Source: Syntrophales bacterium (GTDB lineage Bacteria; Desulfobacterota; Syntrophia; Syntrophales; PHBD01). From it: a stretch of 64,000 bases of DNA. Of this stretch, positions 1-64,000 are shown piece after piece (within the stretch, counting starts at the first letter, position 1; every line of letters starts with the position of its first letter). Position numbers and translations under genes: made by a program. Below the pieces are notes generated by a model, which had not been told where the DNA came from, did not search any database, and saw only the letters and a list, made by a program, of their open reading frames with translations. The stretch lies in the NCBI GenBank assembly GCA_963668175.1, contig OY764159.1, positions 4,320,001-4,384,000 of the forward strand, in the 5' to 3' direction.

Positions 1-467
1 GAAACCTCGACGGCCTCGTGTACGGCGGCCTTCGACATCTTGCCTTCATTCTTTCTGAAGAGTCTCGTGATCCTGTCCGGCCACCAGCCGGCATGCCTGA
101 TCCACCGTCCCTGAAAATAATTCTTCCGGGGAAAACTGTACCCGCTGGCCGCACTTTGGGAACCGGCGACGATTTCCCTGATTTTCGCTTCCGTCTCCGG
201 GGGTACCCGCTCGTCCGCATCCAGGACGAGGATCCACGGGCATTCGCACCTGTCGATGGCCAGCTGCTTCTGGGGACCGAAGCCATGCCACCCCTCACTG
301 TAGACGTCGCAGCCGAAATCGGCCGCAATACGAATGGTGTTGTCCGTGCTGCCTGAATCGATAACGACAATCTGACGGGCAAAGGCCGCGCTCCGGAGAC
401 AATCGGGGAGGTTCTCCTCCTCGTTCTTCGTGATGATGGCTACGGAAAGGGGAATTTTATCTGCCAT
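1..467 (-). CDS. GT2 glycosyltransferase, WaaE/KdtX-like (3' end runs off the window)
   Basis: Not in the ORF track. Manual reverse translation from ATG at 467 gives MADKIPLSVAIITKNEEENLPDCL...VVIDSGSTD...GFGPQKQLAI...WILVLDADER, with the GT2 N-terminal motifs and DxD. Confidence 0.85.
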   Translation of the reverse strand, partial: MADKIPLSVAIITKNEEENLPDCLRSAAFARQIVVIDSGSTDNTIRIAADFGCDVYSEGWHGFGPQKQLAIDRCECPWILVLDADERVPPETEAKIREIVAGSQSAASGYSFPRKNYFQGRWIRHAGWWPDRITRLFRKNEGKMSKAAVHEAVEV

Positions 468-1122
468 ATCTGTCCATAACCATGAATCCGTTGCAGCAGC
501 TGTAATGCTTGATGACCCAGCCGTCATGCAATTCGATAAAATCTTTCTCTTCTTCGAACGGCCGGCCGAAATAGCCTTCGATGGCCCTGATGACCCCCCT
601 TTCGTTATCCCAACCCTGCCCCGTGCTGCCGTCTCTTCTTACAAAGACATCGTGCATGTTGGTGTCGTGAAAGAAGACCTTGGCCCTTTTGGCCAGAAAG
701 GGAAACCAGGATTTGATCTCGGCAACCGTATGATCGTAGAGATGACTCGTATCGATAAAAAGGATGTCGATCACCGGTTCAATCTGACGGCTCCGGCACC
801 AATCGGCAAATGACGAGGCGAAAGCGATGTCGTCCTGTCGGACGAAGATCCGGTCGCTGTAAGTCGATACATCGCGGCAATCCTCGATGTCCACACTGAC
901 GAGAACCGCCTCCCATAGCCTGGCGACTCGCTCGAAGACAAAGGTCGATTCGCCGTCTCCGACACCGAGTTCGACAATGAGTCCGGGGGCAATGTCCAGA
1001 CACTCGGTAAACATTGTCTCTAAATGGTCGCTGATGTCCGTCTTCCGCACGGAAACGCGCTGCCGGATGTCTGCGACCGCCTTCCTGAGGGTCCCCTTAT
1101 TGAACCGATCGATAAACGCCAT
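457..1122 (-). CDS. Class I SAM-dependent methyltransferase (Methyltransf_24-like)
   Basis: IVELGVGDGEST motif I, IDILFIDTSHLY and FHDT motifs. Confidence 0.8.
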   Translation of the reverse strand: MAFIDRFNKGTLRKAVADIRQRVSVRKTDISDHLETMFTECLDIAPGLIVELGVGDGESTFVFERVARLWEAVLVSVDIEDCRDVSTYSDRIFVRQDDIAFASSFADWCRSRQIEPVIDILFIDTSHLYDHTVAEIKSWFPFLAKRAKVFFHDTNMHDVFVRRDGSTGQGWDNERGVIRAIEGYFGRPFEEEKDFIELHDGWVIKHYSCCNGFMVMDRYGR

Positions 1123-1135
1123 TGCTATTTCCCTT

Positions 1136-2059
1136 TTAATCGTAAGCGATATCCTGCTCGAAAGGCAGATAGATATTCTTCTCGAATCGCCGCAACAATT
1201 TCGGATAATCAGAAATCGTTTTACCTTTTAATAATCTGTAAATGTTGATATCGGAATCCAGATCGGGCCACTTTTCATCCCATAGCCTGCGGATTGCCTC
1301 CGGCCAGCATTGATCGATATAACCGGCATGGCTCTTTTCCCTGGCGTTGTTCTTCTCCGTCACCTTATGGTAATGCCAGACGAATGAATCCGTACTTATC
1401 GCCGTGCAGCCTCCTCCCAGAAAACAACGCAGTGAGAAATCGTTGTTCTCGTAGCACGCCTTCCACCGCTCGTCAAAGTAACCTATTTTGTCAAATATTT
1501 CCCTGCGCCAGAACATCACATTCAGTTCGACGCCGATGGCCCTCAGATACGGCGGGTTCGACCGGCCCAGCACTTTATCGAGGAACGGCCTGTTGGCCTT
1601 GAGTCCCCGCAGATCGACATGATCGGCACCAAATGGTTCCGCCGGCTGCCATCGCTGGTAATCCACATCGCTCTTGTCGGTAAAGGGCGTAGCCTGGTAA
1701 ACCTCGGAAATTTGCACTTTCTCAAAGAGATCCTCATCCATGCCCGACGTGACAAGGACGTCCGATGTAATAAGGCCGATCACGGGGGCCTTGCACGTGC
1801 GCACAAAATAGTTGATCGCCCGGCTGATGCCGACATTGCGGTTGAGGAGGATCGTCGAAAACCCGAAACGGTTCTGTAATTCCACCAGCCAGTGCCGGTG
1901 CGCCGGAGTCGTTCCCTGATCCAGAAGATAGACATCGCACGTAAGCTTCGGGCTCTTCCGCGCGTAGAAGGTCTCGACGACGGTTTCCAGAACGCCCTTC
2001 GCGCCTTCTTCGCCGTCGGGATTGTAATTGAGAATCATGTATGCAATATCGGGAACCAT
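1136..2059 (-). CDS. GT2-family glycosyltransferase
   Basis: LLDQGT, NVGISRAIN, ITSDV and IGYFDE...YENNDFSLR motifs of GT-A fold enzymes. Confidence 0.75.
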   Translation of the reverse strand: MVPDIAYMILNYNPDGEEGAKGVLETVVETFYARKSPKLTCDVYLLDQGTTPAHRHWLVELQNRFGFSTILLNRNVGISRAINYFVRTCKAPVIGLITSDVLVTSGMDEDLFEKVQISEVYQATPFTDKSDVDYQRWQPAEPFGADHVDLRGLKANRPFLDKVLGRSNPPYLRAIGVELNVMFWRREIFDKIGYFDERWKACYENNDFSLRCFLGGGCTAISTDSFVWHYHKVTEKNNAREKSHAGYIDQCWPEAIRRLWDEKWPDLDSDINIYRLLKGKTISDYPKLLRRFEKNIYLPFEQDIAYD

Positions 2060-2247
2060 TTTCCCCCTGAATCCTGAATATCCGATTGCAACAAGTGGCT
2101 CTCCATATCACAGATTGTGTGAAAAAATAATGAAATATATCATACCCTATGCTAGTAGGAGCTTCCGGCCGGATCAGGCTCGTCAGTTCGTTCCTGCTAA
2201 CAAAGAGAAGGGCGCCGGAAACGAAAGAAGGAGGCCGATGTAACATC

Positions 2248-3159
2248 TTGTTGAAGCTTCTACCGGGACAGTGGCGTCCATTCTTAGCCCTGGCTCTCCT
2301 GGCCTCGATCTGGGGATACAACTGGGTCATCATGAAGAAGTCCCTTCAGTACATGGGACCGCTCGACTTCAATGCCGCCCGGATATTCTTCGGGGCCATT
2401 GTCCTTTTTATCTACATGCTCTTGAAAGGCTTTCCGCTGAAGCCTAGGCAGGTCACCCTGACCTTGCTGGTGGGGCTGTTCCAGACGACGGCAAGCACGG
2501 GACTTACCGTCTGGGCGCTGGCCGGCGGCGGAGTAGGCAAAACAGCGATCCTAGTCTATACATTGCCTTTTTGGATGTTGTTATTTGCCCGGTTGCTTCT
2601 TTCCGAAAAGATATACGGCATCAATTGGATACCTGTCATCATGGGGTTTATCGGCCTGGCCGTGCTTTTTGAACCCTGGTCGCCGAAGAATCTCGTCAGT
2701 TCCATTCTGGCCGTAACTTCGGGTATCTTTTGGGCATTGGGGGCTGTCATCATCAAAGTTGCGCAACGGAAACCGGGATTCGACATCATCCCCCTCACGG
2801 CATGGCAGCTCCTCTGCGGGTCCATTCCTCTCGTCATAGCCGCCATCCTCATACCTTCACGGCCCGTCAACTGGACACCTTATCTCATGTTTTCCATTGT
2901 TTACAATGCCGTCATCGTTTGCGCCGTCGCCTTTCTTCTCTGGACGTATATCATCCAGAAACTGCCCGCCGGAATCGCAGGCATGGGCACCCTGGCCATA
3001 CCCGTTATCGGTGCCGGAGCTTCTGTCTATGAGCTCGGCGAAAGGCCCGACACCTGGGAATCATGGGGCATGATCCTGATCGTTGCCGCCCTCGCGTTAT
3101 TGACATATCTCAGAAGCCGCGAAAACAAGCAGGTCAATACAGTGATAACTCCGGAATAA
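2248..3159 (+). CDS. EamA/DMT family transporter
   Basis: About 10 hydrophobic helices, IWGYNW start and LLLSEK / ELGERP repeats. Start codon uncertain (ORF is open from 2149). Confidence 0.85.
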   Translation: MLKLLPGQWRPFLALALLASIWGYNWVIMKKSLQYMGPLDFNAARIFFGAIVLFIYMLLKGFPLKPRQVTLTLLVGLFQTTASTGLTVWALAGGGVGKTAILVYTLPFWMLLFARLLLSEKIYGINWIPVIMGFIGLAVLFEPWSPKNLVSSILAVTSGIFWALGAVIIKVAQRKPGFDIIPLTAWQLLCGSIPLVIAAILIPSRPVNWTPYLMFSIVYNAVIVCAVAFLLWTYIIQKLPAGIAGMGTLAIPVIGAGASVYELGERPDTWESWGMILIVAALALLTYLRSRENKQVNTVITPE

Positions 3160-3505
3160 GGCTGCCCGTCTGAAAGAAGCCGGTTCAAAACGCGGATCAC
3201 CTGGACACGGAAGAAAAGAAAGAATACCGGCCTTTGCCTGACTGGCAGGAATCGCGAGAATCTACAGAGGCAGAGTATCTTCATTGCGAAGACGGCTTAA
3301 TATTACCCCGTACCGTCGCCACAAAGGACGAACGGATCGCGGAAAACGCCATATGGCCTGAAACGGGCGAAAACGAGTCAGGTTCATGTTTACAGTCAAC
3401 CGGCGAAATGATACATTATTCAGGCCTATTTAAGACAGCGGGATCAGCAGATATCGTATCTTCGCAGCAGAAGGACCGGCCTCCCGGAACGCAGGAGAAG
3501 AAACC

Positions 3506-4321
3506 ATGAAGATCGGATTCGTCCAACTAGACAGCATCTTTGGGGAAGTCGAACGGAATATAGAGGCAGCGGAACGCCTTATCGCAGGCATCGAGGCCGA
3601 CCTCATTGTTTTGCCCGAGTTTTTCAACTCAGGCTACCTCTTCACGTCCCAGAAGGAAGCCGACGATTTGGCCGAGGAAATCCCGAACGGTAAGACAACC
3701 CAAGCCCTTTCCCGGATAGCCCGGGAAAAAAACGCCTATATCGTTGCCGGCCTCCCCGAACGCAGCGGCAGGAATCTGTACAACTCCGCCGTTCTCGTCT
3801 CTCCGTCCGGTCATGTCGATACCTACCGGAAGGTACACCTCTTCAATGAGGAAAAACTCTGGTTCTCTCCGGGAGACAAGGGCTTTTCCGTTTACGATAT
3901 CGGTCCTTGCCGCATCGGCATCATGATCTGTTTTGACTGGTTCTTTCCCGAATCCATGCGCGTTTTGGCCCTCAAAGGGGCGGATATGATCTGCCATCCG
4001 GCCAATCTGGTCCTGCCCTTTTGTCAGGACGCCATGGTGACGCGCTGCCTGGAAAACCGCCTCTTCGCCGTCACAGCGAATCGCACGGGATCGGAAGCGA
4101 GGGGAGGCAAGACATTCAGGTACACAGGCAAAAGCCAGATTACGGGGCCAAACGCCCAAATCCTTCTCCGTGCCGGCAGTGACGGCGATGAGGCGGGCGT
4201 TTACGATATCGATATCACAAACGCCAGGAACAAACGGCTGAACCCGCATAACGATCTTTTCGGCGATCGCCGTACGAATTTTTATACGGATCTTACCGTT
4301 CAGGCCCGCAGGGAGGGCTGA
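3506..4321 (+). CDS. Nitrilase / carbon-nitrogen hydrolase family protein
   Basis: Glu-Lys-Cys triad motifs LPEFF, YRKVHL, ICFDW. SD GGAG upstream. Confidence 0.9.
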   Translation: MKIGFVQLDSIFGEVERNIEAAERLIAGIEADLIVLPEFFNSGYLFTSQKEADDLAEEIPNGKTTQALSRIAREKNAYIVAGLPERSGRNLYNSAVLVSPSGHVDTYRKVHLFNEEKLWFSPGDKGFSVYDIGPCRIGIMICFDWFFPESMRVLALKGADMICHPANLVLPFCQDAMVTRCLENRLFAVTANRTGSEARGGKTFRYTGKSQITGPNAQILLRAGSDGDEAGVYDIDITNARNKRLNPHNDLFGDRRTNFYTDLTVQARREG

Positions 4322-4447
4322 GGCGAATTGGGCTGTATCTTTTTGCCCATCCACCCAGACAGCCAATTTATGCTTGATATTAATAAACAATTGCGATAGC
4401 TATATCAGTATCTCAACGCACAGATAAAATACGAGGAGGACAGATTT

Positions 4448-4636
4448 ATGGCGACGATTATGCCCGAAGGAGAAAACATCCAGAAGGCCATCAAATGGGT
4501 ATCTTCCAATATTGAAGAAGACCCGAAGCAATCCATCCCCAAGCTCGTAGAGAAGGCGGTTTTCAAGTTCGATCTGTCGCCTGTTGATACGGAGTTCTTA
4601 ATCGGTTTTTTCCGAAGACGGGGATCGGAAAAATAA
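4448..4636 (+). CDS. Small hypothetical protein (62 aa)
   Basis: Strong SD (GAGGAGG) before the ATG, helical-looking sequence, fills the intergenic gap. Confidence 0.75.
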   Translation: MATIMPEGENIQKAIKWVSSNIEEDPKQSIPKLVEKAVFKFDLSPVDTEFLIGFFRRRGSEK

Positions 4637-4687
4637 GATCATCCTTTTTCAAAACCTTATAAAGCTATTGACCCAGACAAAGAGGGT

Positions 4688-5752
4688 ATGTCCGTCACAG
4701 AGAAGCCGGTGGTGATGAAACGCCATCGGGCCATGGTTTCGATCATCCTGAATCGTCCGGAGGCGCTGAACAGCCTCAGCGCCGACATGATCAGGCTTCT
4801 CACGGCGTACGTGCAGGAAGCCCTTGCCGATCCCGACTGCCGTTTTATTCTCTTCTATGGAAGCGGAAGAAAAGGTTTTTGCGCCGGAGCCGACATCAAG
4901 GAACTGGCGCAGGCCGCCATGGCCGGAGATGAAATCCGGTTGCTCCATTTCTTTAAAACCGAATATGCCCTGGACCTGATGATCCATAAAGCCGCCAAAC
5001 CGTTTATCGTTCTGGCGGAGGGCATTACGATGGGAGGAGGTTTGGGACTGGCCGCCGGCGCGGATTTGATCGTCGCGACGGAATCGACCCTGATGGCCAT
5101 GCCGGAAACGTTGATCGGCTTCTTTCCCGATGTCGGGGCTACGGGCTGGATGTTTACCCGCTGCCCTCCGGGATACCCCGAATATCTTGGACTTACGGGG
5201 CATCACACGACCGGTCCGGAATGTATAAGGCTGGGGCTTGCCACCCATCTAACGCGGTCCGAAAATATTTCGGATATGATCCGGATGCTCGAGAATTATT
5301 CGCCGGACGGAAACCTGCCGAGGCGCGTACTGACCGGTTTACTGTCCAGGCAACTGGCGCCATTCTTTGAACCCGCTATCCCGTCGGATCCGGAAATGGA
5401 TGCATGGGTTATTCGCCATTTTTCCGGCAAAGAGACAGTCAACGACATCGTCATTTCCCTTGGCCGATGTGAGGCCCATGATATAATCTGTAATCGGGCA
5501 TTAGGAAGCATTGCGGAACGTTCCCCGACTGCGCTTGCCGTCACGCTCCTCTTGCTTCGCCGCAATGGACACAGAATGCTGGATGAAGTATTTGAGGCGG
5601 AACTGAAAGCCGCGCGATACATGTCGAAGCATCCCGATTATGCAGAAGGCATCAGGGCGAGAATTATCGACCGGGACAACAAGCCCCGCTGGCAGCCGGA
5701 TTCTCACGATGCCGTTAATACAACGGAAATCGACTGGGAGCAATATTCTTGA
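4688..5752 (+). CDS. Enoyl-CoA hydratase/isomerase family, 3-hydroxyisobutyryl-CoA hydrolase-like
   Basis: LNRPEALNSL, FCAGADIK, GITMGGG, AMPETLIGFFPDVG and EGIRARIIDRDNKPRW motifs. Confidence 0.9.
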   Translation: MSVTEKPVVMKRHRAMVSIILNRPEALNSLSADMIRLLTAYVQEALADPDCRFILFYGSGRKGFCAGADIKELAQAAMAGDEIRLLHFFKTEYALDLMIHKAAKPFIVLAEGITMGGGLGLAAGADLIVATESTLMAMPETLIGFFPDVGATGWMFTRCPPGYPEYLGLTGHHTTGPECIRLGLATHLTRSENISDMIRMLENYSPDGNLPRRVLTGLLSRQLAPFFEPAIPSDPEMDAWVIRHFSGKETVNDIVISLGRCEAHDIICNRALGSIAERSPTALAVTLLLLRRNGHRMLDEVFEAELKAARYMSKHPDYAEGIRARIIDRDNKPRWQPDSHDAVNTTEIDWEQYS

Positions 5753-5869
5753 CCCTCTCAGGCGGGCGATATCGGCCGCATAAATGAAACACCGGGCAAT
5801 ACCGCCGTGAGCATCCTCCGCCGGGCTTCTTTACAATGGCGCCTGCGGATGGAGTCAGGAGTACCGATC

Positions 5870-6307
5870 ATGAATGGCACCAAACGAGAAACAGGAGGGA
5901 TCAAGGCATATATCCGGAAATTGCTGGAGGAATGCGGGTTACCGTCCGACGAAAGGACTTTATCGCGCCTTCAGCATTTTCTCGTCATGAAGAAAGATGA
6001 CAGGGAAGTGGTTGGCATCGTTGGGCTGGACGCATTACCTCCAGCCGCAGTGATCCATTCGCTCGCCGTTCATGTGTCCTACCGGAGACAGGGATTGGCT
6101 TCCCAGCTCTTGGAAGAGATTGAGGTCGATGCACGGGCCGCCGGATACACCAAATTGTTTCTTGCCGCCGCGACAGACGTCGATTTCTTTTCCCATCGGG
6201 GTTATCGTCCGCTGGCCGAAGGGGACCTGCCGGCTGGCCTCTTTACAAGGGAGAACGCGCTTCCCAAGGGCGCGGGGCAAGTTGTCTATATGGGTAAAGA
6301 TTTATAA
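5870..6307 (+). CDS. GNAT N-acetyltransferase (ArsN2/ArgA-like)
   Basis: SLAVHVSYRRQGLASQL acetyl-CoA motif A and FFSHRGY. SD AGGAG before ATG 5870. Confidence 0.75.
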   Translation: MNGTKRETGGIKAYIRKLLEECGLPSDERTLSRLQHFLVMKKDDREVVGIVGLDALPPAAVIHSLAVHVSYRRQGLASQLLEEIEVDARAAGYTKLFLAAATDVDFFSHRGYRPLAEGDLPAGLFTRENALPKGAGQVVYMGKDL

Positions 6308-6474
6308 CGATCCGACCTGATATAAAGTTGCGCATCATCCAGGGGGGTGATGACGCTATAGATCGATCCTATACCGGGATGAGAACCTGACGGATACCGC
6401 CCATCATGCGAATGCCACCATGCATATCCACTGGACAAACACTGCTATCGGCAAGGACAAGAAACGTCCGCCCT

Positions 6475-6735
6475 TTAAGCATCGCCCTCGGGCTCGGCGT
6501 CTTCCGGTTCCACCCAGACGATATGCCTCTTGTTGACAATGAGGACTTTGTCCTGCGCACCCAGGGAATCGACGCCCCAGACGGCGACAAAGGAAGACTC
6601 CCCTTTCAGGAAGACGTCGGAAATGCGTTTTCCTTTTTCGACAAAGATCTTTCCCCGGATCAGTTCACCGTCTACGGTCTTGAAGGAAATATACCGGGCC
6701 TCGCCCTTGGCCCGCACCGAATCTTTTTTGCTCAT
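6475..6735 (-). CDS. Small conserved hypothetical protein (DUF6812-like)
   Basis: SD GGAGG before ATG at 6735. RISD..F and LIVNKRHIVWVEP pattern. Family label is from recall. Confidence 0.65.
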   Translation of the reverse strand: MSKKDSVRAKGEARYISFKTVDGELIRGKIFVEKGKRISDVFLKGESSFVAVWGVDSLGAQDKVLIVNKRHIVWVEPEDAEPEGDA

Positions 6736-6981
6736 CTTCCACCTCCCCTCGCTAAATTGCACACTCATGGGTGCCCATAAGCCCGATTGCAAACGGCAAC
6801 CTCGGGTTGTCAAAAGCATATAGAATTGCCATGATGGCTGTCAAGAAGAAGAAAAATGACGAGATCCCCGGATCTCGGTTGCCACAGAATCGGGGATGGC
6901 TTTCAGAGACTGATGAAACATAGCTGATGAACCCGTTTGCCGGAACGCAACCTCACCGCATTAAAAGGATTTTGTCCGAAC

Positions 6982-8211
6982 GTGCTTGATAACGAAAAGA
7001 AGATCGTCCTTTTCACATTCGTCGCCCATTTTTCGTTCCATTTCTACGAAATCGCCTTTCCTGCCCTCGCTATCCCTCTCATGGCGTCTTTAAAAATGGA
7101 TTTGAAAGATGTCCTGGCCCTGGGATTCCCGATGTATCTCATGTTTGGACTCTGTTCGCTGCCCTGGGGAATCTTCGCGGACCGCTTCAGCAACCGGAAG
7201 GCCTTGCTCATCTGTTATTTCGGCGGCGGTCTGGGCGCATTATTAACCGGCTTTTCCTCATCCGTTTTAATGCTTACATCTTCGCTTGCCGTTGTGGGCG
7301 CTTTTGCCTGCATCTGCCACCCGGCAGGCATGGGCCTGATATCCCACGGCATCCGGAACCGCGGAACCGCTCTGGGGATCAACAGTATTGCCGGGAGTGT
7401 GGGTTTGACGGCCGGCCCTTTCCTGGCCGGATTGATCAACTGGCTGGCCGATTGGAGGATGGTCTATTTCGCAATGGCCGCGTTCAGTTTCGTCTGGGGT
7501 CTCGCCCTGCTTGCGACCCCGATCGACGAGACACCACTCGCGGAGGAACATCACGTACTACAAACGAACGGACAACCATCGAAGAAACGCGGGCTCAACA
7601 TCCTGCTCTTCTTTATCATCTTAACCTTAGGCGGACTGGCCTACCGGATCAACATCGTCATCCTTCCGGCCTATTTCGAATACAATGCCCACTTTCTGTT
7701 CAATCTGGTCCAGGGCATTCGATTGCCGAACATGGGGGCGACATCCAGTGTAGCAGCCGCCATTCTCGTATCCTTTGTTTACATCGTCGGCATCTTTGGA
7801 CAAATAGCAGGAGGAAAGCTGGCCGACCGCTGCGATCTTCGCAAACTGTACCTCGTTTTCAACGCCATAAGCTTGCCGTTTGCCGTCTTGATGGCCTATT
7901 CTGATGAACAGCCCCTCGTCCTCTGCTCCGCAGCTTATGTCTTTTTCGCTTTAGGCATTCAGCCCATCGAAAACAGCCTGGTTGCAAAGTTCACGCCCCA
8001 GCGGTGGAGGAGCACCGGCTACGGCATTTCCGCTATCCTGATATTCGGCGTGGGATCGCTCGCGGTCTACATGGTGGGATGGATCAAGGATCGCTGGTTT
8101 CTTGGGGCGTCGTATCTATTCGCGGGAGGCCTGATACTGGTTATCGTTCTCGGCATCATGCTCCTGATGAAGAACACGAGCGGACAGGACTTCAGGAACC
8201 GGCGGCTTTGA
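6982..8211 (+). CDS. MFS transporter
   Basis: About 12 TM helices with MFS motif A in both halves (GIFADRFSNRK, GKLADRCDLRK). Confidence 0.9.
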   Translation: MLDNEKKIVLFTFVAHFSFHFYEIAFPALAIPLMASLKMDLKDVLALGFPMYLMFGLCSLPWGIFADRFSNRKALLICYFGGGLGALLTGFSSSVLMLTSSLAVVGAFACICHPAGMGLISHGIRNRGTALGINSIAGSVGLTAGPFLAGLINWLADWRMVYFAMAAFSFVWGLALLATPIDETPLAEEHHVLQTNGQPSKKRGLNILLFFIILTLGGLAYRINIVILPAYFEYNAHFLFNLVQGIRLPNMGATSSVAAAILVSFVYIVGIFGQIAGGKLADRCDLRKLYLVFNAISLPFAVLMAYSDEQPLVLCSAAYVFFALGIQPIENSLVAKFTPQRWRSTGYGISAILIFGVGSLAVYMVGWIKDRWFLGASYLFAGGLILVIVLGIMLLMKNTSGQDFRNRRL

Positions 8212-8293
8212 GACGAGCATTCAGCTCTTTTCGATCAGTTCCAGATGAAGAAACGGTTCCTTGAACCTGATAGGATTGTCGCCGGGACCGGAA

Positions 8294-8899
8294 TTAAATC
8301 CCTTTAATCATATCGCAGGCTATCTCATAATCCTCCGGACGGTTGAGATTGAGCAGAATCCCCGGATCGTCGCATTCGACGGTCAGGGTTCTGCTCTCGT
8401 ATCCGGACAAAAAGGACCGCATTCCCTCCGGCCCGTCATAATGTATCAGATCCCCGATAAGGGACGATGAAATCAGCGGCGGGTGTCCATTCCTGTTCCT
8501 ATAACAGGGACGGCAAATGTCCGTTCCGCTTGACAGGAAAGCACCGGCCAGGAGCGCCAATGTCCCGGGCCGGACCAGTGGAAAATCGACGGGCAGAAGA
8601 AAAAAAGCGCGGCAATCGGGAAGGAGATGCCGCACGCCGACTTTGACGGAGGAAAGCATATCCTTCTCATAGTCCTCGTTCACTGTCCAGCGGGCGCCGC
8701 AGGACTCTATAAGTGCTGTGAGCCTTCGCGCCTCATGCCCTAGAACGATCAGAATATCCGTTATGCCTTGGGCCCTGAAAAGGCCGATGACCCGTTCGAT
8801 GAGTGTGTTTGGACCCAACGGCAGAAGGGGCTTGAACAGCCCCATCCTCGACGAGAAACCGGCGGCGGGTATCAAACCGGCCATGCCCGGCTGAATCAT
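8294..8899 (-). CDS. mocA: Molybdenum cofactor cytidylyltransferase-like nucleotidyltransferase (MocA/MobA family)
   Basis: AAGFSSRMG..KPLL, PVDFP and GHPPLI motifs. Overlaps xdhC by 4 nt. Confidence 0.75.
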   Translation of the reverse strand: MIQPGMAGLIPAAGFSSRMGLFKPLLPLGPNTLIERVIGLFRAQGITDILIVLGHEARRLTALIESCGARWTVNEDYEKDMLSSVKVGVRHLLPDCRAFFLLPVDFPLVRPGTLALLAGAFLSSGTDICRPCYRNRNGHPPLISSSLIGDLIHYDGPEGMRSFLSGYESRTLTVECDDPGILLNLNRPEDYEIACDMIKGI

Positions 8900-9981
8900 A
8901 GGACTGCCCCCTTGTTTTCGGCATGGCCGGAGGCCCTTTCGGCAATCAATTCGGCAACGATGCTGACGGCAATCTCTTCGGGTGTCCGGGCACCGATATC
9001 CAAACCGATCGGACTATGTATGCGCTTCAGGTCTTGCTCGCGCCATCCGCCTTCGATGAGAGCCCGATAGATCGTGTCCCGCTTCCTCTTACTGGCAATC
9101 ATCCCGATATAACCGGCCGGTGTTCCCATCGCCCGGACCAATACGGCCTGGTCATGATCGTGGCCGCGGGTGACAATGACGATGTAATCGCCTTCCGTTA
9201 TTTCGAAATCGGCAAAAAAGGCCTCGAAAGTCTCAGATACGTGAATTTCATCCGCCAGAGGGAAGCGTTCTCTATTGGCGAAATCCGCCCGATCATCGAC
9301 AATTACCGTCCTGAGATCGACAAAATGACACAGCGGCGCCAGCGCTTCGCCGACGTGTCCGGCGCCGAAGATATAGACCGTCCCGGGGATACCGGCCGGC
9401 TGGATGAAATAACGTACATCCCCTTTCCCAAGAAGCCGCGTTCCCTCTTTAAGCCGGGCGGGCGCTATCATTTCCGGGTCGAACTGTGATAAATCGAGAG
9501 AACCGGTGTCGCAACCTTCTTCATCCGCCATCCCCAGACCTGTTGAAATACCGTTTCCCTCGCCCGTAATCGAACGGATGAGACAGGCCTTCTTGCCGTT
9601 CCGGCATCGATCGATAAGATACTTTATAAAACAAGGCCACAAGGAACCGCTTCCGGGAATATAATCGGCCAGAATCTCCATCCGTCCGCCGCAGATCATA
9701 CCGAGATCGGATGCGTCGCGATTGGTCAGGCGGTAATGTTCAACGGCCGACCGCGACGCCAGCATGACTTTTTGGGCAAGCATCTTTGCCCGCGCCTCAA
9801 GAATGCCACCGCCGACGGTGCCGGAGCATCCCCCTTCCCTGTCCACGATCATCATGGCCCCCGCTTCACGGGGTCCGGAGCCGGAACGGTCGATGACCGT
9901 CAAGAGGACCAGCGGTTCTTTTTTCTCCAGATACCGGGACAGTTGTTCAAGAAAAGACAGCGAAACAGTCGAAGCGTGCAT
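8896..9981 (-). CDS. xdhC: XdhC/CoxI molybdoenzyme accessory protein
   Basis: GSGPREAGA, GTVGGG, GMICGG, FGAGHV, TRGHDHD and PIGLDIGARTPEEIAVSI motifs. Confidence 0.9.
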   Translation of the reverse strand: MHASTVSLSFLEQLSRYLEKKEPLVLLTVIDRSGSGPREAGAMMIVDREGGCSGTVGGGILEARAKMLAQKVMLASRSAVEHYRLTNRDASDLGMICGGRMEILADYIPGSGSLWPCFIKYLIDRCRNGKKACLIRSITGEGNGISTGLGMADEEGCDTGSLDLSQFDPEMIAPARLKEGTRLLGKGDVRYFIQPAGIPGTVYIFGAGHVGEALAPLCHFVDLRTVIVDDRADFANRERFPLADEIHVSETFEAFFADFEITEGDYIVIVTRGHDHDQAVLVRAMGTPAGYIGMIASKRKRDTIYRALIEGGWREQDLKRIHSPIGLDIGARTPEEIAVSIVAELIAERASGHAENKGAVL

Positions 9982-10061
9982 ATTACGAATCGCTCCTCCA
10001 TCAAGAATAACCGGAATTAAATTTAAATGATTCCGGCGAAAGACAAAAAGCCATCCATCGT

Positions 10062-10337
10062 TTATCCGTCACCATCCCTCCGCTTGACGTCATGTCTCCA
10101 GGGGTTGAGATAGGAACGGCAGCCGCGGCCCGCCTGGAGGAGTTCCTTATAGAATTCCCCCATGTTGCCGGGAAGGTTCATCATCCGGCAGACGTACCTC
10201 TGTCCCGTCCAGATAAGTTCGGGACATTGCCGGACGCAGGCGTCCGGATGCCTATACAAGCCGTACGTACAGGTATTATTAATACAGCAATAGCCACAAC
10301 CCACACAGGCATGATATTCTGTTGATGCCGCTGGCAT
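10062..10337 (-). CDS. Small Cys-rich protein (CxxCxxCC), putative Fe-S/Zn binding
   Basis: CVGCGYCC followed by further Cys residues, 91 aa. Confidence 0.7.
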   Translation of the reverse strand: MPAASTEYHACVGCGYCCINNTCTYGLYRHPDACVRQCPELIWTGQRYVCRMMNLPGNMGEFYKELLQAGRGCRSYLNPWRHDVKRRDGDG

Positions 10338-10486
10338 GCAGTTCCCGTCGACAGAGGTATTGATTCATTTTTAATGCATTTTCAAAAGCTTGTCAAAGGA
10401 TGGTTGGTCTCCGGGCCTCGGGAATTGCATTGACACGAAAAACGGAATCATGATAGGGCACAGCGAAGACTTTTAAGAGGTAGATT

Positions 10487-11119
10487 ATGTTTTTGAAGCA
10501 GATGCAAGTCAGTCCCATGGCGATATTTGCCTATATCGTCGGCGATGAAGAGAGCGGAGAAGGTTTGGTCATTGATCCGGCAGCCAACACAGCCGGCATC
10601 GCGGCCACAGCAGAACAAAACAATATTAAAATCAAGTACATTGTGAACACTCACGGACATGTCGATCATATCTGTGGCAATACGGAGATGAAAAAGAAGA
10701 CAGGGGCCCGAATCGTTATTCATGAAGCCGACGCGGACTCGCTGATTTCAACGCCCGCCATGATCCTGCGTATGTTCGGCGCCCAGAAATCCCCTCCGGC
10801 CGACATGACCGTCCGGGACGGAGATAAAATAACCGTCGGCAAGGTGTCCCTGCAGGTCCTCCATACCCCCGGCCATACACCGGGGGGCATGTGTCTCTAC
10901 ACGGACGGGTATGTTTTTACGGGCGATACGCTTTTTGTCGGATCGGTCGGGCGGACGGATCTTCCCGGTGGCTCTTCCCGGATCATGATGCAATCCATCC
11001 GCGAAAAACTATTCGGTCTGCCGGACGACACCAAGGTTCTGCCCGGACATAATTACGGCAGCACGGCGATGTCGACCATCGGATACGAGAAGAACCACAA
11101 CCCCTTCCTGAGAGGCTGA
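10487..11119 (+). CDS. MBL-fold metallo-hydrolase (glyoxalase II-like)
   Basis: THGHVDH, HTPGHT, TGDTLF and PGH motifs. Confidence 0.9.
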   Translation: MFLKQMQVSPMAIFAYIVGDEESGEGLVIDPAANTAGIAATAEQNNIKIKYIVNTHGHVDHICGNTEMKKKTGARIVIHEADADSLISTPAMILRMFGAQKSPPADMTVRDGDKITVGKVSLQVLHTPGHTPGGMCLYTDGYVFTGDTLFVGSVGRTDLPGGSSRIMMQSIREKLFGLPDDTKVLPGHNYGSTAMSTIGYEKNHNPFLRG

Positions 11120-11122
11120 CCC

Positions 11123-12007
11123 ATGAGCCAGAACGCCTTAATGAACTCCGATCTTAAGAATCTTAAGCTGCTCAACCGCGGCAAAGTCCGGGACATTTAT
11201 GATGTTGACCCGTATCTCCTGATCGTTACCACGGACCGGATATCGGCCTTTGACGTCGTTATGCCGAACCCGATCCCCGGTAAGGGTGAAGTTCTCAACA
11301 GGATGTCGATTTTCTGGTTCAAGCAGATGGAGGATATCATCGCCAACCACTTGGTGTCGGCCGATCCCGGGGAGTTCCCCGAATCCTGCCGTCCTTATGC
11401 CGAGTTGTTGAAAGGCCGGAGCATGCTGGTCAAAAAGGCCAAGCCGCTTCCCGTAGAGTGTATCGTTCGCGGTTTTATCAGCGGCTCGGGCTGGAAAGAC
11501 TATTTAAAGGAACAGAGTATTTGCGGCATCAAACTGCCTCCGGGTCTCAGAGAATCGGACAAGTTCGCCGAACCCCTGTTTACACCGTCCACCAAGGCGG
11601 AAGTGGGCGAGCACGATGCCCCGATGACGAAGGCGGAGATGGAAGCCCTGATCGGCAGAGAACTTGCGGAGAAGGTGATCCGCGTCAGTATTGCAGTCTA
11701 TGAAAGGGCATTCCGTCTGGCTGATGAGGCAGGGATCATCATTGCCGACACAAAAATGGAATTCGGCACTTTTGATGGGGAACTCATCCTGATCGATGAG
11801 TTGCTGACGCCCGACTCCTCGCGTTTCTGGCCAAAGGACAACTACGAGCCGGGGCGATCCCAGAAAAGCTTCGATAAGCAATTCCTGAGGGATTATCTGC
11901 TTTCTATCAAATGGAACCAGAAACCGCCGGCCCCGGAACTGCCCGAGGAGATCATCCGGAAAACCGGTGCAAAATACAACGATGCCCTGCGGCTTCTCAT
12001 CAAATAA
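11123..12007 (+). CDS. purC: Phosphoribosylaminoimidazole-succinocarboxamide (SAICAR) synthase
   Basis: [30 protein letters not shown] and [12 protein letters not shown] motifs. Confidence 0.97.
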
Positions 12008-12367
12008 AATAAAGGCGACACCTTGACATAACCTCCCGGCGTTATTATCTCTTTATCATTATCACGGCAGGTCGGGAAAAGAGTGTGCCGGACAACGTCT
12101 TCCTCATCTGGTAATCGACGAAAGCGTTATTTCAGCACAAGACGAATTCGGGAATGCCGGTCTTTGTTCCGGCAGGTTCGATCCCGGTGCGGCCAGGGAA
12201 GCCGGGACCAGGGGTTTATTGATCGTTACGCGGTTCATTTTAAATGGAAATCGCCGGCAGTACCGTCGGAAAGCAATCATTCAAAATGAAGGCCGCCGAT
12301 AAAATGCGATTGCGGCCCGAAGATTTTTCATCCGGGTAGAAGAGTTCATAAGAGCGGAAAGTTATAG

Positions 12368-13420
12368 ATGACAAAGCGAGATTATTACGAGATTCTGGGT
12401 ATAGAGAAAAACGCTGCCGATGATGAAATAAAGAAGAATTACCGGCGGCTGGCCATGCTTTATCATCCTGACCGGAACCCCGGGGACAAAGAGGCGGAAG
12501 AGAAATTTAAAGAAGCCGCCGAAGCCTATGAAGTACTTTCCGATTCCCAAAAAAGGGAAATCTATGACAGATACGGTCACGAAGGGCTAAACGGTACAGG
12601 TTTCCGCGGCTTTTCCGGATTCGACGATATTTTTTCCAGTTTCGGCAGTATTTTCGAAGATATTTTCGGTTACAGCCAGGGAAGATCGCGGACAGCTGCG
12701 CGAGCGGGCGCAGACCTTCGTTATGACCTCCAGATTACCTTTTTAGATGCCGCATTTGGTGTATCGACCGAGATAGAAATCGTCAAGATGGAGTCGTGCA
12801 ACGAATGCAGCGGCTTGGGAGCGGCCCCCGGGACAACGCCCGAAACGTGCCCCCGTTGCGGAGGCCGGGGTCAAATAACCCAGTCAAGCGGCTTTTTCAG
12901 TATAAGTTCCACCTGCTCCTATTGCAGGGGACAGGGAACCATCATCACCAATCCCTGTAAAGCCTGCAAAGGTACGGGGAAGGAACAGACCAAAAAGACC
13001 GCGAGCATCAAAATCCCTGCGGGTGTGGAATCGGGCTCCCGCCTGAGGTTGAGAGGGGAAGGTGAAACGGGTCAATTCGGAGGCCCCCCGGGCGATTTGT
13101 ACGTCTTCATTCATGTCCAGCCGCATGAATTATTCGAAAGGAGAGGGAACGACATCTATTGCCGCGTACCCATATCTTTTGTCCAGGCGGCGCTCGGCGC
13201 GACGCTGGAAGTTCCCACGCTCAACGGAACGGAATCGCTGAAAATCCCTAAAGGCACGCAGCATGGCAAGTCCTTTCGCCTTAAAGGCAAGGGAATCCCT
13301 CACTTAAGGGGGTTCGGCCGCGGCGATCAATTCGTGGAAACCCAAGTGGTGGTGCCGACCAATCTGACACGTAAACAGGAAGAACTGCTGAGAGAATTCG
13401 AAAAATCTGGACAGAAATAG
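12368..13420 (+). CDS. dnaJ: Chaperone DnaJ
   Basis: J-domain with HPD, G/F-rich linker, four CxxCxGxG repeats and C-terminal domain. Confidence 0.97.
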
Positions 13421-13515
13421 TCCTTTTGGAGTATCGGTCTTGACGACGGGGAAGTGGTGTTTGTTTCGTGAAACGGTCAACGCACATCAAGCTGTCGGCA
13501 AAGAAAGGAATGATC

Positions 13516-13959
13516 ATGACGACAAGAAGAAATCTCACCTGGTTGGCTTTGGCGGTTTTTGTCCTGTCCGGTTGCGCGGCCCCGGCCGTTGCCGTCCTGG
13601 CAGTGGGAGCTGCCGCCGGTACCGGCGTCGGAACTTATGCCTATGTTAATGGTGAACTGGTGACGGACTACCATGCATCATTCGACAAAGTCTGGTCAGC
13701 CTGTGAAAAGACGATTGCCGATATGAGGGGTTATGAGGTCCAGCCCGAAAAAGGGATAGGCGACGGGACCATATCGGCTGTCATAGAAGCCGATAAAGTC
13801 AAATTCACTCTGAAATATAAGAACAAGAATACGACGAATGTAGCCATTCGCGTCGGCCTTATAGGCAATCGGACATCGTCGCAACTTCTCCATGACCGAA
13901 TTCACGAAAATCTTGAAAAAGCCGAGCCCGAGAAGAAGAATGAAGCCGATAAAAAATGA
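13516..13959 (+). CDS. DUF3568-like lipoprotein
   Basis: Signal peptide with lipobox LSGC, GAAAGTG...YVNGEL and IRVGLIG motifs. Confidence 0.75.
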   Translation: MTTRRNLTWLALAVFVLSGCAAPAVAVLAVGAAAGTGVGTYAYVNGELVTDYHASFDKVWSACEKTIADMRGYEVQPEKGIGDGTISAVIEADKVKFTLKYKNKNTTNVAIRVGLIGNRTSSQLLHDRIHENLEKAEPEKKNEADKK

Positions 13960-14020
13960 CAGCTCTTATACCGGAAAGAGCAATGTCGGCTGATCGCTGA
14001 CCCTGCGGGACAATTGGCTG

Positions 14021-15031
14021 ATGAAAAAAAAACTCATCATTGGCACGGCTTTAAGCCTTGTTCTCGTTTACTTGTCGGTCAGAGGCGTCAACTTCCAGAG
14101 CATCGCTGACGGTTTCAAGACCATCCGATACAGCTTCGTACTGCCCAGCGTTGCCGCCATGATGCTCATGCAGGTTCTTCGCTCCGTGCGATGGGGTGAA
14201 ATCCTTGCGCCCCTCGAAAAAATCAATCAAGTGTCTCTTCTATCGGCAACCTGCGTCGGCTTCTTCGCCATCGTCGCCATTCCGGCAAGGATCGGGGAAT
14301 TGGCGAGGCCCATCCTCATCACTCAGAAAAGCCGCGTGAAAATGAGTGCCGCCGTGGGGACGATCGTTGTGGAACGAATTTTCGACGGCGTATCCATCCT
14401 GGTGATAACATCCTTCGTTCCCCTTTTCCTGACCGATTTACCTGCCTGGCTGATCAGCTCCGGCCTTATTTTTTCTCTGATGACGTTTATACTGCTGTCA
14501 TGTATGGTTTTCATGATCGTGAAACGCAACAAGGCCGTTTCCATGTTTTCACACGTAACCAAGCTATTGCCCGATCGCTACGCCCAAAAGGCAGACGGCC
14601 TGATTCATCATTTTATCGACGGGCTGCAGGCCATAACGGATTTGAGACAACTGGTCCGCATATCCATCTTATCTATCATGATCTGGGCGGCCGATGTTGC
14701 CGCCTTTTACCTGCTTTTCCTGGCCTGCGGCCTCAATCTTCCCATAGCTGCCGCTGTGGTCGTGCTCGTCATTCTGATCATCGGCATCGCCATCCCAACG
14801 GCGCCGGGTTTTATCGGTAATTGGCACTACGCCTGTATTCTCGGATTGGGTCTTTTCGGAATTTCCAAGACGGACGCCCTCACCTATGCGGTCGTTTCAC
14901 ACTTCCTGTCCCTGATGATCATCATTATTCCCGGCCTTATATTCCTGCCCTTTAACCGGTTTTCGATCGCCGACCTCAAGCGGCAGTGGAGCGACGGAAG
15001 TTCTCATCCGGCATCAAGCCCTTCGGATTAG
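14021..15031 (+). CDS. Lysylphosphatidylglycerol synthase TM / flippase-like (UPF0104) membrane protein
   Basis: PARIGELAR, VVERIFD and PTAPGFIG motifs, multiple TM helices. Confidence 0.85.
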   Translation: MKKKLIIGTALSLVLVYLSVRGVNFQSIADGFKTIRYSFVLPSVAAMMLMQVLRSVRWGEILAPLEKINQVSLLSATCVGFFAIVAIPARIGELARPILITQKSRVKMSAAVGTIVVERIFDGVSILVITSFVPLFLTDLPAWLISSGLIFSLMTFILLSCMVFMIVKRNKAVSMFSHVTKLLPDRYAQKADGLIHHFIDGLQAITDLRQLVRISILSIMIWAADVAAFYLLFLACGLNLPIAAAVVVLVILIIGIAIPTAPGFIGNWHYACILGLGLFGISKTDALTYAVVSHFLSLMIIIIPGLIFLPFNRFSIADLKRQWSDGSSHPASSPSD

Positions 15032-15059
15032 TTTTCTTGAGATGTATTGATATGTGTTC

Positions 15060-16439
15060 TTAATGGATCCCGTTGCTCGATTTGACATCCAAACCGTAGC
15101 TTTTGATCTTCCTGTGCAAATTGCTTCTTTCGAGGCCGATCGCTTCCGCCGTTTTGGAGATGTTACCTTCGAATTCACGGAGTTTGTTGGCTATATACTG
15201 TTTCTCGAAATCCATCTTCGCCGCCCGGAAAGAATCCAGAGCGCTGGCGGGCATGCTTTTCACATGAGCATCCACTGATCCCTTGACCAACAGGGGAATA
15301 TCTTCAGCCGTAATGACCTTACCCGACGTCATGATCACAAGGCGTTCGATGATGTTCTTCAGTTCCCTGACATTACCGGGCCAATTATGTTCCATAAGCA
15401 GGGAAAGCGCTTCATCGCTGATAGTCTTTTCGATTTCGCCTTCCTTCATGGAGAATTCCATAAGGAAGCGTTTGACCAGAAGGGCTATGTCTTCCTTTCT
15501 CTCCCTAAGAGGCGGGATCTTCAGAGGAATGACATTGAGGCGGTAGTAAAGGTCCTGTCTGAATCGGCCCTCTTCCATTTCCCTTTCCAGGTCCTTGTTG
15601 GTCGCAGCAATAACACGGACATCCGTCGTTATCAGCCGGTTCCCCCCGACACGCTCGAAGGTTTTCTCCTGCAGGATCCGCAGCGTCTTGGCCTGAACCT
15701 TCTGGCTCATGTCGGCCACTTCATCCAGAAATATCGTACCTTCATGGGCCAAATCGAATTTGCCCCTCTTCTTTGCGGTAGCCCCCGTAAAGGCCCCTTT
15801 TTCATGACCGAATAGTTCGCTCTCGATCAGCTCTTCGGGAATGGCTGCGCAGTTGACTTCCACAAAGGGCTTATGAGACCGTTTACTGTTTCTGTGAATC
15901 GCCCTGGCAACCAGTTCCTTGCCCGTCCCATTTTCCCCCATGATTAGAATCCAGGCGTTGGTAGGCGCCACAATGCCGATCGTCTCCTTAAGCTCCTGGA
16001 TGATCAGGCTGTCCCCGGTCAATTCATAGTTGTGAGTCAACTTCTGCTTCAACAACTTGTTTTCTTCTTCCAGCCTCAACATATCGAGGGCATGGTTGAT
16101 GATCAGAATGACCTTTTCCAATGACAGCGGTTTCTCGATGAAATCGAAGGCGCCGAGTTTCGTTGCTTTAACGGCCGTTTCGATCGTGCCGTGACCGGAC
16201 ATCATGATAACCGGAATGACCGGGAATTCGGTCTTGATGTACTTCAAGGCCTCGATGCCGTCCATGCCCGGAAGCCAGATGTCGAGCAGTATCAGGTTGG
16301 GCATTTCCTCTTCCGCCAGTCTGATGGCTTCTTCGCCGCTTCCTGCGGTCAAAACCTCAAAACCTTCATCCATCAGGATGCCCGAAAGGCTTTGACGGAT
16401 ACTTTCTTCGTCATCGACGACCAGAATTGTTCGTTGCAT
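15060..16439 (-). CDS. ntrX: Sigma-54-dependent response regulator, NtrX-like
   Basis: Receiver domain (VVDDE, LLDIW), AAA+ GENGTGKE and GAFTGA, Fis-type HTH. Downstream of an NtrY-like kinase. Confidence 0.88.
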   Translation of the reverse strand: MQRTILVVDDEESIRQSLSGILMDEGFEVLTAGSGEEAIRLAEEEMPNLILLDIWLPGMDGIEALKYIKTEFPVIPVIMMSGHGTIETAVKATKLGAFDFIEKPLSLEKVILIINHALDMLRLEEENKLLKQKLTHNYELTGDSLIIQELKETIGIVAPTNAWILIMGENGTGKELVARAIHRNSKRSHKPFVEVNCAAIPEELIESELFGHEKGAFTGATAKKRGKFDLAHEGTIFLDEVADMSQKVQAKTLRILQEKTFERVGGNRLITTDVRVIAATNKDLEREMEEGRFRQDLYYRLNVIPLKIPPLRERKEDIALLVKRFLMEFSMKEGEIEKTISDEALSLLMEHNWPGNVRELKNIIERLVIMTSGKVITAEDIPLLVKGSVDAHVKSMPASALDSFRAAKMDFEKQYIANKLREFEGNISKTAEAIGLERSNLHRKIKSYGLDVKSSNGIH

Positions 16440-16543
16440 CGTTTACGTCACCTTCCCAATGATTGATAGCGGTCCTTGATATCCATTATCTGAATCTTCG
16501 CACGCCATAGAGGACGCGTCAGCGGCTTTTCATGCGAGAGGAT

Positions 16544-18760
16544 CTATATCTCAGGCACGGGCAATTCGAAGGCCACAATGGTTCCGGCGGGATCGTTGTC
16601 CCTCACTTCGACACGCCCCTGGTGATCGGATATGATCGAAGTGACGATCGCCAGCCCCAACCCCGTTCCCGATTTCTTTGTCGAAAAATACGGTTCGAAT
16701 ATTTTCATTTTATAGCGATGTGGCACGCCGCACCCGTTATCGGCGACTTCCACCTTCACCTTCCTCGCGGCCGGATCGTAGCTGGTCGTTATTTCGACGC
16801 GGCCGCCTGTTTTATCTATGGCAGCCACAGCATTATCAAGGAGATTGATCATAACACGATTTAACTTTTCCGCGTCAATATTTAATTTCGGAATCTCTTT
16901 GTCCTGTTTGAATTCAAACGTAATATCCTTATGGGCATCCTGGAAGAGAATGATCGGATCGTTAATGACTGCATTCAAATCGTTGGGAAGAGGGTTGGTG
17001 GCCGGCATTTTGGCATATTGGGAGAAGGCATTAACCAGATTCTTCAGGACCTCAACCTGATCTATGATCGTCCGGGTACATTCGTGAAAGATATCTCCGT
17101 CGTCTGCCAGCTTGTCGCCGTATTTCTTCTGGAGCCTCTGTGCGGACAACTGGATCGGTGTTAAGGGATTCTTGATCTCATGGGCCATCCTGCGGGCGAC
17201 TTCTCTCCACGCGGCGGCTCTCTCGGCCTTCTGCAGCTGTGTCAGGTCTTCAAAGACGACAACGATGCCCATATCGTCCCCTTCATCATCCAGAATCGTG
17301 GTCGCCGTCATCAGAATGGTTAAGACTTTATCGCTAAGAGCAAGTTCGATCTGTTTTTCAATAAATCCCTGTCCGCCTTCTTTCATCTCCAGGAGAAGCT
17401 CGTTCACCAGAGCCATGTATTCCGGGCTGAGCACGTCTTCATAACGATGGTTCAGGACTCTGGCGGTATCGATGCCGAGTGTCCTTTCCGCCGCACGGTT
17501 GATGGTCGTGATCACACCCCTTTGATCCGTTGAAATGACGCCGGCCGATACGTCCCTGAGAACCGTTTCCATATACTTGCGCCGTCTCTCAAGATCGATA
17601 TTCGCCTGCTCCAAGCCTTCATTGCTGTTCTTCAAGTCCTGGGTCATCTGGTTGAATGAATCGACAAGGATGCCGATTTCGTCATTGGCAACGATATTGA
17701 TCCTGTGGTCCAGGTTGCCGCGGGCAATCTTGCGGGTGGCTTCAGCCAAATCCTGAATAGGCACGATAATCCCCTGCGCCAGAAAAAGGCCGAACCATGT
17801 TGCGCAGAATATGATGAGGAGGGTCACGGCAAAGAGCGTAATCATATAGCTGAATTTAATGGGGTTCTTAAGAAGGCTGATTTGCTTGTATTGCTCGGAC
17901 GCCTTTGAAACCACGGCTATTTTATCAACCATCACCTTGGGGATGAAGTATCCTACGACCACAACGCCGATGACTTCCTTCGCCCCCCCTTGGATATAAA
18001 TGGGAGCTGCGCCCCTGATAAAATCCCCGTTGCCCGATGCCTGGATCGTCGAAACCTCTTTGCCGCTGAAGACATCTTCAAGAACATTGGGAAGAAGAGG
18101 CATAACGGCCAGGTTCTTGTCGTTACGGTCATAAACAACCAGTTTTTCGCGCTGGTTGTCGAAGTAGACTTCGATCATCCCCAGGTTATAATTCTTCTGG
18201 CGCTGTTCGATCAGGGCCTTTAGATAGAGGGTTTTATCCTTTTCGTAGAGTCGGCTCGTCGAAACATCGGAAGCCATCTGCCTTGCATAATACTTCGCGT
18301 AGTCCGCCGTCTGCTGATAATAGAGTTGGGCCACTTCGACGGTTTGATTAAGGGCGTCACCTATTTTAAGATTGAACCAGTTCTCGATGCTGTACGACAG
18401 GAAGTTGATGGATATCAGAAAGAGAATGACGGTCGGTATGAGCGACAGGCTGACAAAGGCCGCTACCAGTTTCGTCCTTAACTTGGAACCGATAACACCG
18501 TGGCGCCTTTCGTAAATCAGTTTGACGACATTACGGATAATCAGGAACAGTAAGAGGATGATCAGGATGATATTGATGTTGATGAGGCCGAAAATGAGCA
18601 CGTTGTCCGATATCGGCAGGATGCTCTCTTTACTCGATATCTGGCTTTCGACAAAGGAAAGGACGATGATGAGGATAATCGTCGCAATGATGATGATCCT
18701 TTCCCGAAAACGCTTACGCGCTTCCCTTTCATCGATATTGCCGCGTGTCGAATCCGTCAT
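16544..18760 (-). CDS. ntrY: NtrY-like sensor histidine kinase (TM, HAMP, PAS, HisKA, HATPase)
   Basis: AAWREVARRMAHEIKNPLTPIQLSAQRL H-box, GSKLRTKLV, DNGCG and GTGLGL motifs. Confidence 0.9.
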   Translation of the reverse strand: MTDSTRGNIDEREARKRFRERIIIIATIILIIVLSFVESQISSKESILPISDNVLIFGLININIILIILLLFLIIRNVVKLIYERRHGVIGSKLRTKLVAAFVSLSLIPTVILFLISINFLSYSIENWFNLKIGDALNQTVEVAQLYYQQTADYAKYYARQMASDVSTSRLYEKDKTLYLKALIEQRQKNYNLGMIEVYFDNQREKLVVYDRNDKNLAVMPLLPNVLEDVFSGKEVSTIQASGNGDFIRGAAPIYIQGGAKEVIGVVVVGYFIPKVMVDKIAVVSKASEQYKQISLLKNPIKFSYMITLFAVTLLIIFCATWFGLFLAQGIIVPIQDLAEATRKIARGNLDHRINIVANDEIGILVDSFNQMTQDLKNSNEGLEQANIDLERRRKYMETVLRDVSAGVISTDQRGVITTINRAAERTLGIDTARVLNHRYEDVLSPEYMALVNELLLEMKEGGQGFIEKQIELALSDKVLTILMTATTILDDEGDDMGIVVVFEDLTQLQKAERAAAWREVARRMAHEIKNPLTPIQLSAQRLQKKYGDKLADDGDIFHECTRTIIDQVEVLKNLVNAFSQYAKMPATNPLPNDLNAVINDPIILFQDAHKDITFEFKQDKEIPKLNIDAEKLNRVMINLLDNAVAAIDKTGGRVEITTSYDPAARKVKVEVADNGCGVPHRYKMKIFEPYFSTKKSGTGLGLAIVTSIISDHQGRVEVRDNDPAGTIVAFELPVPEI

Positions 18761-18764
18761 AACG

Positions 18765-19352
18765 TTAATATCTGAATTCTTCTTTGAACCATCTGGTTTC
18801 GAAATCCCACAAAGAGACGAAGAAAAATACGTATTCCATTTTGAGGGGGAGCGTCACCCTTTTCAGTTTAGCCTTTATCTCGAGATAGTAGCCCATATTT
18901 TTTTTGAGATCGGCAACCGGCACGATTTCCAGACCGCTTAGATCGACCATCACCTCTTTTGCGGCATTAAAATCCTGGTGCGATGAAGGTTCCTTGGCCC
19001 GGCTGGAAGACACGAAGAATGTTTTCTTCACAGGATCATACTTGATCGTGTGCTCTATGACCTGGCTCGATAATTTCTTGTCGAACCAGAATGATCGCCT
19101 CTGGTAAAAATCCACATAGAACGTGAATGTCATGGGTATCCCCGCCAGAATGGCCTCATCCATGTCCTTCGTGAAGCCGTTGGCGACTTTTGCAAAAACG
19201 ACCACGGAACGAGGATTTTTCTCGATCAGAACATCCCGGATTTGCGCCTCCGCGCTATAAGAAATAATGGGGCATGCGAAAAGAAGGAATAATAAAAGGG
19301 GAAAGACCAACCAGAATTTGCTCAAGGCTTCAAGCGGTTTGCCTCCCGACAT
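18765..19352 (-). CDS. DUF4390 family protein
   Basis: Signal-like N-terminus, C-terminal WDFETRW, and the usual position upstream of ntrY. Start uncertain. Confidence 0.8.
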   Translation of the reverse strand: MSGGKPLEALSKFWLVFPLLLFLLFACPIISYSAEAQIRDVLIEKNPRSVVVFAKVANGFTKDMDEAILAGIPMTFTFYVDFYQRRSFWFDKKLSSQVIEHTIKYDPVKKTFFVSSSRAKEPSSHQDFNAAKEVMVDLSGLEIVPVADLKKNMGYYLEIKAKLKRVTLPLKMEYVFFFVSLWDFETRWFKEEFRY

Positions 19353-19562
19353 GGAAATATCCGGGCAATTATCTTGAATCCTTGATGATTCCAAAAAAGT
19401 GATAACCATCATCGATTCTTCAACGGCCTTACGGCAGAGTCCTTTATTCCTGAAATGTTCTTGATTTTAGATTGTTTTTCGTATTGGGGGGTATAGTAAG
19501 AAACTGAAGATTAAAAAGCAAGTTCAATTTCGTATGCCGGGCGCCCAATCCATACGGAGGGA

Positions 19563-20492
19563 TCAAGCATTGACGGCATCCAGGATGCTGAAGGAGGGAA
19601 GCTTGAGCGGCAAAGCGCAATCGGCCAGTTCGTCGCTCGCTTGGTCGACGATGATCCAATTCTCTTGATGGGCCATGAGTTCCCTGAGGAGCATATTGTT
19701 CAACTTATGGCCGGATTTAAAAGCCGAAAAGTGTCCGATAATGGGCATACCCAGGAGAGACAGATCCCCGATCGCATCCAGAATCTTGTGTTTCACGAAT
19801 TCCAGGGGGCATCTCAATCCCTCCTTGTTCAGAATTCTGTTTTCATCAAGGACGATGGCATTCTTTAATGAGCCGCCCAGGGCGAGCCCCTTGGCTTGTA
19901 AGTATTCGACATCCCTAAGAAATCCGAATGTCCTGGCGGCGCAGATCTCCTTTTCGTAATTCTCATCGGAGAAAATCATCTCATAAGACTGATCGCCGAT
20001 CAGCGGATGGCTGAAACCGATTTGGTAAGAAATTTTGTACTCCGAACACGGCGACAGGGTTGCATGTCCCTCTCCGTCCTTGACGGTTGTCGGCCTGGTC
20101 ACGACCAACAATTTTTTAGATACGCCCTGCGTGCGCGTTCCCACATCTTTCAGGAGTTCCACAAAAGGCCGCGAACTGCCGTCCATAATGGGGACTTCGG
20201 GGCCGTCAACCTCGACAATGGCGTTGTCGACGCCCATGCCGAAAAGGGCGGACATCAAGTGCTCAATCGTAGAGATGACCGTTCCGTTGGATCTGATCGT
20301 CGTCGCCAGCATCGTTTCACTTACGTTGTTATAATCCGCTTTGATTCTATGTCCGTTGGAAAGGTCTTTGCGAACAAAAACGATTCCTTCTTCCGCATCG
20401 GCAGGCCGGATGGTCATGTTCACCTTGCGCCCTGAATGTAAGCCTATGTTGATACAACTGATATTCTTTTTTATGGTCCTTTGCAGGTGCAT
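19563..20492 (-). CDS. lpxC: UDP-3-O-acyl-N-acetylglucosamine deacetylase
   Basis: GLHSG, TIEHLMSAL, PIMDGSS and HKILDAIGDL motifs. Confidence 0.97.
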   Translation of the reverse strand: MHLQRTIKKNISCINIGLHSGRKVNMTIRPADAEEGIVFVRKDLSNGHRIKADYNNVSETMLATTIRSNGTVISTIEHLMSALFGMGVDNAIVEVDGPEVPIMDGSSRPFVELLKDVGTRTQGVSKKLLVVTRPTTVKDGEGHATLSPCSEYKISYQIGFSHPLIGDQSYEMIFSDENYEKEICAARTFGFLRDVEYLQAKGLALGGSLKNAIVLDENRILNKEGLRCPLEFVKHKILDAIGDLSLLGMPIIGHFSAFKSGHKLNNMLLRELMAHQENWIIVDQASDELADCALPLKLPSFSILDAVNA

Positions 20493-20724
20493 GCCTCATC
20501 CTCGTTTGTCAAATTAATCTATTTATGGACGCAATTATCGTACCATGCATTTACGGCTCGCTTATAAAGTCTGTCGTACACGCAATATGTCAATACTAAA
20601 ACAATTTCTCCGATTTATCAGCCGGCCCCCGCCGACCTGTTCGGACATGCATGTGTCAAAAACGCCACAAAAAGCCGGCCTGCCTGTTTTTAAAAATACA
20701 GGATCGGTGCGTGAACGGGATATC

Positions 20725-21255
20725 TCACGATCGGGCATACCGTTCATTTTCGCTGTATATACAGCCGCAATACTGTTGACGGTACATCCCCGCCATTTTT
20801 GAAAGCTTCATCCCCTCCGACCAACCGCTCCGGAAATCGCGATAGAGAAAGGGAACTTGATACTTCCGGGCCATCGCTTCGCCGATATCCTTGATCATGT
20901 CGTGCTTCTGATACTTGCTGTACAGGAGCGTCGTCGTAAATCCTTCAAATTTCCGCGCTCCCGCCTCTCGGGCGGCAAACTCCAACCGCATGCTGTAGCA
21001 AAGGAAGCAACGTTCATCTTCCCGAGGGACGACATTTTTCAGAAACGTTTCAAAGGGGTAGTCTTCGGGATGATCGACGTCCAACTGATGTTGTTCGGCA
21101 TACGCGAGAAGGGTTTCGAAGCGTTTTTTATATTCCAGCCGGGGATGAATATTGGGGTTATAAAAGAGGCCCTTGATCTCATGTCCTTCCTCCCTCAGCA
21201 CTTTCAAAGGGAAGATGGCGCAGGGACCGCAGCAGATATGAAGCAGTATTTCCAT
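20725..21255 (-). CDS. queH: Epoxyqueuosine reductase QueH
   Basis: LLHICCGPC, FYNPNIHP, RCFLCY..RL and YRQQYCGC motifs. Confidence 0.93.
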   Translation of the reverse strand: MEILLHICCGPCAIFPLKVLREEGHEIKGLFYNPNIHPRLEYKKRFETLLAYAEQHQLDVDHPEDYPFETFLKNVVPREDERCFLCYSMRLEFAAREAGARKFEGFTTTLLYSKYQKHDMIKDIGEAMARKYQVPFLYRDFRSGWSEGMKLSKMAGMYRQQYCGCIYSENERYARS

Positions 21256-21380
21256 ATTTTTCAATGCTCAGGCTGTTCAAATATACGGGAAGGCAGAAGG
21301 TCCTGATTCCCGAAAAGCGAGTGTGCTGCGCAGTATCTCTGGAATGACGAAGAATGGAAACAACGCTGCTGACGGCTTTT

Positions 21381-36951: not shown

Positions 36952-37812
36952 ATGGGAGATATCCCTGTCTTCTTCCTGCACGGGCTTGCCTATGCCGGTC
37001 TCCTTTTCCTCGTTTCCGCGGGATTGACCCTGGTGTTCGGCATGATGAACGTTCTCAACTTCGCCCATGCCGCCATGTACATGCTGGGCGCCTATTTTTC
37101 CTTCACGATGCTCCAGATGACGGGCCAATTCTGGCTTTCGCTGATGGTTTGTCCTCTTCTTTTGTTCATCATCGGAGCCCTTATCGAGCGGTTTCTGCTC
37201 CGCCGCGTCCACGTCCACGGGCATCTGCACGAACTGCTTCTGACCTTCGGGCTCGCGTACATCATCACGGAACTCGTAAAATGGACGTGGGGCAATTACC
37301 CTCTGGCCGTCAATATCGGCGGATACCTGGGAGACACGATTGAAATTTTCGGGTTCGTTTATCCCGTTTACCGGATATTCATCTTTGTCTGCGGCGTCTT
37401 CGTGGGAGGCGTCATGGCCCTGATCCTCTATAAAACGCGGCTGGGAATTATTCTGCGTGCCGCCGTCAACGACGGAGAGATGGTCAATGCCTTGGGTATC
37501 AATGTCCCGCTGGTCTTTACAGGCGTCTTCGCATTCGGCGCCGCCCTTTCGGGCTTCGCCGGCGTCATCGCAGGCCCCCTCCTGACCACCTACCCGGGCA
37601 TGGCCGCAGAAATCCTCATCGACGCCTTCGTCGTCATCGTCGTCGGCGGGTTCGGCAGTCTGGGAGGCGCCGTAATCGCCTCGTTCATCATCGGGGAGCT
37701 CCAGTCATTCGGTGTGCTCCTCTTCCCGAAGCTCTCGCTGGCCCTGGTCTATCTCCTTATGGCCGCCGTATTGATCATTAAACCATCCGGACTTTTTGGC
37801 GAGGAAGAATAA
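36952..37812 (+). CDS. Branched-chain amino acid-type ABC transporter permease (LivH-like)
   Basis: GLTLVFGMMNVLNFAH, TRLGIILRA and VVGGFGSL motifs. Confidence 0.92.
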   Translation: MGDIPVFFLHGLAYAGLLFLVSAGLTLVFGMMNVLNFAHAAMYMLGAYFSFTMLQMTGQFWLSLMVCPLLLFIIGALIERFLLRRVHVHGHLHELLLTFGLAYIITELVKWTWGNYPLAVNIGGYLGDTIEIFGFVYPVYRIFIFVCGVFVGGVMALILYKTRLGIILRAAVNDGEMVNALGINVPLVFTGVFAFGAALSGFAGVIAGPLLTTYPGMAAEILIDAFVVIVVGGFGSLGGAVIASFIIGELQSFGVLLFPKLSLALVYLLMAAVLIIKPSGLFGEEE

Positions 37813-38810
37813 TGATGAAGAAAACGACACCTTACCTGTTTATAATCGCTCTTTTCGCCCTGGGAGCCGCGGCACCCTTCGTCATTAAGCCGTACCATCT
37901 CAACATGCTGACGGAGATCATCGTCTTCGCCCTTTTTGCCGTCAGCTACAACCTCCTTCTGGGATACGCCGGGCTCCTCTCCTTCGGACATGCCATGTTC
38001 TTCGGCACAGGCGCCTTCACGGTGGCCGTGGCGATGATCCACATCCCCGGACTCTCCATGTGGAATGCCATTCTTCTGGCCGTCGCCGTGACGACCGCCG
38101 TCGGCTTCATCATCGGGGGTTTGCTCCTTCGTCATAAGGGTTCCTATTTCGCCCTGCTGACGTTGGCTTTCAATTCCCTCTTCTACGCCGTTGCAACCAA
38201 ATGGAACGAAATCACCGGCGGCGACGACGGACTAAGCATCACCCGCCCCGATCTCAACCTCGGATTCACGGACATCTCCATGTCGGGACTGACGGAATTC
38301 TATTACTTCACCCTTATCGTCATCGGGATCACGATCGTCTTCGCATGGTATTTCACCAAGACAGCCATGGGACAGACCATTCTTTTGATGCGGGAAAACG
38401 AGGAACGGATGAAGTTTATGGGATACAACACGAACATCAGCCGCCTGATTCTCTTCACATTCACTGGCGCGCTGGCGGGACTGGCAGGGGCCTTCTATAC
38501 CCTCCACTTTCAGTTTGTCTCCATCTCCGCCATCAGCGGCGATATGACGACGACGGTTTTGCTCATGACCTTTGTGGGAGGCGCCGGCACCTTCTGGGGT
38601 CCGATGCTGGGGACTTTTGTCTATATCATTCTGCAGAATTATCTGAGCGACATAACGGACCGCTGGCCGCTCTTCATGGGCATCATCTTTATCATGATGG
38701 TTCTCTTCATTCCCGGGGGACTCTCCCAGGTCATCCTGTCGATCAAGAGGCTTTTTAGCGGCAACGGCGGCAAGAACAGACCGATTGCGACGGAGGAAAT
38801 GTCTTCATGA
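37812..38810 (+). CDS. ABC transporter permease (LivM-like)
   Basis: NLLLGYAGLLSFGH, TGGDDG, RENE and GGAGTFWGP motifs. Confidence 0.92.
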   Translation: MMKKTTPYLFIIALFALGAAAPFVIKPYHLNMLTEIIVFALFAVSYNLLLGYAGLLSFGHAMFFGTGAFTVAVAMIHIPGLSMWNAILLAVAVTTAVGFIIGGLLLRHKGSYFALLTLAFNSLFYAVATKWNEITGGDDGLSITRPDLNLGFTDISMSGLTEFYYFTLIVIGITIVFAWYFTKTAMGQTILLMRENEERMKFMGYNTNISRLILFTFTGALAGLAGAFYTLHFQFVSISAISGDMTTTVLLMTFVGGAGTFWGPMLGTFVYIILQNYLSDITDRWPLFMGIIFIMMVLFIPGGLSQVILSIKRLFSGNGGKNRPIATEEMSS

Positions 38811-39550
38811 GCGATTACCTTCACGTCAAAGACATCCACAAAGACTTCTCGGGGCTCAAGGTGCTTACAGGCGTCGATTTCAAAGTACAGGAAAAGGAAC
38901 GGCATGCGGTCATCGGTCCGAACGGGGCCGGCAAAACGACGCTTTTCAACATCATCAGCGGAAAATTCAGGGCTTCATCGGGCGCTATTTTACTCAAAGG
39001 CCGGGACATTTGCGGAAAACCTGCGCACGTCCTGAATCGCCACGGGCTGGCGCGTTCTTTCCAAATCACCAACGTTTTTCAGGAATTGAGCGTATTCGAC
39101 AATATCCTGTCCGGCGTCAGGTCCAGGCATGGACTGCGCTATCATTTTTTCCGCCAGCCGGGCCACAACCGCAAAATCAACGAACTTACAGAAGACATTG
39201 CAGAAAAAGTCGGGCTTGCCGATGTCATGCACATGCCTGTCAGCGCCTTATCCTACGGACAGCAGCGCGCCCTCGAAATCGCCATCACCCTTTCGACGGA
39301 GCCTGAACTCATCCTCCTCGATGAACCGACCGCCGGCATGACCCGCGAAGAGACCAGCCACGCCATCCGGATGATCGACCAGGTCACTGCCGGCCGCACC
39401 CTGATCATCATCGAGCATGACATGGACGTGGTCTTTTCGCTGGCCGATACGATTTCGGTTCTTCATTACGGGACAATCCTCGTTTCGGGAAAGCCAGACG
39501 AGATCCGCAACGATCAGCGGGTAAAAGACGCCTACCTTGGAGACGGCTGA
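38807..39550 (+). CDS. ABC transporter ATP-binding protein (LivG-like)
   Basis: GPNGAGKT, LSYGQQR, LLDEPTAG and IEHDM motifs. Confidence 0.93.
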   Translation: MSDYLHVKDIHKDFSGLKVLTGVDFKVQEKERHAVIGPNGAGKTTLFNIISGKFRASSGAILLKGRDICGKPAHVLNRHGLARSFQITNVFQELSVFDNILSGVRSRHGLRYHFFRQPGHNRKINELTEDIAEKVGLADVMHMPVSALSYGQQRALEIAITLSTEPELILLDEPTAGMTREETSHAIRMIDQVTAGRTLIIIEHDMDVVFSLADTISVLHYGTILVSGKPDEIRNDQRVKDAYLGDG

Positions 39551-39552
39551 CT

Positions 39553-40263
39553 ATGCTGGAAATCAAGAACATTCAAAGCTACTACGGAAAGAGTCATATC
39601 CTGCAGGGCGTATCCATGACCCTGAAGGAAGGGGAACTGGTCTGCCTGCTCGGACGTAATGGCGTCGGAAAGACGACGACCTTAAAGAGCATCATGGGAC
39701 TCGTCAAACCGACGGAAGGCAGCATCCGTTTTCGGGATCAGGAACTCATTGGGAAACAGCCTTATGAAGTCGCCCGACTCGGCGTCGGATATGTCCCGGA
39801 AGACAGGCGCATCTTCAGGAGTCTCACCGTCCATGAGAACCTTCTTATCGGAATAAAAAGCGCAGACAAGAATAACGGAACGAATACGCCGTGGACCGTC
39901 GAAAAGGTCTACGAAATATTTCCCCGCCTGAAAGAGCGGCGGGAAAACAAAGGCGGACATCTTTCCGGAGGGGAACAGCAGATGTTGACCGTGGCCAGGA
40001 CACTGATGGGAAACCCGAATCTTATCCTCGTCGATGAACCTACGGAAGGCCTGGCGCCGCTCATCGTAAGGGATGTTTTGGAGATGCTTGCCACGGTGCG
40101 TAATGCAGGTGTGACGGTCCTGATGGTGGAACAGAATTTCAAGGCTTCCATCAAAGTCGCGGACCGCTTTTATATTATGGGAAAAGGTCACATCGTCTTT
40201 GAAGGAGACACGGCAGCCCTGCTTGCGGCTGAAGATGTGCGAAAGAATTATCTGGAGGTTTAA
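39553..40263 (+). CDS. ABC transporter ATP-binding protein (LivF-like)
   Basis: GRNGVGKT, LSGGEQQM, DEPTEGLAP and VEQN motifs. Confidence 0.93.
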   Translation: MLEIKNIQSYYGKSHILQGVSMTLKEGELVCLLGRNGVGKTTTLKSIMGLVKPTEGSIRFRDQELIGKQPYEVARLGVGYVPEDRRIFRSLTVHENLLIGIKSADKNNGTNTPWTVEKVYEIFPRLKERRENKGGHLSGGEQQMLTVARTLMGNPNLILVDEPTEGLAPLIVRDVLEMLATVRNAGVTVLMVEQNFKASIKVADRFYIMGKGHIVFEGDTAALLAAEDVRKNYLEV

Positions 40264-40295
40264 GGACAACGAAATCGTTTAACGGAGGTGGACAA

Positions 40296-41513
40296 ATGAA
40301 GAGGAAGATGATGTGTGGTTTTATGGTTTTTTCCATGCTGCTGTTCCTTTCAACGCCGGCGATGGCTGCAGCGGCCCAGGATACAATCAAGATCGGCGGC
40401 ACGGAACCGCTTTCGGGCACTTTTAAGGACATCGGCGAACGCTACCTGGAAGGTGTCCAGTACGCCGCCAAGGTCATCAATGAAAGCGGAGGACTCCTGG
40501 GGAAAAAGGTCGAAGTCATCCCCATCGACTCGGAATTGAAACCGGACGTGGCGACCCGGAAGGCGCAAAACCTGATCCTCAAGGACGGCGTTAAGTTCTT
40601 CTGCGGCGGCACGGGCAGCTCCGTGGGCGCGGCCATGGCCCAATTGGCCGAGAAACAGAATGTCATTATGTTTACTTACGGCATGGACGCATCCAGCATG
40701 ACCGGTGACAAATGCAACAAGAATTTCTTCCGTCCCGGCGGCAGCACTGACGGCAGGTCTTTCGCCCTGGCCCAGTTGGTTGCCAAAAAAGGCTACAAGA
40801 AAGTCGGTATCATAGCCCAGGACTACTCCTTCGGGAAAGAGGCCGTGGCGGCATTCAAGAAGAAAATAGCCCAGATCAGCCCCTCCACCAAAATCGTCGC
40901 CGAAATATATCATCCCGCCGGCACGAAAGACTACGCCCCTTATGCAAGCCAGCTCATTGCCGCCAAACCCGACGTCATCTTCACGCCCAACTGGGGCAAC
41001 GACCTGACGCTCCTTCTCAAGCAGGGACGCCCCATGGGATTGAAGCAGAAAGTATTCTCCTACTACATCAACGACGAGGTCATGATCAAGACTCTGGGTG
41101 ACGACAAACTCATCATCGGCGACATGGGAGCGGAAATCTACACACTGTCGATCCCCACCAAGAAGAACCAGGAATTCATCGCCAAATTCTATAAGGACAA
41201 GGGATATTATCCGACCTGGCTCCGTGGGAAATCCTTTATTGCCACGATGTTCTGGGCGGAAGCCGTCAAGAAAGCCGGTACGACGGACGTAGCGGCCGTC
41301 ATCAAGGCATGGGAAGGACTTACTTATGACGGGCCCGCCGGAAAATGGACGATGCGGGCGTGCGATCACCAGGCCCAAGTCCCTTATTGGTATGTGGAAA
41401 TCGTAAAAAACAACAAATTCTTCAAGGAGCATGCCTTCGAGGGACCGGCGACCATGATCCCGGCGAAGGATGTAGAGGTGCCTTGCAACCAGACCGGATG
41501 CAAGATGAAGTAG
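40296..41513 (+). CDS. ABC transporter substrate-binding protein (Liv/PBP type 1)
   Basis: Signal peptide, IKIG..PLSG, INESGGLLG, DYSFG and MRACDHQ motifs. Confidence 0.92.
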   Translation: MKRKMMCGFMVFSMLLFLSTPAMAAAAQDTIKIGGTEPLSGTFKDIGERYLEGVQYAAKVINESGGLLGKKVEVIPIDSELKPDVATRKAQNLILKDGVKFFCGGTGSSVGAAMAQLAEKQNVIMFTYGMDASSMTGDKCNKNFFRPGGSTDGRSFALAQLVAKKGYKKVGIIAQDYSFGKEAVAAFKKKIAQISPSTKIVAEIYHPAGTKDYAPYASQLIAAKPDVIFTPNWGNDLTLLLKQGRPMGLKQKVFSYYINDEVMIKTLGDDKLIIGDMGAEIYTLSIPTKKNQEFIAKFYKDKGYYPTWLRGKSFIATMFWAEAVKKAGTTDVAAVIKAWEGLTYDGPAGKWTMRACDHQAQVPYWYVEIVKNNKFFKEHAFEGPATMIPAKDVEVPCNQTGCKMK

Positions 41514-41610
41514 GAAAAGATGTAACCCGATCAGAACCATCAGTACGGACGGGCCGGCATCGCAACGATCGCCGGCCCGCCTGTCCCTATTTACAGGAAA
41601 GAGTATCTTT

Positions 41611-42573
41611 ATGACTACGATGATCACCGGCGGAACCGGCTTCATCGGTTCCTATCTGGCGCGTTTGCTTATTGAGGCGGGAGAAAAACCCGTTATATTC
41701 GATATCGCGCCTGTGCAAGGGCCTTTGCTCGAGTTGTCCGGACGATTTATATTCGAGCAGGGAACCATTTTTTATCTTCCGGTCCTGATGGACGTCGTGG
41801 AGCGTCACGGCGTCGACCGGATTTTTCACCTGGGGGGCATGCTCTCCTTGCCGTCGGAAAACAATCCCCATGCGGCCTTCGACGCCAACGTCGTCGGGAC
41901 ATGGAACGTCCTGGAGGCAGCCCGGATCAAGAAAATGACCCAGGTCATATACGGCAGCACCATCGCTACCTACAGCAAGGACATTATCGGCAGCGTTATT
42001 GATGACCGTACGATTCAGCGGCCGACCAGCCTCTATGGCATCACTAAGACCTTCGGCGAACTGACCGGCCGATACTATCAGCGCCGGTGGGGTGTCGATT
42101 TCCGGGGGCTCAGACTGCCCTCGACCGTCGGACCGGGCGCCAAGACGGCCCATATGTCGATCTACAACGCCTGGGCCATCGAATATGCCATCAAGGGCAT
42201 GCCTTACGTGCTCAAATGTTATCCGGATACACGCTGCCCCGTCGTTTATTATAAAGATGCCGCCAGGGCGTTGTTCGAGGTTGCCGCGGCTGAGCCGGCC
42301 AGGATCGAAACCCGCGTCTACAACATCGCCGGCGTTGTCCCGCCGTTCTCTGCCCAGGAACTGGTTTCCGCCGTAGAGGGCCGGATTCCGGCGGCACAGT
42401 TGTCTTTTGAGCCCGATCCCGTCATCGCCGAACTGCTCAAGGAACTCGGGGCGCTGCAGATCAGCGACGATTGCGCACAAACGGAATGGGGATGGCGATC
42501 AGGCTATTCCCTGGAGACCATGATACAGGATTTCATAAGCGAGTTTAAAGTCAACAAACGATACTACCTGTAA
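41611..42573 (+). CDS. Extended SDR NAD-dependent epimerase/dehydrogenase, L-threonine 3-dehydrogenase-like
   Basis: TGGTGFIG, YGITK (YxxxK), DFRGLRLP and CYPDTRCPVVYYKDA motifs. Confidence 0.85.
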   Translation: MTTMITGGTGFIGSYLARLLIEAGEKPVIFDIAPVQGPLLELSGRFIFEQGTIFYLPVLMDVVERHGVDRIFHLGGMLSLPSENNPHAAFDANVVGTWNVLEAARIKKMTQVIYGSTIATYSKDIIGSVIDDRTIQRPTSLYGITKTFGELTGRYYQRRWGVDFRGLRLPSTVGPGAKTAHMSIYNAWAIEYAIKGMPYVLKCYPDTRCPVVYYKDAARALFEVAAAEPARIETRVYNIAGVVPPFSAQELVSAVEGRIPAAQLSFEPDPVIAELLKELGALQISDDCAQTEWGWRSGYSLETMIQDFISEFKVNKRYYL

Positions 42574-42592
42574 TAAAAAGAAGGAAAGGATT

Positions 42593-43513
42593 ATGAGCAA
42601 GAGAATATTTACAGCAGCCCTCACGGGCGCCATCCACACGCCCAGCATGTCGCCTTACCTGCCGCAGACGCCCGAGCAGCTTATTGAAGAAGCCGTCCGT
42701 GTCTACGAGGCGGGGGGAGCCGTGGCCCATATCCATGTCCGCGACCCGAAGACGGGTCTTCCCAATGCCGACCAGGCCATCTATCGCCAGATTGCCGAAG
42801 AGGTCAAGAAACGATGCAACATCATCATGTGCTTCACGACGGGCGGGAAGCTCGGCGAACCCGTCGAAAACAGGGTGCGCGTGGCCTCCAATCTCCAGCC
42901 GGAAATGACATCGCTCAACGCCGGCTCCCTGAACTTCGCCCTTTTCCACATCAAAGACAACGTTACCGACTGGAAGTACGACTGGGAAGAGACTTATCTT
43001 GAAAACACGGAGGATTTCATTTTCCCAAATACTTTCAAAACGATGCGTCAATATCTCGAAGTTATGTACACCCACGGGACCAAACCGGAATTTGAGATTT
43101 ACGACGTCGGAATGATCAACAATCTGGCCTTCCTGATCGATAAGGGCGTCGCGAAAAGGCCTATTTATCTCCAGTTCGTCATGGGCATTCTCGGCGGCAT
43201 CCCCGCAACACTGGAAAACCTGATCATCCTCGTGGACACGGCTCGCAAGCAGATCGGGGATTTTGAATTTTCCGTGTGCGCCGCCGGCAAGTTCCAGATG
43301 CCCATGTGCACCGGGTCCCTGATTCTGGGAGGCCACGCAAGGGTCGGCCTGGAAGACAGCCTGTACCTGGAGAAAGGCGTCCTGGCGAAAAGCAGCGCCG
43401 AGCAGATGGCCAAAATCATCCGTATTGCTGGGGAACTGGGTATTGAACCGGCAACACCGGATGAAGCAAGGAAGATATTGGGTTTAAAAGGACCAGGCCA
43501 GGTCAATTTTTAA
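42593..43513 (+). CDS. Beta-keto acid cleavage enzyme (BKACE/DUF849, Kce family)
   Basis: TAALTGA, Zn ligands HIH, SLNAGS, KPEFEIYD, RVGLED and ATPDEAR motifs. Confidence 0.93.
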   Translation: MSKRIFTAALTGAIHTPSMSPYLPQTPEQLIEEAVRVYEAGGAVAHIHVRDPKTGLPNADQAIYRQIAEEVKKRCNIIMCFTTGGKLGEPVENRVRVASNLQPEMTSLNAGSLNFALFHIKDNVTDWKYDWEETYLENTEDFIFPNTFKTMRQYLEVMYTHGTKPEFEIYDVGMINNLAFLIDKGVAKRPIYLQFVMGILGGIPATLENLIILVDTARKQIGDFEFSVCAAGKFQMPMCTGSLILGGHARVGLEDSLYLEKGVLAKSSAEQMAKIIRIAGELGIEPATPDEARKILGLKGPGQVNF

Positions 43514-43631
43514 CGCCGGTAGTCGTTTTTTTCATAAACATTCGCGAGACGAACAGATAATACGTCGACGGACACGGTCGTTCATCGGGAAGGGACATCG
43601 TCCCTTCCCTCTTTCTGCCGCGGAACACTGG

Positions 43632-44369
43632 TTAGGGCGGTGTGCCTCTGACTTCACCCGAAGAATTGTCCCGCCTCTTAGGCGAATGCCGCTGCTTCCA
43701 CCACATACCGACGCCGATCACTCCAACGACACAGAAGACTTCCACGCCATATTGAAGAAATTTCGACGGATTCAACACTTTCAGAACAAAGGGGTCAGTC
43801 ATCATCATCTCCCCCCCTACACGCCCCAGGATAGCCGCCCCGATATAAATGATGATCGGGTACCGGTCCATCAATCTGGAAAGCAGGTTACTGGCGAAAA
43901 CCACGAAGGGGATACTTAAACCGAGACCGAAGATCAGAAGAAACGGATTTCCTTTGGAGGCGGCTGCAACGGCGAGGACATTGTCCGTGGACATGGTAAT
44001 ATCGGCGATGACAATCACCCATATGGCTTGCCAGAGATTCCTGGCTTCCTTCTGCCCGTTCTCATCGACCCCGGCTTCCAGAAACAGTTTGACGGCGATC
44101 CAGAGAATAACGATGCCGCCGGCCAGTTTGACATAGGATATCTGGAGCAATTGCGCGGCGAAAAAGGTGAGGATGACCCTGAGAACGACGGCGGCCCCTG
44201 CCCCAAACGTAATACCCTTGAGGCGCTGCGCCTTGGGAAGGACCCGGACCGCCATGGCAATGACAACGGCGTTATCTCCGGCCAGAACGAGGTCGATAAT
44301 GATAATGCTGACGAAACCAAAGACGAAATCCTTATTGAATATCGTCTGTGTTAGAAGATCGAGGTCCAA
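43632..44369 (-). CDS. TerC family membrane protein (YjbE-like)
   Basis: IDLVLAGDNAVVIAMA, ADITMSTDNVLAVA and GLGLSIP motifs. Confidence 0.92.
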   Translation of the reverse strand: MDLDLLTQTIFNKDFVFGFVSIIIIDLVLAGDNAVVIAMAVRVLPKAQRLKGITFGAGAAVVLRVILTFFAAQLLQISYVKLAGGIVILWIAVKLFLEAGVDENGQKEARNLWQAIWVIVIADITMSTDNVLAVAAASKGNPFLLIFGLGLSIPFVVFASNLLSRLMDRYPIIIYIGAAILGRVGGEMMMTDPFVLKVLNPSKFLQYGVEVFCVVGVIGVGMWWKQRHSPKRRDNSSGEVRGTPP

Positions 44370-44414
44370 TGGCGAAGTCCCTTGCCGGAAAAGTCTATTG
44401 TTTATTCATTACGC

Positions 44415-44443
44415 ACCATAGGTAAAATAAGCGACAGTGTCAA
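44415..44443 (-). promoter_or_regulatory. Sigma70 promoter of the terC-like gene
   Basis: TTGACA-17 bp-TATGGT on the minus strand. Confidence 0.65.
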
Positions 44444-44719
44444 CCGAAAGGACATTGCGATTGAGGTCGGAATATCCCTTTGCGAATTATTACAGGACGC
44501 TTGACTCACAAGAAACCCATCCTTTCTTAAATATAGACAGCAGCAGGATTCGGAAAACACGGTCGGTACAGCAACCAGAGTCGGAGGGATTCAATGTATG
44601 GCGAAGGCTTGGGAATAATGCTATCCCGCAGGACTAAAATATTGTATGAAGTATCCAATTGAACAGATCATATCGCCAACATTCCGTATCATCGTTATTG
44701 AGGGAAACGAGATAGAATC

Positions 44720-45589
44720 ATGAGCGTCCTGTTCTTCATCCATCCCGATCCCAATTACGTTCCCGATCTTCTCCTCCACGCTTTTCGAAAGATTATCGGG
44801 CCGGATGCCGTCGAGTTTCCCAGGAAGGACTGCCTCTACAGCGAAGTCGTGGGCTTTGCCGGAACGCCGGACAAAGAAACATCCCCCCGTTGGTTTCCGT
44901 CCGATGACTGAAAGGTCGATCGTGACGATGTATTCGGGAAAGTCGCCAAGGGCTATTTCGAATATATCTTCTGCGATATCAGAGTATTTTCCAAACTGCA
45001 GGAAAACCTTACCAAATGGCCCCGTGGTCTCGTCGTCATCGATGGTGAAGACGTTCCCGTGCCCATTCCCATCGGGCCTTACGCCGTCTGCCGCCGGGAA
45101 ACGGACGGCACGGATTTCAGCATCCCGCTGCCGTTGGCCATGCCGGAAGAAATCCTCGATTGGATTGTATCATTCGACGGGGAAGCAAAGGTCCACTCGG
45201 TCGGTTTCCTGGGAGGCATCGAGGATCAAAAAGAGGAACGGGGATACTTCCTGGACGCGCTGAAACGACGATACAACGACTGCCTGCTCAAGAGCTACAT
45301 CCAGGAGGGAGGCGACTTGAATCCGCCAGGCCAAGTGAGCAGACGCGATTATTACCGATATCTGCAACGATGCCGGATTGTCCTGAATCTTAAAGGAGCC
45401 GGCTGCGATACGTTCCGCTTCTGGGAAAATACCGCCTGCAACGCCGTCCATATCTCCCAGAGAATGCCGCTTCTGATACCGAATGATTTCGTCGAAAAAC
45501 AGCATCTGTTCCGGTTCACCGATAACGCGGAACTTTTTGAGACGATCGACGGGATTCTGGACGGAGCAGTCGTTCTTCATTTTATCTGA
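44720..45589 (+). pseudogene. Glycosyltransferase (Glyco_trans_1_2/exostosin-like C-terminus) interrupted by an in-frame TGA and apparently 3'-truncated
   Basis: ORFs 44720..44911 and 45059..45589 share a frame, and the gap reads open after TGA 44909-44911 (KVDRDDVFGK...VIDGED). C-terminal part has CRIVLNLKGAGCDTFRFWE. Confidence 0.75.
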
Positions 45590-46431
45590 ACCCCGATTAC
45601 ATTGGGAATCGGCCATTGCATTTCATTCATGTCGTCCTGCTTCATGCCCGTTTCATAGCTTCCGGATATATCAAGGTTAAGGTTCCGGGATCTCACGGAC
45701 ATGCTCGCCACGGGGCCGCCCTCCATGTGCATCAATTTCATCACAGCCAATCCCGATGATTTTACAATTTCGTTGAAATCCACCATGGAATAGGGTGACC
45801 GGCAGAACAGAAAAAGGATGCGCCCCGATTTATCCATGCCCACAGCCGCCTCGCTCCACTTTTTGTCAGACTTCCCCCAGACATTGACGCCGTCGCCCTT
45901 CATTAATCGCAGATTCTGAATGACGACATTGTAATCCTGCACTTTCTTCATGGCCTCCGGTTCATCGAGATCAATCATGATCGCCTGGGGAATATCGGTC
46001 TTGCGGGATTCGAAGGCCAGGACTGATTTATAGCCTCTGCTCCACCGTTTATTCTGAATGTAGGTCCCGTTTTGCAGATAGCCTACGTTGGTCAGGAAAT
46101 CTTTGCTGTACATCCCCGCATTGATAGCAGCAAGCAGACCAAAATCTCTGCACCAGGCTGCCGCGGTACGGCTTTTGTTATCGTGCTCAGAAGCAAGCAG
46201 GAGTTTGAGTCTGGCAAGATTTGGATCTATCCGGAGGACGTGTATCCTGGCGCCGGATCTGTCCCCTTCAGGTTTGATTTCCAGAAGGCAGTACTCCACC
46301 CCTTTGCCCACGATACGACACCTGTCCTCCAATTGGGGGATAAGCTTCGATTGCGTCCATGCCGCGTCACAAAAAAGCAGGACCGCCATCACGGAGCAAA
46401 GAAGATGGATGATTCCAAGCCTGCTGTTCAT
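45577..46431 (-). CDS. Phosphodiester glycosidase (NAGPA-like) family exported protein
   Basis: Signal peptide, VLRIDP, AAINAGMY, AVGMDKSGRILF, MEGGP and PIPNVIGV motifs. Confidence 0.8.
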   Translation of the reverse strand: MNSRLGIIHLLCSVMAVLLFCDAAWTQSKLIPQLEDRCRIVGKGVEYCLLEIKPEGDRSGARIHVLRIDPNLARLKLLLASEHDNKSRTAAAWCRDFGLLAAINAGMYSKDFLTNVGYLQNGTYIQNKRWSRGYKSVLAFESRKTDIPQAIMIDLDEPEAMKKVQDYNVVIQNLRLMKGDGVNVWGKSDKKWSEAAVGMDKSGRILFLFCRSPYSMVDFNEIVKSSGLAVMKLMHMEGGPVASMSVRSRNLNLDISGSYETGMKQDDMNEMQWPIPNVIGVQIK

Positions 46432-46905
46432 CGGAATGCTTTGGTTAAAATGATATTATCAATGTGTTGCGTCAAATGGCTATGAGGTTCAAACACAGCT
46501 TTACACGATAGTCATCGGAACAATATCGTCTGTGCCCGTACTTTTATATAATGGATAGCAGAATATCGAGCGGTTGCACAAGGAAAGAGTTATTGCGGCT
46601 GGAATTTTATTCCTTCGTCGATATCCTTATGGTTTCATTTGAAACATCCTCACGGATTTGTTTCGAAGTGATATTCATAAAGTCAGTTCGTTGAAAGGGC
46701 GCCCTAAGGGGAAAAATCGGACGGAGTCCGTGGGGATATCACATGAAATGAACATCCCCCTCTCCCGGCGCAACAAATGATGCAACCTTTTCTGACTCCA
46801 CGGTCTTGTAAGCGAACAAACGGGAAATCGATCTCTGTGAGTCCCATGGCCTACGATTCGATTCATTTTTACGCTGTTTTGAGGACTTTGCACAACAGGT
46901 TCAGA

Positions 46906-48189
46906 TTATGAAATGTTGTCCCCTTTTTTCAATCTGTCTACCGCCGGTTCATGATAGAGGACATCTTCCCCGTAGAGCGCTGCTATCTGTTCTTCGCTGT
47001 ATCCCAGAATGTTCGCCAGTACATCCGTATTATGTTCACCCAGAATGGGGGCATGCCCCCGGACACAGGACGGCGTCTCGGACATCTTCAGGGGACTGCC
47101 GTACATTTTCATGGGACCGATAAAGGGCTGGTCGACAACACACATCATGTCCCTCGCCTTGATTTGGGGATCCGTATCCGCCAATTCACGGATGCCCCGG
47201 ACACGCAGGCAGGGAATATCCGCTTCATCAAGCATACGTTCCACTTCCTCGACCGAATCCTGCGCCATGATCCATTCTTCCAGGGTCTGATGAATCAGGG
47301 GAGCGTTGTCGGTAGTGCAGCGTGTCGAAACATCCTTCATCCGGGGATCGGTGAGCAGCCAGGCATACTTTTCTCCCATGAGATTCACCAGGGGTGTCCA
47401 CCGGCTGTCCGTCAGGCAGGCAATGCAGATCAGACCGCCGTTTTTCCCCTTGTAAATTCCGTAGGGGGCATAGCCGGGATGCTGACGGCCGACGGGCGGC
47501 AGTTCGACATACGATCCGACGGCCTGGCCGATTAAATACCAGGGAAGCGAATTTTCATGAAGGGAAAAGAGGCAGTCCATCATCGAAATATCGATATTCT
47601 GCCCGACGCCGCTTATCTGTTTTGTATAAAGCGCTCCCAGGATGGCGGTGCACGCGTGCATGCTTGCCACTGTGTCGCCGATAGAGACGGGAGCAATGAT
47701 CGGCGGATCGCTCTGGGATGTCCAGCCGCTTGCACTCTGAGCAATGATGTCATAACCGGGCTTGTGGCTGTACGGCCCCCAGTGACCGAAACAGGAGATG
47801 GAACAGTAGATGATATTCGCCTTGATCTTCTTGACCGATTCGTAATTCAACCCTAGTCGATCCATAACGCCGGGAGCAAAATTCTCAACCAGGACATCGC
47901 TTTTCTCGATCAATTCATGAATAACGGCCATTCCTTTCGCACTTTTCAGGTTCACACAGATGCTTCTCTTGCCCCGGTTGACGTTGATGGCGTACGAACT
48001 CTGCATGACGCCGTCGTGAACGACATGATAGGGAAGCCACCGTTCATTGGCGCCAGACTTGTATTGTTCCACCTTGATGACATCGGCGCCCATATCGGCC
48101 AAGGTTTTCGTTGCATGGGGACCTGCCAGCACCCAGGTGAAATCGAGAACCGTAACCCCATTCAAACATCCCGGTTTCATACTCTCCAC
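46906..48189 (-). CDS. CoA-transferase family III (CaiB/BaiF)
   Basis: LAGP, GADVIKVE, NRGKRS, VENFAPG, GYD and catalytic-Asp region IGDTVA. SD GGAGG before GTG. Confidence 0.93.
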   Translation of the reverse strand: MESMKPGCLNGVTVLDFTWVLAGPHATKTLADMGADVIKVEQYKSGANERWLPYHVVHDGVMQSSYAINVNRGKRSICVNLKSAKGMAVIHELIEKSDVLVENFAPGVMDRLGLNYESVKKIKANIIYCSISCFGHWGPYSHKPGYDIIAQSASGWTSQSDPPIIAPVSIGDTVASMHACTAILGALYTKQISGVGQNIDISMMDCLFSLHENSLPWYLIGQAVGSYVELPPVGRQHPGYAPYGIYKGKNGGLICIACLTDSRWTPLVNLMGEKYAWLLTDPRMKDVSTRCTTDNAPLIHQTLEEWIMAQDSVEEVERMLDEADIPCLRVRGIRELADTDPQIKARDMMCVVDQPFIGPMKMYGSPLKMSETPSCVRGHAPILGEHNTDVLANILGYSEEQIAALYGEDVLYHEPAVDRLKKGDNIS

Positions 48190-48390
48190 GACAAACCTCC
48201 TGAATTATACATTATTCGTAACTCACCGATTCTCCGGACGGCAGAAAGGGCGATCAGTATCATACGATTTCGTCTGTTCCTGACCGATATGACAAAAGCA
48301 CGCAGAGATGAAATCCTGACATAGGAATTGTGCGAGATAACCGATCAGGTGAAAAACGCCTTTTGTTCCCAATGGAAGAACAGAAGTCTA

Positions 48391-48425
48391 AAAAAAATAG
48401 GGGAAAGCGGCGATCGCTTCCCCCC
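48391..48425 (-). terminator. Intrinsic terminator after tRNA-Thr
   Basis: Minus strand GGGGGGAAGCG-ATCGC-CGCTTTCCCC followed by TATTTTTTT. Confidence 0.75.
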
Positions 48426-48437
48426 TTTGTCGATTTA

Positions 48438-48513
<76 letters not shown>

Positions 48514-48640
48514 CTGCGACTGCTTTGATTGGTCAGTCGGAGCGAACGTATTTATCGCAACTGCCAATCCTTGTCAAGAATTATGCGCAGCACAATCTCT
48601 CTTTCCATGCGAAAATCAATAGCCTTTGATCTTCTCGGCC

Positions 48641-48668
48641 TTGACTTTCGTCGGCGGTCTGGTATGAT
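48641..48668 (+). promoter_or_regulatory. Sigma70 promoter of the cyclase-alr operon
   Basis: TTGACT-16 bp-TATGAT with an extended -10 TG. Confidence 0.55.
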
Positions 48669-48776
48669 CTCGCAAAATTCGACAAGAATTGCGGCTAAGT
48701 AGAAAACAAGGCGGCGGCGATCAGCGGAAGCCTTTCCGACCTGTTCGTCGAATCGCCCAATCACAACGAGGGCGCC

Positions 48777-51023
48777 ATGAACGAGAAAATCAAGAAATTA
48801 TTCTCCATTTCTCCCCTGAAAATAACATCATTCATTATATTCGTTGCCCTGGCCTTCTACATCGGCAATGTATCCTTCCTGCAGTTCATGGAACTCAAAG
48901 CCCTCGACCTGAGAATGAAATCGCGGGGCAAGCTGAAATCCGGCGGAGAAACCGTCATTGCCGTGGTGGATGAAAAGAGTCTGAAGGAGATCGGCCGCTG
49001 GCCATGGCCCCGAACAACGGTGGCCAAACTTGTCGATACACTGAAATCCTGTGGGGCCAAAGCCGTCGGCTTCGATATCGTGTTTGCCGAACCCGATCAA
49101 AACTCCAGCCTCAAGACCATTAAGTCATTAACCCATGAAGCGAAGGAAAGAGGGATCAAGGATCGCGGCCTCTACGGCCTTCTTGCCAAAGAACGTATGG
49201 CGGCCGACACGGACGCCGCCTTGGCTCACTCCATCAAGAAGGCCGGAAACGTCACCGTTGGTTACTTTTTCCATCTCTCCAGGGCCGATGTGGGCCATTT
49301 GAGTGAAAAACAGAAAGAGATATCGAAGGAAAGTATCGCCGGTTCCCGATATCAGATGGTCCAGGCCGACGCGAATCTCCATGAAGACATGCTGATCAGG
49401 GCCTATGCAGCGGAAGCCAATCTGCCGGAAATATCGGCGGCGGCGCAGGTCTCGGGGTATTTTAACGCTTACCCCGATGAAGACGGCGTCATCCGCTGGA
49501 CGCCCCTGATTACGAAAATGGGGGACGACTATTACCATTCCCTGGCTATAGGCATGCTGCTCCAGTATTTCGATTGGCCAACTTTGACCGTAAAACTGGG
49601 GGAAGGCGTCGAATCGATCAAGCTCGACACAATTGAAATCCCGACGGACGAAAGCGGCCGGATGCTCATCAATTATCTCGGCCCCGCCAAAACCTTTCCC
49701 CATTATTCGATTTCAGACATCCTTAACAAGCGTCTGTCTCCGGAGCTCTTCAAGGACAAGATCGTCCTCGTCGGCGTTACGGCTACCGGTGTCTACGACC
49801 TCCGTGTTACACCCTTCAGTACCGTCTATCCCGGAGTGGAAATCCATGCCAATGTCATCGACAACATCCTGCATCGTAACTTTCTCAAACATGCCCTCTG
49901 GACCAAGGTGTTGGATCTCCTGTCCATCATATGCTTCGGTCTTGTCATGGGCATAGCCGTCCCCCGCTTCAGGGCCGTCCAGGGAATAGTCCTGTGCCTG
50001 GGACTCCTCATTGTTTTCGTGGTCGTCAATACCTTTATTTTCGGCCACTACAATATCTGGCTGAACCTGATCTATCCCACACTGACCATGATGACGATCT
50101 ACCTCGGCATTACCATCTACCGTTATGTCACTGAAGAAAAGGAGAAGAAGAAGATTCGCGGTGCCTTCCAGTACTATTTGACCGCTTCCGTCATCAACGA
50201 GATGCTTAAGGACCCGTCGAAGCTGAAGCTCGGAGGCGACAAGAAGAACCTGTCCGTCCTGTTCTCCGATATCCGCGGATTCACAACCGTCTCGGAAAAA
50301 TTGACGCCGGAGGAGCTGGTCCATTTGCTGAACGAATACCTCACGGCCATGACGGATATCGTCTTCAAATACGACGGGCTCCTGGACAAATACATGGGTG
50401 ACGCAATCATGGCCGTCTACGGAGCGCCCCTGGACCAACCGGACCATCCATTGCGCGCGTGCCGGACAGCCCTGGACATGATCGAGGCATTGAAGAAGCT
50501 CCAGGGGAAATGGTCAGCCGAGGGAAGGCCGGTTCTCAATATCGGCGTCGGCATCAACACGGGGGAGATGGTCGTCGGCAATATGGGATCGCAGATGCGC
50601 TTCGATTATACCGTCATGGGCGACAGCGTGAATCTGGGCTCCCGTTTGGAAGGCATCAATAAGGAATATGGGACGAATATCGTCATCAGCGAGTTCACTT
50701 ACGAAGCTGTAAAGGATACCCTGTTGTGCCGGGAACTGGACTCCGTCCGGGTGAAGGGCAAAAAACTCCCCGTCAAGATCTATGAACTGGTCGGTGTCAG
50801 AGACGAAGCACCCAAGTGGGAGCAATTCCTCGCCCATTTCAACGACGGACTGGCCAAGTATAAAGGGATGCAATGGGACGAGGCCGTCGCCGCCTTCCGC
50901 AAGGCCCTGGAAATCAGGCCCGGCGATCCGCCGACGGAGATGTACGTCGACAGATGCCTTGAACTGAAGGGACATCCGCCTCAGGGTACATGGGACGGCG
51001 TATTTACAATGACGAGAAAATAA
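48777..51023 (+). CDS. CHASE2-domain class III adenylate cyclase
   Basis: CHASE2 (GRWPWPR, GFDIVFAEP, PGVEIHAN), 3 TM, cyclase motifs FSDIRGFT, DKYMGDA, YTVMGDSVNLGSRLEG (Lys/Thr adenine specifiers) and a TPR-like tail. Confidence 0.93.
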   Translation: MNEKIKKLFSISPLKITSFIIFVALAFYIGNVSFLQFMELKALDLRMKSRGKLKSGGETVIAVVDEKSLKEIGRWPWPRTTVAKLVDTLKSCGAKAVGFDIVFAEPDQNSSLKTIKSLTHEAKERGIKDRGLYGLLAKERMAADTDAALAHSIKKAGNVTVGYFFHLSRADVGHLSEKQKEISKESIAGSRYQMVQADANLHEDMLIRAYAAEANLPEISAAAQVSGYFNAYPDEDGVIRWTPLITKMGDDYYHSLAIGMLLQYFDWPTLTVKLGEGVESIKLDTIEIPTDESGRMLINYLGPAKTFPHYSISDILNKRLSPELFKDKIVLVGVTATGVYDLRVTPFSTVYPGVEIHANVIDNILHRNFLKHALWTKVLDLLSIICFGLVMGIAVPRFRAVQGIVLCLGLLIVFVVVNTFIFGHYNIWLNLIYPTLTMMTIYLGITIYRYVTEEKEKKKIRGAFQYYLTASVINEMLKDPSKLKLGGDKKNLSVLFSDIRGFTTVSEKLTPEELVHLLNEYLTAMTDIVFKYDGLLDKYMGDAIMAVYGAPLDQPDHPLRACRTALDMIEALKKLQGKWSAEGRPVLNIGVGINTGEMVVGNMGSQMRFDYTVMGDSVNLGSRLEGINKEYGTNIVISEFTYEAVKDTLLCRELDSVRVKGKKLPVKIYELVGVRDEAPKWEQFLAHFNDGLAKYKGMQWDEAVAAFRKALEIRPGDPPTEMYVDRCLELKGHPPQGTWDGVFTMTRK

Positions 51024-51040
51024 TCGGTCGGAAAGGAATC

Positions 51041-52999
51041 ATGGCGAGAAAAGAAGAATTGCAATACCGGAGCTGGATTGAGGTCGATCTCGACAATTTT
51101 ACCGGCAACTGGCTCGAAATGAAGAGGCTCGTCACGGAGGACGTTTCGATCATGCAGGTCGTCAAGGCCGATGCCTACGGCCATGGCGCGATAGAAATTT
51201 CCAACGTCGCCCTTAAAAACGGGGCGTCCATGTTGGGCGTGGCCAACGCCGACGAGGGCGTTCAACTCCGCGTCAGCGGCATAACGGCGCCTGTCGTCAT
51301 CCTGAGCCCATCGCCGGCTTCGGAAATCAGCCAGATCATCAAATACAACCTCACGCCGTCCGTGTCCGACCTCGGCTTCGCCAGAGAACTTCAGAAGAGG
51401 AGCAGGAAAGCCAATATCACAACGCCCGTTCATATCGAGGTGGACACGGGGATGGGCCGCGGCGGCACCATGCAGCACGAAGCCTTCAACATGATCCAGG
51501 AACTTACAGCCCTGCCCAACATCTACGTCGAGGGCATCTTCACCCATCTTTCCTCAAGTGAAATGCTCGACGACTACAACGAAATGCAATGGCTGCTCTT
51601 TAAAGATCTTCTGGCAAAACTCGATGCGAGCGGCATTGCCATCCCCCTCCGACACATGTCGAATAGCGGCGCGGTCCTCAATTACAGAAAATTCAACCTG
51701 AACATGGTCCGGCCGGGGCTCATGTCCTACGGCGCCCACCCGGGCGATGAAACCAAAGAACTGGCCAGACTGTCGCCGGTCATGAGTTTTAAGAGCCGGA
51801 TCGTCCTGCTCAAGGAATTTCCCTCCGGCTACAGTATCGGCTACGGTCGCACCTTTATCACGAACAAGCCGACCCGGATCGCCACCATCCCCGTGGGTTA
51901 CGGCGACGGATACGGACGCATCCTTTCCAACCAGGGGGAGGCCCTCATCGGGGGGAAGCGCTGTCCCCTCGTCGGCCTGATTTCCATGGACATGTGCACC
52001 GTCGACGTTACCGCCGTCACGGACTGCAAGATAGGCGACGAGGTCGTTCTGATGGGTAAGCAGGGCGATGAATGCATCACGGCGGACGACATTGCCGCCC
52101 GGGAGGGTACTATCAGTTACGAGGTCTTGTGCGCTCTGGGGAAGCGCGCCCCCAGGGTCTTCCTGCACAAGGGAAGGACCGACGCCGTGGAACCGCGGCT
52201 GAGACGGATTTTCATTCCCGACGAGGAAAAATCCATCACCCGGATCGACAGCATCGTACGCCACTGCTTTCAGACCAGGGCGCAAAACGCCGAAATGGGC
52301 GACGCCATCTACTACGAAATGTTCGAAACCCTCTTCGGCAAGGAAGACCGCCAACTGGAATTGAGAACGAACTTCCGCTATGATATCAACGTCTGTGAAT
52401 TCACGGATGACGAAGCGCTGCAGGAAAAGAACGCCGGCGATTTTCTCCGGGTTGCAACCCACATCTGTTACAACAAAACGATCCGCGAGTCCGTTTTCAT
52501 GATCGGCTGCGCCCTCAACAACGAGCAACTGGAAGCCTTCTTCGAGGACAAGCGCTGCGAATACCGGTGGCTCCTCAACCGGGGCGACGAACCGATTACA
52601 GAAAAAGATTTCCGCGTTACCGCCGTGCGCATCGACAACGAAGACATCCCCTTCATCAAGACCGAAAACACGGATCGCGGCTACGAAGTCTGGTGCGGCG
52701 GAGATCAGTTGAAAAAGAAACTCAACAAACAGGTCAAAGTGGAAATCGAGATCGTCACCAAAAAGCTCAAAAGCAACAACCTTTTTTCCGTCTATCTTGT
52801 CTACCCCACGCGGGGCCTCGATATTTCTTTCAATTATGAAAAGGCGAATTTCAAACGGGTCCGGGAGGTCAGTTTCTTCGCCGGCAAGCATCCTTACCCG
52901 GAAACATCGAGGGAGAGGGGAAAATCCATCACCGTTAAGATCGGGGAAGACGAGTGGATATTCCCCAACAGCGGTGTAACCTTCATTTGGGATCTATAG
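51041..52999 (+). CDS. alr: Alanine racemase fused to an uncharacterised C-terminal domain (652 aa)
   Basis: VVKADAYGHG (PLP Lys), DTGMGR, MVRPG, SIGYG (catalytic Tyr), GYGDG and ISYE...KRAPRV, then about 270 extra residues. SD AAGGA before ATG 51041. Confidence 0.9.
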   Translation: MARKEELQYRSWIEVDLDNFTGNWLEMKRLVTEDVSIMQVVKADAYGHGAIEISNVALKNGASMLGVANADEGVQLRVSGITAPVVILSPSPASEISQIIKYNLTPSVSDLGFARELQKRSRKANITTPVHIEVDTGMGRGGTMQHEAFNMIQELTALPNIYVEGIFTHLSSSEMLDDYNEMQWLLFKDLLAKLDASGIAIPLRHMSNSGAVLNYRKFNLNMVRPGLMSYGAHPGDETKELARLSPVMSFKSRIVLLKEFPSGYSIGYGRTFITNKPTRIATIPVGYGDGYGRILSNQGEALIGGKRCPLVGLISMDMCTVDVTAVTDCKIGDEVVLMGKQGDECITADDIAAREGTISYEVLCALGKRAPRVFLHKGRTDAVEPRLRRIFIPDEEKSITRIDSIVRHCFQTRAQNAEMGDAIYYEMFETLFGKEDRQLELRTNFRYDINVCEFTDDEALQEKNAGDFLRVATHICYNKTIRESVFMIGCALNNEQLEAFFEDKRCEYRWLLNRGDEPITEKDFRVTAVRIDNEDIPFIKTENTDRGYEVWCGGDQLKKKLNKQVKVEIEIVTKKLKSNNLFSVYLVYPTRGLDISFNYEKANFKRVREVSFFAGKHPYPETSRERGKSITVKIGEDEWIFPNSGVTFIWDL

Positions 53000-53034
53000 A
53001 CTCAATCCTTCTATTCTAAAAGGTGTGGTGCCTC

Positions 53035-53724
53035 ATGATGCAGAAAACAGAAGAGAGGGAAACCTATCTCCAGCCGACGGCGTTCATCGATTCCGACTCG
53101 GCAGCAACAATATCTTTCGCCGAGGCGGCCTCCGCGTCGGCGTCCACGGAGACGGAAAAAGCCATCAGGCTCTATTATGCCGTCCGCGACGGCATCCGCT
53201 ATGACCCTTACCGGATAGATCTTACTCGCAACGGTTTGAAGGCAAGCACGATCCTTAGCAGAGGTTACGGGTATTGCGTGGCAAAAGCCATCGTCCTTGC
53301 CGCCGCGGCCCGGTCCGTGGGAATTCCCAGCCGTCTCGGATTCGCCAACGTCCGCAACCACCTGATCACGGAAAGACTGCGGCAACTCATGAAGACCGAT
53401 GACTTCATCTTCCACGGATACACCGAACTCCATCTCGACGGCCGCTGGCTCAAGGCAACGCCTACATTCAACCTCGACCTATGCAATCGTTTCGGCGTAA
53501 AGCCCCTGGATTTCGACGGAAAGACCGACGCCCTGCTCCATCCGTTCGACGCCAAGGGAAACAAGCACATGGAATACACATGCGATCACGGGCATTTCGC
53601 CGATGTGCCCTACGAGCGTATCCTCGCGATTTTCCGGACGCACTACCCTTTCTACTTCGAGCAGAAGGATTTCAAGGCTGGAGACTTCGAGAGGGAGGCC
53701 CAAGAGGAACACAGAACGCCCTGA
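53035..53724 (+). CDS. Transglutaminase-like family protein
   Basis: YAVRDGIRYDPY, GYCVAKA (catalytic Cys), VRNHL, HGYTE and WLKATP motifs. Confidence 0.9.
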   Translation: MMQKTEERETYLQPTAFIDSDSAATISFAEAASASASTETEKAIRLYYAVRDGIRYDPYRIDLTRNGLKASTILSRGYGYCVAKAIVLAAAARSVGIPSRLGFANVRNHLITERLRQLMKTDDFIFHGYTELHLDGRWLKATPTFNLDLCNRFGVKPLDFDGKTDALLHPFDAKGNKHMEYTCDHGHFADVPYERILAIFRTHYPFYFEQKDFKAGDFEREAQEEHRTP

Positions 53725-53748
53725 TATTCTTCGAAGATACGGGAATGC

Positions 53749-54177
53749 CTACTTCACGCCCGAAACCTGGACCAGAATGCGGCGGTTTCGCGGGCGGTTA
53801 TCGAAATCGATGAAGACGATCTGCTGCCAAGTACCGAGCATCAGACGGCCGCTGCTGACGGGCACCGTCAGCGATGGACCGAGCAGAGCCGCCCGGACAT
53901 GCGCATAACCGTTGCCGTCGCCCCACCGGTCGTCATGACGGTAGTATTTTCCCATGGGTGCCAGTTCTTCGACCGCTTCGAGCAAATCCTTAACCACACC
54001 CGCTTCGTATTCGATCGTCGTAACGGCCCCTGTCGAACCGGGGACAAACACCAGGACCTGACCGTCCCTTATCCCCGCTCCCCTGACCGCTTCGGCCACC
54101 TGCTGCGTAATATCGGCAACTTCGGCGTTTCCGGCCGTATTTAAAGACAAATGCGTACTTACGACTTCAAAGGCCAT
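53749..54177 (-). CDS. yjbQ: YjbQ/UPF0047 family protein
   Basis: DIT, GSTGAV, YRHD..GDGNGYAHVRA and LGTWQ motifs. Confidence 0.9.
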   Translation of the reverse strand: MAFEVVSTHLSLNTAGNAEVADITQQVAEAVRGAGIRDGQVLVFVPGSTGAVTTIEYEAGVVKDLLEAVEELAPMGKYYRHDDRWGDGNGYAHVRAALLGPSLTVPVSSGRLMLGTWQQIVFIDFDNRPRNRRILVQVSGVK

Positions 54178-54268
54178 ATCCTTCTCCGGCGCTCACAAGG
54201 CCATGGGACGGATTGCTTTGTCCTGTACCCGTTCATCCGGCAAATATCCGTATTCCCATGGCCTGCAA

Positions 54269-54412
54269 TTACTTCTGACTGTCTTCCTGGTATCCCGTTA
54301 TATAATCGGATTTGTCGTGCAGCGTCTTCAGGTAGAGCAGAAGGAATTCCTCCGACGATGAACGGTCTTTCTGTTCCAATTGCTTCATCAAACCCAACTC
54401 CTGCTTAGACAT
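54269..54412 (-). CDS. Putative small protein (47 aa)
   Basis: Strong SD (GGGGAGGG) a few nt upstream of the ATG, otherwise empty region. Confidence 0.45.
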   Translation of the reverse strand: MSKQELGLMKQLEQKDRSSSEEFLLLYLKTLHDKSDYITGYQEDSQK

Positions 54413-54674
54413 GATTCCCTCCCCCAGCAAATATTTTTCGGAACGGCAGATGATCACCGGAAGGTTTACCGTCTCTCTCCTTCGGCATTACGCACGACCG
54501 TTATCCCTCTCCCGTTCCTTTTAAACCCTTGTCGAAGACATTACAATCGAAAAACACCGACGGCGGGACGTAAAACTTGTCCATGGCCATTCACAAGGAC
54601 AAGGGGAAAACGCTTGACATTCGACCGGGTCGGACAGATCAACTCATCCTTGACAATAGTCATTTGGCTATGTT

Positions 54675-54837
54675 AGGGACGCTCAATATGGGTAATCCAC
54701 GAGGATGCAAGGGAAGGCGGTGAAAATCCGCCACGGACCCGCCGCTGTGATCGGGAACGAATGCCGCAACAGCCACTTTCTTGAGATGGGAAGGCGCGGC
54801 AGGAGGATGATCCGAAAGTCAGAAGACCTGCTCATAC
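54675..54837 (+). ncRNA. Cobalamin (B12) riboswitch
   Basis: AAGGGAAggcGGTGaaAATCCgccACgGacccgccgCTGTga, GCCACT...GGGAAGG and B12 box AGTCAGAAGACCTGC, directly upstream of cob genes. Confidence 0.93.
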
Positions 54838-54899
54838 ACAAAAAGATGCCTTGATTTCCGAGGAACCGATTCGAGGCATTGTCGCGGATGAAAAACGGC

Positions 54900-54937
54900 A
54901 TCCATGGATCCAAAATCATGCATCCATGGATTTTTTT
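54900..54937 (+). terminator. Putative riboswitch-controlled terminator
   Basis: ATCCATGGAT-12 nt-ATCCATGGAT (self-complementary arms) running into a T tract. Confidence 0.5.
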
Positions 54938-54955
54938 ATGGCGGATACGGCAAAA

Positions 54956-55585
54956 ATGCGGAGGCTCATCCTGGTTCGCCACGGCGATACGGGCGACCAA
55001 TTCCGTCGGCGATACATCGGCAGTACGGATATTCCTCTAAGCATCCGGGGACGCCAGCAGGCAGCCGCCTTAAAGAAGATGCTCGGCCGGAACCTGCCAG
55101 CTGTTCGCTTGTCCAGTCCTTTGCTCCGCTGCCGGGAAACGGCCGATATCCTGATGGAAGGAATACCGGGCAGATTCAACATCGATCCGGACTTGAGGGA
55201 AATCGATTTCGGCCAGTGGGAAAAGATGACCTTCGGTGAAATTTTGGCGGCATCGCCGCACGATGTTGCCCGCTGGACGGAATTCGACCCCGATTTCGCC
55301 TTTCCCCGGGGCGAGTCTATCCGCGACTTTCAAGCCAGACTCAAGCGTTTCGCTGAGACACTCGCGGCTACAGACGCCGATTCCGTCCTGGCCGTCACTC
55401 ACGGCGGCGTCATCCGTTTCCTTATCTGCCAGTTTCTGCAACTTTCGCCCTGGCAGTACATTCTGTTCGAAGTAAAACCCGCATCTGTAACGGTGATCCA
55501 GGTTAGTGAAGGCAAAGGCACCCTTGCCGGACTGAATCTGACCGCCGAACCCCACCCCGGTTTACTCTTCCCCGGGACTGTTTAA
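54956..55585 (+). CDS. cobC: Histidine phosphatase, alpha-ribazole phosphatase
   Basis: LVRHG, SSPLLRC, LREIDFGQWE, GES and VTHGG motifs, in a cob operon. Start uncertain. Confidence 0.85.
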   Translation: MRRLILVRHGDTGDQFRRRYIGSTDIPLSIRGRQQAAALKKMLGRNLPAVRLSSPLLRCRETADILMEGIPGRFNIDPDLREIDFGQWEKMTFGEILAASPHDVARWTEFDPDFAFPRGESIRDFQARLKRFAETLAATDADSVLAVTHGGVIRFLICQFLQLSPWQYILFEVKPASVTVIQVSEGKGTLAGLNLTAEPHPGLLFPGTV

Positions 55586-55599
55586 AGGAGACTGTCCGT

Positions 55600-56148
55600 A
55601 TGGCGGAGATCATCCTGGTTACCGGCGGCTGTCGCAGCGGCAAAAGCAAATATGCCCAGAAAATCGCCGAATCCGATCCGGGCTCCAAGACCTACATTGC
55701 CACCTGTCCCTGCCTGGACGAGGAAATGGCCGAACGGATCCGAAAACACAAAGAGGCGCGCAATTCGTCCTGGTTGACCGTCGAAGAGACGCTGGACCTT
55801 ACCGGGGCATTGAGCCTGTCGGCGGCAAATTCTGTCATTCTCGTGGATTGTCTCACCTTGTGGATCAACAACCTCCTCTATGATGCGGACGTTAAGGGAA
55901 GAGAATTCAGTGAAGAGGACATGGTCCGGCAGTGCCGGAAAGTGCTCGATTCGTGTTCGCTGATATCCGGCAAAGTCATCTTCGTCACCAACGAAACCGG
56001 TATGGGCATTGTCCCTGCCGACGCGCTGACCAGGCGTTTTCGCGATATAGCGGGGCGCTGTAATCAAACCATCGCGGAGAAGGCCGATTCCGTTGTTTTC
56101 ATGGTTAGCGGTATACCACTCACTTTAAAAGGAGATATCTGCAAATGA
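55600..56148 (+). CDS. cobU: Adenosylcobinamide kinase / cobinamide-phosphate guanylyltransferase
   Basis: GGCRSGKS, YIAT, EMAERIRKH, LVDCLTLW and VTNETGMG motifs. Confidence 0.95.
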   Translation: MAEIILVTGGCRSGKSKYAQKIAESDPGSKTYIATCPCLDEEMAERIRKHKEARNSSWLTVEETLDLTGALSLSAANSVILVDCLTLWINNLLYDADVKGREFSEEDMVRQCRKVLDSCSLISGKVIFVTNETGMGIVPADALTRRFRDIAGRCNQTIAEKADSVVFMVSGIPLTLKGDICK

Positions 56149-57209
56149 CCCTGTTGGAAAAAACCATTGCCGGAATCACGCCGGCCGATCCGAAGACTCG
56201 CACCAAAGCCCGGGCAAGGCTGGAACAGCTGACGATGCCCTATTGGGCTCTGGGACGCCTGATGGATCTCGCCGAGGAGTTGGCGGCCATGACGGGCTCC
56301 ATGAACCCTCCCGTTGCCCGCAAGACGGTCGTTACCATGGCGGGAGACCACGGCGTGACCGCTCAGGGAGTCAGTAAATATCCGGCCGAAGTCACGCTCC
56401 AGATGGTCCGTAATTTCGTGAACGGCGGCGCCGGAATCAACGCCCTTGCCCGTCTGGCAGGGGCCAGAGTCGTCGTCGTCGACATGGGCGTTGCCGGAGA
56501 CCTGAGTGATCTTGTTCATGCGGGAAAGATCATGTCCCGACGAATCGGTGCGGGAACGAAAGACATGGCTTCCGGACCGGCCATGACCCGCGATGAAGCC
56601 ATCCGCTGCCTGGAAGCGGGAATCGAAATAGCGACCGCACTCAGCCCCGATACGGATATTTTCGGCACGGGTGAAATGGGCATAGGCAATACGTCGCCGA
56701 GCAGCGCCATCGTTTCCATCTTCGGCCGGACACCGGTAGCCGACGTCACCGGAAAGGGGACCGGCGTCGACGACAAGGCGCTCGCGCACAAGGTCGCCGT
56801 TATTGAAAGAGCCATCCGGCTAAACCGGCCTGATGACGGTGACCCCATCGACGTCCTGGCCAAGGTGGGCGGTTTTGAAATCGGGGGCCTGGCCGGCTTG
56901 ATCCTCGGCGCCGCCGCGATGAAGAAACCTGTTCTCGTGGACGGCTTCATATCCACGGCCGGGGCGCTCATCGCGTCCCGCTTGGCTCCCCTGTGTTGCG
57001 ATTACATCATCGCCTCCCACCGGAGCATGGAAAAGGGACACCGCATCGCCCTCAATACCCTCGGCAAAGCCCCCCTTCTCGATCTGGATCTCAGGCTGGG
57101 GGAAGGAACCGGCGCCGCCCTGGCCATGCATCTCGTCGAAGCGGCCGTCAAAATCCTCACGGAAGTCGCAACATTCGAAGAGGCATCCGTCTCGAAAGCG
57201 AATTCATGA
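56145..57209 (+). CDS. cobT: Nicotinate-nucleotide--dimethylbenzimidazole phosphoribosyltransferase
   Basis: AGDHGV, GEMGIGNT, GGFEIG, DGFI and LRLGEGTGA motifs. Confidence 0.96.
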   Translation: MTLLEKTIAGITPADPKTRTKARARLEQLTMPYWALGRLMDLAEELAAMTGSMNPPVARKTVVTMAGDHGVTAQGVSKYPAEVTLQMVRNFVNGGAGINALARLAGARVVVVDMGVAGDLSDLVHAGKIMSRRIGAGTKDMASGPAMTRDEAIRCLEAGIEIATALSPDTDIFGTGEMGIGNTSPSSAIVSIFGRTPVADVTGKGTGVDDKALAHKVAVIERAIRLNRPDDGDPIDVLAKVGGFEIGGLAGLILGAAAMKKPVLVDGFISTAGALIASRLAPLCCDYIIASHRSMEKGHRIALNTLGKAPLLDLDLRLGEGTGAALAMHLVEAAVKILTEVATFEEASVSKANS

Positions 57210-57964
57210 AACCATTCTTCGCCGCCCTTCAATTCTTGACCGTCGTTCCCCTGCCTCAAGGCTGGTCCGGCGACCAACGCGCCCTGTCGAAGAGTGTCAC
57301 GTTCTTCCCCATTATCGGCCTTCTGATCGGCATTTCGGCCGCAGCGATCGACATCGTCTTGAACGCCCTCCTGCCCCAGCTTCCGGCGAGCGTTATCGTG
57401 GTGATCTATCTTATGGCCGTCTCGGGCGGATTCCACATGGACGGGCTGGCGGACACAGCAGACGGATTCTTCAGCTCCCGTCCCCGCGATAAAATCCTCG
57501 ACATCATGCGCGACAGCCGCACCGGCGCCATGGGCGTCATGGCCATCGTATCCGTCTTTGTCCTGAAGGTATCGCTGCTCGCCGGGATCCCTTCCCCCTT
57601 GCGCGTGTCGACCCTTATCCTGATGCCGGTCGCCGGCCGGTGCGCCCTGACCGTCGTCATGACAATTCTCCCCTATGCCAGGCAGGAAGGAGGGCTCGCC
57701 AGCCTCTTTCAGTCATCCCGTTCATGGCACCAGATACCCTGGGTGCTGGTTGTTCTCATCGCCTCAAGCTGGATTGCCGTTCAATGGACCGGCATCGTCG
57801 CCGCGGCCTTTTCCGTGTTCGTCATGCTGGCCTTTTCCGCCTACAGTCGGCAAAAGATCGGCGGGTTCACGGGCGACACGCTGGGGGCTGCCTGTGAACT
57901 GACGGAACTGGCGCCGGCCATTGTCGTTTTGATATCCTTAAAAATCGGACTTGCGACATGGTGA
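57206..57964 (+). CDS. cobS: Adenosylcobinamide-GDP ribazoletransferase (cobalamin synthase)
   Basis: QFLT, HMDGLADTADG, IMRDSRTG and GGFTGDTLGA motifs. Confidence 0.95.
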   Translation: MKPFFAALQFLTVVPLPQGWSGDQRALSKSVTFFPIIGLLIGISAAAIDIVLNALLPQLPASVIVVIYLMAVSGGFHMDGLADTADGFFSSRPRDKILDIMRDSRTGAMGVMAIVSVFVLKVSLLAGIPSPLRVSTLILMPVAGRCALTVVMTILPYARQEGGLASLFQSSRSWHQIPWVLVVLIASSWIAVQWTGIVAAAFSVFVMLAFSAYSRQKIGGFTGDTLGAACELTELAPAIVVLISLKIGLATW

Positions 57965-58917
57965 ACTGGCCGTGGGGTTCAGAATACCAGATCGCCGCCG
58001 CCCTGCTCCTTGATTTCCTGCTGGGCGATCCGCGGTGGCTTCCCCATCCCGTAAGGCTGATCGGCCGTTTCGCCGCCTGGCTGGAAACCCCTTTTCGCCG
58101 GATGTTCCGTCATGCCGGCGCCGCCGGTATCGCGGCCGCTCTCACCGTTCTTTCCGCCACGGGAATACTGACCTGCCTTGTGATGCGAGGCGCGGCCAGC
58201 ATCCATCCCTTGCTGGGCGACATCGTATCCATCCTGATTCTCTATACCTGCTTTGCCGCAAGGGACCTTGTCGGACACGCCCTCTCCGTCCACGCAGCCC
58301 TGAAGCGGGGCCGTATCGAGGAGGCGCGGCAAAAAGTCTCGTACATCGTCGGCCGCGACACCGATAAGCTTGACGGAACCGCCGTTATCAGGGCGACGGT
58401 CGAGAGTGTCGCCGAAAGCACCGTTGACGGCGTCACGGCCCCTTTGTTCTATGCCCTTCTGGGCGGCCCCCTGGCGGCTATCCTCTATAAGGCCGTAAGC
58501 ACGCTGGACTCCACTTTCGGCTATAAGAACGAACGGTATCGTGATTTCGGCCGGGCATCGGCCCGCCTGGACGATCTGGTTAACTATCTTCCCGCACGTC
58601 TCACGGCCGTTATCATCCCGACGGCGGCCCTGATATTGGGACAAAGGCCTATCCAGGCCGTCAGGATAGCCTTGCGAGACGGAAGGAGGCACGCCAGCCC
58701 GAATTCGGGATGGTCCGAAGCGGCTTTTGCCGGAGCATTGGGTATCCAGTTGGGCGGACCGGTCACAAGGGCGGGCAAACCGTCCATAATGCCGCTCATG
58801 GGCGACCCCGTTCGCCCTTTGGTCAACTCGGACATTATACGGGCTTCCTTCCTGATGCTGGCCACGTGCCTTCTTTTTACCGTCGCTTTGATCGGCCTGA
58901 AATGGCTTGTTTCATGA
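57958..58917 (+). CDS. cbiB: Adenosylcobinamide-phosphate synthase
   Basis: GDPRWLPHPV, IVGRDT, ESVAES, TLDS..GY and SPNSGW motifs. Confidence 0.95.
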   Translation: MVNWPWGSEYQIAAALLLDFLLGDPRWLPHPVRLIGRFAAWLETPFRRMFRHAGAAGIAAALTVLSATGILTCLVMRGAASIHPLLGDIVSILILYTCFAARDLVGHALSVHAALKRGRIEEARQKVSYIVGRDTDKLDGTAVIRATVESVAESTVDGVTAPLFYALLGGPLAAILYKAVSTLDSTFGYKNERYRDFGRASARLDDLVNYLPARLTAVIIPTAALILGQRPIQAVRIALRDGRRHASPNSGWSEAAFAGALGIQLGGPVTRAGKPSIMPLMGDPVRPLVNSDIIRASFLMLATCLLFTVALIGLKWLVS

Positions 58918-59033
58918 CGACAGACGGTACGCCGACAACACGCCTCCTAGCCGACGGTCATTGGCATTGAATTTTTACAGGCAATGCGCTATGCATCGAA
59001 GCGGTTGATTCCAGCGTACGAAGGAGCCGAATC

Positions 59034-60641
59034 ATGAAGATTAAATTTCTAGGGGCAGCAAGAACCGTTACGGGTTCATGTTATCTTTTGGAAACCAAAG
59101 GACGCCGCTTTGCCATCGACTGCGGCATGCATCAAGGCAACGCCGAAATTGAGAAGCGCAATTGGGATACGGATATTTACGAGGCGGCGGAGATCGAATT
59201 TTTCCTGATAACGCATGCCCATATCGACCATTCCGGGCTATTGCCGAGAATCGTCCAGAAAGGATTCCGCGGTCCCATCTACACCACGCCGCCCACTATG
59301 GATCTCCTGAAAATCATGCTCCTGGACAGCGCCCATATCCAGGAGATGGAGGCCCAGTGGAAGAGCAAAAAGCAGCTTCGTCACGGCGGCAAGCAGATCA
59401 AGCCCCTCTATACCCAGAAAGACGCCGAAGCATCGGCGTCCCTCTTCAAGCCCATTGCCTACAATGCGCCCTTCGAACCGATCCCGGGGGTAACCATCAC
59501 ATTGCGGGATGCCGGCCATATTCTCGGCGCCGCCCTCATCGAAATCCGTTTCGAGGAAGACGGTGCTCCCAATAAACTTGTCTTTTCGGGGGACATCGGG
59601 CGTCCATCTCAGTTGATGATGGAAGACCCGTCGGTCGTCGAAGAAGCCGATTTTCTCTTCCTGGAATCGACGTACGGCAACCGCAACCATAAGAACGAAG
59701 CGGACAGCCTTGACGAACTCGCCCACGCGATCGACTACAGTTATACCCGGGGAGAGAAGGTCATCATCCCGGCCTTCGCCGTGGAAAGGACCCAGGAGAT
59801 GATCTATTCGCTCCATCTCCTTAACACGTCCGGTCGCCTGCCGAAGGATATGCCGGTCTACGTCGACAGTCCGCTGGCGATCCAGGCCACAGAGATATTC
59901 AATCGCTACCAGGCCTATTTTGACGAAGACGCCAAGACCCTTCTGAGGAAGGGCGACGATCCCCTGAAGCTGCCCCACCTGCACTACACGCTGACCACCC
60001 AGGAGTCGATGGCCATCAACACGACGGCCGGTCCCGCCGTCGTCATCTCGGCCAGCGGCATGGCCGACGCGGGGCGGATCAAGCACCATCTACGGCATAA
60101 TATATGGCGTGAAGGGGCAAGCATCGTCTTCGTCGGGTTCCAGGCCCAAGGCACCATGGGACGGAAGATCATCGACGGTGCGCAGAAAGTCAGGCTCTTT
60201 AACGAAGATGTCGCCGTTAAAGCCAGGATTTTTACGATCAACGGCTTTTCCGCCCATGCCGGTCAAAGCCAGATTCTCGACTGGCTCGGCCATTTCCGCA
60301 GGAACGGGATGAAGATTTTCCTGGTCCACGGAGAATATACGGCACAGCAAACCCTGGCTGAACTGATCAAGGAGCGCTTCGGTTTTGAGGTTGTCATCCC
60401 AGAGTATCTCGAAGAGACGGTCCTGAAAGCGGGCGAAGTGCTGCAGCCGGTGAAATATCCCGAGCAGGCCGCCCCCCGGATCGACTGGAATTTTCTCCTG
60501 GACGACCTGCAGGCCAAACTGTCCCGGCTGCGCGAGCGTCAGGCCAAGATCGAGGGCAAGCCCTGGGTGGAGCAGACCGATCTTCGCGACCGCGTTCTGG
60601 AGATCAGCCGCGGCATCACCGAACTTGTTACGGAGACTTGA
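59034..60641 (+). CDS. MBL/beta-CASP ribonuclease family protein
   Basis: GAARTVTGS, THAHIDH, AGHILG, FSGD, ESTYG, FSAHA and LVHGE motifs. Confidence 0.92.
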   Translation: MKIKFLGAARTVTGSCYLLETKGRRFAIDCGMHQGNAEIEKRNWDTDIYEAAEIEFFLITHAHIDHSGLLPRIVQKGFRGPIYTTPPTMDLLKIMLLDSAHIQEMEAQWKSKKQLRHGGKQIKPLYTQKDAEASASLFKPIAYNAPFEPIPGVTITLRDAGHILGAALIEIRFEEDGAPNKLVFSGDIGRPSQLMMEDPSVVEEADFLFLESTYGNRNHKNEADSLDELAHAIDYSYTRGEKVIIPAFAVERTQEMIYSLHLLNTSGRLPKDMPVYVDSPLAIQATEIFNRYQAYFDEDAKTLLRKGDDPLKLPHLHYTLTTQESMAINTTAGPAVVISASGMADAGRIKHHLRHNIWREGASIVFVGFQAQGTMGRKIIDGAQKVRLFNEDVAVKARIFTINGFSAHAGQSQILDWLGHFRRNGMKIFLVHGEYTAQQTLAELIKERFGFEVVIPEYLEETVLKAGEVLQPVKYPEQAAPRIDWNFLLDDLQAKLSRLRERQAKIEGKPWVEQTDLRDRVLEISRGITELVTET

Positions 60642-60701
60642 TCTCCATCGCCGTACCGGAGGAGGACGCAATATCAACCGCGTCGGACATACTTCTTTCG
60701 A

Positions 60702-60730
60702 TTGCTATTTTCCATACTTCATAATATGAT
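60702..60730 (+). promoter_or_regulatory. Sigma70 promoter of the parA-like gene
   Basis: TTGCTA-17 bp-TATGAT. Confidence 0.5.
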
Positions 60731-60781
60731 GAAGCCACTGGTATTACGGCCCTAATCGGTATCTTTCCCAGAGGTGATCTC

Positions 60782-61531
60782 ATGGCAAGGAACATCGCAT
60801 TTACGAACCAGAAGGGCGGCGTCGGCAAGACAACGGCCGCAGTGGGATTGGCATCCGGTTTAACGCTGAAGGGCAAGAAGGTTCTCCTTGTGGACCTCGA
60901 CGCCCAGGGAAATGCCTCTGCGGCCGCCGGTCTCATCATTGAGAACGAAGGCAAAACGATCAAGGATCTTTTTCTGGAAGGGAAAAGTGCCGCCGATTAC
61001 ATCACCAAGACCGGCATCGCGGACATCATCCCCTCCAACAATTCCCTGAAGGACATAGAAATTGAGATCATGAACGGGATGAAGTTCGACCTTCTCAAGA
61101 AGGCCATGAAACCCATCCGGGATACCTACGATTATGTCCTCCTCGACTGTCCGCCCAGCATCAATGTCTTCACCAAGAATGCACTCGCCTTGGCCGACGA
61201 GGTTATCATCCCCGTCGACATGGGATTCTTCTCCCTTCTCGGCTTAAAGCAGCTCCTGGAAGAGATCGTACGCATCAAGAGGGACATGAACCGGTCTCTT
61301 AAGCTGCGCGGCGTCCTGGTCTGCAAATTCGACCGGAGGACGGCCCTTTCCGACCAGGTCCTGGAAACGATGAAGACGAGTTTCCCGAACCAGTTGTTCA
61401 GGACCATGATCCGCGTCAACATCGATTTGGTCAAATCGCAAATCGCCCAGCAAAGCATCTTCGAATATAACCCCAGAAGCACAGGGGCAGAGGATTTTCT
61501 TGCACTAACGGAGGAAATAATCCATGGCTAG
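60782..61531 (+). CDS. ParA/Soj family ATPase (orphan)
   Basis: Deviant Walker A NQKGGVGKTT, VDLDAQGN, LDCPPS and IIPV motifs. Confidence 0.92.
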   Translation: MARNIAFTNQKGGVGKTTAAVGLASGLTLKGKKVLLVDLDAQGNASAAAGLIIENEGKTIKDLFLEGKSAADYITKTGIADIIPSNNSLKDIEIEIMNGMKFDLLKKAMKPIRDTYDYVLLDCPPSINVFTKNALALADEVIIPVDMGFFSLLGLKQLLEEIVRIKRDMNRSLKLRGVLVCKFDRRTALSDQVLETMKTSFPNQLFRTMIRVNIDLVKSQIAQQSIFEYNPRSTGAEDFLALTEEIIHG

Positions 61532-61964
61532 CAAGCGAAGCAAAGAGGATATTGCCGAAAGGTTAAGCGCCCTTAAGCCCAGCGTACCCACCAGCACCCG
61601 GGCCGTCAAGGCCAAAAAGCAGCCGGCCCCGAAGACCGTCAAGACGGCGAAGGCTGCGCCGCCTGTTGCAGCGGCGAAAAAGACTGCGGCACCGGCCAAG
61701 AAGCCTGTAGCGCCGGCCGAAAAACCTGCGGCCCCGAAAGCCGAACCAATCCGGCAGGATGCCCCGGAAAAAGCGGCGGCACCGGCGACCGCCAAGGCCG
61801 CGTTCCCCGGTGTCGAGGCCATGGGGACGCATATCGAAAAGTCTTTGCGTTTACCCTGGATGATGTTCGATGTCTGGCGGGGGGTTGCTCAGGCTTATTA
61901 CGGCATGGCGGAATCGCAGATGAAGTTCCTCGTCAATATGACGTCCTGGAGGATGAAGCTCTAG
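61524..61964 (+). CDS. Hypothetical ParA partner with Ala/Lys/Pro-rich disordered core and amphipathic C-terminal helix
   Basis: SD GGAGG, 8-nt overlap with parA, AKK/PA repeats. Confidence 0.75.
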   Translation: MASKRSKEDIAERLSALKPSVPTSTRAVKAKKQPAPKTVKTAKAAPPVAAAKKTAAPAKKPVAPAEKPAAPKAEPIRQDAPEKAAAPATAKAAFPGVEAMGTHIEKSLRLPWMMFDVWRGVAQAYYGMAESQMKFLVNMTSWRMKL

Positions 61965-61983
61965 AGCCTGCCGAGCGGTTCCG

Positions 61984-62436
61984 TCACACGTAATCGCCGC
62001 GGTTGAACTTAATCACTTCCACCGTCGAAGCGACCAGGAGCCGGTTCAGGACGTCCTTGAGGTTATCGCCCTCGGGGAGCGTGTCGAGAACGGGGATCAG
62101 GTTCTGCGTCTCTTCCTCCATCTTGCTGACGAGCGGTGAGACCTGTTTTAAGGTGACGGTCGAATCCTCCATCTGATTCTGATAGGATTCAAGGATATTC
62201 ATGAAGCGGTTGATCCGCTCGACTGTCGCGGCCCTGTCGCCCTGATCCGCCTTTTCCAAAGCTATCCTCGATATGCCGTCCAAGGGGGGCACAACGGAAG
62301 CCCTGTTGCCGGCAGCCGAAGATGCGTCCATAGCTTCCTTGAGAATGTTCCCGAAATTTTCATTCCTGGCGCCGGTCGCCTTTTTGGACGACAAGTCGCC
62401 GGCTACATCATGAATTTCCTTTGGTGTTATTTTCAT
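61984..62436 (-). CDS. Hypothetical alpha-helical protein, possibly in the flagellar (sigma28) regulon
   Basis: SD AAGGAG, C-terminal EVIKFNRGDYV, upstream sigma28-like promoter. Confidence 0.75.
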   Translation of the reverse strand: MKITPKEIHDVAGDLSSKKATGARNENFGNILKEAMDASSAAGNRASVVPPLDGISRIALEKADQGDRAATVERINRFMNILESYQNQMEDSTVTLKQVSPLVSKMEEETQNLIPVLDTLPEGDNLKDVLNRLLVASTVEVIKFNRGDYV

Positions 62437-62502
62437 TGGGAATATCTCCTTCTTAGGAATCCGCTCCTCGTGCCGCCGATATTGTTCTTCCCCTTAAAAG
62501 AC

Positions 62503-62529
62503 TTATCGGCATAAATATCATTTTATTAA
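62503..62529 (-). promoter_or_regulatory. Sigma28 (FliA)-like promoter
   Basis: Minus strand TTAA-N15-GCCGATAA versus consensus TAAA-N15-GCCGATAA. Confidence 0.6.
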
Positions 62530-62846
62530 ATACTTTATCATTTTTATTTTTCAGGTACAATCCCGACTATATTATAGGTGGGTCCTGTATGCCGGCGTGA
62601 GGCGGCCTCCGCGTCCCGCCCCGGGAGCGGACATGAAAAGGCGAATTTTTATAGACATTTTCGCCTTTTATCTTGACAGCCTCCAAGCTTTCTGGTTATG
62701 TGCACCGCTGCAGCGGACGGACAATTCACCGCAGAAGGTCTTTTCAGCCGGATCGACCGGGTTGACAACCGCGGCGGATGAGAGTTCGGAAATCACCCAG
62801 AATGGAAGCACGATCCCTGCGGACCGGGGAAAGGAAATACCGATCT

Positions 62847-63716
62847 ATGGAGCATGAACACAAACAGGAAGACATCGCGGGCGGCCAGGCCATCATCGAA
62901 GGCGTCATGATGCGCCACGGCAACAAGATCGCTTCGGCCGTCAGGCGTCCCGACAAGGAGATTGTCGTCAAGGAGCAGGATTACATCCCCCTTTCCAAAC
63001 GTATAAAATTACTAGGCTATCCGATAATCCGGGGATTTGTAACCTTGATTGAAATGATGATCATCGGCGTCAAGAGCCTCATGTTCTCTGCGGAAATGGC
63101 CCTGGAGGCAACCGAGGAGAAGCCCAAGGGTTGGGAGATGTCCGTTTCCATGGTCATCAGTTTTTCGCTGGCCATCCTGCTTTTTATCGTCATTCCCGCC
63201 TATTGCTTCACACAGCTTAAAAGCTTCATCGACAACACTATATTACTGAATATCGTCGAGGGCCTGATACGCATGGGAATCTTCCTGGGATTTCTCTGCA
63301 CGACCCTGTTGATGGAAGACATGAAACGGGTCTTCATGTACCACGGAGCGGAACACATGACGGTCTTTGCCTGGGAAGCGGGTCAGGAGCTGACGATCGA
63401 CAATATCAGGAAGCACTCCACCCGCCATCCCCGATGCGGCACGAGCTTCATTCTGGTCGTCATGATCACGTCGATCATTGTCTTTTCGCTCCTCGGACGT
63501 CCGGATTTCCTCGAACGAGTACTCTACAAAATTGTTCTCCTTCCTTTCATCGCCGGCATCTCTTACGAAGTCATCCGCTATACGGGAAAACACCGGAACT
63601 GGCATTGGGTACAATTCCTGAGCTGGCCGGGACTCATGCTGCAAAAGATCACGACAAGGGAACCGACCGACGACCAGATCGAAGTCGCCGTCGAAGCCAT
63701 GAAGCGCGTCATCTAG
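62847..63716 (+). CDS. DUF1385 family membrane protein
   Basis: GGQAIIEGVMMR, YHGAEH, HPRCGTSF and LQKITTREP motifs. Confidence 0.92.
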   Translation: MEHEHKQEDIAGGQAIIEGVMMRHGNKIASAVRRPDKEIVVKEQDYIPLSKRIKLLGYPIIRGFVTLIEMMIIGVKSLMFSAEMALEATEEKPKGWEMSVSMVISFSLAILLFIVIPAYCFTQLKSFIDNTILLNIVEGLIRMGIFLGFLCTTLLMEDMKRVFMYHGAEHMTVFAWEAGQELTIDNIRKHSTRHPRCGTSFILVVMITSIIVFSLLGRPDFLERVLYKIVLLPFIAGISYEVIRYTGKHRNWHWVQFLSWPGLMLQKITTREPTDDQIEVAVEAMKRVI

Positions 63717-63720
63717 CGAT

Positions 63721-63999
63721 TTAGTGGGGTCTCATCGTTTTGACCAGGTTGGTCGTGATCAACCCGAAAAACCCCTCTTCTATGGATTGATAAAACCAGC
63801 CCATGTGAAGCATGCAGTTGGAACAGAGGCAAACGGACCAGGCGAACCCCGGAAACCAGGTGAACTCGAAGACGGGGGCGCCGTAAACCGCACATCCGCC
63901 GGCAGTGGAGAAACAGCCGATCTGGAAGGTAACGCCGGCCGGATTGGTAAACGTATGTTCATGCCGTCCGCTGACCGTCACGGCATATTCGGCCAGAGT
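63721..63999 (-). CDS. Bacterial cereblon-like (CULT/Yippee fold) protein, 5' end outside the window
   Basis: HTFTNPAG..F.IGCF, EFTWFPGFAW, CSNC and HMGW motifs. The frame is open to the window edge. Confidence 0.88.
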   Translation of the reverse strand, partial: TLAEYAVTVSGRHEHTFTNPAGVTFQIGCFSTAGGCAVYGAPVFEFTWFPGFAWSVCLCSNCMLHMGWFYQSIEEGFFGLITTNLVKTMRPH

Positions 64000-64000
64000 T

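What the first reader, a model, noticed from the sequence alone, without database searches (positions are those of the whole stretch)
52175..52999. Unassigned ~270-aa C-terminal domain fused to alanine racemase
Seen: after the usual Alr end (ISYEVLCALGKRAPRVF) the frame continues without a stop through a helical linker into a beta-strand-rich region ending YPTRGLDISFNY...VSFFAG...GKSITV...WIFPNSGVTFIW. It is not the MurF-type fusion known for some Alr proteins. From recall (unverified), the PTRGL...W.FP.SGV.F.W ending resembles soluble domains of uncharacterised membrane-anchored proteins in other phyla. Inference: a mobile beta-sandwich ligand-sensing domain that makes this racemase allosterically regulated.
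Basis: partly seen in the sequence, partly recalled or inferred. Interest (0 to 1): 0.75.

Follow-up and report, generated by a model that had tools for sequence, protein, structure and literature searches.

The report
Alanine racemase with unannotated beta-sandwich tail
The only alanine racemase of this bacterium, and of nearly its whole order, carries a well-folded, strongly conserved extra domain that no database describes and that probably acts as a tethered binding or regulatory module for the D-alanine branch of cell-wall synthesis.

Summary

This gene is the genome's only Alr. The fusion is present in 143 of 151 genomes of the order. Fused Alrs from other phyla group with it in both the module tree and the catalytic-domain tree. 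In 39 of 56 relatives ddl follows directly, but not here.

The module also occurs behind 1-3 transmembrane helices, and the two such loci recovered sit beside ddl, murF-like and vanX-like genes. It also follows a TIR-like domain and PycC-like cyclases.

Its function is inferred. It is most likely a tethered, non-catalytic binding module that couples or regulates Alr. No paper found describes it. The scan noted the same fusion earlier in other genomes.

The parts
51041..52999 (+). Whole gene: 652-aa alanine racemase plus C-terminal module, with stop TAG at 52997-52999
   Evidence: ORF. The 652-aa database twin P0001 sets the start, with an RBS-like GGAAAGGA upstream. Stop seen.
51041..52174 (+). 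Alanine racemase catalytic part (residues 1-378; PLP barrel and C-terminal beta domain)
   Evidence: PF01168 4.2e-64 and PF00842 1.6e-48. TIGR00492 362.5 bits against cut-off 168. 4y2w_A E 5.7e-91, aligned 13-378. K42, R140, R224 and Y268 are invariant in 43 fused proteins.
52175..52234 (+). Linker (residues 379-398, ...VEPRLRRIFIPDEEKS...): conserved in sequence but predicted flexible
   Evidence: P385, R388, R389 and P393 are at least 90% conserved in 43 fusions, including those of other phyla. pLDDT is under 50 for residues 383-401 in the full-length model and 52-69 in the domain-only model.
52235..52336 (+). Helical hairpin (residues 399-432) that precedes the sandwich in all architectures
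   Evidence: Helices 21-36 and 39-54 of the domain model have pLDDT 90-97. Helices 399-413 and 417-432 in the full-length model have only pLDDT 38-57. The hairpin aligns with the post-membrane helices of the TM-anchored homologues.
52364..52996 (+). Beta-sandwich (residues 442-652) of the LTA4H / M1-aminopeptidase N-terminal type, ending in the family signature W.FP.SGV.F.W

Best explanation
The gene encodes the organism's single housekeeping alanine racemase. It is joined by a conserved but flexible 20-residue linker to a non-catalytic accessory module (helical hairpin plus LTA4H-N-like beta-sandwich) from an unannotated family. Shown: the fold, the strong conservation, the single origin of the fusion, and the other architectures of the family. 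Inferred: the module is a tethered binding domain that couples Alr to the D-Ala-D-Ala branch of peptidoglycan precursor synthesis. It would do so by holding a partner enzyme (Ddl or MurF) or a pathway intermediate close to the racemase, and so tune or localise an enzyme that is otherwise unregulated and freely reversible. It is an accessory part, not a requirement for catalysis.
For: (1) The Alr part is complete and its catalytic residues are invariant. It is the only PF00842 hit in a closed, 100%-complete genome. The other PF01168 hits are YggS and LysA.
(2) The module is under selection as strong as that on the enzyme: median identity 67.3% against 69.6% in 171 fusions. It is present in 143 of 151 genomes of the order, 114 of 117 high-quality genomes and 61 of 62 genera.
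(3) In 61 genomes of the order at least 95% complete, 59 have an Alr_C match, 58 have exactly one, and 56 of the matches lie in frames of 594 aa or more.
(4) The fold is the accessory beta-sandwich that in M1 peptidases, LTA4H, Ost1/ribophorin I, TAF2 and DUF4424 sits beside a catalytic domain or inside a multi-subunit complex. The DUF4424 authors proposed a role in assembling multi-enzyme complexes (PMC3848476, abstract read). No conserved Cys/His/Asp set suggests catalysis.
(5) There is a link to the D-Ala branch that does not depend on Alr. The closest non-Alr relatives are the 3-TM 'group I' proteins. Both group I loci recovered lie in such a context: murF-like, ddl, a 141-aa ORF, then the module protein in L031; ddl, the module protein, then a VanX-like M15 dipeptidase in L032.
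(6) ddl lies directly downstream on the same strand in 39 of 56 genomes of the order (9 of 17; 30 of 39).
(7) There is a precedent: MurF'-Alr fusions, in which the extra region changes Alr kinetics (PMC13726279, abstract and passages). One such fusion exists in this phylum (G230).
(8) The full-length model shows two confident domains joined by a low-confidence linker (pTM 0.60), which fits a tethered module.
Against: In this genome ddl is not adjacent: its orthologue lies about 80 kb away among unrelated genes. alr-ddl linkage would be expected for any Alr and says nothing about the tail. The independent link rests on only 2 metagenome loci. The other half of the family points elsewhere. Group II TM proteins sit beside a B12-radical-SAM gene in 3 of 4 loci, twice with LarB/C/E, an SHC-like gene and DUF362, and once among GNAT and hydrolase genes. 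Further members carry PycC-like cyclase or TIR-like N-termini. The module is therefore generic, and its partner in Alr may have nothing to do with Ddl or MurF. G044 keeps an orthologous Alr (60.7% identity) with a stop in the linker and no sandwich, so the module can be lost. The conserved linker is unexplained by a simple tether.
Confidence: 0.4

Rival explanations
1. Allosteric ligand sensor. The sandwich binds a small molecule and transmits the signal to the racemase. In the TM, TIR-like and cyclase homologues it would do the same for those N-terminal domains.
For: The family always sits C-terminal to a different N-terminal 'output' domain: Alr, TM helices, PycC-like cyclase or TIR-like. 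That layout is typical of sensor-effector proteins. A few polar positions are fixed in the Alr, group I and group III clade: R131 in all three groups, and K101, Y130 and S266 in two of the three.
Against: No pocket or ligand was identified. No known sensor family matches. The full-length model gives no confident interface through which a signal could pass (pTM 0.60, linker pLDDT under 50). Known members of this fold class are accessory or assembly domains, not small-molecule sensors.
Confidence: 0.25
2. Self-association module. The tail drives or stabilises dimers or higher oligomers of whatever is fused in front of it. All of its partners need self-association to work, by established knowledge: Alr and class III cyclases have active sites at a dimer interface, TIR domains act as assemblies, and short TM hairpins act as oligomers.
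For: The partner list has this one property in common. The DUF4424 paper proposes complex formation for the fold (abstract). The conserved linker, disordered in a monomer model, could pack in trans in a dimer.
Against: Not tested: the homo-oligomer job could not be run, and a full-length dimer exceeds the tool's size limit. Ordinary Alrs dimerise without such a tail. G044 lost the tail.
Confidence: 0.2
3. Second enzyme. The tail has a catalytic activity of its own in D-alanine or cell-wall metabolism.
For: Fusions often join consecutive enzymes of a pathway. Group I relatives lie beside ddl, murF-like and vanX-like genes.
Against: There is no conserved catalytic-type residue set; the near-invariant residues are W, P, G and F of a C-terminal hairpin. 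Known members of the fold class are non-catalytic. No enzyme family matches.
Confidence: 0.05
4. Artefact: a lost stop codon or mis-assembly joined two genes.
For: None found.
Against: The frame is continuous in a closed genome and in about 140 other genomes of the order. No intact split form was seen. The only breaks are at contig ends, in G122 (one TAA, a 70%-complete genome) and in G044 (domain lost).
Confidence: 0.01

Closest known systems
Canonical biosynthetic alanine racemase (Alr; TIGR00492; e.g. PDB 4Y2W, 1SFT)
   Same: Residues 1-378 are a complete Alr with the PLP lysine (K42) and the second catalytic residue (Y268) conserved. It is the only Alr in the genome.
   Different: It carries 274 extra C-terminal residues that form a separate folded module. 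The fused Alrs form their own group, apart from 30 unfused Alrs of the same phylum (SH-aLRT 99).
MurF'-Alr chimeric alanine racemase ('type 3' Alr, Phocaeicola dorei; PMC13726279)
   Same: Alr is fused to a non-racemase region linked to the D-Ala-D-Ala branch, and in that enzyme the extra region modulates Alr kinetics (abstract and passages). A MurF-Alr fusion also exists in this phylum (G230, 872 aa).
   Different: There the extra part is N-terminal and is a recognisable Mur ligase. Here it is C-terminal, matches no family, and has a different fold.
N-terminal beta-sandwich domain of LTA4 hydrolase / M1 aminopeptidases, DUF4424 (lpg2210, 4G2A), BDI_1141 (3KD4), Ost1/ribophorin I
   Different: There is no sequence relationship: 5-12% identity, no Pfam hit, and profile against PDB E > 1. 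This module has its own N-terminal helical hairpin and its own C-terminal W.FP.SGV.F.W signature. It is attached to Alr, TM helices, TIR-like or cyclase domains, not to peptidases.
VanT membrane-bound serine racemase ('type 2')
   Same: A racemase of the Alr family fused to an extra domain.
   Different: VanT's extra domain is an N-terminal membrane domain. The full-length VanT model scores 217 bits against a cut-off of 900, and this protein has no N-terminal extension.

Membership tests
Alanine racemase (Alr, TIGR00492 / PF01168+PF00842) | Score above the curated cut-off of the equivalog model, over its full length | tested here: met
   TIGR00492 scores 362.5 bits against cut-off 168, model positions 3-368 of 369. 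PF01168 and PF00842 are both matched full-length.
Alanine racemase (Alr, TIGR00492 / PF01168+PF00842) | PLP-binding lysine and the catalytic tyrosine of the second domain (K39/Y265 in the Geobacillus enzyme; numbering recalled) | tested here: met
   K42 (VVKADAYGHG) and Y268 (SIGYGRT) are invariant in 43 fused proteins and align with solved Alr 4y2w.
Alanine racemase (Alr, TIGR00492 / PF01168+PF00842) | Racemase activity on L-/D-alanine | not testable with these tools
   Inferred only. It is the sole Alr homologue in a complete genome.
LTA4H / M1-aminopeptidase N-terminal-like beta-sandwich (fold class) | Structural superposition of most of the domain with known members | tested here: met
Pfam sequence families of that fold class (e.g. 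Peptidase_M1_N and DUF4424/PF14415) | Significant match to the family HMM | tested here: not met
   No Pfam family at E<=1 for the 274-aa tail. None in 21 of the 32 homologues scanned; the rest matched only Alr or cyclase domains, or sub-threshold families.
MurF'-Alr (type 3 Alr) | [quoted passage not shown] | tested here: not met
   No Mur ligase domain. NF008897 scores 326 bits against cut-off 804 and matches only the Alr part.
VanT (type 2, membrane-bound serine racemase) | N-terminal membrane domain, and a score above the VanT cut-off | tested here: not met
   NF033132 scores 217 bits against cut-off 900, and only positions 332-693 are matched.
Known anti-phage defence sensor/effector families (PADLOC) | Match of the tail to any PADLOC model | tested here: inconclusive
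   0 hits for the tail at E<=0.1. Only the N-terminal parts of P0211 and P0218 match PycC.

The most novel reading that the evidence does not exclude
The module is a dedicated reader of the D-Ala-D-Ala branch, binding a precursor or one of its enzymes. Bacteria would have wired it to very different outputs: the housekeeping racemase in Syntrophales, Cloacimonadota and Gemmatimonadota; membrane anchors beside ddl, murF and vanX; and TIR-like and PycC-like cyclase proteins. Cell-wall-precursor status would then be an input both for metabolic feedback on Alr and for immune-type signalling proteins.
Probability: 0.1. Interest if true: 0.85.

Novelty: new variant of a known kind. Interest (0 to 1): 0.55.

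Why it matters
Alanine racemase is a classic antibiotic target and is usually treated as a stand-alone, unregulated enzyme. A 2026 paper counts only three architectures: canonical, VanT and MurF'-Alr (PMC13726279, passages read). This would be a fourth. It is fixed in a whole order of syntrophic bacteria important in methanogenic digesters, and it also occurs in Cloacimonadota and Gemmatimonadota. It also defines a protein family without a Pfam model (150 clusters at 50% identity) with a confident fold and a clear signature. If the module controls or docks Alr, it would be the first dedicated regulatory or adaptor domain for the D-alanine supply of the cell wall.

Tried and rejected
- Complex prediction (Ddl alignment A6 with module alignment A1): the queue was full, and the tool was declared unavailable. 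Nothing was folded, so no statement on binding can be made.
The narrower A3 gave 3 loci.
- Group III alignment A5 against viral contigs found no relative.
- tblastn of P0152 and P0153 against plasmids, and of P0153 against phages, found no match.
- The BFVD fold search returned only giant-virus M1-aminopeptidase-like proteins.
- The profile search A1 in the protein database returned almost only Syntrophales fusions and added no new architecture.
- The search for longer forms with A4 found none, which is weak evidence.
- No RNA holder was listed for the gene, and read laying was not used.
- A SAVED/CARF-type cyclic-nucleotide sensor was considered because of the TM, TIR and cyclase partners. 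Nothing supports it, either in PADLOC or Pfam or in the fold.
- A link between the downstream transglutaminase-like gene and the top fold hit 3KD4 (a 'putative protease') was considered. The gene shows no sequence link to any PDB chain and is not conserved next to alr in relatives, so the idea was dropped.
- A triple Alr-module-Ddl fusion in G031 (open frame reported as 1010 aa) was checked. A stop separates the genes.
- The ESM Atlas returned only unnamed clusters for the tail.
- Literature searches found no description of this fusion or family.

Full report
**1. What is there.**
The window holds one open frame, 50990..52999 on the + strand. The identical database protein has 652 aa (P0001). 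The start is therefore the ATG at 51041, which lies 17 nt after the stop of the upstream gene and follows GGAAAGGA. The stop is TAG at 52997-52999.

Residues 1-378 are a complete alanine racemase:
- Pfam domains PF01168 and PF00842 are both matched.
- TIGR00492 scores 362.5 bits against a cut-off of 168.
- The closest solved structure, 4y2w_A, has E 5.7e-91 and aligns to residue 378.

This tail matches:
- nothing in Pfam at E<=1;
- nothing credible in NCBIfam;
- nothing in PADLOC;
- no PDB sequence, either as a single sequence or as a 72-sequence profile (best E 1.5).

**2. It is real, conserved and the housekeeping enzyme.**
The genome is one contig of 4.57 Mb, rated 100% complete, and this gene is its only Ala_racemase_C match. 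The two other PF01168 matches are YggS and diaminopimelate decarboxylase.

The tail is found in 143 of 151 genomes sampled from the order. That includes 114 of 117 high-quality genomes and 61 of 62 genera, and the open frames are nearly all about 650-680 aa. Shorter frames lie at contig ends. G122 has one internal TAA.

In 61 genomes of the order that are at least 95% complete:
- 59 have an Alr_C match;
- 58 have exactly one;
- 56 of the matches lie in frames of at least 594 aa.

Among 191 full-length database homologues, 171 have a tail at least 50% identical to this one. In those, the median identity is 67.3% for the tail and 69.6% for the racemase part. K42, R140, R224 and Y268 are invariant in 43 fused proteins. 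By recalled knowledge of the Geobacillus enzyme, K42 and Y268 are the two catalytic residues.

**3. Exceptions.**
Five of the 8 genomes of the order without the tail were checked for Alr.
- G061 (96% complete) has a 377-aa Alr that is only 35% identical to this one. It groups with unfused Alrs of the phylum, so it is a replacement and not a truncation.
- G078 is cut at a contig end.
- G006, G062 and G119 gave no Alr_C match.
- G044 (97% complete), which one search counted as a weak match through its linker remnant, keeps an orthologous Alr (60.7% identity over residues 8-421). It has an in-frame stop inside the linker, and the sandwich is gone. This is either a natural loss of the module or an assembly fault.

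**4. Fold.**
A 72-sequence alignment (A1) gave an AlphaFold2 model of the tail with mean pLDDT 93.2 and pTM 0.87. It has a low-confidence first 20 residues, two helices (21-36 and 39-54) and a large beta-sandwich (60-274).

Foldseek against the PDB lists only N-terminal domains of M1 aminopeptidases and LTA4 hydrolase. The E-values are around 3e-6 but the TM-scores are low, 0.31-0.38.

VIA-align against 48,161 representative chains gives:

So the fold class is known and its known members are non-catalytic accessory domains. The sequence family is not described. The near-invariant residues are W261, P264, G267, F270 and W272 of the C-terminal hairpin. No catalytic-type set is conserved.

**5. 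The family and its architectures.**
An exhaustive HMMER search of 1.84 billion cluster representatives found 150 proteins at E<=0.001. They fall into these groups:
- **(a) Alr fusions.** Some are diverged to 25-37% identity in the tail. Source names place them in Gemmatimonadota and Cloacimonadota.
- **(b) Membrane-anchored forms.** Many proteins of 340-420 aa have 1-3 N-terminal hydrophobic helices and the module at the C-terminus. They are named only 'hypothetical protein' in Kineosporia, Leptolinea and a Desulfurivibrionaceae MAG.
- **(c) Cyclase forms.** Two proteins have an N-terminal class III cyclase domain that matches Pycsar PycC models (P0211 and P0218).
- **(d) TIR-like forms.** Two proteins have an N-terminus that looks like a TIR domain to a language-model search (score 0.92, all ten best named clusters TIR; a lead only).
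- **(e) Short fragments.**

A crude positive-inside count puts the module on the cytoplasmic side in 49 of 71 TM forms, with 7 ties and 15 against. That fits the cytoplasmic partners.

The family is rare outside the Alr fusion. It was found in 2 of 387 genomes of this phylum outside the order and in 2 of 401 genomes of the phylum of Lentzea.

**6. Evolution.**
In a tree of the module (72 rows, 252 columns, quick IQ-TREE), the family splits into two halves (SH-aLRT 96).
- One half holds all 13 Alr-fused rows (one side of a branch, support 80), TM group I, TM group III and the TIR-like pair.
- The other half holds TM group II and the cyclase pair.

In a tree of the racemase part (52 rows), all 22 fused Alrs lie on one side of a branch (support 99). 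These are 12 Syntrophales-like rows and 10 from other phyla. On the other side are 30 unfused Alrs of this phylum. 31 loci were tried, and one gave no ORF with the lysine motif.

Both halves of the protein therefore tell the same story: one fusion event, after which the fused gene was inherited in the order and passed between phyla. Unfused Alrs of the other phyla were not included, so the donor and direction of transfer are open.

**7. Gene context.**
In this window the neighbours are unrelated to the cell wall:
- a CHASE2-cyclase-TPR protein upstream, 17 nt away;
- a transglutaminase-like protein downstream;
- cobalamin nucleotide-loop genes further on.

In relatives the gene directly downstream on the same strand is a Ddl orthologue. 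This holds in 9 of 17 genomes and 30 of 39 (40 were fetched and one was too short), so 39 of 56 in total. That count includes 3 of 3 genomes of the sister genus in this family.

Here the Ddl orthologue (73% identical) lies about 80 kb away among unrelated genes, and a 43%-identical paralogue lies elsewhere. alr-ddl linkage is expected for any Alr and does not bear on the tail.

The context of the module without Alr does bear on it.
- **Group I.** The two group I loci recovered from metagenomes read murF-like, ddl, a 141-aa ORF, module protein (L031), and ddl, module protein, VanX-like dipeptidase (L032).
- **Group II.** These loci differ. Lentzea and a Melainabacteria MAG share LarC-LarB-LarE on one strand. 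On the other strand they share a B12-radical-SAM gene, an unknown gene, the module protein, an SHC/prenyltransferase-like gene and DUF362.
- A Desulfobacterota genome has the B12-radical-SAM gene and the module in a mobile-element-like island.
- A fourth locus has neither.

**8. How it probably works.**
Shown:
- a complete, sole Alr;
- a separately folding, strongly conserved, non-enzyme-like module on a conserved linker;
- a family that always sits C-terminal to a changing N-terminal domain.

The full-length monomer model has confident domains but pTM 0.60. pLDDT is under 50 for residues 383-401 and 428-439. There is thus no sign of a fixed intramolecular interface. The linker (EP.RRR.FIP; P385, R388, R389 and P393 at least 90% conserved) may instead bind in trans.

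Inferred readings, with my estimate for each:
- The module is a tethered binding domain that couples Alr to the D-Ala-D-Ala branch, through a partner enzyme or an intermediate (0.4).
- It is an allosteric small-molecule sensor (0.25).
- It is a self-association module. All four kinds of N-terminal partner need dimers or oligomers to act (0.2).
- It is a second enzyme (0.05).
- It is an artefact (0.01).

**9. Comparison and novelty.**
A 2026 paper defines three Alr architectures, canonical, VanT and MurF'-Alr, and reports that the MurF' region alters Alr kinetics (PMC13726279; abstract and five passages read; no mention of Syntrophales). A MurF-Alr fusion also occurs in this phylum (G230, 872 aa).

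The fusion described here is a further architecture. Three full-text searches found no description of it or of the module family. Supplements were not consulted.

Earlier agents of this scan noted the same fusion in other genomes (e1-2190437 and e1-2391358). Their statements on conservation, and on the module lying beside D-Ala-D-Ala enzymes, were re-tested here and hold, the second on only two loci.

I rate it a new variant of a known kind: a known enzyme and a known fold class, combined in a new way and through an undescribed family.

Noticed in passing
L117:1042-3657 (G230, same phylum, another family): An 872-aa MurF-Alr fusion (Mur_ligase, Mur_ligase_M, Mur_ligase_C, then Ala_racemase_N and C). 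This is the 'type 3' architecture that the 2026 paper reports for Bacteroidota and Chloroflexota, here in the window's own phylum.
   Followed up: partly
L119 (G044:C39:15000-19800), minus strand: An orthologous Alr (60.7% identity to residues 8-421) with an in-frame stop inside the conserved linker. The beta-sandwich is deleted, while three other genomes of the same genus keep the full fusion. This is a natural truncation or an assembly fault.
   Followed up: partly
L011:2182-11090 (Lentzea sp.) and L012:2205-11129 (Melainabacteria MAG): The same nine-gene arrangement occurs in two phyla. LarC-, LarB- and LarE-like genes lie on one strand. On the other lie a B12-binding radical SAM gene, an unknown 373-379 aa protein, the 2-TM module protein, an SHC/prenyltransferase-like protein and DUF362 (Npun_F2552-like). 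This looks like an uncharacterised nickel-pincer-cofactor-linked cluster.
   Followed up: partly
window 48777-51023 (+): A 748-aa CHASE2 - class III cyclase - TPR protein ends 17 nt before the alr start, with no terminator-like site between them, so the two genes are probably co-transcribed. Relatives were not checked for this pairing.
   Followed up: no
window 53023-53724 (+): A transglutaminase-core protein (PF01841, 3.3e-16) sits 24 nt after alr, at the place where most relatives have ddl. It has no NCBIfam or PDB-sequence match.
   Followed up: partly
window 54851-58917 (+): A run of cobalamin nucleotide-loop genes: a histidine phosphatase (CobC-like), then CobU, CobT (DBI_PRT), CobS and CobD/CbiB.
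   Followed up: no
L030 (G190:C28:1-15000): A distant 371-aa member of the module family lies next to a B12-radical-SAM gene. The surrounding island holds an AEP-like primase, an HD phosphohydrolase, a dCMP-deaminase-like protein, Ros/MucR, a Rad52-like protein, a PD-(D/E)XK nuclease and DUF932. It looks like a mobile element.
   Followed up: no
L035/L036 (G000 about 1.1445-1.1463 Mb, outside the window): Two adjacent ATP-grasp genes of about 330 aa match Dala_Dala_lig_C (E 2.6e-28 and 1.4e-20). They are only 22-25% identical to the Alr-adjacent Ddl type, so they are probably not Ddl proper.
   Followed up: no
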